A DNA stretch of 18,865 bases from a virus. Where the stretch lies: the IMG/VR virus record IMGVR_UViG_3300045988_134170; one strand, 5' to 3'. A program made the position numbers and the translations under genes. Position 1 is the first letter of the stretch. Every line of letters starts with the position of its first letter. The notes below the pieces were generated by a model, which was not told the DNA's origin, made no database searches, and worked only from the letters and a program-made list of their open reading frames with translations. Of the stretch, positions 1 to 18,865 are shown piece after piece.

Positions 1-6
1 GGAGGG

Positions 7-21
7 GTGTGTGTGTGTGTG
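7..21. repeat. (GT)7 dinucleotide repeat six bases from the genome terminus (mirror copy 18845-18859)
   Basis: Read directly: GGAGGG-GTGTGTGTGTGTGTG-AAG. Confidence 0.95.
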
Positions 22-146
22 AAGATTTTCCCTTGTGGTTTTTTTTATTTGTGTGTTATTTTTTTTTGTTCTGCGTCTCCGTTGGCGCTTTGTTTTGTTT
101 ACTCCTCTATTATATTTTTTTTGCGTCTGACTGTTAAGTTTTTTTA

Positions 147-163
147 TTTTCGGGCGTGTTGTT
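147..163 (+). repeat. 17-bp direct repeat TTTTCGGGCGTGTTGTT, copy 1 (mirror 18703-18719)
   Basis: Identical 17-mer at 147-163 and 287-303. Copy 1 ends 8 bp upstream of the TTGACA at 171. Confidence 0.9.
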
Positions 164-170
164 TTTTTTA

Positions 171-199
171 TTGACACTGTGTCAATGGTTGTATATACA
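171..199 (+). promoter_or_regulatory. ITR promoter P1: TTGACA-17 bp-TATACA
   Basis: TTGACA at 171-176, a 17-bp spacer, then TATACA at 194-199. Two palindromes overlap it: TTGACAC-T-GTGTCAA (171-185) and GTTGTATATACAAC (188-201). Confidence 0.55.
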
Positions 200-286
200 A
201 CAATCCGTGTCCCGCTAAGTTACGGTAACGTAACCGTAGCCTACCGACCGGTAAGTAGGTGTTTTCCAGTGTTTTGCTTCGTTTTG

Positions 287-303
287 TTTTCGGGCGTGTT
301 GTT
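287..303 (+). repeat. 17-bp direct repeat TTTTCGGGCGTGTTGTT, copy 2 (mirror 18563-18579)
   Basis: Identical to 147-163. It lies over the -35 position of the TGTTATAAT promoter at 314-322. Confidence 0.9.
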
Positions 304-313
304 GTTTTGTTTG

Positions 314-322
314 TGTTATAAT
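314..322 (+). promoter_or_regulatory. ITR promoter P2: extended -10 TGTTATAAT
   Basis: TGnTATAAT nonamer at 314-322, about 34 nt upstream of the ATG at 356. RBS-like GGAAAGGAAA at 341-350. Confidence 0.55.
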
Positions 323-355
323 GTAGTTATCCGCTTCAAGGGAAAGGAAAATAAA

Positions 356-736
356 ATGAACATCATTCTTAATCATAAGCATGACGCGGAAGTTCAGTCT
401 CTGCTTGACAAAGCCAACTATCTTGCTCGCACCCGCACCGTCGATATTGACGATGTGTACGACGCTGTTTATATTATCGAACGGAAGTTCGAGGATTGCA
501 CTAGAAAGAGTTTGGAGGGTTTGACTGTTCATGTTGATTTAAACTCTCAAGACTTTCCAAACGCCTATCACGGCATTCCTATGAGTACTCAGTTTGTGCT
601 TGGTTATGAAAAGCGTTCTTGGAGTTTCCTTCGCGCGGAACGTTCGCGTTGTGATAAGTTTAAGAAGTATGACGTGAGGTTGACTGACGCCATGCGTGAA
701 GAGTTGCTGAAGCATTTCGAGTCGTTTAATCGCTGA
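356..736 (+). CDS. Hypothetical early protein (126 aa); start codon lies inside ITR-L
   Basis: ATG at 356 is preceded by GGAAAGGAAA. The track ORF 179-736 is this ORF plus an in-frame read-through of the ITR leader. No family recognised. Confidence 0.7.
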   Translation: MNIILNHKHDAEVQSLLDKANYLARTRTVDIDDVYDAVYIIERKFEDCTRKSLEGLTVHVDLNSQDFPNAYHGIPMSTQFVLGYEKRSWSFLRAERSRCDKFKKYDVRLTDAMREELLKHFESFNR

Positions 737-834
737 CTGGTAAGTGTTGGTATGTTCGTTTCCGTCTTCGTTATCTGCACGTGCGTTATCGGCATTGTTG
801 TCGTTTTTGGTATGATATAGGAGTGGTTGCTTTA

Positions 835-1023
835 ATGGTATTCCGGTTCATTGGATGCGCGATTCTGTTTTTCACGCTCGTGGTGGGCATTTCTCTCGCC
901 GTTGTCGGCTTGAGTGATTCCGCGCACGATGATTTTCGTAACGTGATGTCGCTTATTGCCATCACGGTGACATTGTGTTTGGTTGCCGCCGCTCTATTGG
1001 TTTTTGTTGTAAAGGGGGCCTGA
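835..1023 (+). CDS. Small membrane protein with two predicted TM helices
   Basis: Track ORF 781-1023. I prefer ATG 835, which has AGGAG at 819-823, over GTG 781. Hydrophobic stretches VFRFIGCAILFFTLVVGISLAVVGL and LIAITVTLCLVAAALLVFVV. Confidence 0.55.
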   Translation: MVFRFIGCAILFFTLVVGISLAVVGLSDSAHDDFRNVMSLIAITVTLCLVAAALLVFVVKGA

Positions 1024-1024
1024 G

Positions 1025-1270
1025 ATGGCTTATTGTGATATGAAGATTGCCAAGTTTCTCTCGCAATATCAGGATGGCGTGGTGGAGTTGTGGTATTGTC
1101 TACATGATCACTCGTACCAGCTGAGGTATGGCGTGGGATTTCGGTCTCAGAACGGCGGTTATTTCACCGTCGCAACGGCTTCGTACGATGCAAGCGATAA
1201 CGCTCAAGTTGCATCCCTCATGTTGGACGCCATCGACATTGCTCGCACGCCGCTCTTGGAGAGAAGTTAG
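1025..1270 (+). CDS. Hypothetical early protein (81 aa)
   Basis: ATG is preceded by AAGGGGG and is 1 nt from the upstream stop. No family recognised. Confidence 0.6.
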   Translation: MAYCDMKIAKFLSQYQDGVVELWYCLHDHSYQLRYGVGFRSQNGGYFTVATASYDASDNAQVASLMLDAIDIARTPLLERS

Positions 1271-1272
1271 TC

Positions 1273-1476
1273 ATGTATTTTCGTGGTTGGATACATTCGT
1301 GGATCTGCGGCACGTGTCCGGACGCCGACAGTTATTGGCGGTTGCGCGCTTTTTGGGCTGGAAGACAGCATAAGCGGAGCGCCACTAATCCGCCGAAACG
1401 ATGTCCTAACCGATGGTTGTGGGCGGCCATGTGGATATATGGCGATAGTGATTTTGTTGACGAATTGGAGTTTTAA
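1273..1476 (+). CDS. Hypothetical Trp/Cys-rich early protein (67 aa)
   Basis: GGAGAG lies 9 nt upstream of ATG 1273. The ORF is packed between stop 1270 and the next ATG at 1479. The competing frame 1283-1486 has a GTG start and no RBS. Confidence 0.45.
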   Translation: MYFRGWIHSWICGTCPDADSYWRLRAFWAGRQHKRSATNPPKRCPNRWLWAAMWIYGDSDFVDELEF

Positions 1477-1478
1477 GC

Positions 1479-1655
1479 ATGTATAGCACTTTTGTCGCTC
1501 TCGCATATTTGAGGGACGCGCACAAACCACCCATCGAAGTCGGTTACGCGCCATCGTACAAGGATGCGGCGGATCTGATTAAACGTTGGGCGGCTATCCG
1601 CTCTCACACGGAGAATATCAGCTATTTTCGTGTTGAGGAACGGTATTATGTTTAG
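1479..1655 (+). CDS. Hypothetical early protein (58 aa), below the ORF-track cutoff
   Basis: Translated by hand: MYSTFVALAYLRDAHKPPIEVGYAPSYKDAADLIKRWAAIRSHTENISYFRVEERYYV. GGAG lies 8 nt upstream. The stop overlaps the next gene's ATG (ATGTTTAG). Confidence 0.5.
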   Translation: MYSTFVALAYLRDAHKPPIEVGYAPSYKDAADLIKRWAAIRSHTENISYFRVEERYYV

Positions 1656-2163
1656 GCGCGGTGATGATAGGCGGCCTATCTACCGTATGCGTGACTTCGA
1701 CGATGCCATTATGGAAAGCAAACGTATCGTACGCGCCACAAAAGGACATAAGCGTGAGCTTAACTTGAAGCGGTTTGACATGGGATACGGTGATTTTGAA
1801 ACGTGCTGCCGTGCCGTGAACATGCTGTGCGAACTGTGGCGTGACACGCCTAGCGCATGGTTTTCGCAAGCGATTGTCACCGTGTCGCAGATATGCGGAA
1901 GTCTGACCATGTGGAGCGGACTCGCCGCCGCTCTATCTCGAACGTTCGATGTGGAATATTTGGACGGCTCTATCAATCCGCCTAACCTGATTGCATGGTG
2001 TGCCGTCTGCGCCGTCAAGGGCGGCACGTCATACGACTGTTGCACGATTTTCGACAACCTGCAAGCGCGAAACTTGATTATCGCAGTGTTCAAAAATTTT
2101 GACAGACTGGACACGACACGATATAATGACAATGAATTGCAAAAAATTTTACAAGGAGAGTGA
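1648..2163 (+). CDS. Hypothetical Cys-rich early protein (171 aa)
   Basis: Track ORF 1630-2163. ATG 1648 has GAGGA 8 nt upstream and overlaps the previous stop. No family recognised. Confidence 0.6.
   Translation: MFRRGDDRRPIYRMRDFDDAIMESKRIVRATKGHKRELNLKRFDMGYGDFETCCRAVNMLCELWRDTPSAWFSQAIVTVSQICGSLTMWSGLAAALSRTFDVEYLDGSINPPNLIAWCAVCAVKGGTSYDCCTIFDNLQARNLIIAVFKNFDRLDTTRYNDNELQKILQGE
2099..2127 (+). promoter_or_regulatory. Perfect consensus promoter TTGACA-17 bp-TATAAT
   Basis: TTGACA 2099-2104, a 17-nt spacer, TATAAT 2122-2127. It lies inside the 3' end of CDS 1648-2163 and about 40 nt upstream of ATG 2168. Confidence 0.75.
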
Positions 2164-2167
2164 ACAC

Positions 2168-2482
2168 ATGGCTAGGACTAAAACCGATATTTTCCGCACG
2201 CGCGTCTACGCCGTACTCAAAGGCATGGAATTGGTTGACGGCGACTTCATGGAAGCCGAACACGTTATCGACGGGCGACTTAAGGACGAACGCGCATATT
2301 CGATTCGTGCGAAAAGACTGTTTCCGAACTTCATCCCGAGTTCCATCGAAATTTTTTCGCAAAAAGTCTCCATGAATGAGGAGACTTTTTACAAGTATGC
2401 GACTTTCGAGGAACCGCAGAAGTGGAACCCACTGGAACATACAAAACGACACGCCGACATTGAAAATAATGAAGACGTGTGA
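2168..2482 (+). CDS. Small early protein (104 aa), possible DNA-binding protein
   Basis: AAGGAGAG RBS before ATG 2168. The track start at 2099 would overlap the promoter. The segment IEIFSQKVSMNEETFYKYA looks helix-turn-helix-like. It is the first gene of the replication operon, the position phi29 gives to p6. Confidence 0.6.
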   Translation: MARTKTDIFRTRVYAVLKGMELVDGDFMEAEHVIDGRLKDERAYSIRAKRLFPNFIPSSIEIFSQKVSMNEETFYKYATFEEPQKWNPLEHTKRHADIENNEDV

Positions 2483-2543
2483 TATAAAAGATTTTAGGCA
2501 TAAGCCTGAAAACAAATAACAACAATCTAGGAAAGGTTAAACA

Positions 2544-2981
2544 ATGGAAAACAACAACAATACCGCACTCATCGCATTCAACACCGAAAACACCGAACTC
2601 GGCACCGTCCAGCACTTCATCGACACCTCGACACGTGAAGGCAAGATCAAGCTCTATAGCGCACTGCAAAACGCGGAAAAGCTTGATGAACACCTTAATG
2701 AGCCGTTGAACATGACGAACGCCGTCGCTCAGGCAGTGCAGGTGACCGACGACCAGACCGGAGAAATCTCCAACACCGTGCGCGTCATTATCGTGACCGA
2801 CGATAACAAGGCGTACGCGGCCACCTCACCGACTCTCGCTGCGGGACTGAACACCATGTTCGGTATTTTCGGCACGCCGAACACTTGGACGGAACCGCTG
2901 TGCATCAAGGTTGTGGAACGTCGTTCACGCCGCGGGTTCAAGTTTTTCAGCATTGAGCCGGTGGATGAGGAAACCAAGTGA
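2544..2981 (+). CDS. Putative phage single-stranded DNA-binding protein (145 aa)
   Basis: Position immediately upstream of the TP/pol genes, as for phi29 gene 5. Size and overall pattern (VRVIIVTDDNKAYAATSPTLAAGLNTMFGIFG...) resemble Gram-positive phage SSBs from memory. Not verified by search. Confidence 0.4.
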   Translation: MENNNNTALIAFNTENTELGTVQHFIDTSTREGKIKLYSALQNAEKLDEHLNEPLNMTNAVAQAVQVTDDQTGEISNTVRVIIVTDDNKAYAATSPTLAAGLNTMFGIFGTPNTWTEPLCIKVVERRSRRGFKFFSIEPVDEETK

Positions 2982-2987
2982 ACAGCT

Positions 2988-2996
2988 TGCTATAAT
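2988..2996 (+). promoter_or_regulatory. Extended -10 promoter TGCTATAAT
   Basis: Same nonamer as at 5504-5512. It starts 7 nt after the SSB-like stop. Confidence 0.45.
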
Positions 2997-3020
2997 CGTT
3001 AGATAGCGTTCATTCATAGA

Positions 3021-3044
3021 GAGAGCACCTATTTAGGTGCTCTC
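3021..3044 (+). promoter_or_regulatory. Perfect 10-bp hairpin with no U-tract
   Basis: GAGAGCACCT-ATTT-AGGTGCTCTC, followed by GCCACC. Located between the 2988 promoter and the RBS of the 3067 gene. Confidence 0.6.
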
Positions 3045-3066
3045 GCCACCTTAAGGACTGTGCCAT

Positions 3067-4029
3067 ATGTCTCGAAAGCAGAAGCATGTCAAGGCACGTC
3101 AGGCCGCGCAAGCACGCGCCGCACGTAACATCAAACAGCTTGGCGCTTACTCTCACTCGAATCTCGCCAAAACCGCCGACAAACAACTAGTCAACATCGC
3201 CAAAACGCTCGGAAATGAGTGGGAGCGGCAGAAGAAGCAGGCCATAGCGGAAGCGAAAGCGACACCATATCATGCCACCGCAGTGGAGAAACCGACAAAG
3301 AAAGACTACATGTTCGCTCAACGCACGCCAATCACCAACGCGCAGATTGACGCGGAACCGGTGGCGAAACGACGCAAACTGCTCAGACAGCAGCAGCGGA
3401 AAATCAATGCGGCACGACGGAAAATCAACGAGTGGAACAAGTCTCAGGCCATGCCAGCGAAAAGCGTGTATGAGCAGCGTGTGGCCGAAATCACCGGAAG
3501 CACCGGCGAAAGTTTCGGACGTAACCAGATAATTCCGTCAAAACTCACCGATTTTCTCCAAATGGTGAACGTGTTGTCAGATGAAGCGTTCGTTCGCTCC
3601 CAACTGGAAAGCGGACATCGTAACGAACTGCTTGAGCAGATGCATGACGCCGCCGAAATACTGGGATTGCGCACCGAACGGAAAAGCAAACCGTCTAAAA
3701 AGCGGAAGACGGGCAAACAAGGCAAAGACTTGTATGGTGAGCATGAATGGCCATCATACATGTCACGCGGACGGTACGAAGTGTTTGAAAAAATTTTAGC
3801 CACCACGCTCGGCTCGAAACGGTTGAAACGATTCCGCCAACTATCGGCCGCGCAAAAACGCGCGTTCGTTGAACAGACGGACGCCCCGCGCGTGGTGTTC
3901 GACTGGACTGTGTATGATCCAGCGCGCCACGGCTTCACTTCGATATTCCGTGACAACAGCAAGGGCTATCAACGCTCAAGGCGGCAGTTCGACAGGTGGA
4001 TGACGGAAGCGGGCGTGCTGGAAAAGTAA
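3067..4029 (+). CDS. Putative terminal protein (protein primer), 320 aa
   Basis: Lies immediately upstream of the protein-primed-type polymerase, as in phi29 (gene 3 next to gene 2), and the genome has ITRs. The N-terminal half is very basic and coil-rich. No direct sequence recognition. Confidence 0.5.
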   Translation: MSRKQKHVKARQAAQARAARNIKQLGAYSHSNLAKTADKQLVNIAKTLGNEWERQKKQAIAEAKATPYHATAVEKPTKKDYMFAQRTPITNAQIDAEPVAKRRKLLRQQQRKINAARRKINEWNKSQAMPAKSVYEQRVAEITGSTGESFGRNQIIPSKLTDFLQMVNVLSDEAFVRSQLESGHRNELLEQMHDAAEILGLRTERKSKPSKKRKTGKQGKDLYGEHEWPSYMSRGRYEVFEKILATTLGSKRLKRFRQLSAAQKRAFVEQTDAPRVVFDWTVYDPARHGFTSIFRDNSKGYQRSRRQFDRWMTEAGVLEK

Positions 4030-4056
4030 CGGACGGTAAACGAGAAAAGTTGTACC

Positions 4057-5511
4057 ATGATTACGCAGCAGGATAAAAGAGTGGGATTATGGTGTGCGGA
4101 TAACGTCATACGCTTTACGGACGGCACCGTCCTGCGTAGCATCACCGCACCTAACCGCCTTTTGGCGTCCATCATGTCAGGCGGCAGACTCACCGTCTAC
4201 ATGACCGATCCAGACGTTTTAGATCCGTTCGTGGCACATGTCGTACATTCCCTCCCTCACAACGAGCATAATTCCAACTTGAGCTGGGATGCGATAGTGT
4301 CGAAAAAAGGCAAGTTTTTCGGCTTTAGCGTGCGTATTGATAAAGAGAACTCGGCACGTTTTTTCGACATATCGAATCTTTTACGAGAGAACTGCCGTAT
4401 CACCATGACCGACACGCAACTGCTCAACATCCTGCGAGAATACGACGATCGTGGCTTATGCAAGATAACGGCAGGTGGTGCAAGCATGGAGGCGTTCGCG
4501 TCCGGCGAGTGGAAATGGTTTTACGACAAATTTCCACAGCTTGAGGATGAAACCAAAAAGTCATTGCATGACGCCTATATAGGCGGCTTCATGCTTGTCA
4601 AAGAAGGGGTTTATGGCAAGGCTGTCGACGTTGACTGTAATTCTATGTATCCGGCTATATTACGAGATGAGTGGCTGCCGTGGAGCGAACCGGAACCATA
4701 CGAAGGCCGATACGTGCAGGACAATGACATGCCGTTGCATTGCGACGAACTCACGTTTCGCGCGGAACTCAAACCGGACGGATATCCTTTCCTGCTCGAC
4801 AACCGCAGCGTGTACGGACTCAACCGACTTACCTCGACACGTGGTTACATCACGCGTGTACTTACCGACATTGACCAAGAACTGCTTTACCAGAATTATG
4901 ACGTGAGTATATACCGGCACGTTAGAGGGTGGAAGTTCAGGCGCTCCAAAGGCTTCTTCCGCTCGTTCATAGATGAGTGGGGGGGGTTGAAACAGCGGGC
5001 GACGGGCGAGACACGGCAGATGGCGAAACTCATCATGAACGCTCTTGTCGGCAAAATGGCGAGTCTGCCAAAAGGCGCCGTCATGCTACCAACCTCCAAA
5101 GACGGCATCACGTTGGACTGGAATGTCACGCAACGTGAAGAATCGAATCTAAAAACCGACTATCTTCCCGTGCCTATTTGGATCAACGCCTACGCACGCC
5201 GCAAGCTTATGGACGTGTGCCATGCGAACGCCGACCGGCTGCTATATGCCAATACGGACGGTTGCATACTGAGCGGTTGGGGGCCGGTGAAATCATGTGA
5301 CATCCATCCAACCGAAATCGGCAAATGGAAAATCGCCGCACGATACGAGAAATTGACTATCCTTGGCATGAACCGCTATCAAGGTTGGCGTGATGACGGT
5401 GAAGTGGATGTCTGCATGGCCGGAAACGTGTTTACGGAACCTATTCCGTACGAGCAATTCCGGCATGGCGTGCAAGTCATGGATGATTATGGCACAATGG
5501 TCATGCTATAA
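4057..5511 (+). CDS. Family-B, protein-primed-type DNA polymerase (484 aa)
   Basis: Motif A is VDCNSMYP (phi29 DVNSLYP). Motif B is KLIMNALVGK (phi29 KLMLNSLYGK). Motif C is YANTDG (phi29 YCDTDS). KITAGGASMEAF and DAYIGGF align with phi29 RMTAGSDSLKGF and YAYRGGF. Confidence 0.9.
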   Translation: MITQQDKRVGLWCADNVIRFTDGTVLRSITAPNRLLASIMSGGRLTVYMTDPDVLDPFVAHVVHSLPHNEHNSNLSWDAIVSKKGKFFGFSVRIDKENSARFFDISNLLRENCRITMTDTQLLNILREYDDRGLCKITAGGASMEAFASGEWKWFYDKFPQLEDETKKSLHDAYIGGFMLVKEGVYGKAVDVDCNSMYPAILRDEWLPWSEPEPYEGRYVQDNDMPLHCDELTFRAELKPDGYPFLLDNRSVYGLNRLTSTRGYITRVLTDIDQELLYQNYDVSIYRHVRGWKFRRSKGFFRSFIDEWGGLKQRATGETRQMAKLIMNALVGKMASLPKGAVMLPTSKDGITLDWNVTQREESNLKTDYLPVPIWINAYARRKLMDVCHANADRLLYANTDGCILSGWGPVKSCDIHPTEIGKWKIAARYEKLTILGMNRYQGWRDDGEVDVCMAGNVFTEPIPYEQFRHGVQVMDDYGTMVML

Positions 5512-5512
5512 T
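5504..5512 (+). promoter_or_regulatory. Extended -10 promoter TGCTATAAT overlapping the pol stop codon
   Basis: TG at 5504-5505 and TATAAT at 5507-5512. No ORF follows. Confidence 0.5.
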
Positions 5513-5518
5513 GTTCGT

Positions 5519-5688
5519 GTCTTCCTGAGCATTGATTTTCGGCTGGGAGCAACATAAGTCGGATTGCCACGGCTGAAAACGCCGCCGACTATGGAGTCGC
5601 TACCGTGGCGGTAGTGCCCTACGGATTTTCGACTTGATGCTCATATAGGACGTTCCGACCCTCCGTGATTGGAGGGTCATTTTATTTT
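5519..5688 (+). ncRNA. Candidate structured ncRNA of about 170 nt (pRNA-like?)
   Basis: A promoter at 5504-5512 and an intrinsic terminator at 5657-5688 bracket a region with no ORF longer than 7 codons. The 10-bp helix 5526-5535/5634-5643 closes a 118-nt domain. Inner helix 5563-5572/5603-5612 and hairpin 5586-5599. Confidence 0.45.
5657..5688 (+). terminator. Intrinsic terminator
   Basis: GACCCTCC-GTGATT-GGAGGGTC followed by ATTTTATTTT. Confidence 0.8.
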
Positions 5689-5696
5689 CCGCCGCA

Positions 5697-5705
5697 TGAT
5701 ATAAT
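5697..5705 (+). promoter_or_regulatory. Extended -10 promoter TGATATAAT for the structural operon
   Basis: Lies directly after the terminator and 37 nt upstream of ATG 5742. AAGGAG RBS at 5729-5734. Confidence 0.6.
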
Positions 5706-5741
5706 TTTAATGGAAATACTACCAGCGTAAGGAGCATTTGC

Positions 5742-6020
5742 ATGGCAGATCCAAATACCGAAGGCGAGGAAACCACCACTCCGCCGCCGACCGAAGAGGA
5801 ACAGCAGACGGAAACCGTGGATGATGAAGTCAAGCCGAAAGAAGAACCGGAACCGGAACCGTCCGAACCGGACGTAAGCGCGCGCCTTGACAGTATCGAA
5901 AAGGAATTGGCCGCATTGAAGGCCATGCTGGACACGCTCGGCTACACCGAACCGGCACCGTCCGACAACGACGGCGACAACGACGGCGACGGCGAGTCAA
6001 TCGAAGATTTGTTCGACTAA
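5742..6020 (+). CDS. Putative scaffolding protein (92 aa, very acidic)
   Basis: Immediately upstream of the capsid gene, like phi29 gp7 (about 100 aa). Contains a helical segment ARLDSIEKELAALKAMLDTL, an EPEPEP stretch and a DNDGDNDGDGE tail. The 12-nt unit GACAACGACGGC occurs twice at 5964-5987. Confidence 0.6.
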   Translation: MADPNTEGEETTTPPPTEEEQQTETVDDEVKPKEEPEPEPSEPDVSARLDSIEKELAALKAMLDTLGYTEPAPSDNDGDNDGDGESIEDLFD

Positions 6021-6036
6021 AAGAAAGGTATAAACA

Positions 6037-7758
6037 ATGTCCAATATTCGACCACTTGCAGGTAAAGGTGATGTTGAGATTTTCAACGCCGTACGTAGTG
6101 CCACCTCTCCCCAGTTTCAGGTGCGCATTCCGTCCGCCACTCAAGGCAATATTCGCAACGCGGTGGATACCATGCGCAACTTCCCCTATCTGCGCGATGA
6201 GTTCACCGGCGTGCTGATTCAGCGTTTGATTGGCCTTTACGTCCAACATGCCGACTGGGATGATCCGCTTAAGCTTATTGGCTCGCCGCGCACCCTCAAG
6301 CGCTACGGCAGCACCTACGAACAGGCGGCAGTAGGCTTGGTCAAGGCACGCACTCGTAATTTCAATAAGGAGTATCTTGGAGATGACGTGTATGGCCGTT
6401 ACTCGCTGCCGACTGCTTCGGTGTTCCACCCCCTTACTTTTGACCATTATTACCCCGTTACCGTTCCGGAGGATGCGCTGCTGACCGCATTCGACGGCGA
6501 AAGCGGCATGTCGGATTATATCGCGGAGATTATGAACGCTCCGATTCTATCCGACCGAAACGACATGTACCTCATGAAGGTGCAGACGTTCGCGGAATAC
6601 GCGCGTAAGGGCGGTTTCTACCGCGTGCATACCCCCGACGTTGGCAAGGCCGACTCGACTGAAGCGGACGCGAAGGGTCTCTTGCGTCTCATTCAGCAAG
6701 TGGCGAATGAACTCAAGGCGTCGCCAATGAGCGCCATGCCACGCTACAACGCAATGAGTTGGGTCACCCCTTGGCGCGACAGTGAAGCCATTCTCTTCGC
6801 CACTCCGCAGGTTATCGCCGCGCTCAACGTCGAAGCACTCGCCGCCGCGTTCCACATCGATAAAGTCAACGTGCCGTATCGCATCATCCCGATTCCGGAG
6901 GATATGTTCGGTATCGGCGGTGCGGCCGGTAAGGTGCAGGCTGTGCTGACCACGGAAGACTTCTTCTTCTGTTGGGACGAAATGCTTGAAACCACCAACT
7001 CTCCCGTCAATCCAATTGACGGCACGCGCAACATCTTCTATAAGCATAGGGGGTCTATCACTCCGAATCCGTTCGCCAACGCGGTTCTCTTCTGGACCGG
7101 CGAAGGCTCCAATGAGTCCGTGACCCTGCCGGATACGCTCACCACCTCGAAGCCTGAGTTCACTCTGCGCGTGCGCAAGTATGGACAGCCCGCCATCACC
7201 CCCCAAAACGTTTCTCGTGGCGACTTGGTGCAGGTCGAGTCCGTCATTACCAGCGCCAACAAGGATACGGCGTCGTTCCAGCCGGTCGGCATCAAGTACA
7301 CGCTTGAGGGTGCCACCTCACAGTTCACGTCGATTGATAACGACGGAATTTTGCGTTGCGGCCTTGACGAAACCGCCGAAGAGCTCAAGGTCACCGCTCA
7401 GGCAACCTACATCGATCCCGCGCATCCTGAAATCGACCAGACGGTTTCCGCCGCATTGTCCGTGCCGGTGGTTGGCGCATGGCTCGGTGGCTGGAAGGCA
7501 GGAGCCATCGAGTCCATTGAGATCCAGGGCGAAAAGTCGGTCAAGGTTAAGGAGCATGTAGCACTTAAGGCGATTGCCACCAAGACGGACGGCAACACCG
7601 CAGACGTGACCAACCTCGCCATGTGGACTGTGGACGCTAATGCGACTGTCACACCCAACGGCGTGCTGACTGGAACCGTGGCGGGCACTGTCAATGTTTC
7701 CGTGAAGTTCGCGGGAGCTGCTGGAACGGCGAAGGTCACCGTTACCGCCGCCGCCTGA
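6037..7758 (+). CDS. Major capsid protein with C-terminal Ig-like (Big_2-type) domain, 573 aa
   Basis: Largest head-module ORF, located after the scaffold gene. The C-terminus (IEIQGEKSVKVKEHVALKAIATKTDGNTADVTNLAMWTVDANATVTPNGVLTGTVAGTVNVSVKFAG) has the typical Big_2 pattern. phi29 gp8 has the same HK97-fold plus BIG2 layout. Confidence 0.8.
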   Translation: MSNIRPLAGKGDVEIFNAVRSATSPQFQVRIPSATQGNIRNAVDTMRNFPYLRDEFTGVLIQRLIGLYVQHADWDDPLKLIGSPRTLKRYGSTYEQAAVGLVKARTRNFNKEYLGDDVYGRYSLPTASVFHPLTFDHYYPVTVPEDALLTAFDGESGMSDYIAEIMNAPILSDRNDMYLMKVQTFAEYARKGGFYRVHTPDVGKADSTEADAKGLLRLIQQVANELKASPMSAMPRYNAMSWVTPWRDSEAILFATPQVIAALNVEALAAAFHIDKVNVPYRIIPIPEDMFGIGGAAGKVQAVLTTEDFFFCWDEMLETTNSPVNPIDGTRNIFYKHRGSITPNPFANAVLFWTGEGSNESVTLPDTLTTSKPEFTLRVRKYGQPAITPQNVSRGDLVQVESVITSANKDTASFQPVGIKYTLEGATSQFTSIDNDGILRCGLDETAEELKVTAQATYIDPAHPEIDQTVSAALSVPVVGAWLGGWKAGAIESIEIQGEKSVKVKEHVALKAIATKTDGNTADVTNLAMWTVDANATVTPNGVLTGTVAGTVNVSVKFAGAAGTAKVTVTAAA

Positions 7759-7778
7759 CAATAGACGCTGGCTAGTAA

Positions 7779-7817
7779 AATAGGTGTGAGAAGATAATTC
7801 TCGCACCTATTATTTTT
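7779..7817 (+). terminator. Intrinsic terminator or attenuator after the capsid gene
   Basis: 13-bp stem AATAGGTGTGAGA / TCTCGCACCTATT with one G-U pair, a 7-nt loop, then ATTTTT. Confidence 0.7.
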
Positions 7818-7829
7818 AGGAGGACTTTT

Positions 7830-10058
7830 ATGAGCGCAAATGACCTACCGATTAATTTTTCGTACGCGAAATGGACGCCAAACACACGATTCAAACTCTG
7901 TAACGTGCCGTGGGACATGGGCTATAGGGATATAGTCAAATGGAGCAGACGGATCCAGCACGACTATTTCGAGCGTCTGGACGGCATCGAGTTCGCAAAC
8001 TGCACGATGGCGAAATACGGACTGCCGGTACGTCTACCGGTGCCGTTCGCTCAAGCGTCACAATACAATTATCTAATTGCGACGAACGACTACGATTTCG
8101 ACACCCCCCGTTCATGGTATTACTTTGTCCAGACGTGCGATTACGTCAACGCCAACACCACACAACTCAATATCCAACTTGACGTGTGGCAAAGTTTCCA
8201 GCATGACATCCAGCTCGGCAACGCCTATGTCGAACGAGGGCATGTCGGCGTGGCGAACGAAAACGCTTGGAAAGATTATGGCCGAACCTATCTCGACCTA
8301 CCCGAAGGACTGGACACCGGTAAGGCAATGGTAGTCACGGAACAGCGATACAAGAGTCTGATTGGAGAGACGAACGGCTACACCACCTTCGGCGTGATCG
8401 TGGTGTCCACCACGAAACTGGACACTGACCCCGGCACCGCAAGCGCGCCGAAAACCACGTGCGCGGACGGCAGCGCTTTTGAAAACCACACAAACGGCAC
8501 CGCATTATACTATTTCTCGGACGCTTTGGACTTCCTCGCCGTCATAGAGGCCGGTGCTGAATATCCTTGGGTGACTCAGGGTATTTGCGGCATCTATGCC
8601 ATTCCACAGCTTCCGGAGGCGCTACTGAAAAAACAGCCGAAGCCGGGCGTGTTTTTTCATCACATGATTGATTGGCGCGGCGACTGCTACCGTTTGGAGG
8701 TTCGGCATAATGACGCTAAAAGCCGCTACGCCGACATTATCCACATCACGAATTTTCGAGATAATTTCAAACTCCCCGAACGCTACAAATATCTGAAAAA
8801 ATTCCGCACCGCACCATACGCCGTACTGGAATGCTCGTGCCTCAACGGAACCGTAATCACTTATAATCCCGAGCAGATACCAAGCGCCGACTTGACAATT
8901 CGTGAGTCGTGGGACTACGCGCCGCCTTCCCCGCGACTCAACTTTTATCCGCGCGGATACAACGCCGGAAGTGTCAGCGAACAGTCGCCGTTGCCGAACG
9001 ACTCCGGGCTGCCGATCGATTCGGGCGAAATGCTTAATGCAAGCTTTGGCATCACTAATTTTCCTACCTTTATGACGGTCAACAACGGTAGTGCCTTGGC
9101 CTTGGCCAATAGCGCCTACACGAGGGCGTATGCGCAACAGTCGGCCGATTGGGCACAGCAGAAAACCCAGATGGGCATCAACAACGCCTACGCTCAAGCG
9201 CAACTCGGCGCCCAGTACGCGAGTGCCCAGAATCGACTTGGCACCTCGAATCGTAATGCCATGAATGCGATTAGCAACCAGAGCGCGCAAATAGGCACCG
9301 ATTTGACGCTGAAAAACCTTGGCTTTAATAATCAAATGGCACAGATCAACACTATCGGCAGTGGCGTGGCGAACGCGGTTGGTTCCGCCGTCGCGGGTAA
9401 TGTTGGCGGTGTGGCCGGTGCCATTGCGGGCACTGCAATCGGCGCATGGACAAACCAGATGACCTATGATAACAACGTGTCAACCGCGAACCAGCAATTG
9501 GCGAACACGCAAACCACTAACAACGCATCGACATCACAGGCCAACGCCTACAGTCTCGCACAAACGAATCTGTCCAATCGGCAGACTATGCAGTTCGCGG
9601 ATATGAACCGGCAACTTGCCCAGGCGACGGCGCAAGGCGATTATGAGAACACGATTGCGGGCATTAACGCGCAAGTGCAACAAACCCAAACCATACCCCC
9701 TACCACGTCGGGAGCGTTAGGCGGTGACGCTTTCAACCTTGCCAACGGATTGATTGGTGTCATGGTACGCTTCCGGCAGATACCACCCGCCGCCATGCGC
9801 TCCATCGGTGAAGTATGGCTAAGATACGGATATTACGTGCAACGCTTCATGAAACTGCCGGAAAATCTCATGGCAATGAGCAATTTCACCTACTGGAAGC
9901 TCCATGAATTGTACGTAAGGTCTACTACGTGTCCAGAAGAATACCGGCTTACAGTCAAAGGTATTTTCGAGAGTGGCGTAACGGTATGGACTGATCCTGA
10001 TAAAATCGGCGTGACTGACTACGCGGACAACGTGCCATTATCCGGTATCGCGTACTGA
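7830..10058 (+). CDS. Tail knob protein (phi29 gp9-like), 742 aa
   Basis: AGGAGG RBS. The N-terminal NVPWDMGYRDIV resembles the gp9-family DVPFSNDY motif. The C-terminal EVWLRYGYYVQRF...FTYWKL...GIFESGVTVW resembles the gp9-family YGY...GV.FW pattern. Positioned between the capsid and connector genes, as in phi29. Confidence 0.7.
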   Translation: MSANDLPINFSYAKWTPNTRFKLCNVPWDMGYRDIVKWSRRIQHDYFERLDGIEFANCTMAKYGLPVRLPVPFAQASQYNYLIATNDYDFDTPRSWYYFVQTCDYVNANTTQLNIQLDVWQSFQHDIQLGNAYVERGHVGVANENAWKDYGRTYLDLPEGLDTGKAMVVTEQRYKSLIGETNGYTTFGVIVVSTTKLDTDPGTASAPKTTCADGSAFENHTNGTALYYFSDALDFLAVIEAGAEYPWVTQGICGIYAIPQLPEALLKKQPKPGVFFHHMIDWRGDCYRLEVRHNDAKSRYADIIHITNFRDNFKLPERYKYLKKFRTAPYAVLECSCLNGTVITYNPEQIPSADLTIRESWDYAPPSPRLNFYPRGYNAGSVSEQSPLPNDSGLPIDSGEMLNASFGITNFPTFMTVNNGSALALANSAYTRAYAQQSADWAQQKTQMGINNAYAQAQLGAQYASAQNRLGTSNRNAMNAISNQSAQIGTDLTLKNLGFNNQMAQINTIGSGVANAVGSAVAGNVGGVAGAIAGTAIGAWTNQMTYDNNVSTANQQLANTQTTNNASTSQANAYSLAQTNLSNRQTMQFADMNRQLAQATAQGDYENTIAGINAQVQQTQTIPPTTSGALGGDAFNLANGLIGVMVRFRQIPPAAMRSIGEVWLRYGYYVQRFMKLPENLMAMSNFTYWKLHELYVRSTTCPEEYRLTVKGIFESGVTVWTDPDKIGVTDYADNVPLSGIAY

Positions 10059-10068
10059 CACATATAAT

Positions 10069-10106
10069 GGAGAGAGCATATTAAGAAGCTCTCTCTATTA
10101 TTTTTT
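10069..10106 (+). terminator. Intrinsic terminator or attenuator after the tail knob gene
   Basis: GGAGAGAGC-10 nt-GCTCTCTCT, then ATTATTTTTT. Confidence 0.65.
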
Positions 10107-10118
10107 AGGACGGTGATT

Positions 10119-11054
10119 ATGAGCAAACGCAATAACGCAAGGAAGGCCGCGCACTGGGATAACCAAAGCGTGCTCGGCTCCATGTGGGGCAATTTGAATC
10201 TGCCCGAAATGCGGCAAAGCCTGCGCATCAATCAGTACATGAAATTGATTGAAATGTTGGCGGTGAGCCGGTTCAAATGGATTAATTTGCCTCCGTACAT
10301 TGACGAACGATATTTGGAACTGACTCTATTCGAGAACGGTTTGGCACTCTTCTTCCCCGATAAACGCAAGGGAGTGAATCGTTTCATGGTCACGTCGGGC
10401 AATATCGGGGGCGTCAATAATTACAACAATCCAACCTCGTTCCAGCCGGTAGCCACGAATTACTCGCACCCGCAAATGGGCTCGAAAGAATGTGTCCCGA
10501 TTTGGGACAACCAATTACGTTGTACCATGATTGATGTCATGTGGAATTACGCCACGCGATTGGCGATTGCCGACCGCGCGCTTGACGTCAACTTGGACAA
10601 TATCAGCGTGCCGTTGATTATCGCCACGTCCGAAACCAACAAACTCACCGTCCAAAACCTCATGAAGGCGCGTGAAGACGGAGATCCATACGTGTACGCC
10701 TACGATTCGGCGGATATCACCGGTATGTTTCAGACTTTTCCGAACATGACGCCGTTTTTGGCGGACAAAATCATCACGACGAAAACGCAGATTTGGAATG
10801 AATTAGTCAACTATCTTGGCATCGACAACAGCACGACGGAAAAGAAGGAGCGACTGCTTGAGTCGGAAGTCACGGCCGGAAACAGTCGTACGAACGTTTT
10901 CCGCTTGAGCTATCTTAAGGCACGTCAACAGGCGTGCGATACGATTAACCGGTTGTGGCCGCAAATGGCCGACTCGGGGCATCCTATCGGCATCGAGTGG
11001 AACGACACTACGAGTGGTGGCTTGCTGGACGTTGACGGAAACAAGGAGGAATAA
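10119..11054 (+). CDS. Head-tail connector / upper collar (portal) protein, phi29 gp10-like, 311 aa
   Basis: Clear matches to remembered phi29 gp10. [28 protein letters not shown] matches [57 protein letters not shown] matches [42 protein letters not shown] matches SREEACEKINELYG. ATG 10119 (AGGA 8 nt upstream) is preferred to GTG 10113. Confidence 0.9.
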   Translation: [311 protein letters not shown]

Positions 11055-11056
11055 TA

Positions 11057-11869
11057 ATGGTGCAGGACTTGAGTATGTATGCCGTTAAAGACAGCATGGC
11101 GGATTACACTTTGACGCTTGGCAATCTGATTGCACGCGGTTTTAATACGGACGAAAAACTGCATTTGAGCGTTCAATATTACCCGATTTTCGACGAAAAA
11201 TATAGAGCGAAATTGAATGAGAAAATCGTGGCACACTACGCATTGCGTGAAATCGGCAGTGAAACGCCACAGATGTTCGTTTTTTATCTAGGTAGGACAA
11301 TGCGCGAACAGATGGACTATTACAATCAACTGTATTTATCCGCGCAACATAAGTTCGATCCTTTTATAACGTCCGACATTCGGCAGGAAATGGATTCGAC
11401 GAACACGAACGAGTCCAGCGGAAAATCGAGCGGCACGCAATCGAATAAGTCCACGGCTAACAGCACGTCCGATACCACCGCCGACAATTCGTCAATGACG
11501 TTTAATTCGGAGTTTCCGCAAACTCGTATTGACGATTTTCGCAAGTATGCGACAACCGCAAGCCAAACGGACTCTACCGGCAACACGCATACAAGTACAC
11601 AGCAGGATAGTACGGCAACCGTGTCCAGTACCAGCAACACCGATTTTTCGCACTCATCCGACAAGGGTAACAGCGTGTCGCATACGCTCGGCACTAGTGG
11701 TTCGCAGTCGCAGCTTTTGCAGGATTGGCGTAACACCATGCTCAATATCGACATGATGGTAATTAACTCGCTTGAGGAACTATTTTTAGGGATGTGGGGT
11801 AGTGGCGACAATATGACCAACGTGCCGCAGCTTTACAGCACCTCGTTAGCCTATAATCTCGGTCACTAG
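11057..11869 (+). CDS. Lower collar protein (270 aa)
   Basis: Follows the connector gene. YPIFDEKYRAKLNEKIVAHYALREIGSETPQMFVFYL matches the motif I remember from lower collar proteins of small staphylococcal podoviruses. The C-terminal half is Ser/Thr/Asn-rich. Confidence 0.65.
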   Translation: MVQDLSMYAVKDSMADYTLTLGNLIARGFNTDEKLHLSVQYYPIFDEKYRAKLNEKIVAHYALREIGSETPQMFVFYLGRTMREQMDYYNQLYLSAQHKFDPFITSDIRQEMDSTNTNESSGKSSGTQSNKSTANSTSDTTADNSSMTFNSEFPQTRIDDFRKYATTASQTDSTGNTHTSTQQDSTATVSSTSNTDFSHSSDKGNSVSHTLGTSGSQSQLLQDWRNTMLNIDMMVINSLEELFLGMWGSGDNMTNVPQLYSTSLAYNLGH

Positions 11870-11901
11870 AGTATACTTAATACAGACAGTTAGGAGGATT
11901 A

Positions 11902-12501
11902 ATGAACGGAATAAACCTATGCGCCGCACCGCTCGACATCGATCCGCGACAACGCTATTTCACTACAGTTCAGCCGTTCTCATACCGCGACACGTTGACA
12001 GTGCTCGGCTACGTCCAGGAGGTTGCAAGCCATCTGGACGAACTGCGCGAACAGCTCGACAATCTCGCCAAAGACGAAAACGCCGACATCGAAGCCATCA
12101 AACAGCTAGTAGCCGGTTTCAACGAGCAGTTCGAGCGCATCAACAGAACATTGGATGACTTGGAAAAACAAGTCGGCCAATATGAAGACTCTGACTTAAC
12201 CTATAATCCGACTCGTGGCAAGTACGAGGACTCAAAAAACACGAATCGAGACATGTACCGTGAGCTTGCCGTTTTCGGCGCGCGCGTCAACCAAATGGCA
12301 CAATTGTCCGCGCCTATGGCCGCCGCGCACACGTGTCTTGAGTTCGCGGTGCTTGGCAACAAAACCATTTTTCACAACGACGAACCACGCATCACGCCAC
12401 GCGACGTACACGTGGATGACGGTGAACCGGTCAACTCGCTAACGGTTGAAAATCTCGCCAATGGCATCGTGGTCAACAATTTCATGAAAATCGCAAAATA
12501 A
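11902..12501 (+). CDS. Structural protein with central coiled coil (199 aa), function unknown
   Basis: AGGAGG RBS. Heptad-like segment HLDELREQLDNLAKDENADIEAIKQLVAGFNEQFERINRTLDDLEKQV. Located in the tail/appendage cluster. Confidence 0.6.
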   Translation: MNGINLCAAPLDIDPRQRYFTTVQPFSYRDTLTVLGYVQEVASHLDELREQLDNLAKDENADIEAIKQLVAGFNEQFERINRTLDDLEKQVGQYEDSDLTYNPTRGKYEDSKNTNRDMYRELAVFGARVNQMAQLSAPMAAAHTCLEFAVLGNKTIFHNDEPRITPRDVHVDDGEPVNSLTVENLANGIVVNNFMKIAK

Positions 12502-12519
12502 TAGGAAGGATTACGGCAA

Positions 12520-12873
12520 ATGACCAGCAAAACTCCAAATTACAATCTTGAAAAGTATGACGCGACGGACGCGCCGAACCTTGAGGGGCAATACAATCAC
12601 TCAATGGACATCCTTGACACGACGTTGAAAACGCAGTCGGAGAAGATTGACGCTATTCCTACACCTGAATCTTTGCCGGAAGGTTTGAAAGAGTTCGCCT
12701 CCGCTCTCGGATTGAGCAGCGCTAACGCCAACGCGCTCGGCACCGCCCTCAATCACTTTCTCAACCGTACCCCCGCAACCGGTGGCGGACAGTATACCGT
12801 CAAAAACCTCAACAATACGAAAGTCACTGCGGAGGGCTTGCCGTTCGTTTCCACCACTGCTTCGGGAAAGTGA
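12520..12873 (+). CDS. Fibre-like protein, short (117 aa), carrying the N-terminal anchor motif
   Basis: GGAAGGA RBS. The N-terminus PNYNLEKYDATDAPNLEGQYNHSMDILDTTL shares a motif with the next two ORFs. It ends in GGGAAAG-TGA. Confidence 0.7.
   Translation: MTSKTPNYNLEKYDATDAPNLEGQYNHSMDILDTTLKTQSEKIDAIPTPESLPEGLKEFASALGLSSANANALGTALNHFLNRTPATGGGQYTVKNLNNTKVTAEGLPFVSTTASGK
12864..12870 (+). promoter_or_regulatory. Candidate -1 programmed frameshift heptamer G GGA AAG
   Basis: The zero frame reads tcG GGA AAG TGA, which is X XXY YYZ in register. The -1 frame continues GTG ACG ATT ATG... and is open to 13061. Confidence 0.4.
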
Positions 12874-12878
12874 CGATT

Positions 12879-13061
12879 ATGGCAGACAGTCAGCAGACCA
12901 CTCCCGTGGACTCCGCCGCATACGATGTGACGCGACGTTGGGGGCTTCCCCTCTATAATGACACAACGTCTATGGACTTACGCGATGGATACAATCGCGC
13001 CATGCGCATGATTGACCAGATCCTCACACAACTACAAACCCAAATTCGAGAAAAGGATTAA
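12879..13061 (+). CDS. Small protein (60 aa) with the same anchor motif; may also be a frameshift extension of 12520-12873
   Basis: ATG 12879 lies 8 nt after GGGAAAG, which could also act as an SD. Contains LPLYNDTTSMDLRDGYNRAMRMIDQIL. Confidence 0.5.
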   Translation: MADSQQTTPVDSAAYDVTRRWGLPLYNDTTSMDLRDGYNRAMRMIDQILTQLQTQIREKD

Positions 13062-13067
13062 TGTAAA

Positions 13068-14525
13068 ATGGCTACCGTATATACGAAAACCGATAATTAC
13101 GGATTGAACCTCTACGGCGACAATGATCCAGCCGATCTACGCGACGGTTATAACGGCTCCATGCGCACTATCGATACGACGTTCGAAACGCATCTTAACC
13201 GCATCGAGAACGTAGAGTCGCGTGAAACGTACGATGAAGAAGTGGTCAAAGCACTGCTTGGAGCCAACACAGTGGTCAATGCCACCGCAGCTAAAACCAA
13301 GTGGGACAAAGCCGGTGCCGACGCCACCGCCGCCACCGCCGCCGCCGCCACCGCCGCGGGTAAGGCAGACAATAATAGCGCCATTCTCGCCGCACTCGGC
13401 GCGGACACCGCCACGCATGCCACCGACGCGAAAACTAAATGGAACAAAGCGGGAGTGGACGCAACCACCGCAATCGGCAAAGCCGACTCGAATAAAACCA
13501 TCCTCACCGCGCTAGGAGCCGACACCGCCGCGCATGCCACCGCAAATAAGACAAAATGGGATAAAAACACTACGGATATCACCGCACTATCCACCTCGGT
13601 AGGCAGTAATTCCGCGCAGATCGCCACTATCCTCGAAAAACTGGGACAGGCGCAGTACGAAGACGGATATTTAGTGACGTTTGGCGACTCGTACGCGGAC
13701 TATACACAGAATCGTACATGGTCATACCAGCTTGCGCAAATGTTTCCGCTACTGACTTGGAAAAACTATGCGAAATCTGGCGCAGGTTTCAACGTGTCCG
13801 GCATCCCAACATTCAGACAGCAGGTTGCCAACTGCGTTGACGATACCAGTGTAGACAAAGCCAAAGTCAAAGTCGCCGTGTGCGCGGGCGGACGCAATGA
13901 CATCCTCGATTACGCTACTGGACTTACAAAAGCGCAGGAATGCGTGTCAGCCATGCGATCCGCGTTTCCGAACGCCATTGTCGTAGTTGCACCAATGCTA
14001 TTTGACTCCGCCGTCCTCAATGAAAGAGATATGCAAAAATATTCCGGACTACTGAACGGATGCAAAAACGTCGCATGCGGAGACTCACGCATCGTTTTGG
14101 CCGATGGAGCCTACGTATGGTGCAAAGGTAATACCAATTGGTTTCCGTCCGGAGACATTCATCCGAATGAACTCGGCGCGAAGGCGATTGCGAAATACCT
14201 CTACACGGCGTGCCGTGACAGTTATCGCGGACGGCAGGAGTATGCCGTTTCAATGTTCGGCTCCATGCCGGTGGAATTTCTCTTGCAAAACGCAATGATA
14301 ACCGCCAGTGGACAGGGGCAGATTCCGATAATCGGACAAGGGCATGGCGGTGAGTTGGCAAAATGGTGCCTACCGCGACATAATATTTGGAGCTGGATAG
14401 TCACCGGAGGAAACAGCAGCACACCGCGACTCGGCTTCATTCAGCCAAACGGAACGTGGGGGGTTTTCAATCCTACAGTATCTGACCAAGGCAACTGTTC
14501 GTTCATCGCCGCGTACGCCGCCTAG
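13068..14525 (+). CDS. Tail fibre/appendage protein with SGNH (GDSL) esterase domain, 485 aa
   Basis: N-terminal anchor motif DNYGLNLYGDNDPADLRDGYNGSMRTIDTTF, then about three 40-aa repeats. SGNH blocks follow: I FGDSYADY, II SGAG, III GGRND, V DIHPNELG. Confidence 0.8.
   Translation: MATVYTKTDNYGLNLYGDNDPADLRDGYNGSMRTIDTTFETHLNRIENVESRETYDEEVVKALLGANTVVNATAAKTKWDKAGADATAATAAAATAAGKADNNSAILAALGADTATHATDAKTKWNKAGVDATTAIGKADSNKTILTALGADTAAHATANKTKWDKNTTDITALSTSVGSNSAQIATILEKLGQAQYEDGYLVTFGDSYADYTQNRTWSYQLAQMFPLLTWKNYAKSGAGFNVSGIPTFRQQVANCVDDTSVDKAKVKVAVCAGGRNDILDYATGLTKAQECVSAMRSAFPNAIVVVAPMLFDSAVLNERDMQKYSGLLNGCKNVACGDSRIVLADGAYVWCKGNTNWFPSGDIHPNELGAKAIAKYLYTACRDSYRGRQEYAVSMFGSMPVEFLLQNAMITASGQGQIPIIGQGHGGELAKWCLPRHNIWSWIVTGGNSSTPRLGFIQPNGTWGVFNPTVSDQGNCSFIAAYAA
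13254..13622 (+). repeat. About three tandem in-frame repeats of roughly 40 codons, plus a GCC/ACC triplet tract (13320-13360)
   Basis: Protein repeats have the form LGA(N/D)T...AT.AKTKW(D/N)KAG.DAT...GKAD.N..IL.A. DNA tract GCCACCGCCGCCACCGCCGCCGCCGCCACCGCCGCG. Confidence 0.8.
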
Positions 14526-14542
14526 CCTTGGCCGACAACAAT

Positions 14543-14570
14543 AGCCATACACTATACTTAGTGTATGGCT
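14543..14570 (+). promoter_or_regulatory. Perfect 11-bp hairpin containing the start codon of the tail lysin gene
   Basis: AGCCATACACT-ATACTT-AGTGTATGGCT, followed by ATTACTTTT. ATG 14565 lies in the 3' arm. It may also terminate the fibre gene transcript. Confidence 0.7.
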
Positions 14571-15788
14571 ATTACTTTTGATGATTGGATAAAACAAACT
14601 CAAGGCCGGTTTTGGGACATGGACGGGGCGTACGGCGCGCAATGCTGGGACTTGTGGGCGAAATACTGCATGGACTTATACGGCGCGTCCGTAAGCGACT
14701 GCATCACGCCAACCGGATACGCCGAAGGCAACTACACACGCTTTCCGACGAACGCGAAGATGGCGCAGATTTTCGAGAAGAAACCCGCCGACTATTCTCC
14801 CGTCAAAGGCGACGTGGCGTTTTGGGATTTTTCCAGCCAACACACCGGATCGCACGTGAGCATTGTCATGGAGGACGGCGTGCATGACGGGCATATCACC
14901 GTCCTATCGCAAAACCCTAATCCGACACAGCGCATGACGTTCGACCTAACTGCGTTCTTAGGCTATCTGCACCCCAAAGCGCTAGGAGAGGGGGGTGGCA
15001 CGACCTCGACGGAAAATAACCCAACCGGGGACAATAGTCACGGTTCCGCCGATTCCGCGCGTGGTGGCGCGTGGATACATTGGCAGGGCGACAATTTGTA
15101 TTTACATGAGTCCGATAATACCGGAACGCGAACTCGCATATTCTACAAGACAACGGCCAATAATTTTTTGGAAAAGGCGGCACGACCCCAACCGTCCAGC
15201 AACAACGGACAAGCGCATCCTTCCATGTCTTTGTCGGCGGAAAACTCATATGCTTTGTACGTGATTGGGACCGTCGAAGCGGGATTGCGTTGGGATGCCG
15301 TGGAAGCCGCTAATCTCCAAGGTGTTGGAATTGCTCAATGGAGTTTCGAGCGCCGCTTGCAGGTGCTGAACGCGATGAAAGCCGCCGACCCCACCGGATA
15401 TAGCGCGTTTAAGGCCGCCGCGCCTGAAATCGCGTCTCTTATGGAGTCGGGCGGTACGTTCAAGCGTTCGCTCACTTCGGCGGAAGCGGCCGCGTTCCGC
15501 ACGTGGGCGGGGCGGAGTGAGTCGCGTGATGGTCAGCGCAAGCAGTTCGCGGAGGATTACGCAGGATATCCGGAAGAATATAGCGACACGAAAATGCAGA
15601 TTCTTTGGGTGACGGCGTACCATCAATCGCCCGCGAACGCACTGAAAGTGCCGAAGGCGTCGAATCTCGCACAGCTGAAAAGCAACATTCTCGCCACGTT
15701 TCCGTTCGGCCCGTACACAACACGATACAATCAGGCATACTCGCTTTTGAGCGTGTGGGATGGCAAGTCTAATCCGCCCGCATTCTAA
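14565..15788 (+). CDS. Tail-associated peptidoglycan hydrolase: N-terminal CHAP plus C-terminal lysozyme-like domain (407 aa)
   Basis: CHAP signature DMDGAYGAQCWDLW...GDVAFW...GSHVSIV...SQNPN. Gly/Ser/Thr linker. The C-terminal GTVEAGLRWDAVEA...GVGIAQWSFERRLQVL resembles phage tail lysozyme domains. Same position as phi29 gp13. Confidence 0.75.
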   Translation: MAITFDDWIKQTQGRFWDMDGAYGAQCWDLWAKYCMDLYGASVSDCITPTGYAEGNYTRFPTNAKMAQIFEKKPADYSPVKGDVAFWDFSSQHTGSHVSIVMEDGVHDGHITVLSQNPNPTQRMTFDLTAFLGYLHPKALGEGGGTTSTENNPTGDNSHGSADSARGGAWIHWQGDNLYLHESDNTGTRTRIFYKTTANNFLEKAARPQPSSNNGQAHPSMSLSAENSYALYVIGTVEAGLRWDAVEAANLQGVGIAQWSFERRLQVLNAMKAADPTGYSAFKAAAPEIASLMESGGTFKRSLTSAEAAAFRTWAGRSESRDGQRKQFAEDYAGYPEEYSDTKMQILWVTAYHQSPANALKVPKASNLAQLKSNILATFPFGPYTTRYNQAYSLLSVWDGKSNPPAF

Positions 15789-15793
15789 AAGTG

Positions 15794-15802
15794 TGGTATA
15801 CT
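15794..15802 (+). promoter_or_regulatory. Possible extended -10 promoter TGGTATACT
   Basis: TGn plus TATACT, 6 nt after the stop at 15788. The match is weaker than for the other promoters. Confidence 0.3.
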
Positions 15803-15865
15803 TGATAGTGGCGGTGGTTATGTGATGACCTTTCCTTTTTGAACGGCCGCCATATTGATAGGTTG

Positions 15866-15901
15866 GTGGAGGGCGTGCGAGTCATGGCGCACGCCCTCCA
15901 C
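15866..15901 (+). promoter_or_regulatory. GC-rich perfect 14-bp hairpin with no U-tract
   Basis: GTGGAGGGCGTGCG-8 nt-CGCACGCCCTCCAC. It ends 6 nt before the AGGAGGG RBS of the ATPase gene. Confidence 0.7.
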
Positions 15902-15922
15902 TGTCTTAGGAGGGTTGCAAGC

Positions 15923-16990
15923 ATGACATTGCAGACACTCAACGAGAGCGACTATTACGACCTGCACAATTTGCTCACGCGAAACGCGCCGTGGAATTTT
16001 GTTATCGGCGCGCGTGGCTTAGGCAAAACGTTCGCCGCGAAACGGTACGGTATCAAAGAGTACATCAAGCACGGCTACGAGTTCATTTATTTGCGCCGAA
16101 CCGACGTGGAACAGCATAGGAAAGAGACCTTTTTCAAGGATATTCAGGAATTTTTCCCATCCTACGAATTTCGTGTCAACGGTGAAAAAGGGCAGATTCA
16201 TAAAACATCGTGGGATGAAAAGGATTGGCGGACATGCTGTTATTTCGTCGCTCTCTCGCAAGCGGGCGGACTCAAGTCAGTGGCCTATCCTAAGGTACAC
16301 TTGATTATTTTCGACGAAATCTTTCCAGACAATCTCAGATTCTTGAGCAATGAGGTAAACAGTTTTTCCGAATTTTACAACACGGTAGACAGATGGCAAG
16401 ACCGAACAAAAGTACTATTCCTATCGAACGCAGTTCAAAAGGCTAACCCCTATTTCGCCAAATACCGGTTAGACATTGGAGCACAGCAGGCCAGCCGACA
16501 ACAATACAAACTTTACTGTGGTGGCTTTATCTGTCTCGAACTGGCCGACTATGGTGGTTTTTCGGCCAAAGTCGCCAAGTCAAAGTTCGGCAGATTCCTG
16601 GAACGGTACGATGGCGACTATGCGGATTACGCGATTCGTAATAAATTCCGTGACGAATCGGACACTTTGATAGCGCCAATTCCTAGCGACGGTGAACTGT
16701 CCTACATTCTGGACACTACCGACTACTCGCAGTTCGGCATTTGGGTGAGCGTGTCAGAACGCGACGGTCGTGTTTCACAATATGTTTCACGACGCATTCC
16801 CAAAGACAACAACCGCCCCGTCTACACGCTCGACACGAGCCATGTCGACGAAAAAACATGGTACGTCAAAAAGTCGGATGATATTATCCGCCGACTCACT
16901 ACCGGATATCGGCTTGGTAAAATCAGATTCGATGACTCACAAGTCAAAGCCGACTTTGGTTTAATCATCGGAGAACTGCTAGGCAAATAG
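15923..16990 (+). CDS. DNA encapsidation (packaging) ATPase, phi29 gp16-like, 355 aa
   Basis: Walker A is GARGLGKTF and Walker B is VHLIIFDE. The size is close to gp16. ATG 15923 has AGGAGGG 8 nt upstream. The track start at 15839 would read through the hairpin. Confidence 0.8.
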   Translation: MTLQTLNESDYYDLHNLLTRNAPWNFVIGARGLGKTFAAKRYGIKEYIKHGYEFIYLRRTDVEQHRKETFFKDIQEFFPSYEFRVNGEKGQIHKTSWDEKDWRTCCYFVALSQAGGLKSVAYPKVHLIIFDEIFPDNLRFLSNEVNSFSEFYNTVDRWQDRTKVLFLSNAVQKANPYFAKYRLDIGAQQASRQQYKLYCGGFICLELADYGGFSAKVAKSKFGRFLERYDGDYADYAIRNKFRDESDTLIAPIPSDGELSYILDTTDYSQFGIWVSVSERDGRVSQYVSRRIPKDNNRPVYTLDTSHVDEKTWYVKKSDDIIRRLTTGYRLGKIRFDDSQVKADFGLIIGELLGK

Positions 16991-17005
16991 AAAGGGATAG
17001 TGACA

Positions 17006-17368
17006 ATGACAACAGCGGACGTATGGTGTGCCATCGCAGTAACGTTCTTCATCACCACCGATTACGTAACCGGCGTAGCAAAAGCCATCATGCAGGATAA
17101 TTTGAGTTCCAAAAAAATGCGTGAAGGACTAGGCCACAAGTTCGCCTACATCATCCTCACGTTGACGGCATGGTTCATAGACGAAGTTGACCTACACATC
17201 GACTTGGGACTGCCGATGTCTATATTCGTCTGCACCGTTAGCGGAATATGCTTAATCGAACTCACATCGATTTTGGAAAACGTCACCGTAATTAATCCGA
17301 AATTAGCGGACGCGCCATTCATGCAGATCTTCGCACAGAACAACACTCAACCAAAGCACGGCAAATGA
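17006..17368 (+). CDS. Holin, TcdE / Phage_holin_4_1-like (120 aa, 3 TM)
   Basis: Three hydrophobic segments. The family-typical TDYVTGVAKAIMQDNLSSKKMREGLGHKFAY motif is present. Lies upstream of the endolysin. Confidence 0.75.
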   Translation: MTTADVWCAIAVTFFITTDYVTGVAKAIMQDNLSSKKMREGLGHKFAYIILTLTAWFIDEVDLHIDLGLPMSIFVCTVSGICLIELTSILENVTVINPKLADAPFMQIFAQNNTQPKHGK

Positions 17369-17541
17369 ACACTATCATCTCATATTGGATATTGAGCGGA
17401 CTTACGGCGATTGGAATTGCAATGTGGTTCGCATCCTTCGCCGTCCAATATCCGCAGTTCCACCGTGCCGCATTCATCTTCATGATCATCACAGTCACGC
17501 CGTGGATGACGGCGACATTATATCTGACACAAACCATGTAA
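17365..17541 (+). CDS. Small two-TM membrane protein (58 aa) between holin and endolysin, below the track cutoff
   Basis: Hand translation: MNTIISYWILSGLTAIGIAMWFASFAVQYPQFHRAAFIFMIITVTPWMTATLYLTQTM. ATGA overlap with the holin stop. It stops 9 nt before the endolysin ATG. Confidence 0.55.
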   Translation: MNTIISYWILSGLTAIGIAMWFASFAVQYPQFHRAAFIFMIITVTPWMTATLYLTQTM

Positions 17542-17550
17542 GGAGCGAAA

Positions 17551-18201
17551 ATGAACATCCAAGAGTGGATTAACTCAGTCAACGGAAAAACCATCGACAT
17601 GGACGGCGCATATGGAGGGCAATGTTGGGACTTATGGAGTTCCTACGCGCGCCACGTGTACGGTATTCCAGCCGCCGACACGAACACGGTAGACGGCTAC
17701 GCCGCAAGCGTGTACACTGCACGATATGACCGCTCCCGCGCGTTGCAAAACGCTTTCACAAAAGAGTCAGCCAACTACACGCCGACATACGGTGACGTGG
17801 CGTTCTGGAAACGCAGCGGCATGAACCACGTCGCCATCGTAGTGCGAGACAATGGCAACGGCACTCTACGAACTATCAGTCAAAACCCCAACCGCGCCGG
17901 ATACGTCAATATCAGCAAAAACGGCATCATTGGATATTTCCATCCACGAAACAGCAGCAACAACAACACCGACATTGCCGCACGCGCCTATCGAGTCAAC
18001 GTTGACGTACTCAACGTACGCTCGGCACCTAGCGTTCACAGTCAGGTAGTGGCACAATATCATAAAGGACAGACGGTAAACCTCTTGAGCGGCACCACAA
18101 TCGCAGACGGCTACGTTTGGGCACACTATGTCGGCGGTTCAGGCAAAACACGATATGTAGCGCTAAAGGCCGTGAACGGTACGACACAATACCTCGTATA
18201 A
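17551..18201 (+). CDS. Endolysin: CHAP domain plus C-terminal SH3b cell-wall-binding domain (216 aa)
   Basis: AAGGAG RBS. CHAP signature DMDGAYGGQCWDLW...GDVAFW...NHVAIVV. SH3b-like RAYRVNVDVLNVRSAPSVHSQVVAQYHKGQTVNL...DGYVWAHY. Confidence 0.85.
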   Translation: MNIQEWINSVNGKTIDMDGAYGGQCWDLWSSYARHVYGIPAADTNTVDGYAASVYTARYDRSRALQNAFTKESANYTPTYGDVAFWKRSGMNHVAIVVRDNGNGTLRTISQNPNRAGYVNISKNGIIGYFHPRNSSNNNTDIAARAYRVNVDVLNVRSAPSVHSQVVAQYHKGQTVNLLSGTTIADGYVWAHYVGGSGKTRYVALKAVNGTTQYLV

Positions 18202-18209
18202 CAATAAGT

Positions 18210-18240
18210 AAAGCCCCTAGGCTGTCGGCCTAGGGGCTTT
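18210..18240. terminator. Bidirectional intrinsic terminator between convergent genes
   Basis: 13-bp stem AAAGCCCCTAGGC-TGTCG-GCCTAGGGGCTTT. The A-run on one side and T-run on the other give a U-tract on both strands. Confidence 0.85.
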
Positions 18241-18252
18241 TACTTTTATATG

Positions 18253-18510
18253 TCAGTCGCCGTTGTCAATCGAAACAGTATATTCGCGGCACGGGCGCCC
18301 TTCCTTGGAACGGCTTTTAGCGACCATGTTGATATCGTAGTTATCACCCAAGAAAACCTCTACGATACCCGCAAGCGCCCGACGAAACGAAAGAACAGAA
18401 TCTTCTTCCAGTCCATCGATGGAAGTGAAGCCATTCCAAACTCCCTCGATAATCACTTTGTATCGATTGTCCTTCTCGAACTCGATAACATGTGCAGTAA
18501 GATTAATCAT
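18253..18510 (-). CDS. Hypothetical protein (85 aa), possibly HicB/UPF0150-like fold; start codon lies inside ITR-R
   Basis: The ATG is the complement of 18508-18510, i.e. the mirror of ATG 356, and uses the same ITR RBS. The pattern YKVIIEGVWNGFTSIDGLEEDSVLSFRRALAGIVEVFL resembles HicB-type N-domains from memory. Confidence 0.65.
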   Translation of the reverse strand: MINLTAHVIEFEKDNRYKVIIEGVWNGFTSIDGLEEDSVLSFRRALAGIVEVFLGDNYDINMVAKSRSKEGRPCREYTVSIDNGD

Positions 18511-18543
18511 TTTATTTTCCTTTCCCTTGAAGCGGATAACTAC

Positions 18544-18552
18544 ATTATAACA
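18544..18552 (-). promoter_or_regulatory. ITR promoter P2 (mirror copy), extended -10
   Basis: Reverse complement of 314-322. Confidence 0.55.
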
Positions 18553-18666
18553 CAAACAAAACAACAACACGCCCGAAAACAAAACGAAGCAAAACACTGG
18601 AAAACACCTACTTACCGGTCGGTAGGCTACGGTTACGTTACCGTAACTTAGCGGGACACGGATTGT

Positions 18667-18695
18667 TGTATATACAACCATTGACACAGTGTCAA
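18667..18695 (-). promoter_or_regulatory. ITR promoter P1 (mirror copy), TTGACA-17-TATACA
   Basis: Reverse complement of 171-199. Confidence 0.55.
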
Positions 18696-18865
18696 TAAAA
18701 AAAACAACACGCCCGAAAATAAAAAAACTTAACAGTCAGACGCAAAAAAAATATAATAGAGGAGTAAACAAAACAAAGCGCCAACGGAGACGCAGAACAA
18801 AAAAAAATAACACACAAATAAAAAAAACCACAAGGGAAAATCTTCACACACACACACACCCCTCC

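Follow-up and report, generated by a model that had tools for sequence, protein, structure and literature searches.

The first 359 nt of the DNA studied here recur in inverted orientation at its other end, and this inverted terminal repeat (ITR) extends inward until one base after an ATG, at which two different genes begin. Why should a terminal repeat stop at a start codon? A reading made from the sequence alone (the sequence-only reading) had proposed that the boundary is fixed there by selection for symmetric, very early expression inward from both ends. By the window we mean the whole stretch of DNA that was analyzed (IMG/VR record IMGVR_UViG_3300045988_134170, 18,865 nt). We address the question from the identity of the genome, the anatomy of its ends, the two genes that adjoin them, and the position of the boundary in related phages.

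A Near-Complete Linear Phage Genome

The window represents an essentially complete linear genome, that of a protein-primed Bifidobacterium podophage of the phi29-like kind, with phages BP1 (host B. pseudocatenulatum U19; 79% nucleotide identity across 56% of the length) and BD811P2 (host B. dentium DA811; 76% nucleotide identity) among its relatives. Its genes include one for a protein-primed DNA polymerase of family B (Pfam: DNA_pol_B_2, PF03175; E=1e-26, 94 bits with the cut-off at 25.8; phrog_1907) and one for a phi29-type packaging ATPase (PF05894; E=2e-45), and the matches of the genome to phrog_2038, phrog_2006, and phrog_2248 belong to the phi29-type packaging ATPase/connector/capsid/tail set. 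Further products include a phi29-type single-stranded DNA-binding protein (SSB), capsid, tail, and connector proteins, a holin, and two CHAP endolysin-like proteins; in relatives, the phi29-type structural genes match PF05352, PF25622, PF20934, and PF17427. All genes but the last run from left to right. The putative terminal-protein gene is a 320-aa open reading frame (ORF) at 3067-4029, which we assign from its syntenic position only, as its product matches neither Pfam nor PHROG models and shows no similarity to the terminal protein of Actinomyces phage Av-1. A whole-window Rfam search for a packaging RNA (pRNA) at E<=10 returned chance matches only, a conserved candidate structured RNA lies at 5513-5690, and the window contains no tRNA genes.

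Two observations locate the physical ends. The GenBank record of BP1 contains an Illumina adapter that directly abuts GTGGGAGGTGCATGG...GATTTTCCCTTGTGG, the homolog of window positions 1-40, and several independent contigs of relatives begin within a few bases of a common point, with GGAGGGG, GGGAGGGG, GTGGGAGG, or CAGGAGTGGGAGG as their first bases. The adapter junction and the coinciding contig starts therefore indicate that the window is nearly the whole genome and that the ITR is a real end structure; from the starts GGGAGGGG, GTGGGAGG, and CAGGAGTGGGAGG, we estimate that the window is probably short of 1-8 bases at its termini. A perfect inverted repeat of 359 nt cannot arise by chance in 18.9 kb. 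It could in principle be produced by an assembler, through fold-back or a chimeric join, and there are signs of such trouble in this group: relatives assembled with MEGAHIT have terminal repeats that are exactly k long (141 or 111), and the BP1 record carries adapter junk. We nevertheless regard an artifact as scarcely credible, given that more than 25 independent assemblies, including those of the cultured phages BP1 and BD811P2, have like ends with different unique genes inside them, and that the BP1 adapter shows the homologous position to be a physical end. As a side observation, IMG/VR contig 011708 is also 18865 nt long and has terminal genes other than those of the window; we take the equal length to be a coincidence.

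Anatomy of the Inverted Terminal Repeat

The features of the ITR are as follows, with the mirror position in the right arm given in brackets.

1..359, plus strand: left ITR, with homologs at the ends of BP1 and >20 metagenomic genomes
18507..18865, minus strand: right ITR, mirror of 1-359
24..74 (18792-18842), no strand: nearly invariant terminal block (GATTTTCCCTTGTGG...GTTCTG), almost all columns identical in 9 genomes
73..88 (18778-18793), no strand: short stem-loop (GCGTC...GGCGC), flagged as terminator-like, stem potential kept
109..137, minus strand (18729-18757, plus strand): outward sigma-70 consensus promoter, TTAACA-17-TATAAT, directed toward the genome end, 11/12 match
153..161, plus strand (18705-18713): GGCGTGTTG box, copy 1, from the motif count
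162..281 (18585-18704), no strand: optional 120-nt insertion, from its presence or absence among relatives
293..301, plus strand (18565-18573): GGCGTGTTG box, copy 2, immediately upstream of P2, from the motif count and the ITR alignment
314..322, plus strand (18544-18552, minus strand): P2, an inward extended -10 promoter (TGTTATAAT), kept in every relative
329..355, plus strand (18511-18537): predicted 5' leader of ~27 nt with conserved GTAGTTATCnnCTTCAAGG

The two arms are 359 nt each and 100% complementary. Each ends in ...GGGAAAGGAAAATAAAATGA, the last common bases being ATGA, with the ATG at 356-358 and its mirror at 18508-18510; base 360 is A at the left end (ATGAAC) and T at the right end (ATGATT). 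The sequence-only reading had placed the boundary at exactly this point, and all of the motifs it named lie where it put them.

Mean identity of the whole ITR between genomes is 86-88%, against which the near invariance of the block at 24-74 stands out. From its position, we infer that this block is the origin of protein-primed replication. The adjoining stem-loop varies in sequence among genomes and retains the potential to form a stem. The GGCGTGTTG box occurs five times in the window, where 0.63 copies are expected, and is found also in the ITRs of Badaztecvirus. Taken together, the features make up a composite ITR, consisting of a conserved terminal block with a presumed origin, an outward consensus promoter, a palindrome-rich insertion that varies among strains, and an inward unit composed of a GGCGTGTYG box, the extended -10 promoter P2, a leader of ~27 nt, a Shine-Dalgarno (SD) sequence GAAAGGA, and an ATG.

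The outward promoter was absent from the sequence-only reading. In nine distinct ITRs of the family, its -35 hexamer is TTGACA in seven, its -10 hexamer is TATAAT in seven, and its spacer is 17 nt in all nine, while nine bases of the spacer vary freely. Retention of the hexamers and of their spacing around a freely varying spacer is the pattern expected of a working promoter. The predicted run-off RNA is ~100 nt long and unstructured (-5.9 kcal/mol), and we rejected it as a candidate pRNA on account of this lack of structure.

Two Unrelated Terminal Genes

Beyond the common ATGA, the following features adjoin the repeat.

356..736, plus strand: left terminal gene, family G, 126 aa, supported by homologs and dN/dS
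18253..18510, minus strand: right terminal gene, family A, 85 aa, acidic, supported by homologs and dN/dS
18210..18240, no strand: bidirectional terminator common to the right terminal gene and to the endolysin gene converging on it, with a 14-bp stem and T-runs on both strands

As had been claimed, the two coding sequences part immediately after the common bases, and the two proteins share no similarity even at E=10. Family G comprises 122 homolog clusters, nearly all of 126-127 aa, and family A comprises 35 clusters of 85-86 aa; the homologs of both are found on contigs of phage-genome size or smaller (<= about 19.7 kb) throughout. The dN/dS is 0.17 for the left gene and 0.20-0.25 for the right gene, with pairwise values from 0.11 to 0.30, from which we conclude that both ORFs are real genes, evidently under purifying selection. 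A conserved AAAGCCCCTAGG...CCTAGGGGCTTT lies downstream of the right-end cassettes in relatives.

The start of the left gene deserves comment, as its frame is open upstream as far as a GTG at 179 and the JGI call is a protein of 155 aa. We rejected starts at GTG 179 and at GTG 269 (the 155-aa JGI call) given that the homologs are 126-127 aa long and that runs of A and G between the SD and the ATG differ by 1-3-nt indels among relatives, so that a conserved N-terminal extension is excluded. In one relative, GTG replaces ATG at the identical start position of the left gene.

The products of these genes resemble no characterized protein in our searches. Across ten families of terminal ORFs, Pfam and PHROG searches found nothing significant; AlphaFold models of the two window proteins (pLDDT 66 and 87, the latter for the right protein) have no match in the PDB with E<0.09, and a search of BFVD with the same models found uncharacterized homologs only.

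The Predicted Inward Promoter and Its Leader

P2 takes the form TGTTATAGT, TGTTATAAT, TGTTATGAT, or TGTTATTAT among the relatives, and no -35 element is recognizable for it. The pattern TGNTATRRT occurs seven times in the window against an expectation of 1.4, a count reached in 0 of 200 shuffles, and the same class of motif lies upstream of other genes, at 808, 2988, 5504, and 5697. The ribosome-binding motif GGAAAGGAAA identified in the sequence-only reading is present at 341-350; it covers the strong SD GAAAGGA (342-348), a match to the 3' tail of Bifidobacterium 16S rRNA, with the ATG 7 nt downstream. SD sequences of the GAAAGG type also precede the SSB gene and the capsid gene. We posit that P2 is a working inward promoter that has been kept across the family. 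At the left end, the inward unit would start the early operon, of which the 126-aa gene is the first; at the right end, it would drive the single 85-aa gene, ending at the bidirectional terminator.

A different view of the inner ITR is that it consists of sites for replication or packaging, bound for instance by a p6-like protein, that its likeness to a promoter is incidental, and that transcription of the terminal genes is weak or begins elsewhere. In favor of this view, the palindromes and the GGCGTGTYG boxes do resemble protein-binding sites, and P2 has no -35 element. We consider this view very unlikely, however: a promoter is favored by the extended -10, by the constant spacing between it and the SD and ATG, and by the occurrence of the motif ahead of other genes, and besides P1 in the insertion (see below) no other promoter candidate for these genes lies between the genome end and either ATG, with nothing else upstream of the right-end gene.

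P1 and the Hairpins Belong to an Optional Insertion

The signals said to be common to the two ends included not only P2, the SD, and the ATG, which are conserved and serve two real genes, but also a second inward promoter, P1, and short hairpins in a common 5' leader. The motifs of P1 are present (TTGACA at 171-176, a 17-nt spacer, and TATACA at 194-199), as are the stems at 219-240 and 240-259. All of them lie in the 120-nt insertion, which contains the palindromes TTGACACTGTGTCAA (171-185), GTTGTATATACAAC (188-201), and TTACGGTAACGTAACCGTA (220-238) in addition to the stem at 240-259. The insertion is missing in about half of the family (BP1, c018182, c008917, c022980, c032762, and c017334) and is enlarged to a palindrome of ~100 nt in c043005 and c102984; it is present at both ends or at neither in 12 of 13 informative assemblies, and in genome L069 it is present at one end only.

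This distribution bears on the adaptive explanation, according to which selection for symmetric, very early expression from P1 and P2 holds the boundary at the ATG and the hairpins form a common regulatory leader. Although P1 has a perfect TTGACA and a 17-nt spacer, both of its hexamers are halves of palindromes, its -10 reads TATACA and decays to TATGCA/TGTGCA in c102984, and it shares with the hairpins the absence from roughly half of the family and the one-ended occurrence in L069. P1 is missing from the results of our promoter scan of the window, owing to a -10 without the final T. As the predicted start of P2 is downstream of the hairpins, these are, contrary to what had been claimed, not part of a P2 leader, and the fold of the region 160-358 is no better than that of shuffled sequence (z = -0.57). 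Support for P1 and the hairpins as expression signals is thus poor, and we regard the adaptive explanation as unlikely.

Where the Repeat Stops across the Family

We searched IMG/VR and metagenomes with the leader pattern TGTAGTTATCNNCTTCAAGG, which matched both ends of many contigs of 17-20 kb, and found nine more whole genomes through homologs of the tail protein, which form more than 450 clusters. The survey covers 25 related assemblies in which both ends could be compared; the records of BD811P1, BD811P3, and Curtobacterium phage Reje, which are without an ITR, and that of BadAztec4, which is rearranged, were not informative. In 22 of the 25 assemblies, the ends are alike as far as the first ATG (±4 nt): the window, BP1, BD811P2, ODSV01000639 (with an ITR of 367 nt), ten IMG/VR contigs, and eight of the nine new genomes. 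Small indels in the spacer between SD and ATG occur in roughly one-half of these assemblies. A comparison of this kind had been proposed in the sequence-only reading, and its outcome, to which both Badaztecvirus genomes compared can be added, agrees with the expectation that the likeness of the ends extends to the start codon. To judge from these assemblies, it is a general rule in this group of phages, across two genera, that the repeat reaches the start codon, and this recurrence speaks for the adaptive explanation.

The boundary is not fixed at the start codon, however. In c032762, the repeat extends over a shared 66-aa gene of family E with its terminator and on into a second promoter module, just after whose ATG the ends diverge; in c028413, the limit of the repeat coincides exactly with the shared gene's stop codon. 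A duplicated gene within a longer ITR and a variable boundary are thus seen in these two genomes and not in the window, where the terminal genes differ. These shifts, to a second ATG and to a stop codon, respectively, count against selection that holds the boundary at the first. In L069, the repeat ends upstream of the promoter and the two ends have different promoter modules, and a shared cassette at both ends is accordingly not obligatory.

The genes beyond the boundary are equally variable. In an initial set, 38 terminal ORFs fall into ten families, seven of which are acidic, and later genomes added extra families. Members of families A, B, C, E, and G are located beside the early genes in some genomes and beside the endolysin gene in others. 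Genome L055 has stacked cassettes in the order ITR-P2-G-terminator-P2'-B-terminator, and in c008917 a 3' remnant of gene G lies downstream of gene E.

Comparison with Other Linear Genomes

The closest precedent is Streptococcus phage Cp-1 (Cepunavirus), a protein-primed podophage whose features we took from its GenBank annotation. Cp-1 has a perfect ITR of 236 bp, beyond which its ends are ~90% alike to about 352 nt, and two inward early promoters of the form TTGACA-17-TGCTATAAT at each end (PE1/PE2 and PE4/PE5), the counterparts of the predicted P2 in the window, with mapped starts 351 nt from either end. The first genes of Cp-1 differ between the ends and start at distances of 376 and 375 nt, compared with an ATG at 356 from each end in the window, and an outward -35/-10 is annotated inside its ITR. 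By analogy with these mapped starts, symmetric inward early transcription in the window is plausible, and the two mapped inward promoters per end are a further point in favor of the adaptive explanation. In setting the window apart from other protein-primed phages, the sequence-only reading understated Cp-1, in which the nearly repeated ends already carry early promoters. Cp-1 differs in that the likeness of its ends stops ~20 nt before the ATG and its ribosome-binding sites differ, whereas identity in the window continues through the leader, the SD, and the ATG; we found no description of movement of cassettes between the ends of Cp-1.

Actinomyces phage Av-1 (Dybvigvirus) has the same gene order, an ITR of ~210 nt (94% identity), and inward early promoters at both ends. 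Its repeat stops at the -35 hexamer, in contrast to that of the window, so that the -10, leader, ribosome-binding site, and ATG are unique to each end. Two phages of Bifidobacterium asteroides, BadAztec1 and BadAargau2 (Badaztecvirus), have ITRs of 259 and 227 nt, respectively, in which a GGCGTGTCG box, a -10 of the TGTTATAT type, and the SD GAAAGGA are present. The ITR of BadAztec1 ends in ATGA, with the first coding sequences at 256 from both ends, and that of BadAargau2 stops 1-3 nt short of the ATG; each phage has two different genes beyond the repeat. Their DNA polymerases, however, are only ~31% identical to that of the window, and the likeness of the ITRs is limited to short motifs. Searches with the window ITR detected no sequence homology to the ITRs of Cp-1, Av-1, or Badaztecvirus, the matches to Cp-1 and Av-1 being 8-13 nt with E>0.07, and the resemblance to the ends of those two phages is architectural only. 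In searchable papers that name the BD811P, BP1, or BadAztec phages, we found no description of genome ends.

Poxviruses and the linear replicons of Streptomyces exhibit terminal transposition, ITR expansion, strain-variable boundaries, copying of genes from end to end, and concerted ITR copies; their repeats differ in being kilobases long. The repeats of adenovirus and of phage PRD1 differ in another way, as they are not known to carry a complete expression cassette with its inner edge at a start codon. Phage phi29 also has early promoters near an end capped by terminal protein (C2 directed inward at the right; A1/A2 directed to the left end), but its ITR is 6 bp, the promoters lie outside the repeat, and its ends are unrelated. 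Transcription in phi29 runs off the left genome end (PMC11476376), which parallels the outward promoter of the window.

Inward early promoters that lie within terminal repeats and serve different genes are therefore already known. What is new is the extension of the repeat through the leader, SD, and start codon, the conservation of this arrangement in two genera, and the movement of first-gene cassettes between ends.

Why the Boundary Lies at the Start Codon

The explanation that we favor, and consider probable, is that the DNA upstream of the ATG and the DNA downstream of it differ in kind. Upstream is common noncoding sequence, the composite ITR with its inward unit, which would be kept alike by end-to-end exchange, whether in the course of panhandle or template-switch repair or by recombination. 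Downstream is a variable slot for the first gene, occupied by unrelated accessory ORFs that move between ends. A template switch or recombination event inside the repeat would bring the first ORF across together with the promoter, SD, and ATG, and the boundary would need no mechanism that recognizes a start codon. Transfer of ORFs between ends accounts for the hopping of cassettes, for the duplicated gene in c032762 and c028413, and for boundaries at the edges of ORFs.

The likeness of the two copies is in keeping with such exchange. The ITR copies are 100% identical within the window as compared with 86-88% between genomes, and this identity, together with the paired presence of the insertion, fits concerted evolution by end exchange. 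A panhandle model in which homology of the ITRs is restored has been discussed for adenovirus and PRD1 (PMC11886824). Homogenization of the ends, as the sequence-only reading had also suggested, is plausible and imperfect: L065, L066/67, and L071 have differences between their ITR copies. Moreover, the figure of 100% may be too high, as assemblers working from short reads are unable to phase differences located well within a repeat. The promoter activities, the timing of expression, the function of the origin, and the mechanism of homogenization are all put forward here as predictions from sequence.

An early-promoter module that is placed independently before many early genes would offer an explanation in which maintenance of the ITR plays no part. 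Internal modules of the P2' type with their own ribosome-binding site and ATG do follow terminators in BP1, c011708, c032762, and L055, and the two ends of L069 carry different types of module. The internal modules, however, are only 74-88% alike when compared with the ITR copy, whereas the terminal copies match each other fully or almost fully and form one continuous sequence with the remainder of the ITR, and indels such as the 120-nt insertion are usually common to both ends. We therefore consider independent reuse of the module quite unlikely as an account of the boundary.

The exchange explanation can be taken one step further, and we do so tentatively, as a possibility for which the odds are not in its favor. 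The promoter-RBS-ATG unit of the ITR may serve as a landing pad, such that replication-coupled exchange between ends copies the ORF that follows and thereby shuffles, duplicates, and stacks very early accessory genes in at least two genera. Accessory genes would then arrive already fitted with expression signals, and they may be anti-defense genes.

Implications for Bifidobacterium Podophages

The survey turns a single boundary into a family-wide rule for podophages of gut and bee-gut Bifidobacterium, and in doing so it reveals the truncation of such ends by assemblers, with two public records in need of correction. The slot of variable first genes, which we expect to be strongly expressed, is a likely site for functions in host takeover or anti-defense, and we suggest it as an insertion site with ready expression signals for phage engineering. 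As a natural system that is both small and tractable, the family lends itself to the study of how the ends of protein-primed linear genomes are kept alike and how genes move between them.

Candidate conserved noncoding RNA structure

Between the gene for the polymerase and those for the head lies a noncoding gap with the following features:

5504-5705, noncoding gap
5504-5512, extended -10 motif (TGCTATAAT), the gap's own promoter motif
within 5504-5705, structured sequence of ~140 nt
5657-5688, strong terminator
5697-5705, second promoter of the gap

In a comparison of 16 genomes, the sequence of this gap shows pairing in 97% of cells and compensatory changes at 12 of 48 pairs, as opposed to one or two in slid controls; its fold z-score is -3.3. 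A search of Rfam with this sequence returned no match. The gap is a candidate for encoding a packaging RNA or another sRNA of the phage.

Probable tail and lysis genes

Three genes downstream of the gap contain internal or shared repeats:

13068-14525, ORF of 485 aa, probable tail or receptor-binding protein
14565-15788, first CHAP endolysin-like gene
17551-18201, second CHAP endolysin-like gene

Within the 485-aa ORF, a direct repeat of 117-138 nt occurs in three diverged copies (13279-13602). Relatives encode GDPD or GDSL-lipase domains at the position of this ORF, which makes it a swappable module. The two CHAP endolysin-like genes have a common N-terminal stretch that is 83% identical (14616-14657 and 17596-17637).

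Terminal repeats and associated motifs

In addition to the two copies within each ITR, the 9-mer GGCGTGTCG occurs near the gene for the single-stranded DNA-binding protein (SSB):

2447-2455, minus strand, third GGCGTGTCG box, inverted, ~90 nt upstream of the SSB gene

This box is kept at the equivalent place in the cultured Bifidobacterium phages BP1 (16351) and BD811P2 (1662), and the ITRs of phages in the distant genus Badaztecvirus carry the identical 9-mer. The box at 2447-2455 may be a binding site for a regulator.

In the public record of BP1 (PQ571273.1; L001), the stretch 1-291 lies ahead of the true left end and consists of a partial duplicate of gp1, some unrelated sequence, and the Illumina adapter acactctttccctacacgacgctcttccgatct. 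At the right end of this record, ~88 nt of the ITR are missing.

The ITRs of relatives vary in composition. In ITRs of the L043 type and of contigs c043005/c102984 (L013, L035, L024), the optional insertion is enlarged to a near-perfect palindrome of ~100 nt that is centered on GTTACGGTTACGTAACCGTAAC, and these ITRs contain up to three copies of TTGACACTGTGTCAA. Genomes L066 and L067, which represent a more divergent lineage, have a long (GGGTTGGTT)n tandem repeat within the ITR, in the first ~170 nt of each end and upstream of the promoter-SD-ATG unit that the window also has. In BadAztec1 (L060), bases 1-27 of the ITR are present again, inverted, at 141-167 of the same ITR; given this inverted copy, each end of the BadAztec1 genome could fold back on itself.

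Follow-up and report, generated by a model that had tools for sequence, protein, structure and literature searches.

Introduction

In phi29, a packaging RNA (pRNA) binds the connector of the prohead and is needed for DNA packaging, and it is absent from mature virions. A bulge of one pRNA pairs with a loop of another, so that five to six RNAs form a ring. The pRNA gene is located at the left genome end, where an early promoter drives its transcription away from the structural genes. In reviews published up to 2024, pRNA is presented as a peculiarity of phi29 and its relatives among the Bacillus phages (PMC11476376, PMC5066667), in agreement with the statement in the original prediction that pRNAs are experimentally established for Bacillus phages only. 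Other phi29-like phages have been treated as devoid of it, with asccphi28 as the example (PMC7823558). Outside the Bacillus phages, a pRNA of the Streptococcus phage Cp-1 is a prediction that is unrecoverable with a covariance model of the Bacillus pRNA (PMC6266182). A 'packaging RNA' (misc_RNA 16295-16402) is also annotated, again as a prediction, in the record of the Actinomyces phage Av-1 (NC_009643). In this study, we analyzed an interval without open reading frames in a phi29-like genome, for which a packaging RNA had been proposed.

Results

Genomic setting of the interval

The window, i.e., the whole analyzed stretch of 18.9 kb (18,865 nt), is a complete phi29-like genome with inverted terminal repeats of 359 bp. 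Its nearest isolates are the Bifidobacterium phages BP1, cultured on B. pseudocatenulatum, and BD811P1-3, cultured on B. dentium. Both a phi29-type capsid protein (Phi29_MCP) and a protein-primed polymerase B are encoded. The gp10-like connector and the gp16-like ATPase that had been noted in the genome were confirmed by profile matches (PF05352, 2e-40, and PF05894, 2e-45, respectively), and the ATPase shares 30% identity with phi29 gp16 over residues 1-319 of 332. The connector has a basic N-terminus (MSKRNNARKAAH), as does phi29 gp10 (MARKRSNTYRS), whose N-terminus is linked to pRNA binding in the title of PMC1636484; this is a weak and indirect hint of a packaging RNA. Scans revealed no tRNA or tmRNA, and tandem repeats were not found.

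The interval lies at the early/late boundary, between the polymerase gene and a scaffold-like ORF and on the strand that carries all other genes (Table 1). Both extended -10 elements, the ORF-less stretch and the terminator were found exactly where they had been placed by the original prediction, and no plus-strand ORF of at least 50 aa is present between 5558 and 5741. The first -10 motif is kept as TG(C/T)TAT(A/G)AT in every member of the family. Transcription is predicted to start near G5519, and the closing helix begins 7 nt past the -10 element. The terminator ranks third of 28 terminator-like sites in a scan of the whole genome, and its stem covaries (CG 47 / UA 21 and GC 37 / CG 23). 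The motif of the second promoter, A-T-G-(A/G)-T-A-T-A-A-T-T-T-T, is conserved in the non-coding DNA of all six relatives that were compared first. Further terminator-like hairpins are located inside the late operon, at 7779-7811 and 14540-14573.

Table 1. Features of the analyzed locus, in coordinates of the window.
Feature	Position	Strand	Sequence or pairing	Basis or remark
DNA polymerase ORF	4057-5511	+		ORF list; stop codon overlapped by TGCTATAAT
First extended -10 promoter	5504-5512	+	TGCTATAAT	Overlaps last codons and stop of polymerase gene; activity predicted
Predicted non-coding transcript, about 170 nt	5519-5688	+		Domain I (5519-5651), 5-nt linker, 3' hairpin and U-run
Outer closing helix P1a	5519-5523/5647-5651	+	GUCUU/AGGAC	98.5% paired (n=82); 3/5 pairs changed on both sides
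Closing helix P1b	5527-5532/5637-5642	+	GAGCAU/AUGCUC	100% paired
Mini-hairpin	5533-5541	+	UGA-UUU-UCG	5' strand of internal loop; 100% paired
Stem P2, base of three-way junction	5545-5547/5617-5619	+	GGG/CCC	RNAalifold
Arm 1, lower helix ('C helix')	5553-5562, 5585-5593	+	5553-5555/5591-5593 and 5558-5562/5585-5589	Covariation
Arm 1, bulge ('CE-like'), 7 nt	5563-5569	+	AUUGCCA	5' side only; GCCA (5566-5569) complementary to arm-2 loop
Arm 1, upper hairpin ('E-like')	5570-5584	+	CGGC/GCCG (5570-5573/5581-5584), 7-nt loop UGAAAAC	99.7% paired
Arm 2, hairpin ('D-like')	5598-5616	+	7-bp stem 5598-5604/5610-5616, loop G-UGGC (5605-5609)	99.8% paired
Single-stranded linker	5652-5656	+		Folding
3' hairpin and U-run, intrinsic terminator ('domain II' equivalent)	5657-5688	+	GACCCTCC-GTGATT-GGAGGGTC	Terminator scan
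Second extended -10 promoter	5697-5705	+	TGATATAAT	Predicted; serves 92-aa ORF and capsid gene
92-aa scaffold-like ORF	5742-6020	+		Next gene after RNA interval
Capsid gene	6037-7758	+		Downstream of 92-aa ORF

Conservation and covariation of the interval

The interval is 77-81% conserved in five GenBank phage or virome records, in none of which it is annotated, and it recurs in over 85 additional contigs of viral or metagenomic origin. At least ten true members were found among the matches listed in a metagenome scan; most of the listed matches are due to chance, and none is informative beyond the viral set. Across 82 distinct homologues, 98.4% of the cells are base-paired. The predicted compensatory changes in related genomes turned out to be strong. 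They affect 22 of 37 pairs, compared to 9.1 +/- 1.7 in shuffled alignments, of which none out of 500 reached the observed value, and 3-8 in slid controls. A plain MAFFT alignment led to the same conclusion on covariation. Mean column identity is 0.80 in the RNA, 0.78 in the 3' end of the polymerase gene and 0.80 in the next ORF, and the third-position periodicity of the polymerase (0.85/0.92/0.57) is absent in the RNA (0.78/0.82/0.81). Since the frequent G-U pairs would be A-C mismatches on the other strand, the plus strand is assigned as the RNA strand; at three pairs, U-G occurs in 44, 70 and 49 of the 82 sequences. Judged by these comparative data, the interval is a genuine structured RNA.

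Closing helices and three-way junction

For the closing helix proposed at 5526-5535/5634-5643, support comes from both the single-sequence minimum free energy (MFE) fold and the alignment. Its 6-bp core (P1b) is paired in all homologues and undergoes AU to GC exchanges (GC 68 / AU 10 / CG 1). It is wholly rewritten in L143 (AAGUGU/AUACUU) and L146 (GAGUCC/GGGCUC), and in the genome studied here it extends over the full ten pairs. A linker of 13 nt had been described between this domain and the terminator, which shrinks to 5 nt once the outer helix P1a is counted. The MFE fold of the interval (z = -3.3) includes the closing helices and misses the inner arms. Its helix UUUUCGGCUG/CGGCUGAAAA (5536-5545/5570-5579) was rejected, because it contains an A-C mismatch in five of the six first sequences and its 3' strand lies within a covarying helix. 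In the mini-hairpin, two pairs are changed on both sides, each in single sequences only (L048, L146), and its support is weaker than that of the other helices. Stem P2 is invariant in 82/82 sequences and is therefore neither supported nor contradicted by covariation. Its 3' strand follows directly after the second hairpin, leaving a junction of 0 nt.

Two arms and a bulge-loop contact

Six of the eight pairs in the lower helix of arm 1 are changed on both sides (for example UA 69 / CG 6 / GC 2; CG 62 / UA 10; UA 36 / UG 22 / CG 15), and so are all seven pairs in the stem of arm 2. The upper helix of arm 1 is replaced by CACC/GGUG in L146. The arm-1 loop reads UGAGAAU in most relatives and is near-invariant even in the most divergent members. 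Pairing of its GAGAAU with either of two AUUUUC copies was rejected, since the copies vary without a matching change and unrelated sequence replaces them in L143 and L146.

The pair of loops with 4-nt complementarity that had been looked for was identified in GCCA of the bulge and UGGC (5606-5609) of the arm-2 loop, which are paired in 97.9% of the cells. This contact was left out of the model used for alignment. The four pairs are distributed as GC 65 / GU 10 / AU 7 / AC 0, CG 82, CG 78 / UG 4 and AU 74 / GU 1 / other 7. At the covarying pair (Fisher p = 5e-6, phylogeny ignored), A occurs only together with U, and this in at least five separate lineages (L003, L048, L078/L137, L138, L143/L167). 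The fourth pair is U-U or A-C in 7 of the 82 sequences, which we count against a packaging RNA. Pattern scans (GDCACGG..., GCRACGG...) for changes in the two central bulge bases found only unrelated coding DNA, and these two bases therefore appear to be fixed.

The two inner helices of the original prediction have to be revised. A 10-bp helix at 5563-5572/5603-5612 is not a conserved pairing, because it competes with the covarying helices 5570-5573/5581-5584 and 5598-5604/5610-5616; only its central four pairs (5566-5569/5606-5609) persist, as the bulge-loop contact. The hairpin at 5586-5599 is specific to this genome, and in the family 5585-5589 pairs with 5558-5562 instead.

Sister clades and database searches

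Two more distant clades, whose polymerases share only 34-40% identity, carry a similar RNA at the same place and with the same arm design. The complementary bases of bulge and loop differ by clade (AUCA/UGAU in L150-L161; GGC(A)/(U)GCC in L162-L180), and the chance expectations for the three families are about 0.03, 0.035 and 0.19. The -10 motif at the polymerase stop recurs in clade C and in phage BadAargau2, and the motif in the loop of the 3' hairpin (CGUGAUUG) is likewise found in clade C, whose selection did not make use of it. The 3' hairpin of clades B and C has neither a U-run nor a second promoter downstream. Therefore, the RNA of these clades would form the 5' end of the late-operon transcript.

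The Rfam pRNA model (RF00044), which scores 145 bits on phi29 itself in the same search, gave no match at its gathering score on the genome and none at E <= 10 on 5350-5850, and thus the covariance search that had been suggested did not identify the interval as a pRNA. Neither pRNA nor any other credible family was found in Rfam scans of the window, the interval and six related loci; a few weak snoRNA-type matches, located in coding region, were regarded as noise. With filters off, the model built here (R1) gave only sub-threshold chance matches in BadAargau2, BadAztec1, Av-1 and phi29. Weak R1 matches in L151 and L154 were discarded, because they lie inside the capsid gene. A protein search with the BadAargau2 polymerase retrieved only itself. 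Since RF00044 misses the interval and R1 misses the phi29 pRNA, the two RNAs share an equal architecture only and are at most putative homologues. The Av-1 misc_RNA matches neither Rfam nor R1, and its folding is not more stable than that of shuffled sequence (z = +0.5).

Discussion

In this study, we describe a structured RNA that escapes detection by Rfam and is without annotation in the public records compared. We consider it probable that the interval codes for a separate RNA of about 170 nt and that this RNA corresponds, in divergent form, to the prohead/packaging RNA of phi29. The topology of the comparative structure is identical to the RF00044 consensus as aligned on phi29, and both the topology and the encoded motor proteins speak for the proposed pRNA identity. 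Two wrongly drawn inner helices, the failure to join RF00044 and the leader position in clades B and C keep this support partial.

By prediction, it is transcribed from the extended -10 element at 5504-5512 and ends at the terminator (5657-5688). It folds into a domain that is closed by its own 5' and 3' ends and contains a three-way junction with two arms. By analogy to phi29, it is tempting to speculate that the molecules join 'hand in hand', each with its bulge paired to the hairpin loop of its neighbor, giving rise to a ring that sits on the empty prohead at its gp10-type connector. The closing helices, which protrude, might dock the gp16-type ATPase, which pumps the terminal-protein-linked genome into the head, and after packaging the RNA would depart, again as in phi29. 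The bulge-loop contact might just as well be a pseudoknot within one molecule. Release of the RNA in clades B and C would require either partial termination at the hairpin, which lacks a U-run there, or processing by an RNase.

Alternatively, the element might be a cis-acting leader of the late (structural) operon. The structured domain, synthesized first from the promoter at the stop of the polymerase gene, would then act on its own transcript, either by modifying the elongating RNA polymerase for read-through of the next hairpin or terminator and of later ones (processive antitermination, as by the put RNAs of phage HK022), or by controlling the stability or translation of the scaffold/capsid mRNA. 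Promoter, structured domain and terminator are the usual build of an attenuator, and the terminator-like hairpins within the late operon would fit a read-through function. The element of clades B and C and of the BadAztec/BadAargau phages leads directly into the ribosome-binding site of the next gene, without a U-run or new promoter, and this leader position is what leaves room for a cis-acting role. A predicted promoter is present in the corresponding gap of Av-1, together with two small hairpins and, just 5' of the ribosome-binding site, a strong terminator. However, all members of the own family have kept a perfect extended -10 element past the terminator, so that the structural genes there should be independent of read-through. 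In addition, the domain is insulated through pairing of its 5' and 3' ends, and no segment of it is complementary to the terminator strands in step with the covariation of the stem. Such antiterminator pairing was searched for and not found; the terminator stem alternates between CCUCC and CCCGC, with CUGGGAG invariant. Among the Rfam families for riboswitches, leaders and antiterminators there was no match, and the detailed pRNA-like layout would be left unexplained. Overall, we consider a leader function unlikely, with some chance of being correct.

A trans-acting RNA with another role, for example a decoy or scaffold for a protein of the host or the phage, or a regulator of the early-to-late switch, in which the contact is a pseudoknot and the likeness to pRNA is convergent, appears still more doubtful. 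It would agree with the own promoter and terminator, with the conserved single-stranded and putatively protein-binding sites (UGAGAAU, CGUGAUUG and GAUUUUC on both strands of the internal loop), and with the lack of a detectable sequence relation to the Bacillus pRNAs. However, no target complementarity or partner was identified, and the match in helix and junction lengths, in the side of the bulge and in the position of the complementary bases would have to be coincidence. Moreover, the RNA occurs in exactly the phage type whose motor proteins use pRNA. Finally, a mere transcription boundary (early terminator, late promoter) that is conserved by DNA-level signals would explain the terminator and the two promoters, but it is hardly credible in view of 133 nt between the signals that are as conserved as coding DNA and of 22 compensatory pairs, strand-specific G-U pairs and 98% pairing that go beyond DNA signals.

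If the RNA is a packaging RNA, the RNA-dependent DNA-packaging motor extends beyond the Bacillus phages, and BP1 and BD811P1-3 would offer a second, independent system to address why this motor needs an RNA. The wider family would then show which features are required: the topology, the 4-bp upper helix, the bulge-loop pairing and the loop sequences. It would also provide new self-assembling RNA three-way-junction scaffolds. In clades whose structural-gene transcript begins with the RNA, the motor RNA supply would be coupled to capsid production. Whether packaging RNAs are in general an old and fast-evolving part of phi29-like motors, with a gene at the early/late boundary in phages that infect Bifidobacterium and related gut bacteria and, in some clades, a place at the 5' end of the structural transcript, we regard as evenly balanced. 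In that case they would have been overlooked so far because only their architecture is conserved.

Several known systems bear on this assignment. The put RNAs of phage HK022 act in processive antitermination and consist of two short stem-loops, for which neither a three-way junction nor a bulge-loop pairing is known. As in HK022 put and in terminator-containing leaders or attenuators, a structured RNA is located here just past a phage promoter and is followed by a terminator and a long operon; unlike in these systems, a second promoter lies past the terminator, and no alternative antiterminator pairing was seen. Av-1 infects an actinobacterium, like the phages of this RNA family, but its misc_RNA lies at the right genome end and antisense to ORFs. 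In contrast to the RNA described here, neither the Av-1 nor the Cp-1 prediction has covariation support. Against a packaging RNA, we count that the phi29-like phage asccphi28 was reported to show no sign of a pRNA in the sequence of its genome (PMC7823558), and that a comparable gap is absent behind the polymerase gene of two actinobacterial relatives, Curtobacterium phage Reje and Eggerthella phage LE1-1.

Compared to the phi29 pRNA, the RNA differs in its gene position, at the early/late boundary instead of the left end, and in a closing helix that is split by a large internal loop carrying an extra mini-hairpin and whose innermost GGG/CCC never varies; both differences were also counted against a packaging RNA. 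It is richer in G+C (0.54 vs. 0.41), and, unlike phi29 pRNA, it takes the leader position of the late operon in the sister clades. The two RNAs are of similar size (about 170 nt by prediction here and 174 nt in phi29), and both have an own promoter, predicted here, as well as a terminator hairpin and a domain I closed by a 5'/3' helix. The 3' domain of the phi29 pRNA is likewise a hairpin before a U-run (PMC5066667), and the order of domain I, linker, terminator hairpin and U-run mirrors that of phi29. The arms leave the three-way junction in the same order, and the second hairpin abuts the closing stem, with 0 nt back to the stem in both RNAs. From the closing stem to arm 1, the junction measures 1 nt in phi29 and 5 nt here. 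The lower helix of arm 1 has 9 and 8 bp, respectively, with a small 5' bulge in each, followed by a bulge on the 5' side only (9 and 7 nt), an upper helix of 4 bp in both, and a loop of 6 and 7 nt. The junction to arm 2 comprises 3 nt in phi29 and 4-5 nt here, and the arm-2 hairpin has 6 and 7 bp with a loop of 5 nt in both. In this RNA, the complementarity involves the final four bases of both the bulge and the loop, which we take to be the same positions that AACC and GGUU occupy in the phi29 pRNA.

Conservation of the interval downstream of the polymerase gene

Judged from the sequences compared, the interval 5519-5688 is a real, conserved and structured non-coding RNA, and it is probably a divergent packaging RNA (pRNA). 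The sequence signals described in the original prediction were all found in place, including a promoter motif TGCTATAAT, a strong terminator and, downstream, a second promoter motif TGATATAAT (see table), and an ORF scan revealed no sizeable + strand ORF between the two motifs. The interval is 77-81% conserved in five related GenBank records, none of which annotates it, and none of the papers retrieved reports an RNA in the Bifidobacterium phages. Scanning viral contigs for a motif and then searching for the locus by way of the polymerase yielded 85 homologues. Of these, 82 are distinct, and the set includes members without the motif that seeded the search. Mean column identity is 0.80 in the RNA, 0.78 in the polymerase 3' end and 0.80 in the next ORF; third-position relaxation is seen in both flanking genes and is absent from the RNA.

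The window spans an entire linear phage genome (18,865 bp), with perfect inverted terminal repeats of 359 bp (1-359 and 18507-18865), compared with 6 bp annotated in the phi29 record, and all of its long ORFs lie on the + strand. Among cultured phages, the window is closest to Bifidobacterium phage BP1, with 79% nucleotide identity across 56% of the genome, and to BD811P1-3. The repeats hold ORFs, a near-consensus promoter (18729-18757; mirror 137-109) and a terminator-like hairpin (73-88; mirror 18793-18778). The polymerase has 484 aa (575 aa in phi29), its Pfam DNA_pol_B_2 match is confined to residues 137-383 and its tblastn alignment with phi29 spans residues 132-441; the N-terminal part is divergent or shortened. 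A two-way terminator hairpin lies close to the right end (18210-18240); within the structural operon, long A/T-rich hairpins with T-runs follow both the capsid gene (7779-7811) and a 485-aa ORF (14540-14573). The sole perfect TTGACA-17-TATAAT match (2099-2127) is in the early region, inside ORF 1630-2163.

Features of the phage genome and of the RNA (window coordinates)
Feature	Coordinates	Strand	Remark
Protein-primed family-B polymerase	4057-5511	+	
Promoter motif TGCTATAAT	5504-5512	+	overlaps polymerase stop codon
P1a	5519-5523 / 5647-5651	+	
P1b	5527-5532 / 5637-5642	+	
Mini-hairpin	5533-5541	+	
GGG/CCC stem	5545-5547 / 5617-5619	+	invariant
Arm 1 lower helix	5553-5555 / 5591-5593 and 5558-5562 / 5585-5589	+	
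Arm 1 5' bulge	5563-5569	+	7 nt
Arm 1 upper helix	5570-5573 / 5581-5584	+	4 bp
Arm 1 loop	5574-5580	+	7 nt
Arm 2 hairpin	5598-5604 / 5610-5616	+	loop 5605-5609
Linker	5652-5656	+	5 nt
Terminator hairpin	5657-5678	+	U-run to 5688
Strong terminator	5657-5688	+	
Motif TGATATAAT	5697-5705	+	
phi29-type major capsid protein	6037-7758	+	
gp10-type connector	10113-11054	+	
gp16-type packaging ATPase	15839-16990	+	30% identity to phi29 gp16, nearly full length

Conserved structure and covariation

A MAFFT alignment, folded with RNAalifold and examined by hand, supplied the structure, which was then tested on two alignments. In the plain MAFFT alignment (71 sequences), 93.4% of cells are paired although the 5' end is misaligned, and 14 pairs show change on both sides; shuffles give 8.5 +/- 1.6 such pairs and slid controls 4-7. 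In the covariance-model alignment (82 distinct sequences), 98.4% are paired and two-sided changes occur at 22 of the 37 pairs, a number that none of 500 shuffles reaches (9.1 +/- 1.7); slid controls give 3-8. Compensatory changes in related genomes, proposed as a check in the original prediction, are present in both alignments above the controls. In the most divergent members whole helices are rewritten yet pairing is kept: the closing helix is AAGUGU/AUACUU in homologue L143, the upper helix is CACC/GGUG in L146, and every pair of the second hairpin is replaced somewhere among the divergent members. G-U pairs, which are abundant, identify the + strand as the RNA strand.

The closing helix that had been drawn by eye proved correct. 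Of the 10-bp inner helix, the central four pairs are retained as a contact between bulge and loop, but the helix as a whole is not conserved; the small hairpin placed inside it showed no conserved pairing. The single-sequence minimum-free-energy (MFE) fold of the window genome misses the inner arms, and the core consensus scores -33.5 kcal/mol, compared with -47.6 kcal/mol for the MFE, because the consensus leaves large loops open.

A pair of loops with 4-nt complementarity, also foreseen for a pRNA, was found in GCCA (5566-5569) and UGGC (5606-5609). This contact was left out of the model that aligned the sequences, and is nevertheless paired in 97.9% of cells (82 sequences). Its first pair covaries (GC 65, GU 10, AU 7, AC 0), with A occurring only opposite U, in at least five lineages (Fisher p = 5e-6, relatedness ignored), and its fourth pair is mismatched in seven sequences.

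Distribution among phages

Two clades of more distant phages, B (L150-L161) and C (L162-L180), have polymerases only 34-40% identical to that of the window and carry a non-coding interval of 170-185 nt in the same place (polymerase stop, interval, small acidic ORF, capsid gene), each starting at the polymerase stop with TGCTATAAT or TGCTACACT. The clade C fold comprises a long closing helix and a three-way junction with an arm (CCGACCG / bulge ..AGGCA.. / 4-bp helix / GUAAGG loop / CGGUCGG) and a hairpin, whose 5-nt loop is AGCCA and whose closing pair covaries (UA 9, UG 5, CG 4). Bulge and loop are complementary there as GGC/GCC, extended to GGCA/UGCC in two variants. The clade B arm reads AGUCGCGCG / bulge AAUCA / GCGA-UUGGGU-UCGC / CGCGCGGCU; with its loop GCUGAUAA the complementarity is AUCA/UGAU, and the second hairpin is weak. 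Such complementarity is expected by chance at ~0.03 in family A (the window's own RNA family), ~0.035 in B and ~0.19 in C.

The 3' hairpin of both clades is followed neither by a U-run nor by a second promoter, so that the RNA there would form the 5' end of the late transcript. The main alternative, in which the RNA acts in cis as a late-operon leader, draws on this arrangement, and we regard it as rather unlikely.

A structured interval in the same position was also present in the honeybee-gut Bifidobacterium phages BadAztec1 (L097, 12690-12854, - strand) and BadAargau2 (L096, 13060-13226, - strand). These phages have TGCTATAAT/TGCTATAGT at the polymerase stop, a closing helix GUGAGCG/CGCUCAC, a second helix in which the two phages differ by two compensatory changes, and a 3' hairpin lacking a U-run; one loop, AAAGCUA, is self-complementary. 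Their inner fold appears different from that of the window, as far as the few existing sequences go. In two phi29-like phages that infect other Actinobacteria, Curtobacterium phage Reje (L185) and Eggerthella phage LE1-1 (L186), the polymerase gene is followed by no comparable non-coding gap, and the element at this position is therefore taken to be limited to clades related to Bifidobacterium phages.

Several unpaired segments are conserved in sequence. The arm 1 loop is UGAGAAU in nearly all members, or UGAAAAC with both changes together, and is kept even where helices are fully rewritten, which suggests sequence-specific recognition. The 3' hairpin loop carries CGUGAUUG (5664-5671) in family A and in all clade C members, where it was found independently of the search pattern, ~160 nt past the polymerase stop; clade B has GCGAUUGC. 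Since the loop motif is common while the stems differ completely between families, the 'terminator' hairpin also seems to have a sequence-specific role. Within the closing helix, the large internal loop carries a direct repeat, GAUUUUCG, one copy on each strand (5533-5540 and 5624-5631), which could be a two-fold protein-binding site; L146 has UCAUGG in place of both copies, and in clade B the corresponding position reads ACUGU on either strand.

Comparison with phi29 pRNA and other predicted pRNAs

By model score and by genome position, the RNA is not a member of RF00044, the Rfam covariance model of phi29 pRNA. This model, suggested earlier as a search tool, gave no match to the interval even at E <= 10, and a covariance model built from the present RNA did not find phi29 pRNA. 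The two RNAs differ in gene position, and here a large internal loop interrupts the closing helix. According to reviews, pRNA occurs only in phi29 and its Bacillus-phage relatives (PMC11476376, PMC5066667); asccphi28 is reportedly without evidence of one (PMC7823558), and the predicted Cp-1 pRNA was not reliably found with a Bacillus pRNA covariance model (PMC6266182). In the GenBank record of Actinomyces phage Av-1 (L098) a 'packaging RNA' is annotated at 16295-16402; its fold is no better than that of shuffled sequence (z = +0.5). The Av-1 gap 4471-4611, between polymerase/ORF7 and ORF8, contains the promoter signals annotated in the record (-35 4474-4478, -10 4498-4501) and a pair of small hairpins, and ends in a terminator of 14 bp right before the ribosome-binding site (z = -3.7 for the gap).

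Another trans-acting role, with an intramolecular pseudoknot, is a third option that we consider quite improbable. The reading as a divergent pRNA draws on a resemblance to phi29 pRNA that appears to cover every feature visible in sequence; an intermolecular ring, prohead binding and a requirement for packaging are putative. With the phi29 topology taken from an Rfam scan of the phi29 genome (RF00044, 145 bits, with structure line), the two RNAs are identical in topology, element by element. Both have a closing helix, a short junction and a helix of 8-9 bp that includes a small 5' bulge. Next comes a bulge confined to the 5' side (9 nt in phi29, 7 nt here), then a 4-bp helix whose loop measures 6 nt in phi29 and 7 nt in this RNA; the 3' strand is continuous. 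A junction (3 nt in phi29, 4-5 nt here) leads to a second hairpin, which has a 5-nt loop and is joined to the closing stem by zero nucleotides in both. In both the bulge and the arm 2 loop of this RNA, the complementary bases are the final four, and AACC and GGUU of phi29 occupy the same bulge and loop positions. In phi29 pRNA, too, the 3' domain consists of a hairpin with a U-run after it (PMC5066667).
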